64,000 bases of DNA, from contig OZ245002.1 in NCBI GenBank assembly GCA_965223415.1, positions 992,001-1,056,000 of the forward strand. Direction: 5' to 3'. Position numbers and translations under genes: made by a program. This document shows, piece by piece, positions 1-64,000 of the stretch. Source of the stretch: Myxococcota bacterium (lineage in GTDB: Bacteria; Myxococcota_A; UBA9160; UBA6930). Below the pieces are notes generated by a model. The model saw only the letters and a list, made by a program, of their open reading frames with translations, searched no databases and was not told where the DNA came from. How positions within the stretch are numbered: the first letter of the stretch is position 1; each line of letters begins with the position of its first letter.

Positions 1-741
1 GAGGCCGAGCAGGAGGTAGGCATCGCTGCCGGGCTTCGTCTGCAGGTGCCAGTCGGCCTGCCGGGTCGTCTCGGTGTGGCGCGGGTCGACGGCGACGAGC
101 CTCTGCTCCGGGTTCTCGGCCAGCCGCTTGAAGGTGTCGTTCGGGTTGTGGCCGCGGTTCGAGACGCGTGGATTGGTCCCGAGGGTGAGGAGCAGCTTCG
201 TGTTCTCCACGTCCGGGTGGAACCAGTTCTGCGGCGGCGAGTCGAACATCCACTGGTCGACGAGGAAGTGCTGGGTCTTCTCCTGGGCCAGCGCACAGAA
301 CCACCACGGCGAGCCGATCGCGTCCATGAAGCTGAGCGCGTAGGTGCCGTCCATGTGGTTCGCCTGCCCGCCGACGCCAGCCAGGGCAATCGCGTTGGGG
401 GAGTGCTCCTCGCGGATCGCGGCGAGCTTGGCGGCGATCTCGCGGATCGCCGTGTCCCAGTCGATGCGCTCGAAGCTGCCGTCGGCGCGCCGCCGCAGGG
501 GGTGCCGTGTGCGTTGGTCGTGGTGGGCGTAGCGGGCGATGCTGAAGCCCTTGTTACAGACGTAGCCCTTCGAGATCGGGTTCGTCTCGTCGGCGCGCAC
601 CTTCGCGATCCGGCCGTCCTTCACGTCCACCCGCAGGCCGCAGTTGTGGCTGCAGAGCACGCAGACCGTGGGCAGGCCCTCTGCGTCGAGGGGAAGGGGC
701 GCCTTCGAGATGGCGGGATCCACGTGGGCGACGTCGTTCAT
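1..741 (-). CDS. Molybdopterin-dependent oxidoreductase, N-terminal part (runs off window)
   Basis: Manual translation from ATG at 741: MNDVAHVD...TVCVLCSHNCGLRVDVKDGRIAKVRADETNPISKGYVCNKG (CxxCxxxC...C 4Fe-4S motif), PLRRRADGSFERIDWDTA, LVAVDPRHTETTRQAD. Not in the ORF track. Confidence 0.9.
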   Translation of the reverse strand, partial: MNDVAHVDPAISKAPLPLDAEGLPTVCVLCSHNCGLRVDVKDGRIAKVRADETNPISKGYVCNKGFSIARYAHHDQRTRHPLRRRADGSFERIDWDTAIREIAAKLAAIREEHSPNAIALAGVGGQANHMDGTYALSFMDAIGSPWWFCALAQEKTQHFLVDQWMFDSPPQNWFHPDVENTKLLLTLGTNPRVSNRGHNPNDTFKRLAENPEQRLVAVDPRHTETTRQADWHLQTKPGSDAYLLLGL

Positions 742-774
742 GGGGTCTCCTGGCGGGGCGCCTCGATCAGGTGA

Positions 775-789
775 GTTGCGAAATGAAAC
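775..789. promoter_or_regulatory. Imperfect palindrome GTTGCGAAATGAAAC, candidate HxlR operator
   Basis: GTTnC-N5-GnAAC dyad in the AT-rich spacer between the divergent oxidoreductase and HxlR genes. Confidence 0.3.
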
Positions 790-813
790 CATATAGGGTC
801 TCCTCCCACAACC

Positions 814-1296
814 ATGCGGTGGGACGAGATCGGCACCCAGACCTGCTCTATCGCCCGGGCGCTGGGCGAGATCGGCGACCGCTGGAGCCTGCTCGTGCTG
901 CGAGAGGCCTTCCTTCGCACCCGTCGCTTCGGCGACTTCGTGGAGCGCACGGGCGCCTCGCGGAACCTGGTCGCCGACCGCCTCCACAAGCTGGTCGGCG
1001 CGGGGATCCTCGAACGCCGCCGCTACCAGGAGCACCCGCCGCGCGACGCGTATCGGCTCACGGAGAAGGGCCGGGATCTCTACCCGGTCATGATGGCCCT
1101 GGTGCGCTGGGGCGACCGCTGGCACGACGACGGGCGCGGCGCGCCGGTGGAGCACGTGCACCGGAGCTGCGGGCAGGCCATGCACGCGGAGCCAGTCTGC
1201 TCCGAGTGTGGGGAACGCCTCGACCCGCGGCAGGTCGCGGTGCGCGCGGGCCCGGCGCTGGGCGGCAGCCGCGAGGGCGCGCGTTTCAGGGAGTGA
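814..1296 (+). CDS. HxlR-family winged-helix transcriptional regulator
   Basis: CSIARALGEIGDRWSLLVLREAF...RRF...YRLTEKGRDLYPV; C-terminal H-x-x-C...CSECG. Confidence 0.92.
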   Translation: MRWDEIGTQTCSIARALGEIGDRWSLLVLREAFLRTRRFGDFVERTGASRNLVADRLHKLVGAGILERRRYQEHPPRDAYRLTEKGRDLYPVMMALVRWGDRWHDDGRGAPVEHVHRSCGQAMHAEPVCSECGERLDPRQVAVRAGPALGGSREGARFRE

Positions 1297-2290
1297 TCAC
1301 GATCTTGCCGACCACCCTGCGCTCGGCCAGATCACGGATCGACTCGGCGACCCGCTCGAGGGGCCGCACCGCCTGGATCTCGGGCAGGAGCTCGCCCTTC
1401 GCGACCAGCTCGAGCACCGCGCCCTGGTCCGCCGGCGTCCAGCCGTTCGAGCCGAGGATCGTCTGCTCGTAGGTCCAAATGAAGCGGATGTCCGTCGGCG
1501 GCGCATAGCCGGCGGTGGCGCCGCAGGTGATCATGCGACCGTGGGCGCCGAGGCAGCGCAGGGCGGCGGCCCAGGTATCGCCGCCGATGTAGTTGACGAC
1601 CACGTCGACGCCTCCGCCTCCCAGCATGTGCGGCTTGCCGAAACGCTCGTGGACCGCCGCGACGAAGTCCTGCTTCGAGGTATCGATCAGGTGGTCGGCC
1701 CCGAGGGCGCGGAGTCGCTCGAGCTTCCAGTCCGCACTGCCGGCCACGATCATCTCCGCGCCGATCCGCTTGCCGAGCTGGAGACAGGCGACGCCGACCC
1801 CACCCGTGGCACCGAGCACGAGCACCTTCTCGCCCTTCTTCACGCCTCCGCGCGCGTGCATCAAGCGGTGGGCGGTGCCGTAGGCGATCGGCAGGCTGGC
1901 CGCCTGCTCGAAGGAGACGCCATCCGGGATGGGAAGCAGGCTGGTCACCGGGATGCGCACCCGCTCGCAGGCGGCGCCGAGGCGGGTCTCCCCGGTCATG
2001 CCTTCGCCGGGCACGAAGGGGTGGGGGCAGACCCGGTCGCCGATCGTCCATCGCCCCGCGTCCGTGTTGGGACCGAAGGCGACGATGCGGCCGGCGACGT
2101 CGCCGCAGGGAACCATCGGCAGGGGCGTCTTCAAGCCGGTCGTGCCGCCGACGATCATCGGATCGAAGCCGTTGATGGAGGTCGCGGCGACCTCGAGGAC
2201 GACGTCGCCGGAGCGCGGCTCGGGATCCGGGAAGGACTCGACCCGGATCTCCTCCGGGCTTCCGTGGCGATGGAACACGGCGGCGCGCAC
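1286..2290 (-). CDS. MDR-family (quinone-oxidoreductase-like) NAD(P)H oxidoreductase
   Basis: MDR fold, VLVLGATGGVG nucleotide motif, ends in GKIVITP; GTG start with GAGGG upstream. Confidence 0.88.
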   Translation of the reverse strand: MRAAVFHRHGSPEEIRVESFPDPEPRSGDVVLEVAATSINGFDPMIVGGTTGLKTPLPMVPCGDVAGRIVAFGPNTDAGRWTIGDRVCPHPFVPGEGMTGETRLGAACERVRIPVTSLLPIPDGVSFEQAASLPIAYGTAHRLMHARGGVKKGEKVLVLGATGGVGVACLQLGKRIGAEMIVAGSADWKLERLRALGADHLIDTSKQDFVAAVHERFGKPHMLGGGGVDVVVNYIGGDTWAAALRCLGAHGRMITCGATAGYAPPTDIRFIWTYEQTILGSNGWTPADQGAVLELVAKGELLPEIQAVRPLERVAESIRDLAERRVVGKIVITP

Positions 2291-2347
2291 GTCCCTCTTC
2301 TAGCCCATCCGGCGCAGGCGCACCGGGTCTCGTAGGATGGATCGGCC

Positions 2348-4381
2348 ATGCGCGTCTTCCTCCCGGCCATCGTCGCGCTCGCACTGGCCCACGGTGCCGG
2401 TGGGGAGACGTCGCCAATCGTGGCGCGCTCGGAGCTGCCGGGGGGTGGCAGCGCAGGGGACGTCTTCTTCCTGCCCGCAGCGGAAGGAGCGGTCGCCGTG
2501 GGCGCCGCCCACTCCTTCGACCGCGCCCAGCTTGCCGAGGCGCTGGAGATCCACTTCCTGGGGCCCGGAGGGGAGCCGATCGCCCGCTCGCGTCGCTACT
2601 TCGCGCCCCCCGGTCGCCCCTACCACGCAGCGGGGGCGACGATGCGGGACGACTTCCTCGTGTTCGCCCTGCCGGAGCCGCCCCGCGGCGTGCGCGTCCT
2701 CGAGCCGGCGCCGGCGCTGCCCGGGGAGGGCGCGGCGCTCCGCATCGTGAACGCGTCGGGAAGCGAGATCCGCGGCCGGGTCGCCCGAAGCGATGGAGCA
2801 CGCATCGAGGTGGACCTGGAAGGGCTGCCGGACCTACGCGGCTGGGGCGGTGCGCCGGTGCTCGAGGGGGAGAGCGGGCGGGTGATCGGGCTGCTCCAGG
2901 CCGCCTGGCCGGCCGGGGGACGTTGGCGGGCCGGGGTGGGGCCGATCGGAGGCGTGCTGGAGGCGATCGCCCGGCCCTACGACGGGGGACTGGGACGCCT
3001 CTTCGCGACGGAGGCCCCGCAGGCGAGCGCGGCCAACAGCCCCCTCGCCCGGCGGCGCGAGGCGACCGGCTCCGCCCACGGCGATCCGGGCGCCGAGGCG
3101 ACTCGGCTCGCGGTGGCGAGCGCCGCCCAGCGCGCACCGCAGCCGCCGCGCGCGCGCGAGGGCCCACCCTCCCTCGCGATCGAGTACCCGCCCCGGGGCA
3201 GCCGTATCGGGGATGCGGGCGTCGCCTTCGTGAGCGGCCACGCCACGGCGGTGGGCCCCAGCGGCGGACGCTTCGACCTGGTGATCGTCCTCGACGTGTC
3301 GGACTCGACGAGCGCGCCCTCGGGCGCGGACGTGGACGGCGACGGCGTGGTCGGACACCCGGTGGCGGCGCGCTTCGGGGCGAGCAGCGACCCGGGGGAT
3401 TCGATCCTCGCCGCCGAGACCGCGGCGGCGCGGCGCCTGCTCAGCGGGCTGGACGCCCGTCGCACCCGGGTCGGCCTGATCGTCTTCGGCGGAGACGCGA
3501 TCGTCAGCCCGGGCCTGGGGCGGGGCGTGGTGCAGGTGAAGCGCGCCGCCCTCACCGTCGAGCCGCTGACCTCGGACGTGGCCCGCATCGAGCGCGCCCT
3601 CTCGGAGCTGCGCGAGCCGAGCCCCGGAGAGGCCACCCACATGGCCGCCGGCATCGACCAGGCCACCCTCGAGCTGCTGGGCCTGCGTGGGGCCCTCTCC
3701 CGCACGGATCGGGGCAGCGAGAAGATCGCCCTCTTCTTCACCGACGGGCGGCCCACCCTGCCGGTACCCGATTCGGAGGCGGCCAACGTGCGCGCCGTGC
3801 TCGAGGCCGCGCGCCGCGCCCGCGCCCTGGGCGTGCGCATCCACTCCTTCGCCCTCGGCCCCGAAGCCCTCGCCGGCCCGATCGCTCCCGTGGAGATGGC
3901 GGCGATCACCGACGGCCTCTTCACCCCGGTGCGCCACCCGGGGGAGCTGGCGCGCTTCGTGGACACCGTGCGCTTCGCCGCGGTGGACGAGGTCGTCGCC
4001 CGGAACGCGACGAGCGGCCAGCCGGCCCACCAGGTTCGCCTGCACGCGGACGGAGCCTGGGAGGCCCTCGTCCCCCTCGAGCCCGGGGAGAACCGGCTGG
4101 AGATCGTGGCCCGGGCCGACGATCGGCAGCGCCGGGAGGAGATCGTCGTCGTGCACGAGCCGGCCGCCGCCGGCCCGCCCATTCCCGCCGAGCTGGTGGC
4201 GCGCCGCGGGCAGCTCCTGCGCGGCCGCCTCGAAGCCCTCGAACGCGAGCGCATGCAGCGCATTCGCAAGGAGCTGGTCATCGAAATCGAGCGCGAGCGC
4301 ACCGCAGCCGTGGAACGCGCCCGGCGGATGCGCAAGAAGCTCCGCATCGAGGTGGAGCGACGGAATCCCGGCGAGCCCTAG
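2348..4381 (+). CDS. Secreted vWA-domain protein with N-terminal trypsin-like domain
   Basis: Signal peptide; MIDAS LDVSDST...T...FTDGRPT; N-terminal AAH...D...GWGGAPV. Confidence 0.8.
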   Translation: MRVFLPAIVALALAHGAGGETSPIVARSELPGGGSAGDVFFLPAAEGAVAVGAAHSFDRAQLAEALEIHFLGPGGEPIARSRRYFAPPGRPYHAAGATMRDDFLVFALPEPPRGVRVLEPAPALPGEGAALRIVNASGSEIRGRVARSDGARIEVDLEGLPDLRGWGGAPVLEGESGRVIGLLQAAWPAGGRWRAGVGPIGGVLEAIARPYDGGLGRLFATEAPQASAANSPLARRREATGSAHGDPGAEATRLAVASAAQRAPQPPRAREGPPSLAIEYPPRGSRIGDAGVAFVSGHATAVGPSGGRFDLVIVLDVSDSTSAPSGADVDGDGVVGHPVAARFGASSDPGDSILAAETAAARRLLSGLDARRTRVGLIVFGGDAIVSPGLGRGVVQVKRAALTVEPLTSDVARIERALSELREPSPGEATHMAAGIDQATLELLGLRGALSRTDRGSEKIALFFTDGRPTLPVPDSEAANVRAVLEAARRARALGVRIHSFALGPEALAGPIAPVEMAAITDGLFTPVRHPGELARFVDTVRFAAVDEVVARNATSGQPAHQVRLHADGAWEALVPLEPGENRLEIVARADDRQRREEIVVVHEPAAAGPPIPAELVARRGQLLRGRLEALERERMQRIRKELVIEIERERTAAVERARRMRKKLRIEVERRNPGEP

Positions 4382-4506
4382 GGCCCGTCTCGGAGATATC
4401 CTGCGCGCCCGTCTCACCGAGGAAGGCCGGTACGCGCTCCACGTTTCTGAGACCGGCCCTGGGTCGAGCGAGCTAGACTGCGGCCTGCAGGCAGGAGGAC
4501 GGGTTC

Positions 4507-4848
4507 GTGACGGATCGGGTCTGGCGTGTGTTCCAGGTGGAGGACGTGATCCAGGAGCTCGAAGGGGATGGGAGCCCCTACCGCGAGTTCCTCCGCGTCC
4601 CCTCGCTCTCCTGCGGCATCTATCGTCTGGCCGCAGGCGCCAAGGACCTCCAGGGCCCCCACGACGAGGACGAGGTCTACTTCGTCCTCGACGGCCGGGC
4701 GCGGCTGCGCGTCGACGGCGAGGAGCAGGAGGTGCGCCGCGGCTCCATCCTCTACGTCCGCGCGACCTCCGAGCACTCCTTCGTCGAGATCCTCGAAGAC
4801 ATCACCCTCCTCGTCTTCTTCGCCAGCGGCGGACCCGGAGCCAGCTGA
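4507..4848 (+). CDS. Cupin domain protein
   Basis: QGPHDEDEVYFVLDGR...EHSF cupin motifs; GGAGG RBS. Confidence 0.88.
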   Translation: MTDRVWRVFQVEDVIQELEGDGSPYREFLRVPSLSCGIYRLAAGAKDLQGPHDEDEVYFVLDGRARLRVDGEEQEVRRGSILYVRATSEHSFVEILEDITLLVFFASGGPGAS

Positions 4849-4853
4849 GGGAC

Positions 4854-5112
4854 GCCGCTTCGCTCCTCCCAGGTTGATCGCGCCTGCAACCGGGGCCCGC
4901 GTCGCCGGCTCCGCGCCCGGGCCGGGCCGGGCGGAAGAAAACCGCAGGCAGGCACGATGCCCGCCGTGGGCGCTGGTCGCCGCCGGCCGAAGGCCGGAGA
5001 CGGCGACCCGTCCATGCGGCTCACGACGCGGGCTTCGCGTCCCGGCCGAGCCATGGAGCCCGGCCCGGGTCGGGAGCCGGCGACTCGATGCGGGCGGAGA
5101 GAGCGAAGCGGC
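4854..5112 (-). ncRNA. Candidate large structured RNA or MITE-like element filling a convergent intergenic region
   Basis: Three nested perfect 12-bp helices (4854-4865/5101-5112, 4901-4912/5073-5084, 4916-4927/5058-5069), several internal hairpins and a 10-nt long-range complementarity. Strand is tentative. Confidence 0.55.
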
Positions 5113-5113
5113 C

Positions 5114-6253
5114 TCAGTTCGGGAGCTGGGGGTCCTGCTGGAGGAGGGCGGCCTGGGCCATGAGCTCGCGGAACTTGCTGCGCTCGATGCGTTCCTCGAA
5201 GCCCGCGCGGCGGAGGCGGTGGAAGTACTCCTCCACCTGCTTGATCTGGAGGAGGCCGACGATCTCGACGCCCTTCTGGATCTGCTCGGGCTTCGTGCCC
5301 TTGCCCGCCAGGACGATCATGGCCTCGAAGAGGGAAGAGTCGAACTGGCTGAGGGTGAGGTTCTCGGCCTCATCGAGAGCCAGGTGGAGCTGCTCGCGGC
5401 GCTCGGGGCTGTGGTCGACGATCCACTTCAGGTGCTGCAGGCCGTAGGAGACGTGCCGCGCCTCGTCCTGCATGACGAGCTGGAACATCTTCTTGTCCAC
5501 CGGCGTCGGCGAGATGAACTCGCTGAAGCGGAAGAGGGTGAGGATGTTTCCCTCGGCCAGCAGGTGCATGAAGGCGCTGGCCTCGCTGTAGGTGTCGCCA
5601 TCCAGGATGGCCTTGAGGGAGTGCTCGACCTGGGGCAGGGCCTCCATCAGGCCCACACCGCCGGCCAGCGCGCGCTTGCGGAAGACCTCCGCATGGCGCG
5701 CCTCGTCGATGGCCTGGGTGGCAATGAAGTGCTTCACCTCGTGGAACTGGTTGTTCATGCGCCACAGCCACTTGGCCGGCAGGTCCGTGGCGATCATCTC
5801 CACCTCGGTGAAGAAGGTGCAGAGCTGGGCGAAGGCGATCTCCACCTCCTGGGAGCGCTCGCAGTCGGGCAACTCGTGCCAGGGCACGTCGGTGGTGGCG
5901 TCCCACTGGCGACTCATCGCCTCTTCCGTGAAGGAGGCCACCTTGTAGGCCCAGACGTCGCTCTTGCGGTTCAGCTCGGGGCCGAGATCGGCCTGGCCCG
6001 CCACGTCGTAGGCGGCGCCCCGCGGCGCGGCACCCCGGGGCCCGCGCGGAATCTCCGGAAGATCGTCGAAGCCGTAGCTGCCCCGGTTCAGATCCAGGTA
6101 GGTAAGCCCACGGCGATGGTTCTCCGCGTTCACCTCGACCTGCTCGGTGCCGGCCTGCATCCAGGCGAGGTCGAGGTTGCCCTTGCGGATGTCCTTCATG
6201 CGCTGGACGAAGTCGCCGTTCTCGACGTAGTCGGTGGGGCCGTAGTAGCTCAT
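5114..6253 (-). CDS. Ferritin-like diiron-carboxylate protein (ligand-complete)
   Basis: FFTEVEMIA, IDEARHAE, HLLAEG, QDEARHVSYG: E...ExxH...E...ExxH pattern. Confidence 0.85.
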   Translation of the reverse strand: MSYYGPTDYVENGDFVQRMKDIRKGNLDLAWMQAGTEQVEVNAENHRRGLTYLDLNRGSYGFDDLPEIPRGPRGAAPRGAAYDVAGQADLGPELNRKSDVWAYKVASFTEEAMSRQWDATTDVPWHELPDCERSQEVEIAFAQLCTFFTEVEMIATDLPAKWLWRMNNQFHEVKHFIATQAIDEARHAEVFRKRALAGGVGLMEALPQVEHSLKAILDGDTYSEASAFMHLLAEGNILTLFRFSEFISPTPVDKKMFQLVMQDEARHVSYGLQHLKWIVDHSPERREQLHLALDEAENLTLSQFDSSLFEAMIVLAGKGTKPEQIQKGVEIVGLLQIKQVEEYFHRLRRAGFEERIERSKFRELMAQAALLQQDPQLPN

Positions 6254-6262
6254 GAATGGTCC

Positions 6263-7345
6263 TCAGTCCTGGAGCAGGGCCAGGAATTGCGAGATGGGGC
6301 TGCGCCCGCGGCGATCGCCGAGGCCGGCGGCCTCGCAGCGGCGGGCGTACTCCTCGAAGCAGCGGGCGTAGAGGTCGGCCACCGGCCCGAGCCCGTCGCT
6401 CAGCACGATCAGCGGCTCGATCACTTCGCGAGCGCCGAGGGCGCCGACCATTCCGTTCTCCATCAGGTCGAGGTGGCCGTTCAGCGCATCCCGCTCGGCA
6501 GGGCGCGAGGCCACCAACGAGCGAACGTGGTCCACGCCGTAGGCGATGAAGCGCGTCGCGTCCTGCATGAGACGCGCGCCGAGGAAGGTGTCCGCCTCGT
6601 TGCGCGACGCCCACTCCCAGTGGCGGCCGAGGCCCTGCACGAAGGAGAAGAGCATCAGGTTCATCGAGGCCGAGGCGCAGGGGTAGGTGCCGGACTCGAT
6701 CACCATCTTGAGCAGGTCGCCCAGCTCGGCGGAATCGCGGCCCAGGTGCCCGGCACCGTAGAGGGCGCGCTTGCGAAAGGCCTCGGCGATGCGCGCGGCG
6801 TCGATCATCTGCAGGCACATCAGGTACTTGATCTCGTGGAACTCCTGGTTCATCAGGAACTCCCAACGCGCCGGGAGGTCGCAGGTGACCAGACCGATCG
6901 AGACCAGGTCGGTGGCGAGCTGGCGCAGCGCCGCGTCCTGCTCCGCGCCGAGCTCGGCCCCGTCGAGGGCCTCCCAGGGCACGTCGCGGGCCGGCCGCCA
7001 GTGCCGGGTCTTGCCCTCCTCGTAGATCCGGGTCGCCGCGTCCGCCCACAGCTCGCTCTTGCGGTTCAGGCGGTAGCCCAGCGAGGGAAGGTTCGCGGGC
7101 AGAATGGCGCCGCGGGGTGCCATCGAGAAGTTGTGGCGGACGATTTCCGGCAGGTGCTCGGGGCCGTAGCTGCCCTTGTTGATGTCGTCGAGGGTGAGGC
7201 CGCGCTTGGGCTCGGCGGCCCGCGCCTCGATCCGCTCGCGGATGCTGTCCATCCAGTCGAGCTTGAGATCGCCGGAGAGGGTGCGCCCCAGCATCTCCAT
7301 CAGCTCGGGATCCAGAGAGAAGTCCTTCGGTGCGATGTAGGCCAT
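6263..7345 (-). CDS. Ferritin-like protein paralogue lacking the iron ligands
   Basis: Starts MAYIAPKDFS at ATG 7345; collinear with 5114-6253, but the motifs read IDAARIAE and QDATRFIAYG. Confidence 0.82.
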   Translation of the reverse strand: MAYIAPKDFSLDPELMEMLGRTLSGDLKLDWMDSIRERIEARAAEPKRGLTLDDINKGSYGPEHLPEIVRHNFSMAPRGAILPANLPSLGYRLNRKSELWADAATRIYEEGKTRHWRPARDVPWEALDGAELGAEQDAALRQLATDLVSIGLVTCDLPARWEFLMNQEFHEIKYLMCLQMIDAARIAEAFRKRALYGAGHLGRDSAELGDLLKMVIESGTYPCASASMNLMLFSFVQGLGRHWEWASRNEADTFLGARLMQDATRFIAYGVDHVRSLVASRPAERDALNGHLDLMENGMVGALGAREVIEPLIVLSDGLGPVADLYARCFEEYARRCEAAGLGDRRGRSPISQFLALLQD

Positions 7346-7353
7346 GACGAGCC

Positions 7354-7776
7354 TCAGCCGACGGCCACGTCGAGGTGACGCGCCTGGTCGAAGAACTCCT
7401 GGATCGTGGCCATGAAGCGATAGAAGCAGTCGTGGCCCTCGGCGTCCTCGTACTCGACGCTGATCACGTCGCCCACGTGGGAGAGCGTGTTCAGGGTGTG
7501 GGCGGCGTCGGCGCCGCCGTTGTCCAGGATCGAACGGACCATCTCCTTCCAGGTATCGACCGGCGCGGCAAGCACGAAGTCGAGCGCCGCGGCGTCGCCG
7601 CCCTCCGCCACCTCCACGCACTCGTAGACCTCGAAGCGGATGCGCGTGAGCTCGTCGCCGATGCGCACGCCGAAGGTCGTGTCGCAGGTGCCGAGCTTCT
7701 CGAAGGTGACCGGATCCTCGGTCGTCCGCTTCTGCAGGGCTTCGAAGAACTCGAGAGAGGGGAAGGGAATGGCCAC
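7354..7776 (-). CDS. SCP2 (sterol carrier)-like small protein
   Basis: GTG start after GAGGAGG; FPSLEFFEAL...DFVLAAPVDTWKEMV resembles SCP2-like folds. Confidence 0.65.
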   Translation of the reverse strand: MAIPFPSLEFFEALQKRTTEDPVTFEKLGTCDTTFGVRIGDELTRIRFEVYECVEVAEGGDAAALDFVLAAPVDTWKEMVRSILDNGGADAAHTLNTLSHVGDVISVEYEDAEGHDCFYRFMATIQEFFDQARHLDVAVG

Positions 7777-7804
7777 GGCGGGTCCTCCTCGAGCGCCTTG
7801 AGGT

Positions 7805-7820
7805 CGCAAGAGGCGTGCCG
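7805..7820 (-). promoter_or_regulatory. Sigma-54 (-24/-12) promoter for the SCP2/ferritin-like operon
   Basis: Minus strand CGGCACGCCTCTTGCG matches TGGCACG-N4-TTGC, about 30 nt upstream of the start codon. Confidence 0.6.
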
Positions 7821-7934
7821 TGCGAGGCGCGCCGCGGGCGCGCTCGACCGGTCGGGCGGCCCATTGCGCCCCATTCCAGTGGGCCGACCTGCCCCACTTC
7901 CGCCATGGGCAGGGCGGCACCGTTTCCCTGCCCC

Positions 7935-7950
7935 GGGCATGGGGCTTGCG
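7935..7950 (+). promoter_or_regulatory. Possible sigma-54 promoter for hemN
   Basis: GGGCATGGGGCTTGCG has GG-N10-GC spacing, but the predicted +1 lies very close to the ATG. Confidence 0.35.
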
Positions 7951-7966
7951 TCGGAGGCTCGGCAGC

Positions 7967-9385
7967 ATGCAGGCAGAGGTGCATCCCGAGGCGGCCGAGC
8001 CGGTCCATCCGATCCCGGAGCCGGGACGGCTGCGGGAGCTGATCCGCCGCTATGGTGGCCCCGGGCCCCGCTACACGAGCTATCCGACCGCGCCGGAGTG
8101 GTCCGACGGCTTCGGCGCGGCCGACTTCGCCGGCGCTCTGGCCACCTGCGGTGCGCGCACGCTCTCCCTCTACGTGCACGTCCCCTTCTGCGAGCGGCTG
8201 TGCTCGTTCTGCGCCTGCAACCGCATCATCACCCAGGACCATTCGGTCGGCGGCCCGTTCCTCGACCGCATCGAGCGCGAGATGGACCTCGCTTCCGGGA
8301 AGCTGGGCGCCGGCCGGGCGCAGGTGCAGCTCGCCGTGGGTGGCGGCAGCCCGAACTTCCTCCGCACCGAGGAGCTCGAGCGATTGGCCCGGATCGTCGA
8401 CGAGCGCTTCCCTCCGGCCGCGAACGCGGAGCGCAGTATCGAGCTCGACCCACGCCGCGCCGAGGACGAGCAGGTCGAGCTGCTGCTGGCGCGCGGGTTC
8501 AACCGTTTGAGCTTCGGCGTGCAGGACCTCGACCCCGGGGTCCAGCAGGCGATCAACCGCCACTCCCGACCCGAGCGACTCGCCGCCCTGGTCGGGCTGG
8601 CTCGCGCCCGCGGGGTCGACAGCATCAACTTCGACCTGATCTACGGGCTGCCGGAGCAGACGGTCGCGTCCTTCCGGCGAACCCTGGACCAGGTGCTGGA
8701 GCTGCGGCCCGACCGCATCGCCCTCTACGGCTACGCCCACGTCACCTGGATCTCGAAGGCGCAACGCAGCTTCGAGAAGAAGGACCTCCCGACGCCGGAG
8801 CAGCGCCTGGCCATCTTCCAGACGGCGATCGAGAAGCTGTGCGGCGCGGGCTACCGCTACCTCGGGATGGACCACTTCGCCCTGCCCACCGATGCCCTCG
8901 CCGCGGCTTCGCGGGAAGGTCGGCTCACCCGCAACTTCATGGGCTACACCGTGGCCGCGGGCAAGGCACTGCTCGCCTTCGGCCCGAGTGCGATCTCCGA
9001 GCTGGATGGGGTCTACGCCCAGTCCGAGAAGGATCCGGAGGTCTGGGCTTCGCAGGTGGACGCCGGGCACTTCGCCACCACCCGCGGCGTGCTGCTCAGC
9101 CCGGACGACCTGGAGCGACGCTGGCTGATCCGCGCGCTGCTCTGCGACGGTCGCGTTCCGGACAAGGCGTTCTTCGAGACCTTCGGCGAGGCGCTGCGCG
9201 ATCGAATCCCGGACCTGGACGTCGAGCTCGAGCCCTTCGTCCGGGACGGCATGATGGTGCCCGACGGCACCGGCTACCGGGTCACCGACGGCGGCTGGCT
9301 CTTCCTTCGCCCGATGGCGATGACCTTCGACGCCTATCTGAAGAACGGTGGGACGGCGCCGCGGCGCTATTCCTCCACCGTGTGA
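7967..9385 (+). CDS. hemN: Oxygen-independent coproporphyrinogen III oxidase (radical SAM)
   Basis: GPRYTSYPTA, YVHVPFCERLCSFCAC, GMDHFALP, RNFMGY; GGAGG RBS. Confidence 0.93.
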   Translation: MQAEVHPEAAEPVHPIPEPGRLRELIRRYGGPGPRYTSYPTAPEWSDGFGAADFAGALATCGARTLSLYVHVPFCERLCSFCACNRIITQDHSVGGPFLDRIEREMDLASGKLGAGRAQVQLAVGGGSPNFLRTEELERLARIVDERFPPAANAERSIELDPRRAEDEQVELLLARGFNRLSFGVQDLDPGVQQAINRHSRPERLAALVGLARARGVDSINFDLIYGLPEQTVASFRRTLDQVLELRPDRIALYGYAHVTWISKAQRSFEKKDLPTPEQRLAIFQTAIEKLCGAGYRYLGMDHFALPTDALAAASREGRLTRNFMGYTVAAGKALLAFGPSAISELDGVYAQSEKDPEVWASQVDAGHFATTRGVLLSPDDLERRWLIRALLCDGRVPDKAFFETFGEALRDRIPDLDVELEPFVRDGMMVPDGTGYRVTDGGWLFLRPMAMTFDAYLKNGGTAPRRYSSTV

Positions 9386-9395
9386 GGAGAACCCC

Positions 9396-10697
9396 ATGTC
9401 CCGAGTGGTCTTCGAGAACGCGAACCTGGTCGACGGCAGGAACCCCGCTCGCGACGGCGTGACCGTGGTCGTCGAGGACGAGCGCATCGCCCGCGTGACC
9501 GACGGCCCGGTGGAGACCGGCGGCGACGACCGGGTGATCGACCTCGCCGGCAAGACCCTCATGCCCGGCATGGTGCAGGCCCACTTCCACTCCCACTTCG
9601 GTGCCTTCGGCGAGGGCGTGACGGCGCCGGCCCTCGGGCTGGAGGCCGCGCCCCCCTTCCTCTCGATGCTCGCGGCGGAGAACGCGAAGACGGCGCTCCA
9701 CTGCGGCTTCACCGGTGCCCTCGGCTCGAGCAGCGGTCACGGCATCGACGTGTGCCTGAAGGAGGCGATCCTCCTCGGACTGGTCCAGGGCCCGCGCTAC
9801 CAGGCCTGCACCCGCGAGCTGGTCACCACCGGCGAGAGCTCCGACTACCCGAACAACCGCACCTGGTTCATGGAGCTCGGCAACCACGGCCTCACCTACG
9901 AGGTGGACGGTGCCGACGCCTGGCGCTTCGCGACGCGGGCGGAGCTGGGCAAGGGCGCCGACATCGTGAAGATCTCGGTCAGTCCGGGCCACGGCTCGGT
10001 GCCGGCCCGCGACGTCATGTACCTGACCCAGGAGGAGCTCTTCGCCTGCGTCGACACCGCCCACAATCTCGGCAAGCGCGTTCGCGCCCACGTCGCCTCG
10101 CGCACCGGCGTGCTCGAGTGCGCGCGGGCCGGCGTCGACGTGATCGACCACGCCGACCGCCTCGACGAGGAATGCATCGAGGCGATCCTCGAGGCCGGGA
10201 GCTTCGTCGTCCCGAGCATGCTCTGGACCGTGCGCTTCCTGGAGATCGCCGAGAGCTGGGACCACGCCGAGAAGCCGCTGCCGATCAGCGAAGGCTATCC
10301 CGAGGAGCTCGAAACGACCCTCGCGCGCATCCGCGGCGTGCGCGAGGACTTCGAGCACACCCGCCGCATGATGCCCGAGGCCAACCGCGCCGGCGTGAAG
10401 ATGGTGGTGGGGGACGACTACGGCACGCCGGTGATGCCCCACGGCAGCTACGCCGACGAGCTCGAGCTCTACGTGAAGGAGCTGGGCTTCCCCGCCCTCG
10501 ACGTGATCCGCTGGGCCACGGCGAACGGCGCAGCTCTTCTCCAGATGGAGGACGACGCGGGCACCGTCGAAGAAGGCAAGCTCGCCGACCTGCTGGTCGT
10601 CGACGGGGACCCCCTCGCCGACATCGCCTGCCTCAAGGACACCGCCAACCTCCACGCCATCCTGAAGGGCGGCGCCTTCGTGAAGGACACCCTCTAG
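9396..10697 (+). CDS. Metal-dependent amidohydrolase family protein
   Basis: LMPGMVQAHFH, RAH, IDH, GDD, GKLADLLVVDGDP. Confidence 0.88.
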   Translation: MSRVVFENANLVDGRNPARDGVTVVVEDERIARVTDGPVETGGDDRVIDLAGKTLMPGMVQAHFHSHFGAFGEGVTAPALGLEAAPPFLSMLAAENAKTALHCGFTGALGSSSGHGIDVCLKEAILLGLVQGPRYQACTRELVTTGESSDYPNNRTWFMELGNHGLTYEVDGADAWRFATRAELGKGADIVKISVSPGHGSVPARDVMYLTQEELFACVDTAHNLGKRVRAHVASRTGVLECARAGVDVIDHADRLDEECIEAILEAGSFVVPSMLWTVRFLEIAESWDHAEKPLPISEGYPEELETTLARIRGVREDFEHTRRMMPEANRAGVKMVVGDDYGTPVMPHGSYADELELYVKELGFPALDVIRWATANGAALLQMEDDAGTVEEGKLADLLVVDGDPLADIACLKDTANLHAILKGGAFVKDTL

Positions 10698-10737
10698 GGA
10701 GCGCTTCGGGGTACCATCGGGCATCGGGAGGCCTCCC

Positions 10738-12150
10738 ATGCCCGTCAGCTACGAAGAGTGGATGAGCGACGGCGACGCGCTCATGTGGAACATCGAGCGC
10801 GATCCCGTGCTGCGCTCGACGGTCACCAGCGTCTGGATCCTCGACCGCATGCCGGACCTCGAGCGCTTCGAGGCCACCTTCGATCGGGCCCTCCACAAGA
10901 TCCCCCGGCTGCGCCAGCGGGTGGTCGCCGACGGCCTGGGGGTCGCGACGCCGCGCTGGGAGGACGACCCGCTCTTCGACCGCAGCTTCCACGTGCGGCG
11001 CCTCCGCGCGCCCGGGGAGGGGGACCTCCGCGATCTGCTCGACCTGGCGGCCCCGCTGGCGGGCCAGGCCTTCGACAAGGACCGGCCGCTCTGGGAGTTC
11101 CACCTGGTCGACGGCCTGGAGAGCGGCCGCGCCGGCGTGATCCTGCGCCTGCACCATGCGATCTCCGACGGCGTCGGCATGGTGCGCATGACCAACACCC
11201 TGATCGAGCGCTCCCGCGAACCGAAGCCCGGCCGCGAGCTGCCCCGGACCGTCGCCGACGACCGGGAGCCCGCGCCCTGCGCGCGCTCGGGCGAGATGGA
11301 GCACCTGGCCTCGGCGGTGCAGCAGCGGGTCATGAACGCCACCGAGCGCGGTCGCCGCGTGGGAAGCGCCCTCGGCCGCGGGCTGCTGGAAGCCGTGAGG
11401 GATCCGGCCGGCGCCGCCCAGAAGCTGGCGGACACGGCGGGCTCGGTGGGCCGGCTGGTGAAGCCCGCCAACGAGCCCCTCTCACCGATCTGGAGGGAAC
11501 GCTCCTTCTCGGTGCACCTGGACGCGCTGCTCGTCTCCTTCGACGCCCTTCGGGCCGCCGCCAAGACCGTGGACGGCACCCTGAACGACGCCTTCGTCGC
11601 GGCCGTCGCCGGGGGCCTGCGCCTCTATCACGAGGGGCACGGAAGGTCGGCGAAAGAGCTGCGCATGAACATGCCGATCAACATCCGCGACGGCGAGGAG
11701 CGGGACCGGGCGGGCAACCAGTTCGTCCCGGCCCGCTTCGCGGTGCCGGTCGGCATCGAGGATCCGAAGCGGCGCATGAGGGCCATCCGCGAGCTCGTCC
11801 GCGCCCAGCGCTCGGAACCCGCCCTGCCCCTGATGGACGAGGTCTCGGGCGCGATCAACCGGCTGGGCGTTGTGGCGGCCACCTCCGTCGTGAGCGGGAT
11901 GATGAAGTCGGTGGACTTCGTGACCAGCAACGTGCCCGGGCCGCCCTTCCCGGTCTACATGGGCGGGGCGCGGATCGAGCAGATGTTCCCCTTCGGTCCG
12001 CTGGCAGGCGCCGCTGTGAACGTGACCCTCTTCAGCTACGACGGCCAGCTCCAGCTCGGCATCAACTCGGACCGCCTCGCCGTGCCCGACCCGGACCGCC
12101 TGCTGGACTGCATCGAGGCCGGGATCGACGAAGTCACCTCCGTCTCCTGA
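10738..12150 (+). CDS. Wax ester synthase/diacylglycerol acyltransferase (WS/DGAT)
   Basis: HHAISDG catalytic motif, RPLWE, SNVPGP. Confidence 0.93.
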   Translation: MPVSYEEWMSDGDALMWNIERDPVLRSTVTSVWILDRMPDLERFEATFDRALHKIPRLRQRVVADGLGVATPRWEDDPLFDRSFHVRRLRAPGEGDLRDLLDLAAPLAGQAFDKDRPLWEFHLVDGLESGRAGVILRLHHAISDGVGMVRMTNTLIERSREPKPGRELPRTVADDREPAPCARSGEMEHLASAVQQRVMNATERGRRVGSALGRGLLEAVRDPAGAAQKLADTAGSVGRLVKPANEPLSPIWRERSFSVHLDALLVSFDALRAAAKTVDGTLNDAFVAAVAGGLRLYHEGHGRSAKELRMNMPINIRDGEERDRAGNQFVPARFAVPVGIEDPKRRMRAIRELVRAQRSEPALPLMDEVSGAINRLGVVAATSVVSGMMKSVDFVTSNVPGPPFPVYMGGARIEQMFPFGPLAGAAVNVTLFSYDGQLQLGINSDRLAVPDPDRLLDCIEAGIDEVTSVS

Positions 12151-12154
12151 TGAA

Positions 12155-12228
12155 GAACCGGGGCCAGAGTTAAGAATTCAGTTACGCCCCTTGGGGCGTA
12201 ACTGAATTCTTAACTCTGGCCCCGGTTC
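12155..12228. repeat. Long perfect palindrome, copy 1 (36-bp arms, TT loop); REP/MITE-like, probable bidirectional terminator
   Basis: GAACCGGGGCCAGAGTTAAGAATTCAGTTACGCCCC-TT-reverse complement; core shared with 45159-45228. Confidence 0.92.
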
Positions 12229-12680
12229 CTGATCTGGGTGCCGGCGTAGATGGCGACCATGGCGCCGACCGCTCCCACGATGGCGGCGACGAAGAGCAGG
12301 TAGACGAGGCCGTTCCAGCCGAAGCCATCGAAAGCCAGACCCCGGGTCCCGGTGAGGGGGCCCAGCCAGGAGGCGACGATGTTGCCCCAGGCGCAGACGA
12401 GGAGGCCCTTCGTCACCCAGCCGGTGCCGCGCGGGCCGAGCGCCAACAGCGGCGCTACCGCGGCGACGCCGATCAGGAGCAGGCCGTTCAGGATTCCTTC
12501 GAGGTGCGCCATGCGCCAGCCGCGCGCGTCGCCGGGCAGGTCGACGGCGAGCTGACCGGGAATCGGCCACACCTCGACCCGCCCCAGGATCTCGAAGGCG
12601 AAGGGAAAGCCGGCCATCAGGCCGAGGAGGAAGACGAGGGCGCCATGGGCCACCAGGGTTCGACGGTCTCGTTCGGTCAT
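12210..12680 (-). CDS. Styrene oxide isomerase (StyC)-like membrane protein
   Basis: HG...PGDARGWRMAHLEGILNG...WGN...RGLAF resembles StyC; four hydrophobic segments; stop codon lies inside the palindrome. Confidence 0.65.
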   Translation of the reverse strand: MTERDRRTLVAHGALVFLLGLMAGFPFAFEILGRVEVWPIPGQLAVDLPGDARGWRMAHLEGILNGLLLIGVAAVAPLLALGPRGTGWVTKGLLVCAWGNIVASWLGPLTGTRGLAFDGFGWNGLVYLLFVAAIVGAVGAMVAIYAGTQIRNRGQS

Positions 12681-12722
12681 CGCTTGCTCCCGTGAGCCTC
12701 GCGGACGTGCGAGACTCGCCCC

Positions 12723-14231
12723 ATGATGCGACATCGCCTCGTCCTCGGGCTCGTCTGCTTCCCGCTGCTCCTCGCCGCGCCGAAGGGGTTCGCGGAGGAG
12801 CCGTGGGATCTGGTCCTGGCGGGCGGGCGCGTCCTCGATCCGGAGTCCGGCCTCGACGCCGTGCGCTGGGTCGGCGTGCGCGGCGGGCGCATCGGTGCGG
12901 TCTCCGAGGCACCCCTCGGAGGCGCCGAAGTCGTCGACGTCTCCGGTCTCGCGGTGGCGCCGGGCTTCATCGATCTGCACGTCCACGGCCAGGAGCCGCG
13001 GAGCTACGGCTACCTGGCCCAGGACGGCGTGACCACCGCCCTGGAGCTCGAGGCCGGCGTGCACCGGATCGACCGCTTCCTCGCCCGCAGGGAGGGCAAG
13101 GCGCGGGTGCACTTCGGCGCCTCGGCGGGGCACATGCCAGCGCGGGCCCTCGTCCTCGATGGCGTATCCCTCGAGCACTTCATGACGGCAGAGGTGATGG
13201 AGCGGGGCCTTCGCCTGCTGTGGACCGGCTTCCGCATGTGGCTGCGCGACGCCCCGCGCTTCGGCTACGTGATCGCCACCCGGGAGCAGCGCGAAGAGAT
13301 CATCGCCGCTCTGGCCGAGGAGCTCGATCGGGGGGCCATCGGGATCGGCATGGGCCTGGCCTACACGCCGGGCGCCGACGGACCCGAGATCGCCGGCGTG
13401 TTCGACCTGGCTGCCCGGCGCGGGGCTCCCGTCTTCGTCCACCTGCCGGCCCAGGCGGATCCGGAGGACATGCAGCCCCTCGAGACCGTGCTCGGCTACG
13501 CCCGCGGCTCCGGTGCAGCCCTGCACGTGGTGCACGTCAACAGCTCCAGCCAGGATGCGGTGGCGAGCTACCTGGAGCGCATCGAGACGGCGCGGTCCCA
13601 GGGGCTCGACGTGAGCGTCGAGGCCTACCCCTACACGGCCGGCTCCACGCGCATCGAGTCGGCGCTCTTCGACGAAGGCTGGCGCGACAAGCGCAACATG
13701 GACTTCGGCGATCTCCAGTGGGCCGCCACCGGCGAGCGCCTGACCGCAGAAAGCTTCGTCCACTTCCGGAAGCAGGGGGGCACCGTGATCCTCCACTTCA
13801 TGAAGCAGGAGATGGTGGATGCGGCCGTCGAGCACCCCCTCACCATGATCGCCTCCGACGGCATGCCGATGCAGGGCGCGAGCCCGCATCCGCGGGGCGC
13901 CGGCAGCCGCGCGCGGGTGCTGGCGCGCAACGTGCGCGAGCGCGGCGCATTGGGCCTGCTCGATGCCGTCCGGAAGATGTCCCTCGATCCCGCTCGCCGC
14001 CTCGAGGCCTTCGTACCCGCGATGGGTCGCAAGGGGCGCATCCGCGCCGGGGCCGACGCGGACCTGGTCGTCTTCGATCCCGAGACGGTGCGCGATCGCG
14101 CCAGCTTCGAGGAGCCCTTCCAGCCCTCCGAAGGCATCCCCCATGTGCTCGTCGGCGGGAACTTCGTCGTGCGAAACGGAGCCCTGGTGAAAGGCGCCGC
14201 TCCGGGCCGCGCCCTACGCGCGGGAGGCTGA
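12723..14231 (+). CDS. Secreted amidohydrolase (D-aminoacylase-like)
   Basis: APGFIDLHVH, EAYPYTAGST, IASDG, HPRGAG, GADADLVVFDP. Confidence 0.85.
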   Translation: MMRHRLVLGLVCFPLLLAAPKGFAEEPWDLVLAGGRVLDPESGLDAVRWVGVRGGRIGAVSEAPLGGAEVVDVSGLAVAPGFIDLHVHGQEPRSYGYLAQDGVTTALELEAGVHRIDRFLARREGKARVHFGASAGHMPARALVLDGVSLEHFMTAEVMERGLRLLWTGFRMWLRDAPRFGYVIATREQREEIIAALAEELDRGAIGIGMGLAYTPGADGPEIAGVFDLAARRGAPVFVHLPAQADPEDMQPLETVLGYARGSGAALHVVHVNSSSQDAVASYLERIETARSQGLDVSVEAYPYTAGSTRIESALFDEGWRDKRNMDFGDLQWAATGERLTAESFVHFRKQGGTVILHFMKQEMVDAAVEHPLTMIASDGMPMQGASPHPRGAGSRARVLARNVRERGALGLLDAVRKMSLDPARRLEAFVPAMGRKGRIRAGADADLVVFDPETVRDRASFEEPFQPSEGIPHVLVGGNFVVRNGALVKGAAPGRALRAGG

Positions 14232-14242
14232 GGCCGTGGGGC

Positions 14243-15832
14243 TCAGCCCAGTGCGAAGCCCTCGTAGCCCTTCGCCACCACCTCTTCGCACTTCTCGACG
14301 TAGGGCGGGAAGCCCAGGTAGGGCATGAAGACCCGCGGCTTGCCGGGCACGTTCGCTCCCAGGTACCAGGAGTTGCAGCTCGGGAAGAGCGTCTCCCCCG
14401 CCACCTCGTTGACGTGGGCGACCCAGGCGTCCTCGGCCTCGACGGTCGCCTCGATGCAGGCGGCCTCACCCTGCCGCACCCACGCGATGCAGTCGGCGAT
14501 CCACTCCACGTGCTGCTCGATGGATGGGATCATGTTCGAGAGCACCGAGGGGCTTCCGGGACCGGTGATGGTGAAGAGGTTCGGGAAGCCGGCCGTCGCG
14601 AGCCCCAGGTAGGTGCGCGGGCCTTCGGCCCACTTCTCCCGGAGCGTGCACCCCGCCCGGCCGCGGATGTCGACCTTGAGGAGCGCGCCGGTCATCGCGT
14701 CGAAGCCGGTGGCGAAGACGATGGCGTCGAGCTCGAATTCGGCGTCCGCGGTCCGCAGGCCGGTCGGCGTGATCTCGCGGATCGGCACCTCCAGCACGTC
14801 GACCAGGCTGACGTTCGGCCGGTTGAAGGTGGCGTAGTAGTCGGTGTCGACGCAGAGCCGTTTACAGGCCACGACCGTGTCCGGCGTCAGCTTCGCCGCG
14901 ATCTCCGGATCGCGCACGATGCTCTCGATCTTGCCACGCAGGAACCGGGCGGCGGTGTCGTTCGCCTCCTTGTTGCTGAGGAGGTCGTCGAAAACGCCCA
15001 TGAAGGGCAGGCCTCCGTGCTCCCAGCGCGCCTCGTACTCCCGCTGCCGCTCCTCGGGCGTCACGGCCAGGGCCGAGGTTTCGTTCGGCGCCGTGTCCAG
15101 GCCGAAGGGCATCTGTTTCGCCCGGGCCCGCAGGCCCGCGTAGTCGGCCTTCACCCGCTGCTGGGTCTCCGCCTCCAGCTTCTGGTTGTGGGCGGGAACG
15201 GACCAGTTCGGGGTCCGCTGGAAGACGTAGAGGTGCTCCGCCTGCTGGGCGAGGATCGGGATCGACTGGATGCCCGAGGAGCCCGTTCCGATCACGCCGA
15301 CCCGCTGTCCGGTGAAGTCGACGCCTTCGTGGGGCCACTGGCCCGTGTGGTAGACGGGGCCGCGGAAGGAATCCCGCCCCGGGAACTCCGGCGTGTTCAC
15401 CGACGAGAGACAGCCGGTCGCGAAGACGACGAAGCGTGCCGTCGCGTCGCCGCGATCGGTGCCGACCCTCCAGCGCCCGGCCGCCTCGCCGAAGTGGGCG
15501 GCCTCGACCCGGGTCTCGAGCTGGACGTCGGCCCGGAGATCGAAGCGATCGGCGACGTGCTCGATGTAGCGCAGGATTTCGGGCTGCGTGGCATAGCGTT
15601 CGGTCCACTCCCACTCCTGCTGGAGATCCTCGTCGAACTGGTAGGAGTACTCCATGCTCTCGACGTCGCAGCGCGCACCGGGGTAGCGGTTCCAGAACCA
15701 GGTGCCGCCCACGCCGCTGCCAGCCTCGAACACCCGCACCGAGAGACCCTGCTGCCGCAGCCGATGGAGCATGTAGAGGCCGCCGAGGCCAGCGCCCACC
15801 ACGATCGCGTCGTACTCCGGCCCCTCCGCCAT
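14243..15832 (-). CDS. Type I Baeyer-Villiger monooxygenase
   Basis: GAGLGG, GGTWFWNRYPGARCD, BVMO fingerprint FRGPVYHTGQWP, GTGSSGIQ. Confidence 0.95.
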   Translation of the reverse strand: MAEGPEYDAIVVGAGLGGLYMLHRLRQQGLSVRVFEAGSGVGGTWFWNRYPGARCDVESMEYSYQFDEDLQQEWEWTERYATQPEILRYIEHVADRFDLRADVQLETRVEAAHFGEAAGRWRVGTDRGDATARFVVFATGCLSSVNTPEFPGRDSFRGPVYHTGQWPHEGVDFTGQRVGVIGTGSSGIQSIPILAQQAEHLYVFQRTPNWSVPAHNQKLEAETQQRVKADYAGLRARAKQMPFGLDTAPNETSALAVTPEERQREYEARWEHGGLPFMGVFDDLLSNKEANDTAARFLRGKIESIVRDPEIAAKLTPDTVVACKRLCVDTDYYATFNRPNVSLVDVLEVPIREITPTGLRTADAEFELDAIVFATGFDAMTGALLKVDIRGRAGCTLREKWAEGPRTYLGLATAGFPNLFTITGPGSPSVLSNMIPSIEQHVEWIADCIAWVRQGEAACIEATVEAEDAWVAHVNEVAGETLFPSCNSWYLGANVPGKPRVFMPYLGFPPYVEKCEEVVAKGYEGFALG

Positions 15833-15835
15833 CGG

Positions 15836-16969
15836 CTAGCCTCCCAGCGACTTGTAGGCCGCCATCACGACGCTGCCGCCCCGAACGTCGCCCAGCAGGT
15901 CCGCGTCCATGCGGTTCATGACGTAAGCCACGGACATGCGCGCATCGAGATCGATGATCGAAAGCGATCCGCCCCATCCGCCCCAGAAGAAGGTGCGCTC
16001 GTTGGGGCTGAGCGGGAAGGTCGGGTCGATCAGCCCGAAGCCCATGCCGAAGCGAATCGGCACGCTCATCACCCGATCGATCCCCTGGCACTGCTCCTCG
16101 AGCGCCTTCTCGACGCCCGCCGCCGAGAGGATCCGCACGCCGTCCACCTCGCCGCCGCAGGCCAGGGCCGAGTGCACCCGCGCTATCGAGCGGGCGTTGC
16201 CGATGCCGCCGGCCGCGGGGATCTCGGCGCGCCGCCAGCCGGGGGTGCGCGGCTCGGTGCCGTCGATGGGGCAGCTCGTCATCGTACGCACCGCGATCGA
16301 GTCCGCATCGCCGGGCTGCGCTCCCGGCGGCGCACCGGGCGGCACGAGCTCACCGACCCGGTCGTCGTGGGCCGGGTCGAGACCGATGTGGAAGTCCGCA
16401 CCGAGAGGCTCCGCGATCTCCTCCCGGAAGAAGGTGCCGAGGCTCCGGCCGGTGACGCGGCGAATGATCTCGCCCTGGAGGAAGCCCTGGGTGACGGCGT
16501 GGTAGCCGGAGCCGTCTCCCGGCGTCCACCAGGGCGTCTGCGCCGCCAGCCGGCTGGCTATGCCCTCCCAGTCGTAGAGCTCCGCGAGGGAGGCGAGCGG
16601 CGGATCGAAGCCCGAGAGCCCAGCGCTGTGGCTCATCACGTGCTTGACCAGTACGCGCTCCTTCCCGTTCGCCGCGAACTCCGGCCAGTAGGCCGCGACC
16701 GGAGCCTCGAAGTCCAGGAGCCCCCGATCGGCCGCGACGAGCATGCACGCCCCGGCCATCGTCTTCGTCGTCGAGTACACGTTGACGATCGTGTCCCGCT
16801 GCCACGGGGTGCCGTTCGGGTCGGCGTCTCCGGCCCAGAGGTCGACGACGGGTACGCCGTCCAGTGTCACCGCGGCGCACGCTCCCACCTCCAGGCCGCT
16901 GGCGAAGTTCGCCGCGAAGGCCTCGCGGACGGGCTCGAAGCGGGCGTCGCAGGTTCCGTGGATCTCCAT
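15836..16969 (-). CDS. Beta-lactamase-family serine hydrolase (family VIII esterase)
   Basis: Starts MEIHGTCDARF; SxxK (YSTTK), MSHSAGL, GYH, WGGWGGS. Confidence 0.9.
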   Translation of the reverse strand: MEIHGTCDARFEPVREAFAANFASGLEVGACAAVTLDGVPVVDLWAGDADPNGTPWQRDTIVNVYSTTKTMAGACMLVAADRGLLDFEAPVAAYWPEFAANGKERVLVKHVMSHSAGLSGFDPPLASLAELYDWEGIASRLAAQTPWWTPGDGSGYHAVTQGFLQGEIIRRVTGRSLGTFFREEIAEPLGADFHIGLDPAHDDRVGELVPPGAPPGAQPGDADSIAVRTMTSCPIDGTEPRTPGWRRAEIPAAGGIGNARSIARVHSALACGGEVDGVRILSAAGVEKALEEQCQGIDRVMSVPIRFGMGFGLIDPTFPLSPNERTFFWGGWGGSLSIIDLDARMSVAYVMNRMDADLLGDVRGGSVVMAAYKSLGG

Positions 16970-17313
16970 GGGGCCTCCCGGAGCGTGAGGGGGCCGCCAT
17001 ACTAGCTCGATCCGGCGGGTAGGGGCGTGAGGGGTGTGGCGGCCGGCGGCTAGGAGGCGTGGACACGAACGGCCGGCGGGCCGGGGCGCTCCTCGGCCAC
17101 GGCGGAGGGCTGCGTCATCCATTCGGGAACCGGGCAGGCCTCTGGATCCACTCACTCCGCAGTCCATGCCGTGGCTGCGGCGCGAGGAAGACGGACGGGG
17201 AACCGGACATGGGCGTCCGAGTCGAGCCCCCACGACGAGAGGGCGTTGAACGGATCCGCGCCCTGCCCAGACCTCGCGTTGGGCGGGGCGCCCGCGCCGC
17301 CCGAGACGGGCGG

Positions 17314-17467
17314 CTACGCTCCCGCCGGGGCCGCAGACCGATCGACGGGCTCCGCGTCGGCCAGGGGGCGCAGGAAGGCGACCCCGAAACCGACGTGGTC
17401 GTCCTTCGGTCCGGACGTGCGGATGACCTCGCCCTGCACGACGACGGGCGTCGCGAAAGTCGAGCAT
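17314..17467 (-). pseudogene. PilZ-domain-like gene fragment
   Basis: Minus frame reads PVVVQGEVIRTSGPKDDHVGFGVAFL with no in-frame start; the nearby ATG is one base out of frame. Confidence 0.35.
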
Positions 17468-17593
17468 GGCCCCCCAAAATCGGACGGACGGGCCGGAAAG
17501 TTGACGGGGGGCGGAAGACGATTGAACCGACCCGGGCCGCCTCAGGACCGACGTCCAACCACCTCCCGTGAGCGCCCATCGAGGAATCGGCCG

Positions 17594-18566
17594 ATGTCGA
17601 CCCCGGTCCAGGATCTGTTCCGGCAGCGCACCTTCGTGACCAACGCCGGAACGGAGACCTATCTCGTCTTCCAGCAGGGGTTTCCCCTGCCCGAGTTCTG
17701 CGCCTTCACCGTGTTCGACGACGCGGAGGCGTGGGCAGCCCTCGAGCGCGACTACCTGGCGCCGATCCTGCAGGCTGCGGCCGAGCACGGCCACGGAGCG
17801 CTGATCGACGCCCTCGTCTGGCGGGCCCAGCCCGACTTCATCGTGAAGCTCGGTCACGGCCCGGACGAGCTCCGCCCGATCAACGCGAGAGCCGTGGAGC
17901 GCACCCGGGAGAGCATCGACCACTGGCGGCGGCTGAACGGGCACGACCAGGACAGCCTCCCGGCGCTGATCGCGGCCGATCTCGGCCCTCGCGGCGACGG
18001 CTACCGCCTGGACGACACCTCACCCACCACCGATGCGGCTCGCGACTACCACCTGCCCCAGATCCGCGCCGTCGCGGAAGCCGGCGCCGACCTGGTGTGC
18101 GCGCTCACCATGACGAGCCTGGTCGAGTCCGTCGGCATCGTCGAGGCGGCGGCGATCACCGAGCTGCCGATCATCGTCTCACCCACCGTCGAGACCGACG
18201 GGCGGCTCCCCGACGGGAGCGAGCTGGGGACGTTCGTGTCGAGGGTCGACCTCGCCACCGATGCGGAGCCGCTCTTCTACATGGTCAACTGCGCGCATCC
18301 GAGCCACGTGCGGCGCCCTGGAGTCCGCTCGGTCGGCGGGCGAGGCCTGGCTGCAGCGCTTCCGGGGCTTCCGTGCGAACGCGTCCCGCAAGAGCCACGA
18401 GGAGCTGGACAAGAGCACCGAGCTCGACCGCGGCGACGTCGACGAGCTGGCCCGCGAGATGGCCGAGCTGAGCGAGGCCTTCGACCTGCGCGTCATCGGC
18501 GGCTGCTGCGGCACCGATCAGGAGCACCTGGCCGCGATCGCCGCGTGCGGGGGTGCCCGGAGCTGA
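17594..18566 (+). pseudogene. Homocysteine S-methyltransferase family gene, frameshifted near 18310
   Basis: One frame reads GTET...LGPRGDGY...MVNCAHPSH; the next frame continues RANASRKSHEELD...IGGCCGTD. Confidence 0.85.
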
Positions 18567-18596
18567 GCTCGCCAGGCGGGGGGGTATGCTCCGCCC

Positions 18597-19352
18597 ATGG
18601 CCTCCCCCGCCCGGCTCACGCCCCTCGGCTGCGGATGGCTGACCGGCGCGCTCGGCCTGTTCCTCCGCGGCCTCGAGGGTCGCCTCCGGGTGCCGGTGCC
18701 CGCCTACCGGATCGAGCATCCCCGGGGAACGGTGCTGTTCGACACGGGGATGCACCCGGACGTGGCCCGCGATCCCGAGGGCCGCTTGGGCTTCCTGGCC
18801 AAGGTCTTCGAGGTGGAGATGAGCGACGACGACCCTGTCGCCCGCCAGCTCGCCCTCCGCGACACGGACCCGGAGCGGGTCGACCTCGTGATCGTCTCGC
18901 ACCTGCACTTCGACCACGCCGGAGGCCTGGCCACCGTCCCCAACGCCGATCTCGTGGTGCAGCGGCGCGAGTGGGAGGCGGCCCTTGACCCGGAACTGGC
19001 CCGGCAGAACGCCCTGGACCCCAAGGACTTCGACCACGGCCACCGCGTCCGCCAGGTCGACGGAGAGTACGACGTCTTCGGCGACGGATCGGTCGTTTGT
19101 CTGCCGACCCATGGGCACACTCCGGGCCACCAGTCCCTGCTGGTGCGCACGGACGACGGAGACGCCGTCCTGACGGGCGATGCCTGCTACCTGCGGCGCA
19201 CCCTCGCCGAGCGCCATCTCCCGAACGTCGTGCACGACGAGGCGGGCATGCTCGACTCGCTGGAACGGCTCGCGCGGCTGGAGAAGGCCGGCGCCCGCAT
19301 CTACTTCGGTCACGACCCGGAGTTCTGGGCCGAGCTCGCGGCTTCGGGCTGA
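18597..19352 (+). CDS. N-acyl homoserine lactonase-like metallo-beta-lactamase
   Basis: SHLHFDHAGG, HGHTPGHQSL, TGDACY, GHD. Confidence 0.88.
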   Translation: MASPARLTPLGCGWLTGALGLFLRGLEGRLRVPVPAYRIEHPRGTVLFDTGMHPDVARDPEGRLGFLAKVFEVEMSDDDPVARQLALRDTDPERVDLVIVSHLHFDHAGGLATVPNADLVVQRREWEAALDPELARQNALDPKDFDHGHRVRQVDGEYDVFGDGSVVCLPTHGHTPGHQSLLVRTDDGDAVLTGDACYLRRTLAERHLPNVVHDEAGMLDSLERLARLEKAGARIYFGHDPEFWAELAASG

Positions 19353-19816
19353 TCCGTCACGACCAGGCGCACGAGGGGAATCCGGCGCGACGTCCTCTCC
19401 TGGTACCGCCCGTAGAACGGGCGATCCAGCGTCAGCGCGCGCCACACCGCCTCCCGATCGTCCCCGTCCAGCACCTCGGCGCGGGCCCGGAAGACGAGCC
19501 GCTTGTCCCGCACGCGAACGTCGGGGTTGGCGCCGCGGTCGCGCAGGTTGTGGAACCAGGCGGGATGCCGCGGCCCACCGGCGAGGGACGCCACCAGGAT
19601 GCGGCGACCGCCCTTGTCGAGCCAGAACGGCAGACACGCCACGTTCGGCCGCCCCGACCGACGGCCGGCGGTGTAGAGGAGGAGGTGGTCCATCCTCATG
19701 GCCCTCGTGAAGAGCCGGCCGCCGGTCTTCTCGTAGATCCACACCTGGAGACGCGTCGTCCAGGGAATCAGCCAGAGCGGGGGCGTGGGGAACCAGCGAG
19801 CGCGTTGGTCAGGCAA
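19310..19816 (-). CDS. Deazaflavin (F420)-dependent nitroreductase/quinone reductase family (Ddn-like)
   Basis: LLLYTAGRRSG, VASLAGGPRHPAWFHNL, YQERTSRRIPLVRL. Confidence 0.85.
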   Translation of the reverse strand: MPDQRARWFPTPPLWLIPWTTRLQVWIYEKTGGRLFTRAMRMDHLLLYTAGRRSGRPNVACLPFWLDKGGRRILVASLAGGPRHPAWFHNLRDRGANPDVRVRDKRLVFRARAEVLDGDDREAVWRALTLDRPFYGRYQERTSRRIPLVRLVVTDQPEAASSAQNSGS

Positions 19817-19825
19817 GACGCGGCC

Positions 19826-20299
19826 TCATCCTCCCGAACGTAGCCGCGTTTCCGCGAGGCGTTTCTCCATCCGAAACGAGGGGAGCGGCGGCGCGCCCTC
19901 GACCTCGATCCACTCCCAGGCGACGACCCGATAGCCCTGGGAGGCGTACAGGGGTCGGCCTGCCACGGTGGCCTGCAGCAGCGCGTGCCGATAGCCATGG
20001 GAGCGGGCCGCCTGCTCGGCGTGGGACAGGATCCGGCGGGCGATCCCCAGACGGGCGAAGGCGGGATGGACGAAGAAGCCCCGCATCCGCGCGGGCGCAA
20101 CACCCGGCTCCTCCGACGCGGCGTCTCCCGGGGCCGTGTCGCCGCCGCCGAACAGGCGACGGCGAAAGCTCCACCCCCCGCAGCCGACGATGCGCTCGTC
20201 CCGGGTGGCGACGAAGTAGGTGCCGTCCTCGACCAGCCGCCTCCGCGGAGGCCGGCCGAAGGCGAACGCCGCCTTCCCGATCTCCCTGCAGGCACGCAC
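19826..20299 (-). CDS. GNAT N-acetyltransferase (N-terminus appears short or uncertain)
   Basis: GTYFVA...IVGCGGWS...FFVHPAFARLGIARRIL...ATVAGRPLY. Confidence 0.75.
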   Translation of the reverse strand: MRACREIGKAAFAFGRPPRRRLVEDGTYFVATRDERIVGCGGWSFRRRLFGGGDTAPGDAASEEPGVAPARMRGFFVHPAFARLGIARRILSHAEQAARSHGYRHALLQATVAGRPLYASQGYRVVAWEWIEVEGAPPLPSFRMEKRLAETRLRSGG

Positions 20300-20472
20300 T
20301 AGACCAGCTCCGCCAGCCAGGGCGTGAGCGAGGTCGCCAGCATGGCGAGCAGGAGCGCCGGCACCGTGTAGCGGAGCGCGACGCGCCACAGGCGCAGGCC
20401 GCGCACCCGCTCCGCACCGAACCGCACCTCGTGGATCGGCCGGTCCATCCCGAAACTCACCAGCAGCGACAT
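20299..20472 (-). CDS. 57-aa membrane peptide, possibly a transporter C-terminal remnant
   Basis: MSLLVSFG...LWRVALRYTVPALLLAMLATSL; resembles the last helix of NSS-type sodium symporters. Confidence 0.35.
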   Translation of the reverse strand: MSLLVSFGMDRPIHEVRFGAERVRGLRLWRVALRYTVPALLLAMLATSLTPWLAELV

Positions 20473-20495
20473 CCGCCGACGGAAGGGGCCCGAGG

Positions 20496-20885
20496 CTAGC
20501 GGCTGCCGAAGCCCCGCTTGGCAGGGCCCTTCCGGGTGAGCTCGAGGGCCTTCTCGGCCACGGCCCGGGCGGCCTCGGCCTGGCTCTCGTAGATCTCGTC
20601 CTGCAGCAGCTCCTTCGCGCGCCGGAAGTCGTCCTGCCGGAAGGTTTTGTCGACCCGGGGCTTCAGAGCGAACACGTGGCCGACGTGCACCTCGCGGGCC
20701 GACGCGCCGGCGGCCTTCGGCTTCGCGGCGGGCTTCTTCGCCGCAGCCTTCTTCGAGGCAGCCTTCGGCTTCGCCGCGGCCTTCTTCGAGGCAGCCTTCG
20801 GCTTCGCCGCGGCCTTCTTCGTCGCGGCCTTCTTCGTCGCGGCCTTCTTCGTGGACGTCTTGCCGGCGGTCTTGCGCGCTGCCAT
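20496..20885 (-). CDS. Lys/Ala-rich histone H1-like protein with a small C-terminal domain
   Basis: KKAATKKAATKKAAAKPKAASKKAAAKPK repeats. Confidence 0.75.
   Translation of the reverse strand: MAARKTAGKTSTKKAATKKAATKKAAAKPKAASKKAAAKPKAASKKAAAKKPAAKPKAAGASAREVHVGHVFALKPRVDKTFRQDDFRRAKELLQDEIYESQAEAARAVAEKALELTRKGPAKRGFGSR
20746..20850. repeat. Coding tandem repeats (two 33-bp and two-plus 15-bp units)
   Basis: GCCTTCTTCGAGGCAGCCTTCGGCTTCGCCGCG twice, then GCCTTCTTCGTCGCG twice. Confidence 0.85.
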
Positions 20886-20925
20886 CCGCGGAGCCTAGCC
20901 CTCGGGCAGCTCCCGCACCGCCCGG

Positions 20926-21399
20926 TCAGAGATGGCTGCGGACCGCCTCCCCGATCTCCTCCGGCGTCGTCGCCGGCCCGTAGCGGGCGATCACCTGGCC
21001 GTCCTTCCCGACCAGGAACTTGGTGAAGTTCCAGCCGATGTCCTCGTTGCCCTCTTCGTCCGGGTGGCCGGCCTTCAGGAACCGGTAGAGGTCGCAGGCG
21101 CCGTCGCCGTTCACCTCGATCTTGGCGAACATCGGGAAGCTCGCGCCGTACTTGGAGCGCGCGAACTCGAGGATCTCCTCGTTCGTGCCGGGCTCCTGGG
21201 CACCGAACTGGTTGCAGGGGAAGCCGAGGACGCTGAGCCCGTCGGTCTCGTCGTGGAGGGTACGCAGACCTGCGTACTGGCCGGTGAGGCCTCACTGGCT
21301 CGCGACGTTGACCACCAGGCTGAGCTGTCCCTCGAACTCCGAGAGGGCAACGTCTTCGCCGGCGATCGACGGCATCGTGAAGTCGTGCATGCTGGCCAT
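20926..21399 (-). CDS. gpx: Selenocysteine-containing glutathione peroxidase (UGA = Sec36)
   Basis: LVVNVASQ-TGA-GLTGQY...GFPCNQFGAQEPG...WNFTKFLV in one frame; TGA at 21292-21294 occupies the catalytic position. Confidence 0.93.
21260..21277 (-). promoter_or_regulatory. Bacterial SECIS hairpin of gpx
   Basis: GTACGCAG-GT-CTGCGTAC, starting 14 nt 3' of the UGA. Confidence 0.8.
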
Positions 21400-21456
21400 G
21401 GCGCCCTCCGATGTGGTTGACTCCGAGTCTACCAGAGCGACGGGAGCGGGAGGTAC

Positions 21457-22920
21457 ATGATGGCATCCTGGGCCTACCAGACGACGAGCGAGCTCCTCGC
21501 GGCCATGGACCGCGGCGAGCTGACGAGTGTGGCGCTCCTCGACCTCCTCCTCGCCCGCATCAAGCGCTGGAACGGCGAGCTGAACGCCGTCGTCACCCTG
21601 GCTGCCGACGAGGCGCGGGCTCGCGCTCGCGAGGCCGATGCGGCCCGGGCGCGGGGCGAGCGGTGGGGCCCCCTGCACGGCCTGCCCATGACCGTGAAGG
21701 AGTGCATCGAGGTCGCGGGGCAGCCGACCACGAGCGGGGCGCCGGAGCTGGCCGGCCACGTCCCGACCGCCGACGCCGACACGGTGCGCCGCCTGAAGGA
21801 CGCGGGCGCCATCGTCTTTGGCGGCACGAACCTTCCGCTGTTTGCCGGCGACCTCCAGAGCTACAACGCCGTGTACGGAACGACGAACAATCCCTGGAAC
21901 CCGGAGCGGGGGCCCGGCGGCTCGAGCGGCGGCTCCGCGGCGGCCCTCGCCGCGGGCCTCACGCCCCTCGAGCTGGGCAGCGACATCGGGGGCTCGATCC
22001 GCAACCCGGCCCACTTCTGCGGCGTGTACGGGCACAAGCCGAGCTGGGGCATCGTGTCGGGGCGCGGCCACGTCCCCGGCCCTCCCGGCCAACGCTCGCG
22101 GCCTGACCTGGCCGTGCTGGGGCCCCTGGCCCGCTCCGCCGGCGACCTGGCCGTCGCAATGGACGTGCTGGTCGGACCCTTCGAGGAAGACGCCACCGCC
22201 TGGAAGATCGAGCTTCCCCCGCCGCGCAGGAATCGGCTCGCGGACTTCCGCGTCGCGGTGCTGCCGGACCTGCCGGGGCGGCCGGTGTCCGAGGCCGTGC
22301 GCAGCCGCATCCAGGCGGCGGCCGACGCGATCGCCGCTGCCGGCGCGAAGCTGGACACCCAGGCGCGACCCGACGTCGACTTCGAGGAGACCCACGAGCT
22401 CTACCTGCGGCTGCTCGCCGGCGTGATGGGCACGGGCTACCCGCCGACGGTCATCGCCGAGATGGAGAAAGCGCTGGCGGAGCTCGACCCGAGCGACCGG
22501 AGCCCGGACGCCCAGAGCGTGCGCGGTGCCGTGGGTCCCCATCGCAGGTGGCTCTCGGACCACGAGCGCCGGGAGCAGCTGCGCGGCCGGTGGGCCGACT
22601 TCTTCCGCGACCATGACGTGCTGCTGTGCCCGGTCGCGCCCACCACGGCCTTCCCCCACGATCACCGCCCCTTCGCGGAGCGCCGCCTCGCCGTCGACGA
22701 TCAGGAGATCCCGTACTTCGAGCAGATCTTCTGGGCGGGGATCGCCACGGTCGCCTACCTGCCGGCGACCGTGGTGCCGGTGGGCCCGGCGGACGACGGG
22801 CTGCCCGTGGGGATGCAGGTGATCGGCCCCTACCTGGAAGACCGCACGACGATCGCCTTCGCCGGCCTGATCGAGCCCGTCGTCGGCGGCTTCCGGCCTC
22901 CCCCCGGATACGGGGACTGA
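21457..22920 (+). CDS. Amidase (amidase signature family)
   Basis: GPLHGLPMTVKE, GGSSGGSAAA, GSDIGGSIRNPA. Confidence 0.93.
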   Translation: MMASWAYQTTSELLAAMDRGELTSVALLDLLLARIKRWNGELNAVVTLAADEARARAREADAARARGERWGPLHGLPMTVKECIEVAGQPTTSGAPELAGHVPTADADTVRRLKDAGAIVFGGTNLPLFAGDLQSYNAVYGTTNNPWNPERGPGGSSGGSAAALAAGLTPLELGSDIGGSIRNPAHFCGVYGHKPSWGIVSGRGHVPGPPGQRSRPDLAVLGPLARSAGDLAVAMDVLVGPFEEDATAWKIELPPPRRNRLADFRVAVLPDLPGRPVSEAVRSRIQAAADAIAAAGAKLDTQARPDVDFEETHELYLRLLAGVMGTGYPPTVIAEMEKALAELDPSDRSPDAQSVRGAVGPHRRWLSDHERREQLRGRWADFFRDHDVLLCPVAPTTAFPHDHRPFAERRLAVDDQEIPYFEQIFWAGIATVAYLPATVVPVGPADDGLPVGMQVIGPYLEDRTTIAFAGLIEPVVGGFRPPPGYGD

Positions 22921-22966
22921 ATCCGGTGTAGGATGGACGGTCCCGGGGGGCGAAGGGAGCAGTCCC

Positions 22967-24388
22967 ATGCAACAGCTGTCCGGAATGGACGCCGCGTTCC
23001 TCTACTTCGAGACCGCCAACGCGCCGACCCACATCGGCTCCTTCGCGATCTACGACCAGTCCACGGCGCCGGGCGGCAGGGTCACCTTCAAGGGCATCCT
23101 CGCCAATGTCGAGCGCCGCCTGCACCTGGCGCGCTGCTTCCGCCAGAAGCTCGTCTACGCGCCGCTGAACCTCGACCACCCCTACTGGCTCGAGGATCCG
23201 GAGTTCGACCTCGAGTTCCACGTGCGCCACATCGCCCTCCCCCATCCCGGGGATTGGCGACAGCTTTGCATCCAGGTCGCGCGCATCCACGCGCGGCCTC
23301 TCGACCTCTCCCGGCCCCTGTGGGAGATGTACGTGATCGAGGGCCTCGACAACGTCGAGGGGGTTCCCGCGGGCAGCTTCGCCGTGATGACGAAGATCCA
23401 CCACGCGGCCATCGACGGCGTGTCGGGCGCCGAGCTCGCCGGGGCCATCCACGATACGGCCCCCGACGCGGAGCCCGCGCCCCCGGACGAGGAGTGGCGC
23501 GCCGAGCGCGAGCCCAGCCTGCTGGAGATGGCGACGCGCACCACCCTGAACAACATGCGAAGCCCCTTCCGCTTCGCGCGCGTGCTGGGCCAGACCGCAC
23601 CGGGTCTGATGAACTTCTTCCGCAGCACGCCGGAAGAGGAGTTGGACGAGGTCAAGGAGGTGCCGCGCACGCGCTTCAACGGCACGATCTCGTCCCACCG
23701 CGTGATCGAAGGTCGGGCCTTCTCGCTCCAGGACATCCGCGAGATCCGCAAGCGAGTCCCGGGCTCGACGGTGAACGACGTGATCCTCACCGTGTGCGCC
23801 GGCGGCCTGCGCAAGTACCTCGAGTTCCACCGCGAGCTGCCTCGCGAGAGCCTGGTGGCGATGGCGCCGATCTCGGTGCGCAGCGAGGAAGAGGCGGGCA
23901 CGGCGGGCAACGTCATCTCGGCCATGTCCGTCACGCTCTACACGGACGAGGCCGACCCCCTCGAGCGGCTGGGCAAGGTGCACCGCGGAACCCGCGGCTC
24001 GAAGAAGACCGCCGAGGCCGTCGGCGCCCGGACGATGACCGACATCAGCCAGTTCATGCCGGGCACCCTGGCGGGCCTCGCCGCCCGCCTCTACACCCGG
24101 CTCGGCCTCGCCAACAACGTGAAACCGTTCCTGAACACGGTGATCACGAACGTCCCGGGCCCGCAGATCCCCCTCTACTTCACCGGCGCGAAGATGTGCG
24201 GCCTGTACGGCCTCGGCCCGATCATGGATGGCATGGGCATCATCCATCCCGTGTTCAGCTATTCGGGACGTATCAGCATCTCGGTGACGGCGTGCCGGGA
24301 GATGCTGCCGGATCCGGGCTTCTATGCGGATTGCCTGGAGGCGGCCTTCGACGAGCTCCTGGTGGAGGCGCGCAAGCCGGCGCCCTAG
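22967..24388 (+). CDS. WS/DGAT acyltransferase
   Basis: HHAAIDG, RPLWE, TNVPGP. Confidence 0.93.
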   Translation: MQQLSGMDAAFLYFETANAPTHIGSFAIYDQSTAPGGRVTFKGILANVERRLHLARCFRQKLVYAPLNLDHPYWLEDPEFDLEFHVRHIALPHPGDWRQLCIQVARIHARPLDLSRPLWEMYVIEGLDNVEGVPAGSFAVMTKIHHAAIDGVSGAELAGAIHDTAPDAEPAPPDEEWRAEREPSLLEMATRTTLNNMRSPFRFARVLGQTAPGLMNFFRSTPEEELDEVKEVPRTRFNGTISSHRVIEGRAFSLQDIREIRKRVPGSTVNDVILTVCAGGLRKYLEFHRELPRESLVAMAPISVRSEEEAGTAGNVISAMSVTLYTDEADPLERLGKVHRGTRGSKKTAEAVGARTMTDISQFMPGTLAGLAARLYTRLGLANNVKPFLNTVITNVPGPQIPLYFTGAKMCGLYGLGPIMDGMGIIHPVFSYSGRISISVTACREMLPDPGFYADCLEAAFDELLVEARKPAP

Positions 24389-25913
24389 CCCTGATCCGGC
24401 ATTGAGATCACGGATCCGAGCGTAGGTCTGGCGGGCTCACGCGGCGAGCGCGGTCTCGGCGGCCCGGATGGTGGAGCGGCTGCGCGAGGACGCGGCGATT
24501 CGGAGCGAAGCGCGTCCGGCAGGCCGAGCGATGCGGCCAGGGAGCTGGATCAGCTCGAAGCGGAGCGTGCGGAGCGAGGGGAAGCGGAGCCGGGCGGTCC
24601 GCTTTCGGCCGTTGGGTCGCTCTGGCAGGCCAAGCGTGGCTTGGAAGTCCCGCACCAGGTTGTGGGTCAGGGCACTGAGCAGCTGCCAGTTGCTGTTGGC
24701 GTCCCAGTCCTGGGTCGGGATGGTGGCGAACGCCAGGTGCTGTTTGAGCTCGGCCAGCGTCTTCTCGTGGCCGCCGCGTCCGGCCATGAAGGCCCAGACG
24801 GCGGCCTCGCTGGTCCGCTTGTTCGTCGCGACCATCGAGTACTCGTAGTGGCCATCGTCCGGGGTGAAGAGGTCGAGCTGGAAGTTCTTCGCGCTTCGCC
24901 CGGAGACCTTCTTGCGGAACACCACGATCCGCTCGCAGCGCTTCCACTGTGGGATCCGGTGGACGACGGAGAAGGCGTCGACGCTCGCGTTGACGCGGTG
25001 CCAACGCTTCCGGGCGGCGATCTTCTCACGCACGCCGAGCCAGCGCCACATGGGGACCTTGAGGGCGTACTCCACGCGAGAGGCCGTGAGAACCTCGAGA
25101 ACGGCCTTCTGGAAGAAGGCGCCATCGAGCCGCACCTCGATCGGGACCCGATCGAGGCGCCGCTTCGCGTCGCCCAGGAGAAAGGCCAGCTTCTCCGCAG
25201 CGCCCACCGCATCGTTCACATTGCCCGGCCGGTTCCATACGCCGAGCAGCTGGCTCGTCTGCGCCAGGTGCGCCGTCAGCGGGTAGTAGGACGGGTCCTT
25301 CGGGTGATGTGGGTTGAAGCCGCGCTCGGCGCCGTCCACGTACTCGCCCGTCCGAAGCACGGTGCCGTCCAGCTCGATCGTGGCCCGCTCCAAGCCGAGC
25401 CCTGTGTGGGTTCCATAGGCCATGTCCCGCAGCAGTTCGTTCAGACGATCGCGGTAGCCCGACGTCAGCTCCTTCAGGTTCCTCGCCAGGGTCCGCTCGT
25501 CCGGAAGCCGCTGCAATCGGACGAACCGCCGAAACAACGGATCCCGATCGAGCACCCGGACATGCGAGAGACGGCTCCCTCCCAGCAGCAGCATCCCCAC
25601 CACCACCAGCATGCAGCGGAAGGATCCGTAGTCCGAGTCGAACGCCCGATCCGCAAAGGCCGCTTTCAGGCGCTCTGCCCAAAAGCGGTCGAAGAAGCGC
25701 CGGAACAGCTCCAGCCCGCCGTAGCTCGTCAGCGCCTCATCCGTGAAGGCGATCGACAATTCGCCCTTGACGCGGGCTCGAATCCGGTGTCTGCTTAGCT
25801 TCACGAATGTGGCTCCTCGGAGGCATGATGGTGGTTGGCACTTCCATCAAGCACACCGACGGAGCCACTTTCAATTCCGGGCTTTCCCTACACCTCGCAA
25901 TGCCGGATCAGGG
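24389..25913 (-). mobile_element. Complete IS1380-family insertion sequence (1525 bp)
   Basis: Perfect 16-bp IRs CCCTGATCCGGCATTG (24389-24404) and CAATGCCGGATCAGGG (25898-25913); CTAG on both flanks. Confidence 0.92.
24437..25804 (-). CDS. IS1380-family DDE transposase
   Basis: LTSYGGL, IELDGT, YYPL, RPGN, VRLDGAF, RGGHEKTLAELK. Confidence 0.92.
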   Translation of the reverse strand: MKLSRHRIRARVKGELSIAFTDEALTSYGGLELFRRFFDRFWAERLKAAFADRAFDSDYGSFRCMLVVVGMLLLGGSRLSHVRVLDRDPLFRRFVRLQRLPDERTLARNLKELTSGYRDRLNELLRDMAYGTHTGLGLERATIELDGTVLRTGEYVDGAERGFNPHHPKDPSYYPLTAHLAQTSQLLGVWNRPGNVNDAVGAAEKLAFLLGDAKRRLDRVPIEVRLDGAFFQKAVLEVLTASRVEYALKVPMWRWLGVREKIAARKRWHRVNASVDAFSVVHRIPQWKRCERIVVFRKKVSGRSAKNFQLDLFTPDDGHYEYSMVATNKRTSEAAVWAFMAGRGGHEKTLAELKQHLAFATIPTQDWDANSNWQLLSALTHNLVRDFQATLGLPERPNGRKRTARLRFPSLRTLRFELIQLPGRIARPAGRASLRIAASSRSRSTIRAAETALAA

Positions 25914-25925
25914 CTAGGCGGGGCC

Positions 25926-26723
25926 TCAGGGCTCCACGGGCTCCGATGCGCTGCTCCGCGCCTGCTCGAGGAGCTCGAGGGCGCGCATGGAGAAGGCGCC
26001 CGGGGGCGGCACGTAGTGGGGCAGCAGATCGAGCACCTGGGCGAAGCGCTGGAGGGCCGCGGCGTCGTCGCCCTGGCCGAGGTTCACCATGGCGGTCATC
26101 AGGGCCACCTGGGCGCGCAAGCGTTTCGAGGGCTCGTCGTCGGGAAGATCGGCGGCGATCGCGTCGGCGCGGGCCAGCGCGTCGAGGGCGCCGTCGTAGT
26201 CCTCGCCCTGGTGGCGGGACTGGGCGTCCTCGAGCAGCGCCGCGACCTCGGCGCTGCGCCCGGCGTCCTGGGCGGGGGGCGGATCGCCAGCCGGGGGCGG
26301 AGGATCGGCGGCCGGGGGCGGAGGCGGATCGGCAGGCATGGTGGCTTCGGACGCACTCCGCTGCGGGGGCGGATCCGGGGCCTTCGCGCTCTCCCCCGCG
26401 TCGAAGTCGTGGGCGGGCGGGACGGCGGCCGCGGCGGCGACCGGAATGCGCAGCACGTGGCCGACCTCCAGGCGGTCCGGGTCCGGAATCGCGTTGGCCC
26501 CGACCACCTCCTCGAGGGAGACGGCATGGTCCCTGGCGATCTCGAAGAGGGTGTCACCTGCCACCACCTCGTAGCGGGTGTGGGCGGCGACGGCGGGCTG
26601 GGCGGCAGGGGGCGGCTCCTCGGCCAGGGGCGCCGGGGGCGCCGGAGGCGGGGCGGCACACGCCGCCATCGAGAGGAGCGCTGCGAGAGCGAGCTCCCAC
26701 GAGCGGCCGGGAATCTGCATCAT
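25926..26723 (-). CDS. LysM-domain lipoprotein with Pro-rich linker and TPR-like C-terminus
   Basis: Lipobox-like MAAC; YEVVAGDTLFEIARDHAVSLEEVVGANAIPDPDRLEVGHVLRIP. Confidence 0.85.
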   Translation of the reverse strand: MMQIPGRSWELALAALLSMAACAAPPPAPPAPLAEEPPPAAQPAVAAHTRYEVVAGDTLFEIARDHAVSLEEVVGANAIPDPDRLEVGHVLRIPVAAAAAVPPAHDFDAGESAKAPDPPPQRSASEATMPADPPPPPAADPPPPAGDPPPAQDAGRSAEVAALLEDAQSRHQGEDYDGALDALARADAIAADLPDDEPSKRLRAQVALMTAMVNLGQGDDAAALQRFAQVLDLLPHYVPPPGAFSMRALELLEQARSSASEPVEP

Positions 26724-26858
26724 CCATCTCCTGCGGGGTGAACCGGGTGGATTTTACCCCATATCGATCGAAGAGGGCGGCCGGGGGACGACACGAGACT
26801 ACCGACCCTGGCGATCGCCGGAAGCGGGGCCGCCACATCCGCGTGCTACTCGTGCCGG

Positions 26859-29054
26859 GTGTCTCGGGCCCTGATCGCCGTGCTGCTGCTCGGAACAGTC
26901 GCGTGCGGCGAGCCCCCGTCCGGGGAGCCGTCGCCTCTCCGGTACGTCGGGGCCGAAGCCTGCGCGCCCTGCCACCCGGAGGAGCTCCAGCGCTGGCGAG
27001 GCTCTCACCACGATCTGGCCATGCAGGAGGCGAGCCCGGAGACGGTGCTCGGCGACTTCTCGGACGCGATGCTCGAACATCGGGGCGAGCGGTTCCGGTT
27101 CCGGCGGCGCGGCAACCGCTTCCTGGTGGAGACGGCCGGGGCGGACGGCGAGCCAGGCGAGTTCGAGATCGCCTACACCTTCGGCGTCGCGCCCCTGCAG
27201 CAGCATCTCGTGAGGCTGCCCGGCGGGCGCCTCCAGGCACTCGGCGTGGCCTGGGACACGCGGCCGGCGGCCCGGGGCGGGCAGCGTTGGTTCCACCTGC
27301 TCCCGGACGAGACGGTGCCGCCGGGGGACGTGCTGCACTGGACCGGCCCGGCCGGAGGCTGGAACGCGATGTGCGCGGACTGTCACTCGACGAACGTCAT
27401 ACGGGGCTACCGCCTCGGGCAGGACCGTTACGAGACGACCTGGTCGGAGATCGACGTCGCCTGCGAGGCCTGCCACGGCCCGGGGTCGGCCCATGTGGAA
27501 GGCGGCGAGCTGCCCGTCCGCCTCGGGGCCGAGCGCTCGTGGCGCTTCGCGGAGGGGGCCGCCATCGCCCATCGGGTACCGGCGGGGCGGAGCGGGGAGA
27601 TCGAAGCCTGCGCGCCGTGCCATTCGCGGAGGACGCGCATCGGGCCGGAAGCTCCCGGGCAGCCCTTCCTCGACGCCTATCACCCGGCCCTGCTGGAGGA
27701 CGAGCTCTACTTCGCCGACGGGCAGATTCGCGAGGAAGTGTACGTGTGGGGCTCCTTCGTGCAGAGCCGCATGTACGCGGCGGGCGTGACCTGCAGCGAC
27801 TGTCACGACCCACACGGGCTCGCGATCGAAGAGCCCGACGCGGTGTGCTCGGGCTGCCATCGCCCGGCGGTGTTCGCGACGACCGGGCACCATCGCCACG
27901 CCGCGGGGTCGGAGGGGGCGAGCTGCGTGGCCTGCCACATGCCGTCGCGCACCTACATGGTGGTCGACGCGAGGCGGGACCACGGCTTCCGGGTCCCGCG
28001 GCCAGACCTGGGCGTCGCCCTCGGCGTGCCGGATGCCTGCACCGGCTGCCACGAGGATCGGAGCCCGGCCTGGGCGGCCGAGGCCGTCGCCGGCTGGACG
28101 GGCCGGGAGCCGCAGCCTCACGCCGCCGAGGCCGTGCACGCCGGTCGGCGACGCACGCCGGGCGCAGCGAAGGCGCTGGCCGCGCTGGCCGACGACGACG
28201 GTCGATCGGCCATGGTGCGTGCGACCGCGCTCCGCTTGCTAGGCGATCAGCTCGACGCGCGCTCCGTGGCGAGCTTGCACGCCGGCCTCCGCAGTCGCGA
28301 GCCGCTGGTCCGGATGGCGGCCGCGGGCGCTGCGGCTGGGCTGCCCCCGGCGGAGCGATGGCTGGCCCTCGAGCCGCTGCTGCGGGACGCGAGCCGCGCG
28401 GTTCGCGTGCAGGCGGCGGGGGGGCTCGCGCCGCTCCGCGCCGGCGTCACGGATCCGCGAGCCCTGGAGCCCCTCGACGCGGCCCTCGAAGAGTATCGCG
28501 CGGCCCAGTGGCTGGCCCCCGACCGGCCCGAGAGCCACGTCAACCTGGGCCTCCTCCACCAACGGCTCGGAGAGACCGACCCGGCCCGGCGCGCTTTCGA
28601 GACCGCGCTGCGCGTGGGCCCATGGTTCGTGCCGGCCTACCTGGCCCTGGCGGAGCTGGAGCGCTCCGCCGGGCGAGACGACGAGGGCGAGCGCCTGCTG
28701 CGCGGGGCCCTGACGCGCTCCCCGAACCATGCCGACGCCCTCCACGCCCTCGGCCTGCTCCAGGTCCGAGACGATCGCCACGAGGAGGCGCTGACTTCCC
28801 TGGCCCGCGCCGCCGAAGGGGCGCCGGACAACCCGCGCTACGCCTACGCCCACGGCCTCGCCCTCCACGCCACCGGCGACCTACCCGGCGCCCTCGACCT
28901 CCTTGCCCGCGCCCACGAGCGCCATCCCGGCGACATCGACCTCCTGGTCTCCCTCGTCACCTTCCACCGCGACGCCGGCCAGCCCGAGGCCGCCCGCCGC
29001 TACGCCCGCAAGCTCCACGCACTCCACCCCGACCACCCCGCCGCCGCCCAGTGA
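26859..29054 (+). CDS. Multiheme c-type cytochrome lipoprotein (8 CxxCH) with HEAT/TPR repeats
   Basis: CAPCH, CADCH, CEACH, CAPCH, CSDCH, CSGCH, CVACH, CTGCH; lipobox TVAC. Confidence 0.9.
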   Translation: MSRALIAVLLLGTVACGEPPSGEPSPLRYVGAEACAPCHPEELQRWRGSHHDLAMQEASPETVLGDFSDAMLEHRGERFRFRRRGNRFLVETAGADGEPGEFEIAYTFGVAPLQQHLVRLPGGRLQALGVAWDTRPAARGGQRWFHLLPDETVPPGDVLHWTGPAGGWNAMCADCHSTNVIRGYRLGQDRYETTWSEIDVACEACHGPGSAHVEGGELPVRLGAERSWRFAEGAAIAHRVPAGRSGEIEACAPCHSRRTRIGPEAPGQPFLDAYHPALLEDELYFADGQIREEVYVWGSFVQSRMYAAGVTCSDCHDPHGLAIEEPDAVCSGCHRPAVFATTGHHRHAAGSEGASCVACHMPSRTYMVVDARRDHGFRVPRPDLGVALGVPDACTGCHEDRSPAWAAEAVAGWTGREPQPHAAEAVHAGRRRTPGAAKALAALADDDGRSAMVRATALRLLGDQLDARSVASLHAGLRSREPLVRMAAAGAAAGLPPAERWLALEPLLRDASRAVRVQAAGGLAPLRAGVTDPRALEPLDAALEEYRAAQWLAPDRPESHVNLGLLHQRLGETDPARRAFETALRVGPWFVPAYLALAELERSAGRDDEGERLLRGALTRSPNHADALHALGLLQVRDDRHEEALTSLARAAEGAPDNPRYAYAHGLALHATGDLPGALDLLARAHERHPGDIDLLVSLVTFHRDAGQPEAARRYARKLHALHPDHPAAAQ

Positions 29055-29142
29055 ACGCACCACCGGTGTCGCGTTCAGGTGGCGGAGCGCTCAACGCGAC
29101 AAGGGTGTGGCGTTCAGGAACGTCCCCAGTATTGCGTTCAGG
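29052..29142. repeat. Cluster of short GCGTTCAG(G) repeats with hairpins between convergent genes
   Basis: GCGTTCAGG at 29071, 29110 and 29134; inverse TGAACGC at 29052; stem 29067-29075/29093-29101. Confidence 0.5.
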
Positions 29143-32100
29143 CGGTCGAAGAGGGTGGGGAGGATGGTGGGAGCGTCGGCTTCGGTAAGGGCGGTGAGGA
29201 GCTCGGCGAGGAGGGGCTGGGCGACATCGGGGCGGCCGCGGCGCAGCAGGCGCAGGGGGGTGCGCAGGCCTTGCTGGAGCTGGCGCTTGAGGGCGCGCTC
29301 CTCGACGGTGCCCTTCCAGACCTGGATATCCCGGTCCAGGGCCTCGAGCTCCCAGGCGAGGGCGGAGCCGGGCTCGGGGCGTGGCGCCAGGGGCGACACG
29401 CCGGAGTGCAGGTTCTGGGTGTTGCGGCGATCGCGGCCGAAGCCCTGCCAGGGGATGGCGGCCTCGGTGGCGGCGGCGGGGGTGTCCCACACGTAGAGGT
29501 TACCCTCCCGGGTCGCGGCGACGACTTCGATCCGGCCGTCGCCGTCCACGTCGCCGGCGGTCGGCGAGGCGATGATCCAGCCGTGGGTGAACTTCGGGAA
29601 GCCGGCGGGCTGGCTGCCGTCGGAGCGGTACGCCCGCAGCAGGTAGGCACCGCTGCCTTGCAGCACCTCGGCACGGCCGTCGCCGTCCACGTCCGCCAGG
29701 GCCGGCGAGGTGATGAACATCAGGTCGTCCATCACGGCGGGAAAGGCCGGCAGCACCTCACCGGTCGTCGTGTCCCAGGCCGTGACCTGGTGATCGCCCG
29801 GCGTCTGGAGCGCGGGCGCCGCCGTGTCGAAGAGCTTGCGGAGCCCGACCGTCGGTGCCGCGAACTCCGGGCGCCCGTCCCCGCTAAGGTCCCCGAAGAC
29901 ACCGGAGCCGACGGCGGCGAGGAACGGCGCGTCTCCCGAGCCCGCTGTCGCGGGCACCACGGGGAAGCCGGCGGGCAGGAAGTCCTGGGCGAAGGCGCGA
30001 GGAAGGCCGCCGAACTCGCCGAGACGCGGCAGGGCGTCCGGCCCCCAGAGCATCGCCGGCCCGGCCGTCGCGAAGAGCGCCGTCGAGGCACGGCCGTCGC
30101 CGTCGAGCTCGGCCATGGCCGGCGAACCCGGCGCGCCGGTGCCGACCGTGGGCAGCAGACCGGGTGTCAGCAGGGGGACCCGCACCGGCCAGCCCGGCAC
30201 GAAGGGCCCGCCGGGGCTACGCGTCCCTTCGGCGCGCACCGCGTAGAGCCGGCTCGACACGTCGAACTCGAGGCCCGCATCGAGAACCGAGAGCACCTGG
30301 ATCAGCAGGGTCTCCCGGGCGAAGCCGTCCGGCTCGCCCTCGTACTCCTCGTTGCTCGGAACCAGGATCTCGTCCCGTCCGTCGCCGTCCAGGTCGCCGA
30401 CCGCCGGCGAGCCCATCAGCTTGGCGCCGCGCTCGCGTACGCCTGCGGCCCGGGGCGTGGCGCGGCCGGTCGCCGGATCGACGTCGACGCGGCTGCGGTC
30501 GGCGATGCGCACCGGGAAGCCGTCGACCGGCTCGCCGCTGGCCCGCCACGCGTAGAGGTGACCGTCCATCGCCGCGATCACGATCTCGAGCGCCGGCTCG
30601 GCCCCGGGCGCGTCCAGGTCGACGAGAGTCGGCGCCGCGAAGATCCCAGGATCCGTGTCGTTCAGCACGTCGCGCTGGGCCGGATCCGAGAGGGCCGGAT
30701 CCGTCGACACCGGAAAGCCGCGCCGCAGGTCGCCGTGATCGTCGAACACGTAGACGCGTCCCTCGACCGACGCCACCACCACCTCGACCCGCCCGTCGCC
30801 ATCCAGGTCGTCGGCGGCGGTCGCCGCGAGGATCGCCTCGTGGGGCACCGGCACCTCGCCGCTCGTGTACGCGTGGCTGCGGTGCACGGGCAGGCGGCGC
30901 GTGCGCACCGGGAAGCCGGACAGCTCGGCCCCCGTGTCGCCCCGCCAGGCATGGACGGAGCCGTCGGCGGTGCCGTAGACGATGTCGAGCACGCCGTCCC
31001 GGTTCAGGTCCGCGAGGGCTGGCGAGCCTTCGGCCGAGCTATCGAGGGCGAGGGGCGGCCGGGCGAGGCTGGGATCGCTGTGCACCGCGACGGTGCGCCG
31101 ATCCTCGCCGACGAGCCCGTTGCGATCCGTGACCCGCAGCCGCAGCGTCACCGTGTGATCGTCCGGCGCGCTCACGACGGCCGAAGGATCGAAGCCGCAG
31201 GCGGCCGCCGTCTCCGCCGGCCGCCACGTTCCGAGCGGCGCCGTTCGCAGCGGCGTGTCCGACCGGTCCCTCGCGATCTCCGTGAAGCTCCCCGGCTGCA
31301 CGCCGCAGCCGACCTCGACCACGAGCTCGAAACTCCCGCCGACCCGCACCGCGCCGGCGGATCCCACGACGACCACCTCGGGCCGTTGGAGCGGATCGAC
31401 CGTGTCGAACCAGCGCAGGCCGCCGGAAAGGTCCGCTTCCGGCGGGATGTCGGTCGCGTCGATCGCGACCAGCCGGCCGGCGTCCGGCTTTCCGTAGCCG
31501 GTGAACTGGTCCCAGCCGGCCTGGGTGGCGTAGCGCTGGGAGCCGAAGAAGAGGCCGGCGGCGACGGACGAGAGCGCGGTCTGAAAGAGCGAGTCCATCG
31601 ACAGGTCGAAGAGATCGTGGCTGTGGTCGACGTCCAGCGCCGAGCGGCGCAGGAGCTGGCGGATCTCCTCCGCCGAGAAAGGCGTGCGGTCGGTCAGCCC
31701 CGGATAGGGACGCAGCCGCCCCGCCTCGACCAGGTTCCGTCCGCGCGAGACCAGCAGCGCCGCCAGCCCTGCGCCCCGGCCCGTCGCTTCCGAGCTGCAT
31801 GAGTTCGAGGAGACGGCCACCCAGGCCCGCCCGCCGAAGTTCGTGCAGCCGTTCAGCAGGTCGTACTCCTGCTCCTGCTCGACCAGGTCGCCATCGCCAT
31901 GAACGATCGAGTTCAGCCAGATCGTGTGGTCGAGGACCGCCGGGAAGTTGTGGTGGCGGCTCGACTCGTCGGCCGCGCTGGCCATCACCGGCACGCCGCG
32001 ACGATAGGCGTAGTCGATCGCCGCCTGGCTGCTGGGAGAGGCACCGATCGCGCCGAGGGCCTCCTGCACGACGGCCGCGCCGTTCTCCGTGGCGTAGACC

Positions 32101-32801
32101 ACCGCCTGGGCGAAGTCCGGGCCGAAGGCGACGAAGCTGTCGGCCACCTTGAGCGGCATGAACATCGCGCTTGGGGCCACGCCGGGCATCCCGCCGCCGT
32201 TGTTCGCCTCGCCGGTGCTGTCCTCGGCCTCGCCGGTTCCGTGGCCGTAGTCGACGACGTCCTCCGGATCGTTGTCGCCGTCCGCGAAGTCCCAGCCCGC
32301 GATGTCGTCGACGTAGCCATTGCGGTCGTCGTCGACACCGTCGGAGAAGGCGCGGATCAGGTCTTGCCCGTCGAGCAGCCCGTTGCCGTTGGCATCGGGC
32401 AGGCCCGCGTAGTCGTCGACGGAGACGAAGCCGTCGCCGTTGCAGTCATGAACGGCGCATCCGGCCGGCGGCGGCAGCTCGTCGCGATTCAGCGCGACCT
32501 TGCGGGCCACGTCGGCGGCATGCCAGCGGATGCCGCTGTCGAGCACGGCGACGACCACGTCGGGCCGACCGGTCGTCACCTGCCAGGCGGAGGGAACGTC
32601 CATGCCGCTCCCGGCGTTGTACTTCCAGGCGCCGCCGGACGCCGGGTCGAAGTCGTCCGGGAGCTGGCCCGGGGGCAGGAAGAGGTAGGCGCCGAAGTCG
32701 CGCGGATCGCTGCAGCCGGCGTCGGCGCAGGTCGGGAAGGGCACGTCCGCGGACGCCTGAGCGGCGAGGAGGAACAGGCAGAGCGGGAGCAGCAGGCGCA
32801 T
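29091..32801 (-). CDS. Secreted S8 (subtilisin-like) peptidase with FG-GAP repeats
   Basis: Signal peptide; VAVLDSG, YGHGT, CSSEATGRGAGLAALL; many DLDGDG repeats. Confidence 0.85.
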   Translation of the reverse strand: MRLLLPLCLFLLAAQASADVPFPTCADAGCSDPRDFGAYLFLPPGQLPDDFDPASGGAWKYNAGSGMDVPSAWQVTTGRPDVVVAVLDSGIRWHAADVARKVALNRDELPPPAGCAVHDCNGDGFVSVDDYAGLPDANGNGLLDGQDLIRAFSDGVDDDRNGYVDDIAGWDFADGDNDPEDVVDYGHGTGEAEDSTGEANNGGGMPGVAPSAMFMPLKVADSFVAFGPDFAQAVVYATENGAAVVQEALGAIGASPSSQAAIDYAYRRGVPVMASAADESSRHHNFPAVLDHTIWLNSIVHGDGDLVEQEQEYDLLNGCTNFGGRAWVAVSSNSCSSEATGRGAGLAALLVSRGRNLVEAGRLRPYPGLTDRTPFSAEEIRQLLRRSALDVDHSHDLFDLSMDSLFQTALSSVAAGLFFGSQRYATQAGWDQFTGYGKPDAGRLVAIDATDIPPEADLSGGLRWFDTVDPLQRPEVVVVGSAGAVRVGGSFELVVEVGCGVQPGSFTEIARDRSDTPLRTAPLGTWRPAETAAACGFDPSAVVSAPDDHTVTLRLRVTDRNGLVGEDRRTVAVHSDPSLARPPLALDSSAEGSPALADLNRDGVLDIVYGTADGSVHAWRGDTGAELSGFPVRTRRLPVHRSHAYTSGEVPVPHEAILAATAADDLDGDGRVEVVVASVEGRVYVFDDHGDLRRGFPVSTDPALSDPAQRDVLNDTDPGIFAAPTLVDLDAPGAEPALEIVIAAMDGHLYAWRASGEPVDGFPVRIADRSRVDVDPATGRATPRAAGVRERGAKLMGSPAVGDLDGDGRDEILVPSNEEYEGEPDGFARETLLIQVLSVLDAGLEFDVSSRLYAVRAEGTRSPGGPFVPGWPVRVPLLTPGLLPTVGTGAPGSPAMAELDGDGRASTALFATAGPAMLWGPDALPRLGEFGGLPRAFAQDFLPAGFPVVPATAGSGDAPFLAAVGSGVFGDLSGDGRPEFAAPTVGLRKLFDTAAPALQTPGDHQVTAWDTTTGEVLPAFPAVMDDLMFITSPALADVDGDGRAEVLQGSGAYLLRAYRSDGSQPAGFPKFTHGWIIASPTAGDVDGDGRIEVVAATREGNLYVWDTPAAATEAAIPWQGFGRDRRNTQNLHSGVSPLAPRPEPGSALAWELEALDRDIQVWKGTVEERALKRQLQQGLRTPLRLLRRGRPDVAQPLLAELLTALTEADAPTILPTLFDRLNAILGTFLNATPLSR

Positions 32802-32897
32802 CGGGGCCCTCCGCGGCTGGGTGGGCGATTCCCCGACGCTATCGCATTTCCTCCGTTCGGACGGGCGGTCCCCCGTGCTTCCCGGAGAGCGGGGCGC

Positions 32898-33548
32898 TCA
32901 GCCCCTCGCGAGGCCGCGGATCACCAGATCGGCCAGGGCGTCGGCGGTCTCCTTCGCCGGAGAGCGCGCGATCTCCGCCACGTCGGGACGCGCGAACTCG
33001 CGGCCCAGGCCGCCGAGCAGGTGCGCCACCGCCGCCGTGTCGACCGGCGGGATCTCCCCCTCGTCGACCGCCTCGTCGAGCAGGTGCCGGGTCACGGCCA
33101 TCACGTAGCCCTCGTGGCCGTCGAGCAGGCGCTTCGCGCCGGGCACGAAGCCGAAGTCCCGGGAGAAGGAGGCCGCCTCGGGCTGCACCGCCTGGTTGGC
33201 GGCGCGGAGATAAGTGCGCAGCGCCGTGAGCGGCGAGAGGGACTCGTCGAGGGCCTCGATCGCGCGCCGGCCGATCCGGTGCAGGCGGCGATCGACCACG
33301 GTGAGCACGAGCTCTTCCTTGCTAGGCGCGATGCCGTAGAGGGTCCGCAGCGAGCAGCCCACTTCCGCGGCGATCTGCGCCATGGTCAGCTCCGCGAGCT
33401 CCTCCCTCGCCACCAGCTTCTCGAGCTCGTCCAGGAGCTCGCGCTGGCGGGCGGTCAGACGCCGCTCCGCCTCCGGGGGCAGCAGGGGCTTGGGCGCGCG
33501 CACGCCCGGGAAGCGGCGCCGCACTCGCGGGGCCTCGTCCGCCGTCAC
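32898..33548 (-). CDS. TetR-family transcriptional regulator
   Basis: LTMAQIAAEVGCSLRTLYGIAPSKEEL; GTGA overlap with the atuA-like stop codon. Confidence 0.88.
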   Translation of the reverse strand: MTADEAPRVRRRFPGVRAPKPLLPPEAERRLTARQRELLDELEKLVAREELAELTMAQIAAEVGCSLRTLYGIAPSKEELVLTVVDRRLHRIGRRAIEALDESLSPLTALRTYLRAANQAVQPEAASFSRDFGFVPGAKRLLDGHEGYVMAVTRHLLDEAVDEGEIPPVDTAAVAHLLGGLGREFARPDVAEIARSPAKETADALADLVIRGLARG

Positions 33549-35299
33549 GAAAGCAGCGCCTCCGGTACGTCGACGAAGCGGGCACGCAGCCACTCGCCGA
33601 GGCTCTTGGCCTGCCCGTCCTGACGCGTCGAGGCGGCCACACCTTCCTCCAGCAGCCCGTGAACCACGAAGTTCAGGCTGCGCAGGGCTGGCAGGCGATG
33701 CCGGTCGACGGGGAGCGGCGCCACCTCCGGCAGCAGCTCGCGCAGGCGCTCCTCGGTGAGGAAGCCGTCGAGCCAGGCCCAGGCCTCGTCGCTGCGCGCG
33801 AAGACACCCAGGTTCGCGTTTCCGCCCTTGTCGCCGGAGCGTGCGCCGACCACGCGGCCGATCGGCGCCCGCACCGTGGGGCCCTCCGGCGCCGGGGCGC
33901 TCGGCCCGGGCTTGCCGCGGACGGCGACCTCGGGCCGCGGCACCACCGACGACACGAGGGTGCTCTCGCCTCCGAGCATCACCACTTCCTGGGAGACGAG
34001 CTCCGCCGGCACCATGGCCGGCTCGTACACGCCGAAGGGCCGGCCGCCGGAGGGGCCGCTGCCGACCCCGAAGTAGCCGGGGATCGTGGCCAGGGCCAGC
34101 TCGGTCACGGCATTGGAGAAGGCGCGGCCCACCTTCTTCTCGTCCGGGTCCTTCGCGCTGATGCGCCACAGGGCCACCGCCTGCTCGTTCGTCTCCGGGT
34201 CCTGCTTGTCGGTGCGCACCACCCGCGTCGTCACCTGGGCGAAGTCCTCGGGGCCGTAGGGGCAGGCGCGCCAGAATGCGGCCTCGACCAGCGCGGCCTT
34301 CTCCTCGATGTCGAGCCCGGTGAGGCACACGCTCATGTCGTTGCGGAAGCCGCCGGCGCGGTTCAGGCACACCTTGAGGGTCGCCGGCGGCGGCTCACCC
34401 TGGATGCCGTGCATGCGCACGCGGTCCGATGCCGCCTGCTCGAGCTCGATGGTGTCGAAGCGGGTGGTCACGTCGGGGCCGAAGTACTCGGGGCCGCCGA
34501 TCTCGTAGAGGAGCTGGGAGGTCACCGTGCCTACCGAGACCTCCCCTCCGGTCCCGTCGTGCTTGCCGATCACCGAGGAGCCGTCGGCGGCCACCTCGGC
34601 CCACGGGAACCCGGTGCGCTCCATGCCCTGCACCTCGGTGAAGAAGGAGTAGTTGCCTCCCGTCGCCTGGGTGCCGCACTCGATCACGTGACCCGCGGCC
34701 ACGCCTCCGGCCAGCGCGTTCCAATCCGTGCGCGTCCAGCCGTGGTGCCACGCGGCCGGGCCGCACACCACCGCCGCGTCGGTAGCGCGCCCGGTGATGA
34801 CGACGTCGGCCCCCTGGTTCAGCGCCTCGACGATGCCCCAGCAACCGAAGTAGGCGTTGGCCGTCAGGAAGGCGGCCTCCTTGATCGGGTCGCCGGTCTC
34901 GAAGTGACGGAGCTGATCGGCGGCGATCAGCTCCGCCATGCGAGGCATGAGGTCGTCGCCGCGCACGTAGGCGATCTTCGGGTGGAGCCCGAGCTTGTCG
35001 GCCACCTCGGCCACCGCCTCGGCGCAGCCGTCCGGGTCGAGGCCTCCCGCGTTCGAGACGACCTTGATGCCCTTGTCCATGCAGGTGCCGAGCACCTGCT
35101 CCACCTGCATCACGAAGGTGGGGGCGAAGCCGCCGCCGGGCCGCTTGGCACGGGTGCGGGAGAGGATCAGCATGGTCAGCTCAGCGAGCCAGTCACCGGT
35201 GAGCACGTCGATCGGGCCGTCCTCGACCATCTCGCGGGCCGCGGACAGGCGGTCGCCGAAGAAGCCTGAGCAGTTCGCGATGCGGATCGGATCGGTCAT
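33545..35299 (-). CDS. atuA: Acyclic terpene utilisation AtuA-family protein
   Basis: IRIANCSGFFGDR, DWLAELTM, GHVIECGTQATGGN, ARSGDKGGNANLG, DGQAKSLGE. Confidence 0.9.
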   Translation of the reverse strand: MTDPIRIANCSGFFGDRLSAAREMVEDGPIDVLTGDWLAELTMLILSRTRAKRPGGGFAPTFVMQVEQVLGTCMDKGIKVVSNAGGLDPDGCAEAVAEVADKLGLHPKIAYVRGDDLMPRMAELIAADQLRHFETGDPIKEAAFLTANAYFGCWGIVEALNQGADVVITGRATDAAVVCGPAAWHHGWTRTDWNALAGGVAAGHVIECGTQATGGNYSFFTEVQGMERTGFPWAEVAADGSSVIGKHDGTGGEVSVGTVTSQLLYEIGGPEYFGPDVTTRFDTIELEQAASDRVRMHGIQGEPPPATLKVCLNRAGGFRNDMSVCLTGLDIEEKAALVEAAFWRACPYGPEDFAQVTTRVVRTDKQDPETNEQAVALWRISAKDPDEKKVGRAFSNAVTELALATIPGYFGVGSGPSGGRPFGVYEPAMVPAELVSQEVVMLGGESTLVSSVVPRPEVAVRGKPGPSAPAPEGPTVRAPIGRVVGARSGDKGGNANLGVFARSDEAWAWLDGFLTEERLRELLPEVAPLPVDRHRLPALRSLNFVVHGLLEEGVAASTRQDGQAKSLGEWLRARFVDVPEALLS

Positions 35300-37236
35300 T
35301 CCTGTGCCTCCTCGGCGGGCTCGACGACGAGCAGCACGGCGCCGCTCTCCACCTGGTCGCCCAGGGCGACCCGCACCTCACTGACGACGCCGGCTTCGGC
35401 GGCGCGCATCGGGTGCTCCATCTTCATGGCCTCGAGGACGACCAGGGTCTGGCCGGCCTCGACCGTGTCGCCCACCTGCACGCGCAGGTCGATGATCTTG
35501 CCGGGCATGGCGGCGACGAAGCCGCCGGCGGTGTCCTCGCTCCCCGGGATCTCGAAGCGCGGCAGCACCTGGAGCTCCACGTCGCCACCGGGGGCCTGCA
35601 CGACCAGGCGATCCCCGGCGCGGGTCACGCCCAGGCGGCTGCGCCGTCCGTCGACCTCGACGTCGATCCCGTCCCCGCTCCAGGCGTGGATGCGGGCGTG
35701 GCCGCCGTCACCGAAGCGGAAGCGCCCTTCGCGCAGGCGCCGGTAGGTCACCCGGAGCTCGTCCTCGCCCAGACGGAAGCGCGCATCCTGGTCCGGCAGC
35801 CGCGCGTTGCGCCAGCCGCTCGCGACCCAGCCGAGCACCGGTGCCTCGGCCCGGTTCGCGCCCTGGATCCAAAGTGCCGCGGCCCGCGCCAGCCGCGTCC
35901 GCTCCTCTTCGGGCAGGGCGAGGCGGCGGACCGGCCGGACGCGCTCGATGAAGTCCGTCGTCGTGTCACCGGCCAGGAAGGCGGCGCTGCGCAGGGTCGC
36001 GGCCAGGAAGTCCCGGTTGGTGGTGACGCCGCCCAGGTGCGTGCGCTCGAGTGCCAGGGCCAGGCGGCCGGCCGCCTCGGCGCGTGTAGGCGCATGGGCG
36101 ATCACCTTGGCGAGCATGGGATCGAAGGCGGTGCCGACCACGGAGCCCTCGGCGACGCCCGAATCCCAGCGCACCTCGGGCTCCGGCGCCGGCCGGAACG
36201 CGAAGAGCGTGCCGGTGGCGGGCAGGAAGTCCGCCGAGGGGTCTTCGGCGTAGAGCCGCGCCTCGATGGCGGCGCCTTCGAAGCGGACGTCCCCTTGCGC
36301 GTAGCCCAGCGGCTCGCCGGCGGCGATGCGAAGCTGCTCGCGCACCAGGTCGGTGCCGGTGACCGCCTCGGTCACCGGGTGCTCCACCTGCAGCCGGGTG
36401 TTCACCTCGAGGAAGAAGAACTCGCCGGTCGCGTCGTCCAGCAGGAACTCGACGGTCCCGGCGCTCTGGTAGCCGAGCTCTCGGGCCAGGCGCAGAGCGG
36501 CCTCGCCCATGCGCTCGCGCAGGGCGGCGTCGACCCGCGGCGAAGGCGACTCCTCCAGGATCTTCTGGTGGCGGCGCTGGATCGAGCACTCGCGCTCCCC
36601 CAGGTGTACGACGTTCCCGTGGGCGTCGCCCAGGATCTGGATTTCGATGTGGCGCGCCCGCGAGACGAAGCGCTCGAGGAACACCCGGTCGTCGCCGAAG
36701 CCGCTCAGGGCTTCGCGCCGGGCGGCCGCCACCGCCTCCTCGAGGCCGGATGCGTCCTCGACGACGCGCATGCCCTTGCCGCCGCCGCCCGCCGCCGCCT
36801 TGACCAGCAGCGGGAAGCCCACCGCGCCGGCCGCCGCCGGATCCTCCGAGCCGGGGAGGGTCGGCACCCGGGCCCGCTCGGCCAGGGCCTTCGCCGCGAG
36901 CTTGTCGCCCATCTGCTCGATGGCGGCGGGCGAAGGGCCGACCCAGACGAGGCCTGCCGCCGTGACGGCCGAGGCGAAGCCCGCGTTCTCCGAGAGGAAG
37001 CCGTAGCCCGGGTGCACGGCGCCCGCACCGGTGGCCTTCGCGGCGTCGATGATCGCCTTGCCGTCGAGATAGGAATCCGGCAGGCGGACCGCCTCGTCCG
37101 CATCGGCCACGTGGGGCGAGCCGGCGTCCGCGTCCACGTAGATCGCGACGGAGCGCAGCCCCATCGCGCGAGCACTCCGGATCACGCGGCGCGCGATCTC
37201 TCCCCGGTTGGCGACCAGAAGCGTCGTGAAGCTCAC
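35296..37236 (-). CDS. Acyl-CoA carboxylase alpha subunit (biotin carboxylase + BCCP; AtuF/LiuD-like)
   Basis: LVANRGEIA, HPGYGFLSEN, RECSIQRRHQK, EAMKME biotin site; GTG start. Confidence 0.92.
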   Translation of the reverse strand: MSFTTLLVANRGEIARRVIRSARAMGLRSVAIYVDADAGSPHVADADEAVRLPDSYLDGKAIIDAAKATGAGAVHPGYGFLSENAGFASAVTAAGLVWVGPSPAAIEQMGDKLAAKALAERARVPTLPGSEDPAAAGAVGFPLLVKAAAGGGGKGMRVVEDASGLEEAVAAARREALSGFGDDRVFLERFVSRARHIEIQILGDAHGNVVHLGERECSIQRRHQKILEESPSPRVDAALRERMGEAALRLARELGYQSAGTVEFLLDDATGEFFFLEVNTRLQVEHPVTEAVTGTDLVREQLRIAAGEPLGYAQGDVRFEGAAIEARLYAEDPSADFLPATGTLFAFRPAPEPEVRWDSGVAEGSVVGTAFDPMLAKVIAHAPTRAEAAGRLALALERTHLGGVTTNRDFLAATLRSAAFLAGDTTTDFIERVRPVRRLALPEEERTRLARAAALWIQGANRAEAPVLGWVASGWRNARLPDQDARFRLGEDELRVTYRRLREGRFRFGDGGHARIHAWSGDGIDVEVDGRRSRLGVTRAGDRLVVQAPGGDVELQVLPRFEIPGSEDTAGGFVAAMPGKIIDLRVQVGDTVEAGQTLVVLEAMKMEHPMRAAEAGVVSEVRVALGDQVESGAVLLVVEPAEEAQE

Positions 37237-38897
37237 AGTCGGAACACCCCGTAGCCATCGGCGCCCTCGACGGGCGTGTTGCGAACCACCGAAAGGCAGA
37301 TGCCGAGCACCGTGCGCGTATCGCGCGGGTCGACGATCCCGTCGTCGCTGATCGCGCCGGTGGCCTCGAGGGCGATCGAGCCCGCCTCCTGGCGCGCCTC
37401 CACCACCAGGCGGATCTTCGCATCCGCCTCCTCGTCGAAGGGCTCCCCCTTCCGGGCGGCCTGGCCGCGGCGCACGATCGACATCACACCGGCGATCTGC
37501 TTCCCGCCCATCACCGCGATCTTCGCGCTCGGCCACAGGAAGGTGAAGCGGTTCTCGAAGGCGCGGCCGGACATGGCGTAGGTGCCGGCGCCGTAGGAGT
37601 TGCCGAGGATCACGGTCAGGTGCGGCACCGTCGAATTGGTGACCGCGTTGATCATCTGGGAGCCCTTCTTGATGATGCCCGCCTGCTCGAAGTCCTTGCC
37701 CACGACGAAGCCGGTCAGGTTCTGGAGGAAGAGCAGCGGCACGTCGATCTGGTTGTTCAGCTGGATGAAGTGGGCGGCCTTCTCGGCGGTCTGGGGATTC
37801 AGCACGCCGTTGTTGCCGAGGATGCCGATCGGGTAGCCGTGGATGGAGGCCCAGCCGCACACCAGCGTCGTGCCGTAGCGCGGCTTGAACTCCTCGAAGC
37901 GCGAGCCGTCGACCACGCGGCCGATCACGTCGCGCACGTCCACCGGGCGCCGCAGGTCCGGGCTCATGATCCCGAGCAGCTCCTCCGGGTCGAGGGCCGG
38001 CTCGTCCGCCCGAAGGCTGGGCGGGGGACCCGCCTTCCTCCAGTTGAGGTGTGACATCACCTCCCGGCACAGGCGGAGGGCGTCGCGCTCGTCCTCGGCC
38101 AGGTACTCGCCCAGGCCCGACACCTCCGAGTGCATCTGGGCGCCGCCCAGGCTCTCGTCGTCGGAATCCTCACCGGTCGCCATCTTCACGAGGGGCGGGC
38201 CGGCCAGGAAGATCTTCGACTGCTCCTTGATGAGGATGTTGTAGTCGCTGAGGCCCGGCTGGTAGGCGCCGCCGGCGGTCGACGACCCGAACACGACGCA
38301 CACCGTCGGGATCTCGAGCTTCGAGAGCTCGATCATCTCGTAGAAGAAGCGCCCGGACTCGGCGAAGTGATCCACGCGTGCGCTGGCCGGGGAGGTGCTC
38401 TCGTTCTTGTCCTGGCCGCTGCCGGTGCCCATCCGCAGGTCGGCCCCAGCGGACTCGACGAAGCTCACGTAGGGCATGTGGTTGTCGCGGGCGATCTCGA
38501 GGGCGCGCATCCACTTCTTGCTGACGTAGGGCGTGAGCGCACCGCCGAGCACCGTCGGATCGTTCGCGAAGATCACGCACTCCACGCCCGCGATGACGCC
38601 GATGCCCATCACCGCGCCGCCGCCGATCGTGTAGCTCGAGTTGTAGGCGGCCAGCGGGCTGATCTCGAGGAAAGGGCTGTCGGGATCGAGGGCCAGGGCG
38701 ACACGCTCGCGCACCGGGAGCTTTCCGCGCTTGGCCAGGCGCTCGTGGTGATAGGCGCCGCCCCCCTGCTCGGCCTCGTCGAGCAGCCGGTCGATCTCCA
38801 TAAGCTTCTCGAGCATGGCGCCGCGGTTCTCCGCGAACTCGGGCGTGCGGGGATCGAGCCGCGAGCGAAGCGGCGGTGCGAGGAGAGGCGACGGCAT
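37233..38897 (-). CDS. Acyl-CoA carboxylase carboxyltransferase subunit (AtuC/LiuB-like)
   Basis: ESAGADL, GSSTAGGAY, LGGAQMH, SYGAGTYAMSGR. Confidence 0.92.
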   Translation of the reverse strand: MPSPLLAPPLRSRLDPRTPEFAENRGAMLEKLMEIDRLLDEAEQGGGAYHHERLAKRGKLPVRERVALALDPDSPFLEISPLAAYNSSYTIGGGAVMGIGVIAGVECVIFANDPTVLGGALTPYVSKKWMRALEIARDNHMPYVSFVESAGADLRMGTGSGQDKNESTSPASARVDHFAESGRFFYEMIELSKLEIPTVCVVFGSSTAGGAYQPGLSDYNILIKEQSKIFLAGPPLVKMATGEDSDDESLGGAQMHSEVSGLGEYLAEDERDALRLCREVMSHLNWRKAGPPPSLRADEPALDPEELLGIMSPDLRRPVDVRDVIGRVVDGSRFEEFKPRYGTTLVCGWASIHGYPIGILGNNGVLNPQTAEKAAHFIQLNNQIDVPLLFLQNLTGFVVGKDFEQAGIIKKGSQMINAVTNSTVPHLTVILGNSYGAGTYAMSGRAFENRFTFLWPSAKIAVMGGKQIAGVMSIVRRGQAARKGEPFDEEADAKIRLVVEARQEAGSIALEATGAISDDGIVDPRDTRTVLGICLSVVRNTPVEGADGYGVFRL

Positions 38898-38913
38898 GGG
38901 GCTCCTTTCGCGG

Positions 38914-38963
38914 TTGACAGTCGGGTAACACATGAGGTAACCAGATGCAACGCATATTACCCG
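38914..38963. promoter_or_regulatory. Divergent promoter/operator region of the Atu-like cluster
   Basis: TTGACA at 38914; GGTAAC twice; inverted CGGGTAA (38922)/TTACCCG (38957); AT-rich. Confidence 0.5.
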
Positions 38964-39016
38964 CCCCCCTTTGCCGGATCCTCCCCGGAAGGCGGCGCGC
39001 GGGACGGAGGGTCGGC

Positions 39017-40141
39017 ATGCGCAGCCAGCTCGCCCAGGAGATGGGTCTCGAGTTCCCCATCTTCGCCTTCACCCACTGCCGCGACGTGGCCGCCGCCGTG
39101 TCGAAGGCCGGCGGCCTGGGCGTGCTCGGGGTCGCGGCCCACTCCCCGGGCAGCGTCGACGCGGAGCTCGAGTGGATCGAGAAGGAGGTCCAGGGCAAGC
39201 CCTACGGGGTCGACCTGCTGCTTCCGACCAAGTTCGCCGGCAGCGACCGCGGCGGCTTCTCCGGCGAGCAGATGGACGAGCGCATCCCGGCCGAGCACCG
39301 TCGGTTCCTCGACGAGCTGCTCGAGCGCCACGACGTGCCGCCGCTTCCGGAGGACGCGCCGGTCGGTGGCGGGATCGCCGTCGGCTACGAGAAGCAGCGC
39401 GACCTGATCGAGCGCTTGTTCGAGCACCCGATCTCCCTGATCGCCAGCGCCCTCGGCCCGCCGCCCGCGTGGATGATCGAGAAGGGCCGCGAGAAGGGCG
39501 TGAAGGTGGCGGCGCTGGCGGGCACGGTGGAGCACGCGCGCCGCCACGTGGAGGCCGGCGTCGACCTGGTGATCGCCCAGGGCACCGAGGCCGGCGGCCA
39601 CACCGGCACCATCTCGACGATGGTGCTGGTGCCGGAGGTCGTCGACGCGGTGGCGCCGGTTCCGGTGCTCGCTGCCGGGGGCATCGCGGGTGGCCGCCAG
39701 CTCACCGCGTCCCTCGCCCTCGGCGCCCAGGGCGTGTGGTGCGGCTCGGTCTGGCTCACCACCGAGGAGGCGGAGACCCATCCGGTGGTGAAGGAGAAGT
39801 TCCTCGAAGCGGGCTCCGGCGACACCGTACGCAGCCGCTCGAAGACCGGCAAGCCGGCCCGCCAGCTGCGCAGCGCCTGGACCGAAGCGTGGGAGGATCC
39901 GCACAACCCGGATCCCCTCCCCATGCCGCTCCAGCCGTACCTCGTGCGCGAGGCCGAGGCGCGCATCTCGCGCACGGCCCACAACCACCCGGGCTCGGCC
40001 CAGCTGATCAACTACTACGTGGGCCAGGTGGTGGGCTCGATGAACCAGGTCAAGTCGGTCCGCTCGGTCATGGAGGAGTTCGCCCAGGAGTACGCGGATA
40101 CCATGGAGCGGCTCGACGAGTGGGCCCAGGCGGAGGACTGA
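39017..40141 (+). CDS. Nitronate monooxygenase/FabK-like flavoprotein
   Basis: AQGTEAGGHTG, VLAAGGI, GVWCGSVWL. Confidence 0.88.
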   Translation: MRSQLAQEMGLEFPIFAFTHCRDVAAAVSKAGGLGVLGVAAHSPGSVDAELEWIEKEVQGKPYGVDLLLPTKFAGSDRGGFSGEQMDERIPAEHRRFLDELLERHDVPPLPEDAPVGGGIAVGYEKQRDLIERLFEHPISLIASALGPPPAWMIEKGREKGVKVAALAGTVEHARRHVEAGVDLVIAQGTEAGGHTGTISTMVLVPEVVDAVAPVPVLAAGGIAGGRQLTASLALGAQGVWCGSVWLTTEEAETHPVVKEKFLEAGSGDTVRSRSKTGKPARQLRSAWTEAWEDPHNPDPLPMPLQPYLVREAEARISRTAHNHPGSAQLINYYVGQVVGSMNQVKSVRSVMEEFAQEYADTMERLDEWAQAED

Positions 40142-40144
40142 GCG

Positions 40145-40912
40145 ATGGATCCGGTGAAGGTCGAGACCCGAGACGGCGTCATGACCGCGACGCTCGCGGA
40201 CATGGGGAACCGCAACGCCCTGGGCGGCCCCTTGGTGCAGGCTCTCCACGATGCGATCGCCGCCGCCAATGCCGACGAAGCCGTGCGGGCGGTCGTCGTC
40301 ACGAACGAGGGCAACACCTTCTGCGCCGGCGCCAACCTGAAGGAGCGCTCGGGCACGAAGGCGACGGCGGCCGGCGACGTGTCCTTCGAGGACCTGCTGC
40401 ACGCGATCCAGACCTCGCCGACGCCGATCGTCGGGCGCATCGCCGGCCACGTGGTGGGCGGCGGCAACGGGCTGGCGGCGAGCCTCGACATCTCGATCGC
40501 CGACGAGAGCGTGAAGTTCGGCTTCACCGAGGTCCGGCTCGGGGTGGCGCCTGCCATCATCTCGGTGGTGTGCCTGCCGAAGATGCGCCACGGCGAGGCG
40601 CTGGAGGCCTTCATGCGGGGCAACCGCTTCCCCGCCTCCCGCGCCGCGGAGCTGGGCCTGATCAGCCGCGCCGTGCCCGCCGCCGAGCTCGACGCAGCCG
40701 TCGAGGAGGTGCTCGCGGACCTGCGCAAGGGCGGCCCGAACGCGGTGGGCTTCGCCAAGCGCCTGGTGTACGAAGTGCCGCGGATGGAGACGAAGGAGGC
40801 CTACCAGTGGACCTCCCGCCACTCGGCCGAGCTGTTCGCCGGCGAGGAGGCGAAGGAAGGCATGGCCGCGTTCCTCGAGAAGCGCCCCGCGCGATGGGCG
40901 GAGGAGAGCTGA
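40145..40912 (+). CDS. Enoyl-CoA hydratase (AtuE/LiuC-like)
   Basis: FCAGANL, GGGNGL, FTEVRLGVAPA, EAKEGMAAFLEKR. Confidence 0.9.
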   Translation: MDPVKVETRDGVMTATLADMGNRNALGGPLVQALHDAIAAANADEAVRAVVVTNEGNTFCAGANLKERSGTKATAAGDVSFEDLLHAIQTSPTPIVGRIAGHVVGGGNGLAASLDISIADESVKFGFTEVRLGVAPAIISVVCLPKMRHGEALEAFMRGNRFPASRAAELGLISRAVPAAELDAAVEEVLADLRKGGPNAVGFAKRLVYEVPRMETKEAYQWTSRHSAELFAGEEAKEGMAAFLEKRPARWAEES

Positions 40913-40913
40913 G

Positions 40914-42080
40914 ATGAGTCGACCCACACTGCGCACCGAGTTCTGCGAGCGCGTCGGCGTCGAGTACCCGGTGATCTCCGCGGGCATGGGGCCGGTGGCC
41001 GGCACCGGCGAGCCGGTGGCGACCGCCGAGCTGGCGGCGGCGGTCTCGAACGCCGGCGGCCTCGGAGTGATCGGAGCCGTGGCCTACTCCCCCGACCGGC
41101 TGCGGGAGGAGATCCGCAAGGTCCGCTCGCTCACCGACAAGCCCTTCGGCGTGGACCTCCTGCTCTCGCCGAACTTCCTGATCCCCCGCGGCCCCAAGCC
41201 GCCGCCCTCGGCGCCGCCGCGCGCGGACCGCCTGCCCCAGGAGCACCGCGAAACGATAAGGCGCGTCGCCGAGAGCCTCGGCATCGACCTGAAGGAGGCG
41301 CCGCCGGAGCAGCTCGAGATGGGCTCGTGGCTGGAGGAGGGCCAGAGCTGGGCCGGCTCCCAGATGGAGGTGGTGCTGGAAGAGGGCGTGCCGGTCTTCG
41401 CGTCGGGCCTGGGCACGCCGGGCCCGTTCAAGGAGGCCCTCGAGGCCCACGACGTGACGATCCTCGCGCTGGTCGGCACGGTGCGCGCGGCCCGCCAGGT
41501 GGCGGAGGACGGAGCGCACTTCGTCGTGGCCCAGGGCACCGAGGCCGGGGGGCACACCGGACGCATCGGCACCCTCGCGCTGCTCCCGCAGGTGATGGAC
41601 GCGGTGGCCCCCACCCCGGTGATCGCCGCCGGCGGCATCGCCAGCGGTCGGGCCTTGGCCGGCGTGCTCGCGACCGGCGCGGCCGCGGCCTGGTGCGGCA
41701 CGCCCTTCCTCGTCTCCGACGAGGCCAACCAGCCGGCGCTCCAGAAGCGCCGCATCCTCGACGCGGCCGCCGAGGACACGACCGTGACGCGGCTCTACAG
41801 CGGCAAGACCATGCGCAACATCCGCAACCCGCTGATCGAGGCCTGGGAGCGCGAGGGCCTCACCGCGCTGCCCATGGGCGCCCAGGGCCTCCTGATCCGC
41901 GACCTCCTGTACTCGATCCGCGAGGCCGGCAGGCCCGAGCTCCTGATGAACGCGGCGGGCCAGACCGCCGGCATGCTGCGGGAAACCCGCCCCGCCGCCG
42001 ACATCCTCGCTGAGATCGTCGCGGAGGCGGCTGGCATCCTGGCCGAGGGCCTCGGGCGCCGGGTCGAGGCGGCCGTCTGA
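40914..42080 (+). CDS. Nitronate monooxygenase/FabK-like flavoprotein
   Basis: AQGTEAGGHTG, IAAGGIASG. Confidence 0.88.
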   Translation: MSRPTLRTEFCERVGVEYPVISAGMGPVAGTGEPVATAELAAAVSNAGGLGVIGAVAYSPDRLREEIRKVRSLTDKPFGVDLLLSPNFLIPRGPKPPPSAPPRADRLPQEHRETIRRVAESLGIDLKEAPPEQLEMGSWLEEGQSWAGSQMEVVLEEGVPVFASGLGTPGPFKEALEAHDVTILALVGTVRAARQVAEDGAHFVVAQGTEAGGHTGRIGTLALLPQVMDAVAPTPVIAAGGIASGRALAGVLATGAAAAWCGTPFLVSDEANQPALQKRRILDAAAEDTTVTRLYSGKTMRNIRNPLIEAWEREGLTALPMGAQGLLIRDLLYSIREAGRPELLMNAAGQTAGMLRETRPAADILAEIVAEAAGILAEGLGRRVEAAV

Positions 42081-42877
42081 TGCTGCAAGTCGCTCGCGAT
42101 CTCCGCGACGAAGCCGACGAGCTCCACGCCTTTCTGCAGACCCTCGAAGCCGCGGACTGGGAGCGTACCACCCAGTTCATGGACTGGACGCCCTGGGACG
42201 TGGTGGCCCACCTGCACTTCTTCGACGAGGTGTCGTTGCTGGCGCTGACGGACGAGGCCGGCTTCGCGGCGCGGCGCAAGGAGCTGCTCGCGGCCATGGG
42301 CGCGGGCACGACGAACCAGTCCCTCGCCCGCACCGAGTACGGGGAGATCCCGCCCGCCGCGCTGACCCGGCGCTGGATCACCACCTGCCATGCCATGGCC
42401 GACCAGCTCGGCGCATCGGACCCGAAGCGGCGCCTGCCCTGGTTCGGCCCGGACATGGGCGTCCCGATGTTCACCACGGCGCGCCTGATGGAGACCTGGG
42501 CGCACGGCCAGGAGATCTACGACCTCGTGGGCGCCACCCGCGCTCCCACCGATCGCCTGAAGCACATCGCCACCATCGGCGTGAAGACCTTCGGCTGGAC
42601 CTTCGTGAACCGCGGCCAGGAGCCCCCCGGCCCGCCCCCCTACGTGCGGCTCACGGCGCCCTCCGGCGAGATCTGGGAGTGGAACGAGCCGAGCGAGACC
42701 GAGCGGGTGAGCGGCGACGCCCTCGACTTCTGCCAGGCGGTCACCCAGGTGCGCAACGTGGCGGACACGGGCCTCGAGGTCGAGGGCCCGGTGGCCACCC
42801 GATGGATGGCCATCGCCCAGTGCTTCGCCGGCGGTGCCGTCGACCCGCCGGAGCCCGGGGCGCGCAAGGGAGCGTAG
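42080..42877 (+). CDS. TIGR03084-like (MDMPI/DinB-superfamily) metal-binding protein
   Basis: WDVVAHL, PWFGPDM, TARLMETWAHGQ, AQCFAG. Confidence 0.82.
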   Translation: MLQVARDLRDEADELHAFLQTLEAADWERTTQFMDWTPWDVVAHLHFFDEVSLLALTDEAGFAARRKELLAAMGAGTTNQSLARTEYGEIPPAALTRRWITTCHAMADQLGASDPKRRLPWFGPDMGVPMFTTARLMETWAHGQEIYDLVGATRAPTDRLKHIATIGVKTFGWTFVNRGQEPPGPPPYVRLTAPSGEIWEWNEPSETERVSGDALDFCQAVTQVRNVADTGLEVEGPVATRWMAIAQCFAGGAVDPPEPGARKGA

Positions 42878-42878
42878 G

Positions 42879-44075
42879 ATGGACCTGGAGTACGGAGCGA
42901 AGTACGAGGCCTTCCGCGAGGCGGTGCGCCGCTTCCTCGAAGAGCACGCGGCGTCGCGGCCCAAGGCGAGCCTCTACGAAGCGCCGCGGGAGGAGACCGC
43001 GCGCTGGCTCTCGCTGCAGATCGAGCACGGCTACTGGGCGCGCACGATCCCGAAGGCCTACGGCGGCTACGGCGCCGACCCGGACCTCCTCGAGACGGTG
43101 ATCATGGACGAGGAGTTCAACCGGGCCGGCGTCTCCCGCGGCTTCATGGCCCAGGGGCCGTCGATGCTCGTGCCGACGCTGCTCCAGCACGGCACCGAGG
43201 AGCAGAAGCAGCGCTGGATCGCGCCGACCCTTCGCTCCGAGACGATCTGGTGCCAGGGCTACTCGGAGCCGGGCTCGGGCAGCGATCTCGCGAGCCTGCA
43301 GACCGCGGCGAAGGAAGACGGGGACCACTTCGTCATCAACGGCCAGAAGATCTGGACCAGCAGCGCCGACCAGGCGGACATGTGCTTCATCCTCGTGCGC
43401 ACGGAGCCGGGCGCGCCGAAGCATGCCGGGATCAGCTACGTGCTCATGCCGATGGACGCGCCGGGCATCGAGGTGCAGCCTCTGCGCACCATGTCCGGCG
43501 ACATCGGCGACAACTCCTTCAACCAGGTCTTCCTCACCGACGTGCGGGTGCCCCAGGCCAACGTGGTCGGCAAGCGCGGCGAGGGCTGGAAGATCGCCAA
43601 CACCACCCTCAAGCACGAGCGGGCGAGCCTCAACGCCAACGCCGAGGGCACCTGGATGCGGCTGCTTCGCCTGATGCAGAAGGAGACGACGAACGGCGTG
43701 CCGGCCATCGCGAGCCCGGTCTACCGGGATCGGCTGATGAAGCTCCAGGCCCGGGCCTTCTCGATGAAGCATCACGCCATGCGGCTGCTCACCTGCAGCC
43801 TGAAGGACGAGAGCCCCGGTGTGGCCGGCCTGGTGACGAAGCTCCAGAACTGCCAGCTGAGCTTCGACATGGCGGCCCTCGCCCTCGACGTGATGGGCGA
43901 GCTCGGAGCGCTCTATGACCACAGCAAGTACGAGCGCGAGCGCGGCTACTGGCAGGCGCACTCCTTCTTCTCCCTGGGGCTGATCATCGGCGGCGGCACG
44001 GCCCAGATCCAGAAGAACATCATCGCGGAGCGCGGGCTCGGGCTGCCCCGCGAGCCGAAGCCGGCGAAGGCGTAG
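42879..44075 (+). CDS. Acyl-CoA dehydrogenase (catalytic-type subunit of a tandem pair)
   Basis: WCQGYSEPGSGSDLASL, NGQKIWTS, LKHER, GGGTAQIQKNII. Confidence 0.92.
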   Translation: MDLEYGAKYEAFREAVRRFLEEHAASRPKASLYEAPREETARWLSLQIEHGYWARTIPKAYGGYGADPDLLETVIMDEEFNRAGVSRGFMAQGPSMLVPTLLQHGTEEQKQRWIAPTLRSETIWCQGYSEPGSGSDLASLQTAAKEDGDHFVINGQKIWTSSADQADMCFILVRTEPGAPKHAGISYVLMPMDAPGIEVQPLRTMSGDIGDNSFNQVFLTDVRVPQANVVGKRGEGWKIANTTLKHERASLNANAEGTWMRLLRLMQKETTNGVPAIASPVYRDRLMKLQARAFSMKHHAMRLLTCSLKDESPGVAGLVTKLQNCQLSFDMAALALDVMGELGALYDHSKYERERGYWQAHSFFSLGLIIGGGTAQIQKNIIAERGLGLPREPKPAKA

Positions 44076-44083
44076 GAAACCCC

Positions 44084-45160
44084 ATGGACTTCGGGCTCTC
44101 GGAAGACCAGCTCCTCCTCGAAGAGACCCTGCGCGGGTTCCTGGCGGACCGGGCGCCCATCACCCGCATCCGCGAGCTGCGCGACGAAGCCTGCCCCAAC
44201 GACCCCGGGATCTGGAAGGCCCTGGCGGAGCTGGGCATGACCGGTGTGCTGATCCCGGAGGAGCACGGCGGGAGCGGGCTCTCGCTGCTGGACGCGGCCC
44301 TCGTGGCCCAGTCCCTGGGGCACGCGGTGACGCCGACGCCCTTCCTGAGCTCCGCGGTGATGGTGCCGGTGGCGCTCGGGGCCGTGGGCGGCGGTGAGGC
44401 AGGCGCCTGGCTCGGGGGCATCGCCGGCGGCGAGCGGGTGTTCGGCGTCGCCGTGACCGAGACCTTCGCGGTCCGCGAGGGCGCCGGCCTGTCGCTCGAA
44501 GGAGGCAAGCTCTCGGGCAAGGCGATGATGGCCCTCGACGCCGTCGACGCCGATCACCTGCTGCTGGCGGTGGGGGGCGGTCGGCTCGCCGTGGTACGGG
44601 GCGACACGGCCGGGCTCGAGACCACGCGGCTCACCACCGTCGACGCCACTCGGTGCACCGCGGAGCTGGTGCTCGACGGTGTCGACGCGGAAGCGGTCTA
44701 CGAGAACGCGGGCAACGCCACGGCGCGCATGCTCGACGCGGGCCGCATCGCTCTCGCCGCCGACGCCCTGGGCGCCTGCGAATCGATGATCGCCCAGGCC
44801 GTCGCCTACGCCGGCCAGCGCAAGCAGTTCGACCGGCTGATCGGCTCCTTCCAGGCGGTGAAGCACATGTGCTCCGAGATGATCGCCGAGCTCGAGCCCG
44901 CTCGGGCGCTCCTCTGGTACGCCGCCCACGCCTTCGACGCCCTCCCCGACGAAGCCCCGCTGATGGCCTGCCACGCCCTCGCCCATGTCTCCGAGATCGG
45001 CCGCGAGATCGCCAGCACCTCCACCCAGGTGCACGGCGGCATCGGCTGGACCGACGAGCAGAACCTCCACTTCTGGTTCAAGCGCATCGCCAATGCCCGC
45101 CACCTGCTGGGCGGCCCGGAGCTCCTCCGCGAGCGCGCCGCCACCCTGCAACGGCTCTAG
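44084..45160 (+). CDS. Acyl-CoA dehydrogenase (partner subunit)
   Basis: RKQFDRLIGSFQAVKH, QVHGGIGWT. Confidence 0.9.
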   Translation: MDFGLSEDQLLLEETLRGFLADRAPITRIRELRDEACPNDPGIWKALAELGMTGVLIPEEHGGSGLSLLDAALVAQSLGHAVTPTPFLSSAVMVPVALGAVGGGEAGAWLGGIAGGERVFGVAVTETFAVREGAGLSLEGGKLSGKAMMALDAVDADHLLLAVGGGRLAVVRGDTAGLETTRLTTVDATRCTAELVLDGVDAEAVYENAGNATARMLDAGRIALAADALGACESMIAQAVAYAGQRKQFDRLIGSFQAVKHMCSEMIAELEPARALLWYAAHAFDALPDEAPLMACHALAHVSEIGREIASTSTQVHGGIGWTDEQNLHFWFKRIANARHLLGGPELLRERAATLQRL

Positions 45161-45228
45161 AAACGGGGCCAGAGTTAAGAATTCAGTTCCCTCTGGGGAA
45201 CTGAATTCTTAACTCTGGCCCCGTTTCT
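45159..45228. repeat. Long perfect palindrome, copy 2 (33-bp arms, TCTG loop)
   Basis: AGAAACGGGGCCAGAGTTAAGAATTCAGTTCCC-TCTG-reverse complement; lies between convergent genes. Confidence 0.92.
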
Positions 45229-45948
45229 TCATTTCCGGGCGAGGATCTGGCCTCGGCCCATCGGGCCCGGGTCGTCCCAGCGCGCGTCGAGACCGGCCTC
45301 GCGGAAGGCGCCGAGCAGCTGCTCGGGGGTCGCCATCCACACTTCGTAGCGTTCCTCGAAGCGCTCCACGCGGTCCGGGTACCCCACCATCCAGTGGGCG
45401 TCGATCAGGGTCATGGCGCCCTCGCGCCGGGTCGTCGTCATGCGGGCGAGCTTGGGCACCTCGTCCACGGCGGCATGAAAGCCGACCGTGTCGGGCACGA
45501 AGACGTCCGGTGTGATCCAGGGCTCGACCAGGGCCAGCCCGCCCGGCGCCAGGGAGCGCGCGATGCAGCGCGCCGAAGCCTGCAGCCGCTCCTCCGGGAA
45601 CACGTGCCCGATGGCGCTGAACAGGCAGGTGATCGCCTGGGCCGGCGGTTCGAGCTGGAAGTCCACCAGATCGCCGATCTCGAGCGGGACGTCCGGCAGC
45701 TTCTCCCGCGCCACGTCGAGGAGCTCCGGCGAGAGGTCGAAGCCGGCGACGTCGTACCACCTCTTCAGGTGGACCAGGTGCGCACCGGTCCCGCAGGCGG
45801 CGTCGACCAGACGCGCGCCGTCCGCGACGCCCTCCCCGCGGAGGGTGTCGCGGATCCGTGCGGCCTCGCCCGCGTAGTCCTTCCAGTGGTAGACGCGGTC
45901 GTAGAGGCGCGCGCGCTCCCCGTAGAGCCGGGGACCGCTCGTGCTCAG
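45229..45948 (-). CDS. Class I SAM-dependent methyltransferase (TylM1/DesVI-like); start uncertain, possibly CTG
   Basis: YDRVYHWKDYAGEA, VDAACGTGAHL, ITCLFSAIGH, VEPWITP. Confidence 0.8.
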   Translation of the reverse strand: MSTSGPRLYGERARLYDRVYHWKDYAGEAARIRDTLRGEGVADGARLVDAACGTGAHLVHLKRWYDVAGFDLSPELLDVAREKLPDVPLEIGDLVDFQLEPPAQAITCLFSAIGHVFPEERLQASARCIARSLAPGGLALVEPWITPDVFVPDTVGFHAAVDEVPKLARMTTTRREGAMTLIDAHWMVGYPDRVERFEERYEVWMATPEQLLGAFREAGLDARWDDPGPMGRGQILARK

Positions 45949-46382
45949 ACCCTCTGGCGTCGCCGCCCGGCGGCCGCCAGGCCGGCGAGACCGAGGCCGA
46001 GCATCGCCGCCGTGCCGGGCTCGGGCACGGTCGTGCCGACGAAGTCCATCACGACCCGGCGCGGGCCCCGGAGGGTGAACTCGTGCTCGTCGCCGGTGAG
46101 CGTGATCGTGCGGCGCTTCTTCTTGCCGCTGCGCTTCACGATCAGGAGATCGACGTCCATGCTGGTGCCGGAGCTGATCGAGGACGTCCCGGCGCTGTCG
46201 CTGAGGGAGACCGTGAACGTCGCCCGGCCCTTGCGCCGGGACTTGAACACGATCGTGTCCGCGTCGACCTGGACCACCCGCGCCCGTCGCGCCGCCGTGA
46301 CGTCGACGCTCAGCGCCTGGGCGGTTCCCGCCCACAACACGGCACCGGCCAACGCCACCATCCCCATTGCCTTGATCCGCAT
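45945..46382 (-). CDS. PEP-CTERM sorting-domain protein
   Basis: Signal peptide (AQA); C-terminal VPEPGTAAMLGLGLAGLAAAGRRR. Confidence 0.88.
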   Translation of the reverse strand: MRIKAMGMVALAGAVLWAGTAQALSVDVTAARRARVVQVDADTIVFKSRRKGRATFTVSLSDSAGTSSISSGTSMDVDLLIVKRSGKKKRRTITLTGDEHEFTLRGPRRVVMDFVGTTVPEPGTAAMLGLGLAGLAAAGRRRQRV

Positions 46383-46543
46383 TGTTCCCTCCAACCGCTC
46401 GGAGCGGGGTGTGATTCCGGTACGGATGGGTGGTTCGGGGCCCCCCCTTGTGTCACGAGGGGGCCAAATGCGAGTGCCTCACCGTCGGATCGCGGGTCCC
46501 TCGGGGGCTGGGCGCTCCGGAGCCGACGGGCGATCCTGGCGGG

Positions 46544-48205
46544 ATGCGGTTGCGCTTCCTGGCCCTCGGCCTCGTGCTGGTCGCCGTCGCGGGCCTCCTG
46601 ACCCGCCTGGCCCCGGAGGCGAGCCTCGTGGAGGTCCCGCTGCGGGCCCCGGAGCTGCCGCCAGGCCTGCGGAGGGTCGCCTCGGTGCCCGCCGAGCCGG
46701 GGGCCCTGGCCGGGCGCAACCTCCTGCTGGTCACCCTGGACACGACCCGACCCGACCGCATCGGTGTCTACGGCAACACGGCAATTGAGACGCCGACCCT
46801 CGACCGGCTCGCACGAGAGGGCGTCGTGTTCTCGGGCGCGGTCGCGGTCGCCCCGACCACCCTGCCCTCCCACGCGTCGATCCTGACCGGCCTCTACCCA
46901 CTCCGGCACGGGGCCCGGGCCAACTCCCGCTTCCGTCTCGACCGGGAGCCGAGCACACTGGCCGAGCTGCTCGTGGAGCGTGGCTACGACACGGCCGCCT
47001 TCGTCTCGGCCCTCGTGCTCCACCGCCGGTTCGGCCTCGCCCGGGGCTTCCGACGCTACGACGACCGCATGGCCAGCCGGGACGTGCTGGCGGTGGCCGA
47101 GCGCCCCGCCGACGACACGACCCGGCGCGCCGTCCGCTGGCTCGAGCGGCAACGCGCCGGCCCCTTCTTCGCTTGGGTCCACTACTACGACCCGCACTCC
47201 TTCTGGCAGCCACCGGCGGACTTCGCCGCGCGCTACGCCCTCGCCTACGACGGGGAGATCGCCTTCGTCGACCAGCAGCTCGGCCGGCTGATCGCGGCGA
47301 CCGAGAGCGCAGGCGGCGATCGCGGCACGTTGATCGTGGTCGTGGGCGATCACGGCGAGGCGCTGGGAGAGCACGGCGAGTCGACCCACGGCATGCTGCT
47401 GCAGGAGGCGGTGCTGCGGATCCCCCTGATCCTGCACGGTCCCGGCCTGGGGCCCGGCGTCCACGTGCCGACCCGCGTGTCCCAGGTGGACCTGATGCCG
47501 ACGATCCTCTCCCTCCTCGGAGCGACGCCGCCTGCGGATCTCGACGGAGCCGACCTCACGAGCGCGCCGGACGAAGGGCGCGCCCTCTACGCCGAGAACC
47601 TCGAGGTGCGCCTGCAGTACGGCTGGGCGCGCCTCGCCGCGCTCTACGCCGGCGATCTCAAGCTCGTCGACGGCCCGCGCCCGGAGCTCTACGACCTGGC
47701 CGCCGATCCCCTCGACCGCGACGACGTGGCGGAGGACCGGCCCGGCGAGGTCGAGCGCCTGGGCCGGCGCCTTCGCGCGTTCCAGTCCCGGGCCGACGAC
47801 GTCCTCGTCCCGTCGGTGGACCTCGCTCCCGACGAGGTGCAGCGTCTCGCGAGCCTCGGCTACGTGGTCGGCGACGCGGAGCCGATCCGCGCGGGCGGCC
47901 CCGGCACGGACCCGAAGGCGATGGCGCCCCTGATGGAGCGGGTGCAGCTCCTCGTCTCCCTCGCGGAGCAGCCCCAGCCCGCCTGGGCCCGCTGGCTCGG
48001 ACGCCTCTCGGGAACGCCCATCCCCCAGGGCGACGCGGAGCTCACCGCCGAGCTCGAGGCGATCGCGGAGGCACATCCGGACTTCCCGCCGGTCTACTCC
48101 TACCTGACGGACCTGTACCGCGCGGCGGGCCGGGAGGCGGAGGCGAAGCGCTCGGAGGAGCGCATGAAGGCGGCGATCCGCGCCGCCTCGTCCGTTCGTC
48201 AGTAG
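46544..48205 (+). CDS. Sulfatase-like (alkaline phosphatase superfamily) hydrolase
   Basis: LVTLDTTRPD, TLPSHASILTG, HYYDPH, GDHGE, LASLGYV. Confidence 0.88.
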   Translation: MRLRFLALGLVLVAVAGLLTRLAPEASLVEVPLRAPELPPGLRRVASVPAEPGALAGRNLLLVTLDTTRPDRIGVYGNTAIETPTLDRLAREGVVFSGAVAVAPTTLPSHASILTGLYPLRHGARANSRFRLDREPSTLAELLVERGYDTAAFVSALVLHRRFGLARGFRRYDDRMASRDVLAVAERPADDTTRRAVRWLERQRAGPFFAWVHYYDPHSFWQPPADFAARYALAYDGEIAFVDQQLGRLIAATESAGGDRGTLIVVVGDHGEALGEHGESTHGMLLQEAVLRIPLILHGPGLGPGVHVPTRVSQVDLMPTILSLLGATPPADLDGADLTSAPDEGRALYAENLEVRLQYGWARLAALYAGDLKLVDGPRPELYDLAADPLDRDDVAEDRPGEVERLGRRLRAFQSRADDVLVPSVDLAPDEVQRLASLGYVVGDAEPIRAGGPGTDPKAMAPLMERVQLLVSLAEQPQPAWARWLGRLSGTPIPQGDAELTAELEAIAEAHPDFPPVYSYLTDLYRAAGREAEAKRSEERMKAAIRAASSVRQ

Positions 48206-49065
48206 AGCACCGACGGGAACCAGCTCGCTTCGGGCTCCTGGTACGGCCCGCGCGTCATCAGCGTCATCGGCTTCGCGATGCGCAGGCCTTCGCAGAGGGC
48301 CCAGCGGAAGAGCGGGGCCTGCCGGGTGGGAAGCAGGAACGCCAGCGGCCCGTCGCTGGCGGCGGCGCCGCCGAGCAGGAGCGCCTGCAGGTCCGCTTCG
48401 CTCGCGGCCACGCCGTGGGCGCCGGCCCAGAACGTGAGGCTGCTGGCGTAGGCTGTCACCTCACCTTCACGAAGCGCGACCCAGGGCCCGATGCGCCCGA
48501 GGGTGGCGCGCAGCTCCTCGCTTCGCGTGATGCCGTGCTGGGCCTCGCAGAGGCGGGCGCAGGCGCCGAGATCCTCCTCGCGCAGCTCCCGCACCACGAC
48601 GTCGCCGGGCGGCCCGCTCCGGGGCTTGCCCTCGAGGAGCACCAGGGGCTCACGCACCTCGAAGCCCAGGCCGGCGTAGAGCGCCATCGAAGTCGCGTTG
48701 AACGCGTCCTGGACGAGGCGCACCGAGTGGGCACCGCGGCGCTCGGCGCGCTCGATCACGGCGCGCATCAGCAGGCGGCCGATGCCGGATTCCTGCAGCT
48801 CGGGATCCACCGAGACCGGCCCGACGCCGGCCGCCGGGTCGTCCTCGCGCAGGAAGTTCGAGCCAAGGAGGCGCCCGTCCCGCTCGGCGACGACGCCCCA
48901 GGCCGTCTGGGAGACGAAGCCAATCACTCCCGTCGCGATCTCCCGGCTCGGGAAGTCCGGCCGGAAGCCGTGCTTCGCCGCGATGTCCGCGAAGGCGGCG
49001 TAGAGGATCCTCCCGAGCTCGGCCTGGTCCTCGGGTCGCGGCGCGCGCAGCTGGATCTCGCCCAT
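48199..49065 (-). CDS. GNAT acetyltransferase (two-domain)
   Basis: VGPVSVDPELQESGIGRLLM, SMALYAGLGF. Confidence 0.85.
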   Translation of the reverse strand: MGEIQLRAPRPEDQAELGRILYAAFADIAAKHGFRPDFPSREIATGVIGFVSQTAWGVVAERDGRLLGSNFLREDDPAAGVGPVSVDPELQESGIGRLLMRAVIERAERRGAHSVRLVQDAFNATSMALYAGLGFEVREPLVLLEGKPRSGPPGDVVVRELREEDLGACARLCEAQHGITRSEELRATLGRIGPWVALREGEVTAYASSLTFWAGAHGVAASEADLQALLLGGAAASDGPLAFLLPTRQAPLFRWALCEGLRIAKPMTLMTRGPYQEPEASWFPSVLY

Positions 49066-49083
49066 GTGCCCTAGAGTAGGGCG

Positions 49084-50028
49084 ATGGACCTCGTTCCCAC
49101 CATCGATCTGCGCAACCCGGCCGCGACGGAGCTCGAAGCGGTGGATGCCGCCTGCCGGGACCACGGCTTCTTCCTCCTGGAGGGCCACGGCCAGGACGAG
49201 CTGGTCGAGCGCACCTGGAAGACCACCCGCGCCTTCTTCGACGCGCCTCCCGCCGTGAAGGACGGAGTACGCCGGACGGAGGACCAACCGCTCGGCTACT
49301 TCGACCGGGAGCTCACGAAGCGCCGCCGCGACTGCAAGGAGGTCTTCGACTACATGCAGCCGGAGAGCCCGATCGGCGAGGCGATGAACCGCTGGCCGGA
49401 AGGGGTCGCCGGCTTCCGCGAGACCCAGAGCGCCTTCTTCGCCGCCTTCAGCCACCTGGCCGGGGAAACCCTGCGCCTCGTCCACGCCGCGCTCGGGGCG
49501 TCACCGGGCGCGGCGGACGCCCATGGGGGAAGCGCCGGCACGAGCACCGTGCGCCTCAACCACTACCCGGTGGGGGATCCGGTGTCCGAGAGCGAGCGCG
49601 CGGACCTGCCCGTCCTGGCCGACGTAGCCCTCGGCCATCACACGGACCCGGGCGTCCTCACCCTGCTGCTCCAGGACGACACCGGCGGCCTCCAGGCCCA
49701 CTCCCGGGAGGACGGCTGGATCGACGTGCCGCCCCGTCCGGGCACGATCGTGGTGAACCTGGCCGACTCGCTCCAGGTGTGGAGCAACGATCGCTACCGG
49801 GCCGCCGTGCACCGGGTCTCGCCCATGACCGGGCGCTCCCGCTACAGCATCCCCTACTTCTACAACCCGCAGCTCGAAGCCGTGATCGAGCCGATCGCCG
49901 AGCTCTGCGAAGGCGCGCCGCGCTACCGCCCCTTCACCTGGCGGGAGTTCATCCGGGCCCGGGTCGACGACAACTACAGCGACCTCGGTCAGGACGACAC
50001 CCAGGCCAGCCACTTTCGCATCGCCTGA
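49084..50028 (+). CDS. 2-oxoglutarate/Fe(II) oxygenase (IPNS-like)
   Basis: RLNHYP, HTD...H facial triad, RYS. Confidence 0.92.
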   Translation: MDLVPTIDLRNPAATELEAVDAACRDHGFFLLEGHGQDELVERTWKTTRAFFDAPPAVKDGVRRTEDQPLGYFDRELTKRRRDCKEVFDYMQPESPIGEAMNRWPEGVAGFRETQSAFFAAFSHLAGETLRLVHAALGASPGAADAHGGSAGTSTVRLNHYPVGDPVSESERADLPVLADVALGHHTDPGVLTLLLQDDTGGLQAHSREDGWIDVPPRPGTIVVNLADSLQVWSNDRYRAAVHRVSPMTGRSRYSIPYFYNPQLEAVIEPIAELCEGAPRYRPFTWREFIRARVDDNYSDLGQDDTQASHFRIA

Positions 50029-50037
50029 GGACGGCCC

Positions 50038-50850
50038 GTGGAGCTGCACGACGTCCGCTACGAAGCCCACGGCCCCGTCGCCCAGGTCACCCTGAACCGG
50101 CCGCGCTACCGCAACGCCCAGAGCTGGCGGCTGCTCGACGAGCTCGACCTGGCCCTGGACCGCGCCATGGAGGAGCGGGACGTGCGCGTCGTCGTCGTGA
50201 GCGGCTCCGGCGGCCACTTCTCCGCCGGTCACGACCTCGGCACCGAGGAGCAGGTCGACGACGTGAAGGAGCGCGGCATCCCGTCGGTGGGCATCACCGA
50301 GTACGACGCCTTTCGCAAGTACAACCTCGACCTCACCCTCAAGTGGCGCAACCTGCCCAAGCCCACCATCGCGATGGTCGAGGGCTACTGCATCTACGGC
50401 GGCTGGATGATCGCAGCGGCCATGGACGTGATCTTCGCCGCACCGGACGCCCGTTTCCTCGCGGGCCAGGTGGAGTACTTCTCCGTCCCCTTCGACGTGG
50501 GCTTCCGCAAGGCGAAGGAGCTCCTCTTCGAGAGCCGCTTCATCGACGCGGAAGAGGCGAAGGAGCTCGGGCTCGTGAACCGGGTGATCCCCGCCGAGGA
50601 CCTGGAGCGCGAGACCCTCGCCTGGGCGCGGCGCGTGGCCGAGAGCGGCTACGGCACCCTTCGCATGGCGAAGCTCGCCGTGAACAAGATGCACGACCTG
50701 GTGGGCTTCAGCGCCGCCATGGAGGCCGCGTTCGCGGACTTCCTTGTCATGTCCCGCCTCGGCGGACACCCGCGGCCGCGGCCGGAGGGACGGCGGCTGC
50801 CGGGCGTCGACCTGGCGCTGCGGGAGAAGCGCGGGGAGCCGGAGGACTAG
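50038..50850 (+). CDS. Enoyl-CoA hydratase/isomerase family protein
   Basis: LNRPRYRNA, FSAGHDL, KPTIAMVEG. Confidence 0.88.
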   Translation: MELHDVRYEAHGPVAQVTLNRPRYRNAQSWRLLDELDLALDRAMEERDVRVVVVSGSGGHFSAGHDLGTEEQVDDVKERGIPSVGITEYDAFRKYNLDLTLKWRNLPKPTIAMVEGYCIYGGWMIAAAMDVIFAAPDARFLAGQVEYFSVPFDVGFRKAKELLFESRFIDAEEAKELGLVNRVIPAEDLERETLAWARRVAESGYGTLRMAKLAVNKMHDLVGFSAAMEAAFADFLVMSRLGGHPRPRPEGRRLPGVDLALREKRGEPED

Positions 50851-51467
50851 ACCCGCGTGTCGATCTCGCCCGCGTGGTGCTCCGGCCCGTGGGCGCCGTC
50901 ACCGCAGAGCGGGCAGCCGGCCTTCGCTTCGTCGTCTTCCTCGGCCCGCTCGCTGCGCGCGGCCTGGGCCTCCATGGCCGCCCGGGCCGCCACCTGGCGG
51001 TCCTGGCCGGAGGGGTCGGCCGGTGCGAGGGCCGCCGCGCGCACCCGCTCCATCTTCCTTGCCGTCGCCTGGGGATCTCCCGGAACCGGGGAGGCGTCGA
51101 TCGAGACCTCGCCGCCCACCGCATAGCGTTTGCCGTCGGGCCCGGTCTCGTAGGTGAAGCTCGCGCCGCCGCGGGCCAGGGACCCGGCCGCCGCCTGGTG
51201 GGCGGCCTCGTGGGCCCTTACCTCGCGATCGCGCTTCTTCAGGTCCAGGAGCTTCTTCTGGTCCTCGCGAGAGAGCTCCTCGCCGGATTCGCTCCGGGCG
51301 AGGGCCTCGCCGCTGAGCGTGACGCGCACGCCACCGTGCTCCGAACCCGAGGCGGGATCGGCGGAAGCCTGGGCGCGGGCTCCCTGCCCGGAGTGCGCCG
51401 TGCCCTGCGGCTCGGTCGCGAACGGGTCGCGGGACGGGTGGAGGGTGGGTGAGGGGAAGACCTGCAA
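50847..51467 (-). CDS. SprA-related family protein (HExxH)
   Basis: DREVRAHEAAH, YETGPDGKRYAVGGEVSID, AALAPADPSGQD. Confidence 0.82.
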   Translation of the reverse strand: MQVFPSPTLHPSRDPFATEPQGTAHSGQGARAQASADPASGSEHGGVRVTLSGEALARSESGEELSREDQKKLLDLKKRDREVRAHEAAHQAAAGSLARGGASFTYETGPDGKRYAVGGEVSIDASPVPGDPQATARKMERVRAAALAPADPSGQDRQVAARAAMEAQAARSERAEEDDEAKAGCPLCGDGAHGPEHHAGEIDTRV

Positions 51468-51610
51468 GCACCCGGCTCATCGGCCATCCGGCCCCGGCTC
51501 TGCATGGGGGTACCCCCCCGGAAGACCTCCGGTGGACACCTGCCCCGAGCCAGGTGCTCCCTGGGACCGATCTCCGGTCGATCGGTCAAGCTGGCCGCCG
51601 CACCTGCCGA

Positions 51611-52360
51611 TTGACGGATGTCGTGATCTTCCTGGGTGCCCTCTCGATGCTGATCGCGATCCTCGTGGGGAGCGCCATCGGCTGGCGATTGGTCCGGGTG
51701 GCTCGCCACACCGGGGGCAGCTCCGAAGCGATCCTGGGCCGCGCCTTCATTGCCATCTTCGGGCTCACCTATCCGCTGATCATCGTGAGCCGCCTGCCGG
51801 GCATGCCGACGACCCTGCTCGGCAAGGTGCTCTTCGGCCTCGCCCTGCTGCCGGTGGTCTTCGGGCTGGGCAGCTTCTACGTCTTCACGCGCCGCGTGTT
51901 CCGACCGCACTCGGCATGGGCGCGGGCGTTCTTGTGGCTCGCCAGCCTGGCCGCGCTTGGTGTCCTGGCGGGCTCCCTGCTGACCATCCACGGCGCTCCG
52001 GATCGGGAGGCCCTGATCGCGGCCACGCGCCCGTGGGCCCTCGCCATTCTCCTGCTCGCCGCGGTGCCCTTCGTGTGGACCGCCGCCGAGTCCCTCGCCT
52101 GGTATGCGCGCATGCGGCGGAGGGCGATCGTCGGCCTGGCGGATCCGCTCACCACGAATCGCTTCCTGCTCTGGGGCCTGGCGGCCATCGCCGCCGTGAG
52201 CCAGGTGGCCGTCATGGCTGCCTTCCGGGTGGCGGGCTGGGCTGTCATGGACGCGCTGCCCATGACCGTGAGCTGCGGCACCACGCTGCTGACCCTGGGC
52301 CTCTGGTACCTGGCCTTCATCCCTCCGGCCTGGTACCGCAGGAGGCTCGGAGCGACCTAA
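51611..52360 (+). CDS. Hypothetical multi-pass (about 7 TM) membrane protein
   Basis: About seven hydrophobic segments; ends LAFIPPAWYRRRL; TTG start tentative. Confidence 0.7.
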   Translation: MTDVVIFLGALSMLIAILVGSAIGWRLVRVARHTGGSSEAILGRAFIAIFGLTYPLIIVSRLPGMPTTLLGKVLFGLALLPVVFGLGSFYVFTRRVFRPHSAWARAFLWLASLAALGVLAGSLLTIHGAPDREALIAATRPWALAILLLAAVPFVWTAAESLAWYARMRRRAIVGLADPLTTNRFLLWGLAAIAAVSQVAVMAAFRVAGWAVMDALPMTVSCGTTLLTLGLWYLAFIPPAWYRRRLGAT

Positions 52361-52409
52361 CGAAGCGGGGAAGTTGCGCGTGGTGCCGGCGCCGGCGTAC
52401 GCTGCGCGC

Positions 52410-52913
52410 ATGCTTGAGCGCCTCCTTCCCCGACTCGTCGACGACTCGTACCGCGGGCACCCCCTGGCCCTCTGGGCGTTCGTGCCCATCACGTTGATGA
52501 CGCTCTGGCGGAGCCTCACCCACATGTTCCGGGCCGACGGCGGTGCCCAGTCCATCGCGACGATTCCCCTCGACACCTACCCCGAGGCAGCCGCGACGGC
52601 AGTCGTCGTGATCTTCTCCTTGTGGGGGCTGCAGCAGCTGCTCCTGGGCTTCGTCTACGGCCTCGTGCTCCTGCGCTACAAGGCGCTCCTGCCCTTGATG
52701 TACCTGCTGCTCGTTTTGGAGTACGTCGGACGTCTGGGCCTGGGAGTCTGGAAAGGACCGATCGAGACGATCTCCACGCCGCCGGGGGCGCGGCTGAACC
52801 TCGTCATGGTCGTGGCCGGAAGCGCGCTCCTGGCGCTCTCCCTTCGCGACCACCGGCGAGCCCCCGAGCCGGTTCCGGACGCGGCGGCGACGGCGAGCGA
52901 AGCCCGGACCTGA
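52410..52913 (+). CDS. Hypothetical 4-TM membrane protein
   Basis: RSLTHMFRADGGAQSIATIPL...TPPG; hydrophobic segments. Confidence 0.75.
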   Translation: MLERLLPRLVDDSYRGHPLALWAFVPITLMTLWRSLTHMFRADGGAQSIATIPLDTYPEAAATAVVVIFSLWGLQQLLLGFVYGLVLLRYKALLPLMYLLLVLEYVGRLGLGVWKGPIETISTPPGARLNLVMVVAGSALLALSLRDHRRAPEPVPDAAATASEART

Positions 52914-52937
52914 CGAGAGGCACGGGCGGCGCCGCGA

Positions 52938-54275
52938 TCACACCTCCGGCGTCGAGAAGAGCCGCCCGCCCCGCTTCGTCACCCGGCAGCCGCGAAGCAG
53001 CCCGTCGAGCTCCAGCAGCTCGGGGCCACGAGGGAAGGGCTCGAGCAGCTTCAGGGCGGCGTCCCGGCCGGCGGGATCGGCGGTGCATTCCCCGAGCACG
53101 CGCGCCAGCCGACCCAGCATCCAGACCTGGTAGGGCATGACCATGCGCCGCGAGGTCACGCCGCCGATCTGGAACTCGTGGGTCAACGCGCCGTCGCCGG
53201 TCTGGTGCTCCAGGAAGCCGGGAGTGGCCATGAAGCTGCCGCCGGGAAGCGGATCGCCGGGGGTGTGGGCCTCGCTCGCGATGAAGTCGGCGAGCACCCG
53301 GGTGCTGCTCACCAGGACGGGCCACATCTCCTCGAAGAAGACACCCAGCAGGGGAAGCAGCGTGTCCGAAACCGCGTCGTCCGGGAGCCACTCGCCGCCG
53401 TCGCTGGTGGCGGGTCGCCCGACCAGGCCACCGTCCTCGCCGAGCGAGTAGAGCTTCTGTCCCCACTGGCGCGCGTTGAGGGCGCCCTCTCCGTTGGCGC
53501 GCTCGACCCACTCGGCGGTGATCGGGAAGTGCGTGCGGAGCGCGAAGCCCGAAACCGCGTCGCGGTAGATGTGGGCGTAGAGGGGACCGAGCAGCGCGAA
53601 ATCCGCGAGCCCGGGCCGCCCGCCGAACACGTAGTCGTGGCGGGCGAAATGGGTCTCCAGCAGGCCGAGCACACGGTGCTGACTCGCCTGCCAGGCGGCC
53701 TCGGTGCGCTCGTCGCAGCCCAGGTGCACGAGGCCGGCGTAGGTGCCCTTCGGATCCGTGCGGGTGTGCGAGATGCCCATCAGGTCCTCGAACAGGGCGG
53801 CTCCCGCGGCCCGCCGCACCTCGCCGAGCTGGCCCGGCGCCGCCACGGCGCCCCACTGCTGCTCGTTGTGGCCGCGATGGCTCAGCGCCCGCCCGTTTTC
53901 GCTGAAGTACCAGCGCCCCCAGAATGCGGGGACGAGCATCCACTCGTCGGCGAAGAGCTCGAGCAGGTAGGACGCGAGGCACTGGCGCGGCGAGGCCCCG
54001 GGGTCGGGCACGACCGGAACCTGCGGATTCTGCGCTTCGCAGTAGTCGATGATCTCGCTCGTGTCCTGCACCCAGGTTCCGTCCGGCGCCTCGAGCTGCG
54101 GCACGGCGTTCGAGCCGGAACGCGGCAAGAGGAAGCCCGCGATCAGCTCCGGCGTGGCGAGGACGTCCTCCCAGCCGGCGGCCAGCGAGCCTGCGCGCTC
54201 CTTGAAGCGGAGATAGGCGCGGGCCTTCCCGGAGAAGTAGCTGTGCTCCCAGGAGAAGAGGCGATAGGTCCCCAT
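52938..54275 (-). CDS. Glutathione S-transferase family protein (long form)
   Basis: SYFSGKARAYLRFK, VPQL, QDTSEII, GGRPGLADFALLGPLYAH. Confidence 0.85.
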   Translation of the reverse strand: MGTYRLFSWEHSYFSGKARAYLRFKERAGSLAAGWEDVLATPELIAGFLLPRSGSNAVPQLEAPDGTWVQDTSEIIDYCEAQNPQVPVVPDPGASPRQCLASYLLELFADEWMLVPAFWGRWYFSENGRALSHRGHNEQQWGAVAAPGQLGEVRRAAGAALFEDLMGISHTRTDPKGTYAGLVHLGCDERTEAAWQASQHRVLGLLETHFARHDYVFGGRPGLADFALLGPLYAHIYRDAVSGFALRTHFPITAEWVERANGEGALNARQWGQKLYSLGEDGGLVGRPATSDGGEWLPDDAVSDTLLPLLGVFFEEMWPVLVSSTRVLADFIASEAHTPGDPLPGGSFMATPGFLEHQTGDGALTHEFQIGGVTSRRMVMPYQVWMLGRLARVLGECTADPAGRDAALKLLEPFPRGPELLELDGLLRGCRVTKRGGRLFSTPEV

Positions 54276-55216
54276 CAGGCCGACAGGTAGCCCTTCGCCA
54301 GCTGCTCGATCGTCTCGCTGAACTCGCGCACGGTCCGCTCGATCACGTCGGCGACGGGAAGCGCCTCCTCGATCCGCCCGGCCACCTGGCCGGTGAGCGC
54401 GACCCCGGCCTCGAGATCGCCTTCGAAGTACACCTGGTGTTGGCCTCCCGCCAGCGACGCCATGGCGTGGCCCTCGCCGGCCTCGAGCCGGTCGGTGCGG
54501 GCGGTGCGCAGTGCGCGCAGGGCGGGAGCGCCTTCCGGCTTCAGCACTACCGTGCCCGTCTCCTCGGCCTGCACGATGGCGTTCTTCCAGTTCTCGTGCA
54601 CCGGGCTCTCGAGGGCCGAGACCATCCGGGTGCCCATCTGCACGCCCTCGGCGCCGAGGGCGAAGGCCGCCGCCATGCTGGCACCGTCGCAGATGCCGCC
54701 GGCGGCGATGATCGGCACTTCGACCCTGGAGCGCACCAGGGGCAGGAGCACCATGGTCGCCACCTCTCGGGGGTTCTTGAAGCCTCCCCCTTCTCCGCCC
54801 TCGACGATCAGGCCGTCGACGCCGGCGTCCACCGCCTTCAGGGCGGCGCGCAGGGTCGGAACAACGTGGAAGACCGTGAGTCCGGCGTCCTTGAGCTGGC
54901 GGGTGTACTTGGTCGGGCTCCCGGCCGAGGTCGTGGCCACCTTCACGCCCTGCTCGATCACGAAGTCCGCGATCGCCGGATCGCGCACGAAGGCCTGGGC
55001 AATGTTGACGCAGAAAGGCGCGTCGGTGAGCTCCTTCATCTTGCGGATTTCGTCGCGAATCGCGTCGAGCTCTCCGGAGGAGGTCTCGATCATGCCCAGG
55101 GCGCCGGCCCGGGAGACCGCCGAGGCGAGCTGGGAGCGGGCGATCCAGCCCATCGGCGCCTGGACGATGGGGATGTCGACGCCGAGCATGCGGGTCACGC
55201 GGTTTTCGAACTGCAC
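54275..55216 (-). CDS. Nitronate monooxygenase/FabK-like flavoprotein
   Basis: PIVQAPMG, VEGGEGGG, IAAGGICDG, GVQMGTR. Confidence 0.88.
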   Translation of the reverse strand: MQFENRVTRMLGVDIPIVQAPMGWIARSQLASAVSRAGALGMIETSSGELDAIRDEIRKMKELTDAPFCVNIAQAFVRDPAIADFVIEQGVKVATTSAGSPTKYTRQLKDAGLTVFHVVPTLRAALKAVDAGVDGLIVEGGEGGGFKNPREVATMVLLPLVRSRVEVPIIAAGGICDGASMAAAFALGAEGVQMGTRMVSALESPVHENWKNAIVQAEETGTVVLKPEGAPALRALRTARTDRLEAGEGHAMASLAGGQHQVYFEGDLEAGVALTGQVAGRIEEALPVADVIERTVREFSETIEQLAKGYLSA

Positions 55217-55231
55217 GGTTCCTCCTCGGGA

Positions 55232-56794
55232 TCAGGGTCGCATGCCGCGGGCCTTGGGCCCGCGCGGCGCCTGGGAAACGATCTCGTAAGCGCGTCTGGC
55301 GAACTCGACCAGGAGCGGCCGGGTGTCGCGGGGGTCGATCAGCTCCTCGACGCCGAAGGCCTCCGCGGTGAGGATCGGATCGCGCAGGGAGGCGAGCCGC
55401 TCTTCGAGCTCGCGGCGCGTGGCGTCCGGATCCGGCGACGCGGCGATCACCCGCTTGTAGGCGGCCTCCACACCACCTTCGATCGGCAGCGAGCCCCACT
55501 CGCCGGAGGGCCAGGCGTAGCGCGTGCTGCCGCGGGTGTGGTTGGAGTGGCCAGCCCCGGCGACGCCGTACGCCTTGCGCACGATGATCGAGCACCAAGG
55601 CACGCTGGCCTGGAACACTGCGCCCAGGGCACGCACGCCCTTGCGGATCGTCCCGCGCTTCTCTGCCTCGGTGCCGACCAGGAAGCCCGGGTTGTCGACG
55701 AAGTTCACGACCGGCAGGTGGAAGGTGTCGCAGAGGTCGACGAAGCGCTCCATCTTCTCGCCCGCCTCGGCGTCGATGGCGCCGGCGGCGAAGCGGCAAT
55801 CGTTGGCCATCACGCCGATCGGAACGCCGTCGATCCGCGCGAGACCGGTGACGAGGGAGCGGCCGAAGTAGGCGCCCATCTCGAAGAAGGTGTCCCGGTC
55901 GAGCACGAGGCCCAGGAGCTTGCGCATGTCGTAGACCTTGCGGCGATCTCGGGGCACGAAGGCGAGCAGCGCCTCCTCCCGGCGCTCCGGGTCGTCACCG
56001 GGCTCGGCGCGCGGCGGGAGCTCCCAGACGGAGGTCGGCAGGTAGGAGAGGAAGCGGCGGATCTCCTCGAAGGCCCCGTCCTCCGTCTCCACCTCGTTGT
56101 CGACGGCGCCGCTCCCGCGGGCGTGGATGTGGGAGCCGCCGAGCTCCTCCTTGCCCACCTCCTTGCCGAAGGCCCGGGCCACCACCGGTGGCCCGGCGAC
56201 GAAGAGCTGACTCGTCCCGCGGACCATCACCGAGAAGTGCGATGCGGCCACGCGGGCGGCGCCGAGGCCCGCCACGGGACCTAGCGAAGCCGCGACCACG
56301 GGCACCTCCGAGAGCATCTGCACAGCGACGTCCCAGCCCGGGTTCGCCGGCACGTAGGAGCGCTTGATCTCGTCGTTGGTCTTGACGCTGCCGCCGCCGC
56401 CGGTGCCGTCCACCAGGCGGATGACCGGCACGCGCAGCTCCTGGGCGGTCTTCTCGCTCCAGCCCATCTTGTTGCCGACGGCCCCGTCCGCCGCGCCGCC
56501 GCGCACGGTGAAGTCGTCACAGCCGATCACCACGGGCCGGCCGTCCAAGGTCCCGCGCCCGGTGACGAAGTTCGACGGGGTGTAGCGCTCGATCCGGCCC
56601 TGCTCGTCGTACTCCACCTTGCCGGCGAGGCTTCCCACCTCGCGGAACGACCCCTCGTCGAGGAGACGCGCGACGCGCTCGCGCACGGGCAGCCGGCCCG
56701 CCTCGACGTGGCGGGCGACGCGCTCCTCTCCCCCCATCCGGTCCGCCAGGGCCTTGCGGCGGGCGATCTCGTCGAGCTCGGGCTTCCAGCTCAC
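55232..56794 (-). CDS. Acyl-CoA carboxylase carboxyltransferase subunit
   Basis: DDFTVRGGA, LFVAGPPVV, ELGG, KAYGVAG, IDPRDTR; GTG start. Confidence 0.9.
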   Translation of the reverse strand: MSWKPELDEIARRKALADRMGGEERVARHVEAGRLPVRERVARLLDEGSFREVGSLAGKVEYDEQGRIERYTPSNFVTGRGTLDGRPVVIGCDDFTVRGGAADGAVGNKMGWSEKTAQELRVPVIRLVDGTGGGGSVKTNDEIKRSYVPANPGWDVAVQMLSEVPVVAASLGPVAGLGAARVAASHFSVMVRGTSQLFVAGPPVVARAFGKEVGKEELGGSHIHARGSGAVDNEVETEDGAFEEIRRFLSYLPTSVWELPPRAEPGDDPERREEALLAFVPRDRRKVYDMRKLLGLVLDRDTFFEMGAYFGRSLVTGLARIDGVPIGVMANDCRFAAGAIDAEAGEKMERFVDLCDTFHLPVVNFVDNPGFLVGTEAEKRGTIRKGVRALGAVFQASVPWCSIIVRKAYGVAGAGHSNHTRGSTRYAWPSGEWGSLPIEGGVEAAYKRVIAASPDPDATRRELEERLASLRDPILTAEAFGVEELIDPRDTRPLLVEFARRAYEIVSQAPRGPKARGMRP

Positions 56795-56820
56795 GCGACG
56801 ATGGACTCCGCGGGTACGGG

Positions 56821-56846
56821 TTAATGGCACAAAGTATGTCACAAAA
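56821..56846. promoter_or_regulatory. AT-rich CACAAA direct repeat in a divergent promoter region
   Basis: CACAAA at 56828 and 56840. Confidence 0.3.
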
Positions 56847-56905
56847 CGAGGCGGCGGCGCAGAAATGGGGCCAGGAGTAGAGTGTCGCGCCTGGAGGAAG
56901 CCGAC

Positions 56906-58114
56906 ATGACCGACCTCGAGGCCTTCCGGGCCGAAGTCCGCACCTGGCTCGACGAGAGCTTCCCCAAGTCCCTCGCCGGGCGTGCCGCGGAGATCCTGGG
57001 AGGCGAGACGATCGCCGCATCCGAGGACGATGCCCACACCTGGGCGAAGCGCCTCGGCGAGAAGGGATGGGGCACGCCGACCTGGCCCGCCGAGTACGGA
57101 GGCGGCGGCCTGAGCCAGCTCGAGGCCCAGGTGCTGGGCCAGGAGCTCGACCGGATCGGCGCCTTCAACCCGCTCGCGCGGACGACCGGCATGGGCATCA
57201 CGATGGTCGGCCCGACGATCCTCGAGTACGGCACCGAGGACCAGAAGCAGCGGCACATCCCGAAGATTTGCCGCGGCGAGGTGTTCTGGTCCCTGGGCTA
57301 CTCGGAGCCGAACGCGGGCTCGGACCTGGCCTCCCTCCAGACCCGCGCCAAGGACAAGGGCGACCACTGGCTCGTCAACGGTCAGAAGACCTGGACCTCC
57401 GGCGCCGACGTCTCGGACTGGTGCGGCGTGCTGGTGCGGACCGATCCCGGCGCCCCGAAGCGCGACGGCATCAGCTTCCTGATGATCGACATGCACCAGC
57501 CCGGCATCGAGACGCGGCCCATCCGGCTGATCGCCGGTGCGTCCCCGTTCTGCGAGACCTTCTTCAACGACGCACGGGCCGAGAAGAACGAGATGCTGGG
57601 CGATCTCAACGCCGGCTGGACCGTCGGCAAGCGCCTCCTCCAGCACGAGCGCCAGAGCCAGACCGGGGCGTCCTCGGGCCTCGGCGGCGGCCAGCGCCGA
57701 TCGCTTCGCGAGATCGTCAAGGAGTACGTGGGCGTCGACGAGGCGGGCCGCCTGGCCGACGCCGACCTGCGCGGACGCCTCGCCGACCACATGATGAACG
57801 CCCGCGCCCACGCCCTCACGATCGCGCGGGTGACGGCCGAGGCCCGCGGCAACGCCCAGGTGAGCGCGGCGGCGTCGATCCTGAAGAACGCCGCATCCCT
57901 CGTCGCCCAGAAGCGCGCCGAGCTGCTGGTCGAGGTGATGGGCCACCAAGGCCTCGGCTGGGAGGGCGACGGCTACTCCGCCTACGAGCTCGAAACGGTG
58001 CGCGGCTGGCTCAGCGGCAAGGCCATGTCGATCTACGGCGGCTCCTTCGAGATCCAGAACAACATCATCGCGAAGAACATCCTCGGCCTGCCCGAGAACA
58101 CCCAGCGGGGCTGA
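56906..58114 (+). CDS. Acyl-CoA dehydrogenase (catalytic-type subunit of a tandem pair)
   Basis: GYSEPNAGSDLASL, NGQKTWTS, LQHER, SIYGGSFEIQ. Confidence 0.92.
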   Translation: MTDLEAFRAEVRTWLDESFPKSLAGRAAEILGGETIAASEDDAHTWAKRLGEKGWGTPTWPAEYGGGGLSQLEAQVLGQELDRIGAFNPLARTTGMGITMVGPTILEYGTEDQKQRHIPKICRGEVFWSLGYSEPNAGSDLASLQTRAKDKGDHWLVNGQKTWTSGADVSDWCGVLVRTDPGAPKRDGISFLMIDMHQPGIETRPIRLIAGASPFCETFFNDARAEKNEMLGDLNAGWTVGKRLLQHERQSQTGASSGLGGGQRRSLREIVKEYVGVDEAGRLADADLRGRLADHMMNARAHALTIARVTAEARGNAQVSAAASILKNAASLVAQKRAELLVEVMGHQGLGWEGDGYSAYELETVRGWLSGKAMSIYGGSFEIQNNIIAKNILGLPENTQRG

Positions 58115-58120
58115 AGCGAC

Positions 58121-59257
58121 ATGGCTGCACTGACCGAAGAGCAGGAGCTCCTGAAGGAGCAGGCGAAGTCCTGGGCCCGCGACGAAGCGCCGGTGGCCAA
58201 GTTCCGCGAGATGCGCGACGGCGGGAACGAACACAGCTTCGACAAGGCCACCTGGGAGAGCATCCGCGAGATGGGCTGGGCCGGGATCGTCGTCCCCGAG
58301 GCCTACGGCGGCGTCGACATGGGCTACCTGACCTTCGGCGTGGTGCTGGAGGAGCTCGGGCGCCAGCTGACCGCGTCCCCGCTCCTGGCCTCGGGCCTGA
58401 TCGGTGCGACGGCCCTCGCTCTCGGCGGCAGCGAGGAGCAGAAGCAGGCCTGGCTCCCGCGCATCGCGGAAGGGAGCGTCGTCGTCACCCTGGCCGTCGA
58501 AGAGGGGGCGCGCCACGCCCCGGACCGGACCGCGCTCCGCGCCGAGAAGAGCGACGGCGGCTTCCGACTGAGCGGCCGGAAGGTCCACGTCCTCGAAGGC
58601 ACCGCCGCCGACGCCTTCGTCGTGACGGCCCGCACGGGCGGGGCGCCGGGCGACGAGAACGGCCTCAGCCTCTTCCTGGTCGAGGGCGACGCGCAGGGGT
58701 TGACTCGCCAACGCCTCGCCACGGCCGACAGCCGGGGCTACGCGAACCTGGGCTTCGACGCCACGCCGGTCCCGGTCGACGGGCTGATCGGCACCCTGGA
58801 TGGGGGCGCCCCGCTGCTCCACGCCATCCTGGATCGCGGGCGAGCCGGCCTCGCGGCCGAGATGCTGGGCGTGGCCGGCCAGGCCTTCGACATGACCCTC
58901 GACTACCTGAAGAACCGCATCCAGTTCGGCCAGGTGATCGGCTCCTTTCAGGCGCTCGGCCACCGCGCGGCCGGCCTCTTCACCGAGATGGAGATGGCGC
59001 GCTCCTGCGCCGAGGCGGCCCTCCAGGCCCTCGACGCGGGCGACGACGACGCAGCAACGCTCTGCTCCCTCTCGAAGGCCAAGGTGGGCGACTTCCTCCA
59101 CCACATGTCGAACGAGCTGATCCAGATCCACGGCGGCATCGGCATGACGGACGAGTTCGACGCGGGCCTGTACCTGAAGCGCGCCCGGGCGCTGGAGGCC
59201 ACCTTCGGCAACCAGGCCTTCCACCGGGATCGCTATGCGACGCTGATGGGCTTCTGA
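58121..59257 (+). CDS. Acyl-CoA dehydrogenase (partner subunit)
   Basis: RIQFGQVIGSFQALGH, QIHGGIGMTDE. Confidence 0.92.
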   Translation: MAALTEEQELLKEQAKSWARDEAPVAKFREMRDGGNEHSFDKATWESIREMGWAGIVVPEAYGGVDMGYLTFGVVLEELGRQLTASPLLASGLIGATALALGGSEEQKQAWLPRIAEGSVVVTLAVEEGARHAPDRTALRAEKSDGGFRLSGRKVHVLEGTAADAFVVTARTGGAPGDENGLSLFLVEGDAQGLTRQRLATADSRGYANLGFDATPVPVDGLIGTLDGGAPLLHAILDRGRAGLAAEMLGVAGQAFDMTLDYLKNRIQFGQVIGSFQALGHRAAGLFTEMEMARSCAEAALQALDAGDDDAATLCSLSKAKVGDFLHHMSNELIQIHGGIGMTDEFDAGLYLKRARALEATFGNQAFHRDRYATLMGF

Positions 59258-59996
59258 TGCTCGTCACGCGGCAGGACGGCGGCGGTGTCACGACCCTGAC
59301 CCTGAACCGTCCCGAGAAGCTCAACGCGATCACGATCCCGTTGATGATCGAGCTTCGAGAACACCTGGACGCCATCGCCGGCGACGAAGGCATCGGCTGT
59401 GTCGTGCTCACCGGGGCGGGACGCTCCTTCTGCGCGGGCCACGACCTCGAGTCCATCGCCAGCGGCGAGCGGCCGCCCACCCGTCACTTCGAATCGGAGA
59501 CCGTGGACGCCCTGGAGCAGCTCCCGCAGCCGACGATCGCGAAGATCCGCGGGCACTGCCTGACCGGCGGCCTCGAGCTGGCGCTCGGCTGCGACCTGCT
59601 GGTCGCCGCCGATTCGGCCACTCTCGGCGACACCCACGGCCAGTGGGGCCTCGTGCCGGTCTGGGGCATGTCGGTCCGGCTGCCCGAGCGCATCGGCCTC
59701 TCGCGCGCCAAGGAGCTCTGCTTCACGAGTCGGCGGATCCCGGGGGAGCAGGCCGCTGCGATCGGTCTCGTGGATCGGGTCTGCCCCGAGTCCGAGCTCG
59801 ACGCCACGGTCCTGGAGCTTGCCCGCGAGATCGCCGCGAACTCCCGGGGCACGAACCGCATCGTCAAGCGCCTCATGCGAACCCACGCCGACGGCCCGCG
59901 GACCCTCGCCCTGGCCTACGAGCGCCAGACCCCCTTCGGGATCCGGAGGACCGCAAGGAACGGATGAGCCGCCGGCCGAGTCGGAAGAAGGCATGA
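59257..59996 (+). CDS. Enoyl-CoA hydratase, probable 1-nt frameshift near 59943 (uncorrected stop at 59967)
   Basis: LNRPEKLNA, FCAGHDL, GGLELALGCD; the alternative frame supplies a typical PEDRKERM ending. Confidence 0.8.
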
Positions 59997-60061
59997 CCGG
60001 CACCGGGACCTTGCCGGCCGGAACGGCGCCGCTCGGATAGGATTGCCCCGGGAGATCCGCC

Positions 60062-61213
60062 ATGAACCCCGATCCCGTCGCCGCGGCCCGCGCCCTCCAA
60101 CCCCTGGTCCGGGAGGCGGCGGACGAAGCCGAGCGGGAGCGACGGCTCCCGGCCCGGGTCGCCGAGGCCATGGCCAAGGCCGGGCTCTATCGGGTCGGCG
60201 CGCCGCGCGCCTTCGGGGGCGGCGCGCAGGACCCGGCGACACAGATCCGGGTGATCGAGGCCATCTCCGAGGCCGACGGCTCCGCCGGCTGGAACCTGAT
60301 GATCGGCATCGAGAGCTTCGGGCTCACGTCGATCGGCTTCCCGCGCGGCGCCACGCTCTTCGCCGACCCGGAGACGATCCTCGCCGGGTCCACCGCCGCG
60401 GTCGGCCGCGCCGAGGCGACCGCGGGTGGCTATCGCGTCAGCGGCCGCTGGCAGTTCGCGAGCGGCGTGCACAACTGCCACTTCTTTTCCGCCCTGGCGG
60501 CGATCCATGACGAGGGCAAGCCGAGAGAGGGCACCCTGCCCGGCTTCATGATCATGGCCCGCTCCGACATCGAGATCGTCGACAACTGGAACGTCAGCGG
60601 GATGCGCGGATCCGGCTCCCATGACGTGATCATCGACGACGCCTTCGTCCCGGAGGAGAACGCGGTAGCCTTCCTGGGCGTCACCGCCGCTCCGTCCGAC
60701 GCCCCCATCACTCGTTTCCCGCGCGGCTCCCGCCTCTCCTACAACAAGGTCGGCGTCGCCCTCGGGGTCGCCAGGGCCGCCATCGACGATTTCGTCGCCA
60801 TCGCGAAGGGCAAGGTGCCGCGCTTCTCGAGCGCGACCCTGCGCGAGCGACCCCTGGCCCAGGAGGCGGTGGCGGCGGCCGAAGCCCGGCTGCGCGGCGC
60901 ACGTGCCTTCGTGATGGAGGCGGTGACCGAGGTCTGGGACGCCGTCGTGGACGGCGATCGGCCCAGCGACGAGCAGCGCGCCCTGCTCCAGATCGCCTGC
61001 TCCGACGCCGTTCGCGCCAGCGCCGAGGCCGTCGATCGGGTGGCAGAGGCCGCCGGCACGACGGCGAACTTCCTCGACTCGCCCCTCGAGCGCCGCGCCC
61101 GCGACGTACGGGTGGTGCGCCAGCACATGACCGTGGCGCCCCACCACCTGGGCGACGCGGGGCGCGTTCTGCTGGGCCTGCCGCCCCAGGGCGTCATGCT
61201 GAACATGGTCTAG
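60062..61213 (+). CDS. Acyl-CoA dehydrogenase-fold flavin-dependent hydroxylase (HsaA/C2-HpaH-like)
   Basis: EAERERRLP, DGSAGWNL, SGRWQFASG, WNVSGMRGSGSHD, LERRARDV. Confidence 0.85.
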   Translation: MNPDPVAAARALQPLVREAADEAERERRLPARVAEAMAKAGLYRVGAPRAFGGGAQDPATQIRVIEAISEADGSAGWNLMIGIESFGLTSIGFPRGATLFADPETILAGSTAAVGRAEATAGGYRVSGRWQFASGVHNCHFFSALAAIHDEGKPREGTLPGFMIMARSDIEIVDNWNVSGMRGSGSHDVIIDDAFVPEENAVAFLGVTAAPSDAPITRFPRGSRLSYNKVGVALGVARAAIDDFVAIAKGKVPRFSSATLRERPLAQEAVAAAEARLRGARAFVMEAVTEVWDAVVDGDRPSDEQRALLQIACSDAVRASAEAVDRVAEAAGTTANFLDSPLERRARDVRVVRQHMTVAPHHLGDAGRVLLGLPPQGVMLNMV

Positions 61214-61233
61214 GCAGGAAGGGCCGGGCTTCG

Positions 61234-62391
61234 CTAGGTCGAAGCCGCTTCCGCGTCCTGGAACTCCCGACCCAGCCAGCGCACCTTGGGCGTGATGTAG
61301 GCCACCCAGCCGGCCAGGGCGGCGGCGACCGGAAGCGTCGGAAGCCAGGCGAAGGCGGCGATCCAGGCGCCCAGGAAGGCGACGAGCCGGACACCGGCCA
61401 GGGCGACGTGGGCGGTGGACTGGAACCCGCGACCGCTGAGGAACCACCCGTTCGCGACGAGGAGCGATGCGAAGAGGGGCCAGGGGATCCCGGTGGAATC
61501 GAGCGGCGGGTCCGTATCGAGCGGCGCATCCCCTGCGTCCGATGCGCTCCCGAGCGCGCTCTCGACCCGCGACCAGACGTGGGCCGCGGTCGGGCGCTCG
61601 GTCGCGCCACCCATGTTGTCGTGGGTGGGGACGCCCCTCCAGCGGTAGAGCACGCGACCGTCGCCGGCGAGCGCGAGCACGCCGGGCTGGAAGTAGCCCT
61701 TGGGATGTGTCGGCGTGAAGCCGCGACCTTCGCCGACACTCGCCTTCAGGAAGCCGAGGCGGGGGTTGGTGAAGAGGTCGATCCATCCGCGCTCGCGACA
61801 CGCGCCGACGATCTCGTGGTGGGGATCGCCGACGGCCTCGAAGTCCAACCTCCAATCGGTCGCCGCCCGCCCGGCCAGGGCCTGGGGCTCGCTCGAGATC
61901 GCGAAGATCTCGCCCCCTGCCGCGCGCACCGCGTCCGCGACGCCTTCGTCCACATAGCCCCGCAACTCGGAGCGACAGGGCGGTCACCAGTAGCCGCGGT
62001 AGAACACCAGGACGACGAAGGCGTGGCGGGCGAGGACCCCGTCCAACCATCCGCGCCGGGCACCGGGAGGCGGATCGAGCTCGGCGGGCGGCGCCCCCTC
62101 GTCGGCTCGGGGCGGATCCGCCTCGGCCGGGGTGACGTCGAAGCCGTCGCCGGCCCGGGCCACACGGAACGAGCGCTGCTCGCAGCGATCGCCGCCGCAC
62201 AGGATCAAGCGCAGCTCGCGCGGGCCCGCGGCGGCGAGCGCCACCTCCGGGTCCAGGATGCCCGTCACCTCGAAGGCGACGTCTTCCTGGCGGTTGAACC
62301 AGGCGAGCGCGGCCTCGACCTCGCCTCGCAGGGCCTCGGGGATGGTCTCCTGGACGGTGGTGATGGCGGGCTCCCTTCGACCGGCGAGCAT
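61234..62391 (-). CDS. Selenoprotein: unknown N-terminal domain + UxxC peroxiredoxin-like (AhpC/TSA) domain + C-terminal TM helices
   Basis: VVLVFYRGYW-TGA-PPCRSELRGY; TGA at 61984-61986 joins two in-frame ORFs; later AISSE, VGDP, QPGVLAL. Confidence 0.85.
61957..61973 (-). promoter_or_regulatory. Candidate SECIS hairpin
   Basis: GCUCCG-AGUUG-CGGGGC; the loop starts 16 nt after the UGA and contains GU. Confidence 0.55.
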
Positions 62392-62452
62392 AGGCCAGCT
62401 CGCCCGGGCCGCTCCCGCCCCGTGGTAGCATGGCGGGATCCGAGGTGAGCCC

Positions 62453-63010
62453 ATGGCAGACCTCAAGATGCGCCCGCGCTTCTCGGTTCCGGTCCACTGC
62501 GACGCGGAGATGGTGGTCGCAGCCCTTCGAGAGCACATCACGGACCCGGAGCCCGGGCTCGAGGGCTCCTTCGGCCCCACCCACTGCGTCCTGCGCATCC
62601 CGGAGGCACGGCGCGCGTTCTGGTCTCCCGAGCTCGACCTCACTTTCGAGCCGCTCGAGAACGAGCGTGGCGATCCCTCGCCGGGCGTTCGTGTGCGCTG
62701 CCTCTTCGCGCCGCGCCCGGCGGTGTGGACGGGCTTCGCCTTCGTCTACTCGGCGCTCGCCGCGATGGGCCTGGCGAGCGGACTGCTGGGCCTGACGCAG
62801 ATGACGCTCGCCCAGCCGCCGTGGGCGCTCGCGATCTCGCTCGCCGTCGCCGTGCTCATCGCGTGCATCTACGGCGCCAGCTTCCTGGGGCAGAGCCTCG
62901 CCGCGCCCCAGATGTACGAGCTGCGCCGCTACCTCGATGGCTGTCTGGCGAGGGCGGAGAAGCGCGCCCAGCTCGTCCCGAAGACGTCCCTGGACAGCGC
63001 CCGGCTCTGA
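62453..63010 (+). CDS. Hypothetical 2-TM membrane protein
   Basis: MRPRF...FWSPEL...FAPRPAVWT followed by two hydrophobic helices. Confidence 0.75.
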   Translation: MADLKMRPRFSVPVHCDAEMVVAALREHITDPEPGLEGSFGPTHCVLRIPEARRAFWSPELDLTFEPLENERGDPSPGVRVRCLFAPRPAVWTGFAFVYSALAAMGLASGLLGLTQMTLAQPPWALAISLAVAVLIACIYGASFLGQSLAAPQMYELRRYLDGCLARAEKRAQLVPKTSLDSARL

Positions 63011-63053
63011 AGGGCCGTGGCCGTACCGCCACCTGCTGGGAGGAGCAATCGAC

Positions 63054-63818
63054 ATGAAGCCCGTCTGCATGGTCCTCGGGGCCGGCGCCGGAATCGGCGG
63101 CACCGTGGGTGCCCGTTTCGCCCGCGAGGGCTACCACGCCGTCCTGTGTCGGCGCAGCGACGAGGAGGGTCTCCGCAAGCTGGTCGAGGGCATCGAGGGT
63201 GAGGGCGGCTCCGCCTCCGGCTACCTGCTGAACGCCGCCCTGCCCGAGACCATCGAGGAACGGGTGGCCGCGGTGGAGACGGAGATCGGTCCGATCGAGG
63301 TGCTGCTGTTCAACCTCGGCGCCCAGATCGGCGACCGCACACTCGCCGACACCTCCTACAAGGCATTCGAGATGGGCTGGCGGCTCGCCACCTTCGGGCT
63401 CTTCCGCGCCGCCTCGGCGGTCTGCCCGCGCATGGCCGAGCGGGGCCGGGGGACGATCCTGGTGACGTCCGCGACCGCCGCGGTCCGCGGCAACGCCGGC
63501 CAGCACTCCCACGCGGCCGCCATGGGCGGTCGACGCATGCTCTGCCAGACCCTGAACGCGGAGTTCGCGCCCAAGGGCATCCACGTCGCCCACATCCTGA
63601 TCGACGGCGCGGTCGACGCCCCGGACACGCTGGGCAAGATGCTGGGTCCCGAGCGTTTCCAGGAGCTCCGGGAAGCGCGCGGCCTGGAGCAGGATGGGCT
63701 GCTGCTCCCCGGCAAGATCGCCGAGACCTACCTCCACCTGGCGCAGCAGCATCGATCCGCCTGGACCCACGAGATCGACCTGCGGGCGTTCTCGGACCGG
63801 CCCTGGTGGAACCACTGA
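63054..63818 (+). CDS. Short-chain dehydrogenase/reductase
   Basis: VLGAGAGIGG, TSATAAVRG, HVAHILIDG; GGAGGAG RBS. Confidence 0.9.
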   Translation: MKPVCMVLGAGAGIGGTVGARFAREGYHAVLCRRSDEEGLRKLVEGIEGEGGSASGYLLNAALPETIEERVAAVETEIGPIEVLLFNLGAQIGDRTLADTSYKAFEMGWRLATFGLFRAASAVCPRMAERGRGTILVTSATAAVRGNAGQHSHAAAMGGRRMLCQTLNAEFAPKGIHVAHILIDGAVDAPDTLGKMLGPERFQELREARGLEQDGLLLPGKIAETYLHLAQQHRSAWTHEIDLRAFSDRPWWNH

Positions 63819-63843
63819 GAGGACGGCCCCTGGGAGCTCGGCC

Positions 63844-64000
63844 CTAGTCGTCCATGGTCAGGACGACGGCTCCCTTGCGGCGCCCGCTGTCCACGTAGGC
63901 GTGGGCTTCGGCGGCCTTCTCCAGCGGGAACTGTCGATCGATGGCGGCGCGGATCTCGCCCGCTTCGGCGAGCTCCTTGAGGATGGCCAGGTCCTGCGGC
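63844..64000 (-). CDS. MDR-family NAD(P)-dependent oxidoreductase, C-terminal end (partial)
   Basis: Manual translation: DLAILKELAEAGEIRAAIDRQFPLEKAAEAHAYVDSGRRKGAVVLTMDD*. Confidence 0.8.
   Translation of the reverse strand, partial: PQDLAILKELAEAGEIRAAIDRQFPLEKAAEAHAYVDSGRRKGAVVLTMDD

Follow-up and report, generated by a model that had tools for sequence, protein, structure and literature searches.

A three-gene module encoding a dimetal-carboxylate protein, its ligand-less paralogue and a small protein of predicted SCP2 fold in a Myxococcota bacterium

The genes described here lie within a 64-kb stretch of DNA from a Myxococcota bacterium, hereafter called the window, and encode a small protein (S, P0003) and two larger proteins (B, P0002, and A, P0001; Table 1). 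A tight three-gene set on the minus strand had been predicted from the letters of the sequence, and all three frames are indeed open, with intergenic gaps of 8 and 9 bases. The gene for S starts with a GTG codon at 7776. A longer frame, which begins with an ATG at 7968, was ruled out as the small gene because the homologues of S (120 among the matches listed) are 137-186 aa in length, mostly ~140 aa, and those that were aligned share the same start position. A terminator-like hairpin follows the last gene; however, the single site found compares with 1.1 expected from shuffled sequences and is not above chance. The neighbors of the trio in the window encode a cupin, a HemN-like radical-SAM protein, amidohydrolases, and a WS/DGAT protein, and our survey of them confirmed the absence of an adjacent gene for a reductase or ferredoxin and of any adjacent paa or box gene.

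Table 1. Features of the three-gene locus, numbered from the first base of the window
Feature	Position	Strand	Remarks
Sigma-54-like -24/-12 element GGCACGCCTCTTGC, GGCACG-N4-TTGC	7806..7819	-	30 bases ahead of the P0003 GTG start; putative promoter
Shine-Dalgarno-like GAGGAGGA	7783..7790	-	Ahead of the P0003 GTG start; direct sequence reading
P0003, small subunit (S), 140 aa	7354..7776	-	Open frame read; SCP2 fold in model, no Pfam family
P0002 (B), 360 aa, ferritin-like paralogue without metal ligands	6263..7345	-	Open frame read
P0001 (A), 379 aa, dimetal-carboxylate protein, ligands complete	5114..6253	-	Open frame read
Terminator-like hairpin and T-rich tail	4944..4964	-	Weak; ~150 bases past the last stop codon

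The sigma-54-like promoter that had been proposed ahead of the trio is present as a putative element, GGCACGCCTCTTGC, which carries GG at -24 and GC at -12 at the proper distance from each other, is close to the consensus TGGCACG-N4-TTGC, and lies upstream of the operon. It is the sole match to GGCACG-N4-TTGC in the window, where 0.15 matches are expected and at least one was seen in 13 of 100 shuffles. Among related loci, YGGCAYG-N4-TTGC occurs 60-64 bases ahead of the small gene in four of 30 type I loci and in none of 41 type II/III loci. The genome has 30 matches to PF00158 (~22 of them strong), but no such gene for an enhancer-binding protein falls inside the window; in two relatives, an activator gene comes after the module. 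Transcription of the trio would begin at the sigma-54 promoter and would be driven by a distant activator.

Protein A keeps every ligand motif attributed to it (TEVE, DEARH, LAEG, and DEARH, all found in the translation), and its metal ligands are E152, E184, H187, E234, E264, and H267, which form an E/ExxH/E/ExxH set. These six residues are invariant in all 148 complete-type relatives, as are D183, R186, D263, R266, F191, K193, and R194, and three tryptophans (W101, W117, and W125) are conserved; a type I orthologue at one other locus has an alanine at the position of E184. We found no Pfam or NCBIfam family that A matches at cut-off, only sub-threshold matches to DUF455, AurF, RNR-R2, and R2lox. 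Together with source names that read "hypothetical" or "ferritin-like" and the absence of any description of the trio from the open-access full-text literature that we searched, this agrees with the original prediction that the system does not map to a characterized enzyme.

The AF2 model of A has a pLDDT of 90, and its ten best-ranked fold matches span Z-scores of 19.9-23.6. The closest is 6d9f, a VlmB homologue from Kitasatospora (Z 23.6, rmsd 2.9 over 259 residues, 19% identity), and other close matches include R2lox (4hr0_A, Z 21.3, rmsd 3.1 over 256 residues), R2 (21.1), cADO (20.8), and MMOH (20.4). The enzymes that had been put forward for comparison, PaaA/C, BoxB, AurF, and stearoyl-ACP desaturase, appear less close in fold, all scoring between 14 and 16, below the ten best matches: PaaAC 3pvr_B reaches Z 15.5 over 199 residues, BoxB 14.8, AurF (2jcd) 14.4, CmlI (5hyh) 14.5, stearoyl-ACP desaturase (1oq4) 14.9, and DesA2 14.3. 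A has no desaturase match in Pfam; it presumably has the (D/E)ExRH form of its motif in common with acyl-ACP desaturases.

That the two larger proteins are paralogues was evident from 35% identity over 367 columns (E 1e-68), from the presence in the translations of all the motifs quoted for the pair, and from a conserved N-terminal extension of ~120 residues that A and B have in common. B has been stripped of all ligands, as had been read from the sequence: SIG, DAARI, MLFS, and DATRF stand at the places aligned to the motifs of A, the six ligand columns hold G, A, I, F, A, and F, and no Pfam or NCBIfam family was matched. Retained ligands or neutral decay among orthologues of B had been named as checks on the original prediction. 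None of them keeps the full set, 50 columns are invariant across 26 relatives of B, and dN/dS ratios of 0.11-0.41 (eight pairs) indicate purifying selection, which acts on all three genes of the trio. The subtrees of A and B mirror one another. The ligand-less twin arose by duplication within the family and originated at least twice independently; a single origin was rejected by the tree test (AU p 0.0012). B would stand where an ancestral homodimer had its second protomer and would act as a scaffold or docking surface.

The small protein had been called "SCP2-like", which was a guess from sequence. The predicted fold agrees with that name, but the Pfam profile does not, as S shows no match to SCP2 (PF02036) at E-values up to 1. 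The AF2 model (pLDDT 95.2) has as its top Foldseek match the SCP2 protein 2cx7 (TM 0.66/0.71), and VIA aligned it with 2cx7_B at Z 13.2 and rmsd 2.4 over 119 of 130 residues, the ten best matches all being of SCP2 fold. A PDB sequence search with S returned nothing relevant, none of the 275 homologues found is named, and a search for fusions of S into longer proteins found none at E-values up to 0.001, although this is weak evidence. Three residues (G29, R120, and Q126) do not vary among 44 diverse relatives, and W76 is 98% conserved among them. C31 and C53 were rejected as a metal or redox site, as they are invariant in close relatives only and not conserved over the 44 diverse ones.

In its modeled fold, S would resemble SCP2 carriers such as Thermus thermophilus TT1886 (2cx7) and the SCP2 domain of UbiJ. 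UbiJ offers a precedent in which an SCP2 domain serves hydroxylases of a greasy substrate. Unlike these carriers, the S family has an invariant motif of its own in the C-terminal helix (D111..D116..R120..Q126), and its genes always sit next to those for the dimetal enzyme. The most conserved residues are polar (R120, Q126, D111, and D116), a pattern that suits a docking motif no less than a lipid pocket; S may therefore be an effector and not a carrier. S would bind a greasy substrate or product and pass it to A, or would cap the channel of A. When the complex of A, B, and S was predicted with S as the scored partner, the scores were 0.78, 0.78, and 0.53; in controls, replacing the partner gave 0.00 and 0.00, but replacing chain 1 gave 0.88, and the prediction weighs on neither side as regards binding.

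Conservation of gene order had been named as a check on the original prediction, and the outcome does not go against it: the full trio sits together at 69 of the 80 related genome loci, although the order varies among three permutations. The hosts of these 80 loci are uncultured Myxococcota, Binatia, and similar MAGs. In metagenome loci with enough flanking sequence, the S gene adjoins the enzyme gene in 23 of 30, and an enzyme gene plus an SCP2-like gene is the commonest arrangement in the wider metagenome sample. A gene for a 2[4Fe-4S] ferredoxin directly follows S in four loci and lies just upstream in two more, which amounts to six of 160 loci.

Around the 80 genome loci, the recurrent neighbors are lipid or acyl-CoA enzymes. 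The counts are 14 for SDR, 10 for GFO/IDH/MocA, eight for enoyl-CoA hydratase, six for acyl-CoA ligase, five for WS/DGAT (plus the one in the window), four and four for thiolases, and three each for CoA-transferase III and BVMO; acyl-CoA dehydrogenases, 4HBT thioesterase, canonical SCP2, P450, and luciferase-like monooxygenases are also found near loci. Beyond the trio, no neighboring gene is retained from clade to clade. Functional links to genes adjacent to the trio in the window were rejected for the divergent HemN-like gene (one HemN-like match in the 80 loci), for the cupin and amidohydrolases (no matches in the 80 loci), and for WS/DGAT, given its presence in the window and in only five of the 80 loci.

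Dimetal-carboxylate oxygenases perform hard C-H oxidations. The trio is a variant of these enzymes for which we found no characterized member. We lean, with some reserve, toward reading the operon as an R2lox/VlmB-like A, a ligand-less B kept under selection, and an S of predicted SCP2 fold. Acting together, these would make up an oxidase or oxygenase that activates O2 and whose likely reaction is the hydroxylation or desaturation of something hydrophobic, for example an alkyl chain, lipid, or acyl thioester. We favor an oxygenase of hydrophobic substrates because the nearest folds of A are those of O2-activating dimetal enzymes that act on alkyl, lipid-like, or small organic substrates, and because S has a predicted SCP2 fold, the genes are linked, the recurrent neighbors are lipid or acyl-CoA enzymes, and ferredoxin is encoded beside the trio in some loci. 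In such an enzyme, A would bind Fe2 or Mn/Fe, take electrons from a general ferredoxin, and then activate O2. Several points count against this reading: the neighbors in the window (cupin, HemN-like, and amidohydrolases) say little, ferredoxin genes adjoin few loci and none in the window, the conserved residues of S are polar, one orthologue of A has lost a ligand, and the top fold match, VlmB (6d9f/8wvr), is a natural-product azoxy synthase and not a lipid enzyme. The heteromeric oxygenase or desaturase that had been proposed at the outset stands as far as the conserved module, the selection on B, and the lack of a known counterpart among those we searched are concerned, while its chemistry as an oxygenase or desaturase, a substrate that is a lipid or an acyl-CoA, and a delivering role for S are things that we infer.

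The relationship with R2lox is a matter of fold and metal site. A shares with it the E/ExxH/E/ExxH six-residue site, and many R2lox chains are within the Foldseek top 50 for A. In contrast, the best NCBIfam match, NF006200, reaches just 30.2 bits where 194 are required, and NF006202 and NF006198 score ~13 bits each. The positions of the Tyr-Val cross-link, mapped by spacing and not by superposition, hold Ala155 in 146 of 148 relatives and Leu or Met229 in 145 of 148; in GkR2loxI, the ether cross-link is formed by V72 and Y162 (PMC10867098). The N-terminal extension of A and B, the ligand-less paralogue, and a dedicated, divergent SCP2-fold subunit are further features that set the trio apart from R2lox. 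R2lox co-purifies with long-chain fatty acids, and the genes for haloarchaeal R2lox neighbor those for ferredoxin and sterol carriers (PMC9314684). GkR2loxI has been claimed as an alkane hydroxylase, a claim that is based on crude lysates only and on weak effects (PMC10867098).

Two heteromeric systems invite comparison with the trio. In soluble diiron monooxygenases, an active alpha and a ligand-less beta subunit have one fold, and A matches both MMOH alpha (Z 20.4) and MMOH beta (Z 20.2 over 326 residues, at an rmsd of 7.9). However, the proteins here are much smaller and have no match to Phenol_Hydrox (PF02332), and the window has no gene for a reductase, a coupling protein, or a gamma subunit. 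The second system is PaaABC(E), in which the catalytic diiron PaaA, the metal-free paralogue PaaC, and the small PaaB would, by analogy, correspond to A, B, and S. If the trio were a CoA-thioester epoxidase or hydroxylase resembling PaaABC, it would act on acyl- or aryl-CoA and not on free lipid. This subunit logic, the CoA-handling enzymes that recur as neighbors (CoA-transferase III, enoyl-CoA hydratase, acyl-CoA ligase, thiolases, acyl-CoA dehydrogenases, and 4HBT thioesterase), and a limonene-epoxide-hydrolase-like gene that comes after the module in two Binatia loci all fit that reading. We nevertheless regard it as unlikely: neither P0001 nor P0002 matches PaaA_PaaC even at E-values up to 1, the predicted fold of S is that of SCP2 and not PaaB-like, the window has no PaaE-type reductase and no paa or box gene, and the ligand-less twin here was duplicated within its own family. 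Of the parallel to PaaA and PaaC drawn in the original prediction, only the architecture holds, a catalytic paired with a ligand-less paralogue (as an inferred complex); A appears nearer in fold to VlmB, R2lox, R2, and ADO (Z 21-24) than to PaaAC or BoxB.

It is also conceivable, though we think quite improbable, that the trio oxygenates no substrate and is a lipid-binding, Fe/Mn-handling, or peroxide- or O2-scavenging ferritin-like complex, comparable to R2lox in its initial description, in which it modifies only itself. Even for R2lox, which is among the nearest solved relatives, the function is unsettled (PMC9314684), and the ferritin-like ancestry and lack of a dedicated reductase in the window suit such a role. 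On the other hand, the residues of the R2lox cross-link are not retained, and the conservation of A is very high (79-92% identity among the best 120 homologues; dN/dS 0.05-0.26). A dedicated SCP2 partner and a ferredoxin beside some relatives suit a turnover enzyme better.

VlmB acts in valanimycin-type natural-product biosynthesis. Its homologue 6d9f is the top fold match of A, VlmB 8wvr is in the Foldseek list, and a short sequence match surrounds the first ExxH; a weak Pfam match to AurF (17.1 bits) and an AurF-family gene near the module in one locus point the same way, toward an N-oxygenase or an azoxy/N-N bond-forming enzyme of secondary metabolism of the VlmB, AurF, or CmlI type. We consider this very unlikely. 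The AurF score is under the 29.6-bit cut-off and the folds of AurF and CmlI are among the distant ones (Z 14.4-14.5), PKS, NRPS, or amine-forming genes do not recur around the 160 loci, and the partner is predicted to have a lipid-carrier fold. Up to three copies are present per genome, as is often the case for catabolic oxygenases. In addition, the locus has no valanimycin-type context, and the titles of entries 8wvr and 6d9f mention neither a ligand-less paralogue nor an SCP2 partner.

Finally, A might be an R2-like generator of a radical or oxidant for a separate catalytic partner, as RNR R2 is for R1, in line with RNR R2 being among its best folds (Z 20-21) and with the D-E-x-x-H arrangement and conserved W101, W117, and W125, which we take to recall the electron-transfer path of R2, but we give this hardly any credence, since a phenylalanine occupies, in 148 of 148 relatives, the position four residues past H187, placed by spacing at what is presumably the site of the radical tyrosine in class Ia R2. 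Beside the module there is also no gene for an R1-like protein or for another conserved large partner.

Returning to the oxygenase of hydrophobic substrates, a more far-reaching form of it, which we put forward tentatively and judge possible but not probable, is that these proteins would constitute an undescribed and widespread class of O2-activating dimetal enzymes, in which an obligate SCP2-fold subunit feeds alkanes or alicyclic or acyl lipids to an R2lox-like subunit, and in which a homodimer became a half-dead heterodimer at least twice. If so, the operon would give the partner set (carrier, scaffold, and sometimes ferredoxin) that is missing from the question of R2lox function. What the R2lox branch does physiologically is still disputed. 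The module also offers a defined, expressible set of three proteins for substrate hunting and a natural experiment that may show why heterodimers with one dead half have evolved more than once.

The family comprises >1,230 clusters at 90% identity and 842 clusters at 50% identity (E-values up to 0.001), with a catalytic subunit conserved to ~80% identity, and may serve as a marker for hydrophobic-carbon oxidation among uncultured bacteria of marine and soil habitats. A tblastn search of a plasmid collection with P0001 gave just two weak partial matches. Every organism-labeled record that we saw comes from an uncultured MAG, assigned to the Myxococcota, Binatia, Acidimicrobiia, or Dehalococcoidia.

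The three genes of the operon encode the small protein S, the ligand-less paralogue B and the ligand-complete protein A, and all three minus-strand frames are open exactly as the original prediction had placed them, which confirms that observation (table below). They are separated by gaps of 8 and 9 bases, in a window with a G+C content of ~70%. S homologues are 137-186 aa long, mostly ~140 (among 120 listed of 275), and those that were aligned share the same first residues; we therefore take the GTG, and not an upstream ATG, as the start of S.

Features of the trio and its surroundings in the window
Feature	Coordinates	Strand	Length	Remarks
S	7776-7354	minus	140 aa	open frame; GTG start preceded by GAGGAGGA
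B	7345-6263	minus	360 aa	open frame
A	6253-5114	minus	379 aa	open frame
Sigma-54-like element	7819-7806	minus		GGCACGCCTCTTGC; 30 bases ahead of S start codon
HemN-like radical-SAM gene	7970-9385	plus		divergent from operon
WS/DGAT wax-ester/triacylglycerol synthase	10738-12150	plus
Baeyer-Villiger-type flavin monooxygenase (BVMO)	14243-15832	minus
Molybdopterin-type oxidoreductase	1-1185	minus		N-terminus; CxxCxxxC motif read from translation
HxlR regulator	814-1296	plus
Zn-type alcohol dehydrogenase/quinone reductase	1286-2290	minus
vWA-domain protein	2348-4381	plus	677 aa

No Pfam or NCBIfam family scored above its cut-off for A, B or S. The profile scores of A were 20 bits for DUF455 (cut-off 34), 17 for AurF (cut-off 30), 16 for RNR-R2 (cut-off 34) and 30 for R2lox (cut-off 194); B had no match at all in either collection, and S matched HEAT_Maestro in Pfam at chance level (E 0.14) and nothing in NCBIfam. 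In sequence searches of the PDB, A gave marginal matches to R2lox and VlmB, and S nothing relevant. The model of S (38 sequences; pLDDT 95.2) has a predicted SCP2 fold by both Foldseek (best match T. thermophilus SCP2, 2cx7, TM 0.66/0.71) and VIA (2cx7_B, Z 13.2, rmsd 2.4 over 119 residues, with SCP2-fold proteins as the ten best), bearing out its description as "SCP2-like". The model of A (34 sequences; pLDDT 90.0) is that of a ferritin-like dimetal-carboxylate protein. Against 48,161 representative chains, VIA ranked it closest to the VlmB homologue 6d9f (Z 23.6), followed by R2lox 4hr0 (21.3), RNR R2 (21.1), cyanobacterial ADO (20.8) and MMOH alpha (20.4), and then by PaaAC 3pvr_B (15.5), stearoyl-ACP desaturase (14.9), BoxB (14.8), CmlI (14.5) and AurF (14.4); Foldseek agrees. 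The comparison with PaaA/PaaC and BoxB thus holds as an analogy of architecture, but not as one of nearest kinship.

A and B are indeed paralogues (35% identity over 367 columns, E 1e-68). The ligands of A are E152, E184-x2-H187, E234 and E264-x2-H267, and the six residues of B aligned with them are Gly, Ala, Ile, Phe, Ala and Phe, in agreement with the claim that A keeps every ligand and B has lost them all. The first-helix ligand that is invariant across relatives is E152, and E150 varies to Gln or Thr. Beyond the ligands, Q180, D183, R186, F191, K193, R194, F241, D263, R266, W117 and W125 show no variation among the 148 complete members, F191 occupying what we take to be the position where a class Ia R2 would carry its radical Tyr; H230, one helical turn ahead of E234, is kept in 138 of the 148. 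In S, conserved residues cluster in the C-terminal helix; G29, R120 and Q126 are invariant over 44 diverse relatives and W76, D111 and D116 are >90% conserved. Cys31 and Cys53 are not general among these 44, which excludes a Cys-based metal site. We also mapped the R2lox cross-link positions onto A by their spacing from the ligands, using the GkR2loxI residues listed in section 18 of PMC10867098. Whereas R2lox has residues that form an ether-type cross-link, A has Ala155 and Leu/Met229 there, and so the cross-link is not conserved.

Family members with a length of 300 aa or more, 243 in total from 160 loci and the window, comprise 148 with the full EEHEEH set and 95 that are incomplete, and every locus with two paralogues pairs a complete with an incomplete one. 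Some Binatia copies of B retain the first half-site (E..ExxH), and none keeps the second; one A orthologue (locus L032) has Ala at E184. B never has the full set, shows 50 invariant columns across 26 sequences and retains D183, D263, R266, R194 and three Trp that are likewise invariant in A. Its dN/dS is 0.11-0.41 (8 pairs) versus 0.05-0.26 (A) and 0.10-0.46 (S), by NG86 estimates that are rough at such G+C content; by these sequence measures, B is not decaying.

A FastTree of the 243 rows places the dead paralogues in two separate, well-supported clades. The same outcome came from IQ-TREE (quick search, LG+C20 PMSF) on 67 rows, 24 dead and 43 complete, which were picked after the first tree was seen so as to cover its clades: the dead sequences again form two clades, each joined to a complete clade of its own, and the starred branches require no fewer than two changes. 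Some of the dead rows have long branches. A constraint that unites all dead rows lowers the log-likelihood by 56 units and is rejected by the AU test (p-AU 0.0012), which argues that the dead twin arose at least twice. For Myxococcota and Binatia, the subtree of B mirrors that of A, which fits co-inheritance since a single duplication in this group.

At least 1,230 of 7,999 scored candidates are relatives of A; the best 120 listed are 79-92% identical and named simply "hypothetical" or "ferritin-like domain-containing", and the 275 relatives of S are all unnamed. An exhaustive comparison of A with 50%-identity representatives gave 842 clusters at E ≤0.001 and 95 at E ≤1e-30. Ten distant representatives sit in clusters of 1-66 members, whose organism-named members are uncultured Acidimicrobiia, Actinomycetota and Dehalococcoidia/Chloroflexota MAGs. 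We examined 80 genome loci, all from MAGs labelled as Myxococcota, Deltaproteobacteria, Binatia or, in a few cases, another group. All three genes are adjacent in 69, and contig ends truncate seven of the remaining 11; linkage of the triad is thus kept, with its order permuted three ways: S-B-A, the order of the window (30 loci; A 74-87% identical), S-A-B (37 loci; 53-61%) and A-B-S (2 loci; 33-34%). Five genomes have both of the first two types. S was found in 24 of 301 sampled genomes of the phylum, all in the window's class and with up to three copies each, so the module is accessory and multi-copy rather than housekeeping.

For the wider family, metagenome contigs were scanned with a profile of distant members and genes were mapped with HMMs built for the purpose. 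Thirty loci with sufficient flank comprised enzyme-S without a second paralogue (16), enzyme-dead paralogue (5), S-enzyme-dead paralogue (4), enzyme-dead paralogue-S (2), enzyme-dead paralogue-S-S (1) and enzyme alone (2). From these counts, the core association is enzyme plus SCP2-like protein, to which the dead twin was added later. In one metagenome clade (L090, L091, L092, L094), a tandem pair of S-like genes, in place of a single one, comes after enzyme and dead twin. In Binatia-type loci L069, L077, L084 and L086, the dead paralogue lies 2.1-2.8 kb from the enzyme gene, with an amidase-family gene between them in L077 and L086. The enzyme gene was matched as two overlapping pieces in different frames in L041 (8001-9048) and L086 (8001-9085), likely owing to frameshifts or assembly errors in the MAGs.

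No neighbour outside the trio is conserved across clades. Among the 80 genome loci we found SDR (14), a TetR regulator (11, directly upstream in type II Myxococcota loci, which differ from the window's type I gene order), GFO/IDH/MocA oxidoreductase (10, directly downstream in Binatia), enoyl-CoA hydratase (8), acyl-CoA ligase (6), two thiolase types and an AraC regulator (4 each), and CoA-transferase III, KstD-like flavoprotein and canonical SCP2 (3 each), as well as acyl-CoA dehydrogenases, 4HBT thioesterase, P450, PQQ and Zn alcohol dehydrogenases and a limonene-epoxide-hydrolase-like protein. WS/DGAT and BVMO, near the trio in 5 and 3 of these loci, also occur in the window, 3-8 kb from the operon. 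Four loci have a 2[4Fe-4S] ferredoxin gene directly after S, and two Binatia loci have one just upstream, an adjacency that is the sole hint of an electron donor.

The predicted sigma-54-like element is present upstream of the operon and is the sole GGCACG-N4-TTGC match in the 64-kb window (0.15 expected; at least one match in 13 of 100 shuffles). Four of 30 type I loci have the motif upstream of S, versus none of 41 others. None of the genome's ~22 strong sigma-54 activator genes lies within the window; such a gene follows the module in loci L159 and L161. The element lies in the ~190-base intergenic region shared with the HemN-like gene, a neighbour with one weak match in 80 loci and hence not conserved.

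We found no description of the trio in the open-access full-text literature searched, and regard it as an unnamed, real and conserved new variant, predicted to belong to the dimetal-carboxylate oxygenases. The original prediction of a new heteromeric diiron oxygenase or desaturase is partly supported. The analysis establishes the genes, ligands, predicted folds, linkage and selection, and adds that the dead twin arose repeatedly. In the mechanism we propose, A would bind two metals (Fe2 or Mn/Fe), receive electrons through a ferredoxin and activate O2; B would stand in for one protomer of an ancestral homodimer, as a scaffold or docking surface; S would hold a hydrophobic substrate or product, or gate a channel; and the reaction would be hydroxylation or desaturation of an alkyl/lipid substrate, possibly a CoA thioester. 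The printed precedents are weak: PMC9314684 describes R2lox with bound fatty acids and a haloarchaeal R2lox gene adjoining ferredoxin and sterol-carrier genes, PMC10867098 claims alkane hydroxylation by GkR2loxI in crude lysates with small effects, and PMC12704756 shows with BioE that acyl-CoA/ACP can be a substrate of ferritin-like diiron enzymes.

Two kinds of N-terminal fusion were seen in distant members, SnoaL_2 on P0376 (29 bits, cut-off 27) and a TusA-like domain on P0276 (30.5 bits, cut-off 28.6) and, below cut-off, on P0271 (26.5 bits); different branches of the family may have recruited small accessory domains of different kinds. A also finds eight further distant ferritin-like matches in its own genome, where a separate, unrelated-looking cluster (L005, G000:C1:5519405-5523061; ORFs 312-1427, 1429-2214 and 2057-2926) comprises a pair of neighbouring ferritin-like ORFs, of which one matches MiaE_2, Phenol_Hydrox and Ald_deCOase, followed by a hemerythrin-domain ORF.
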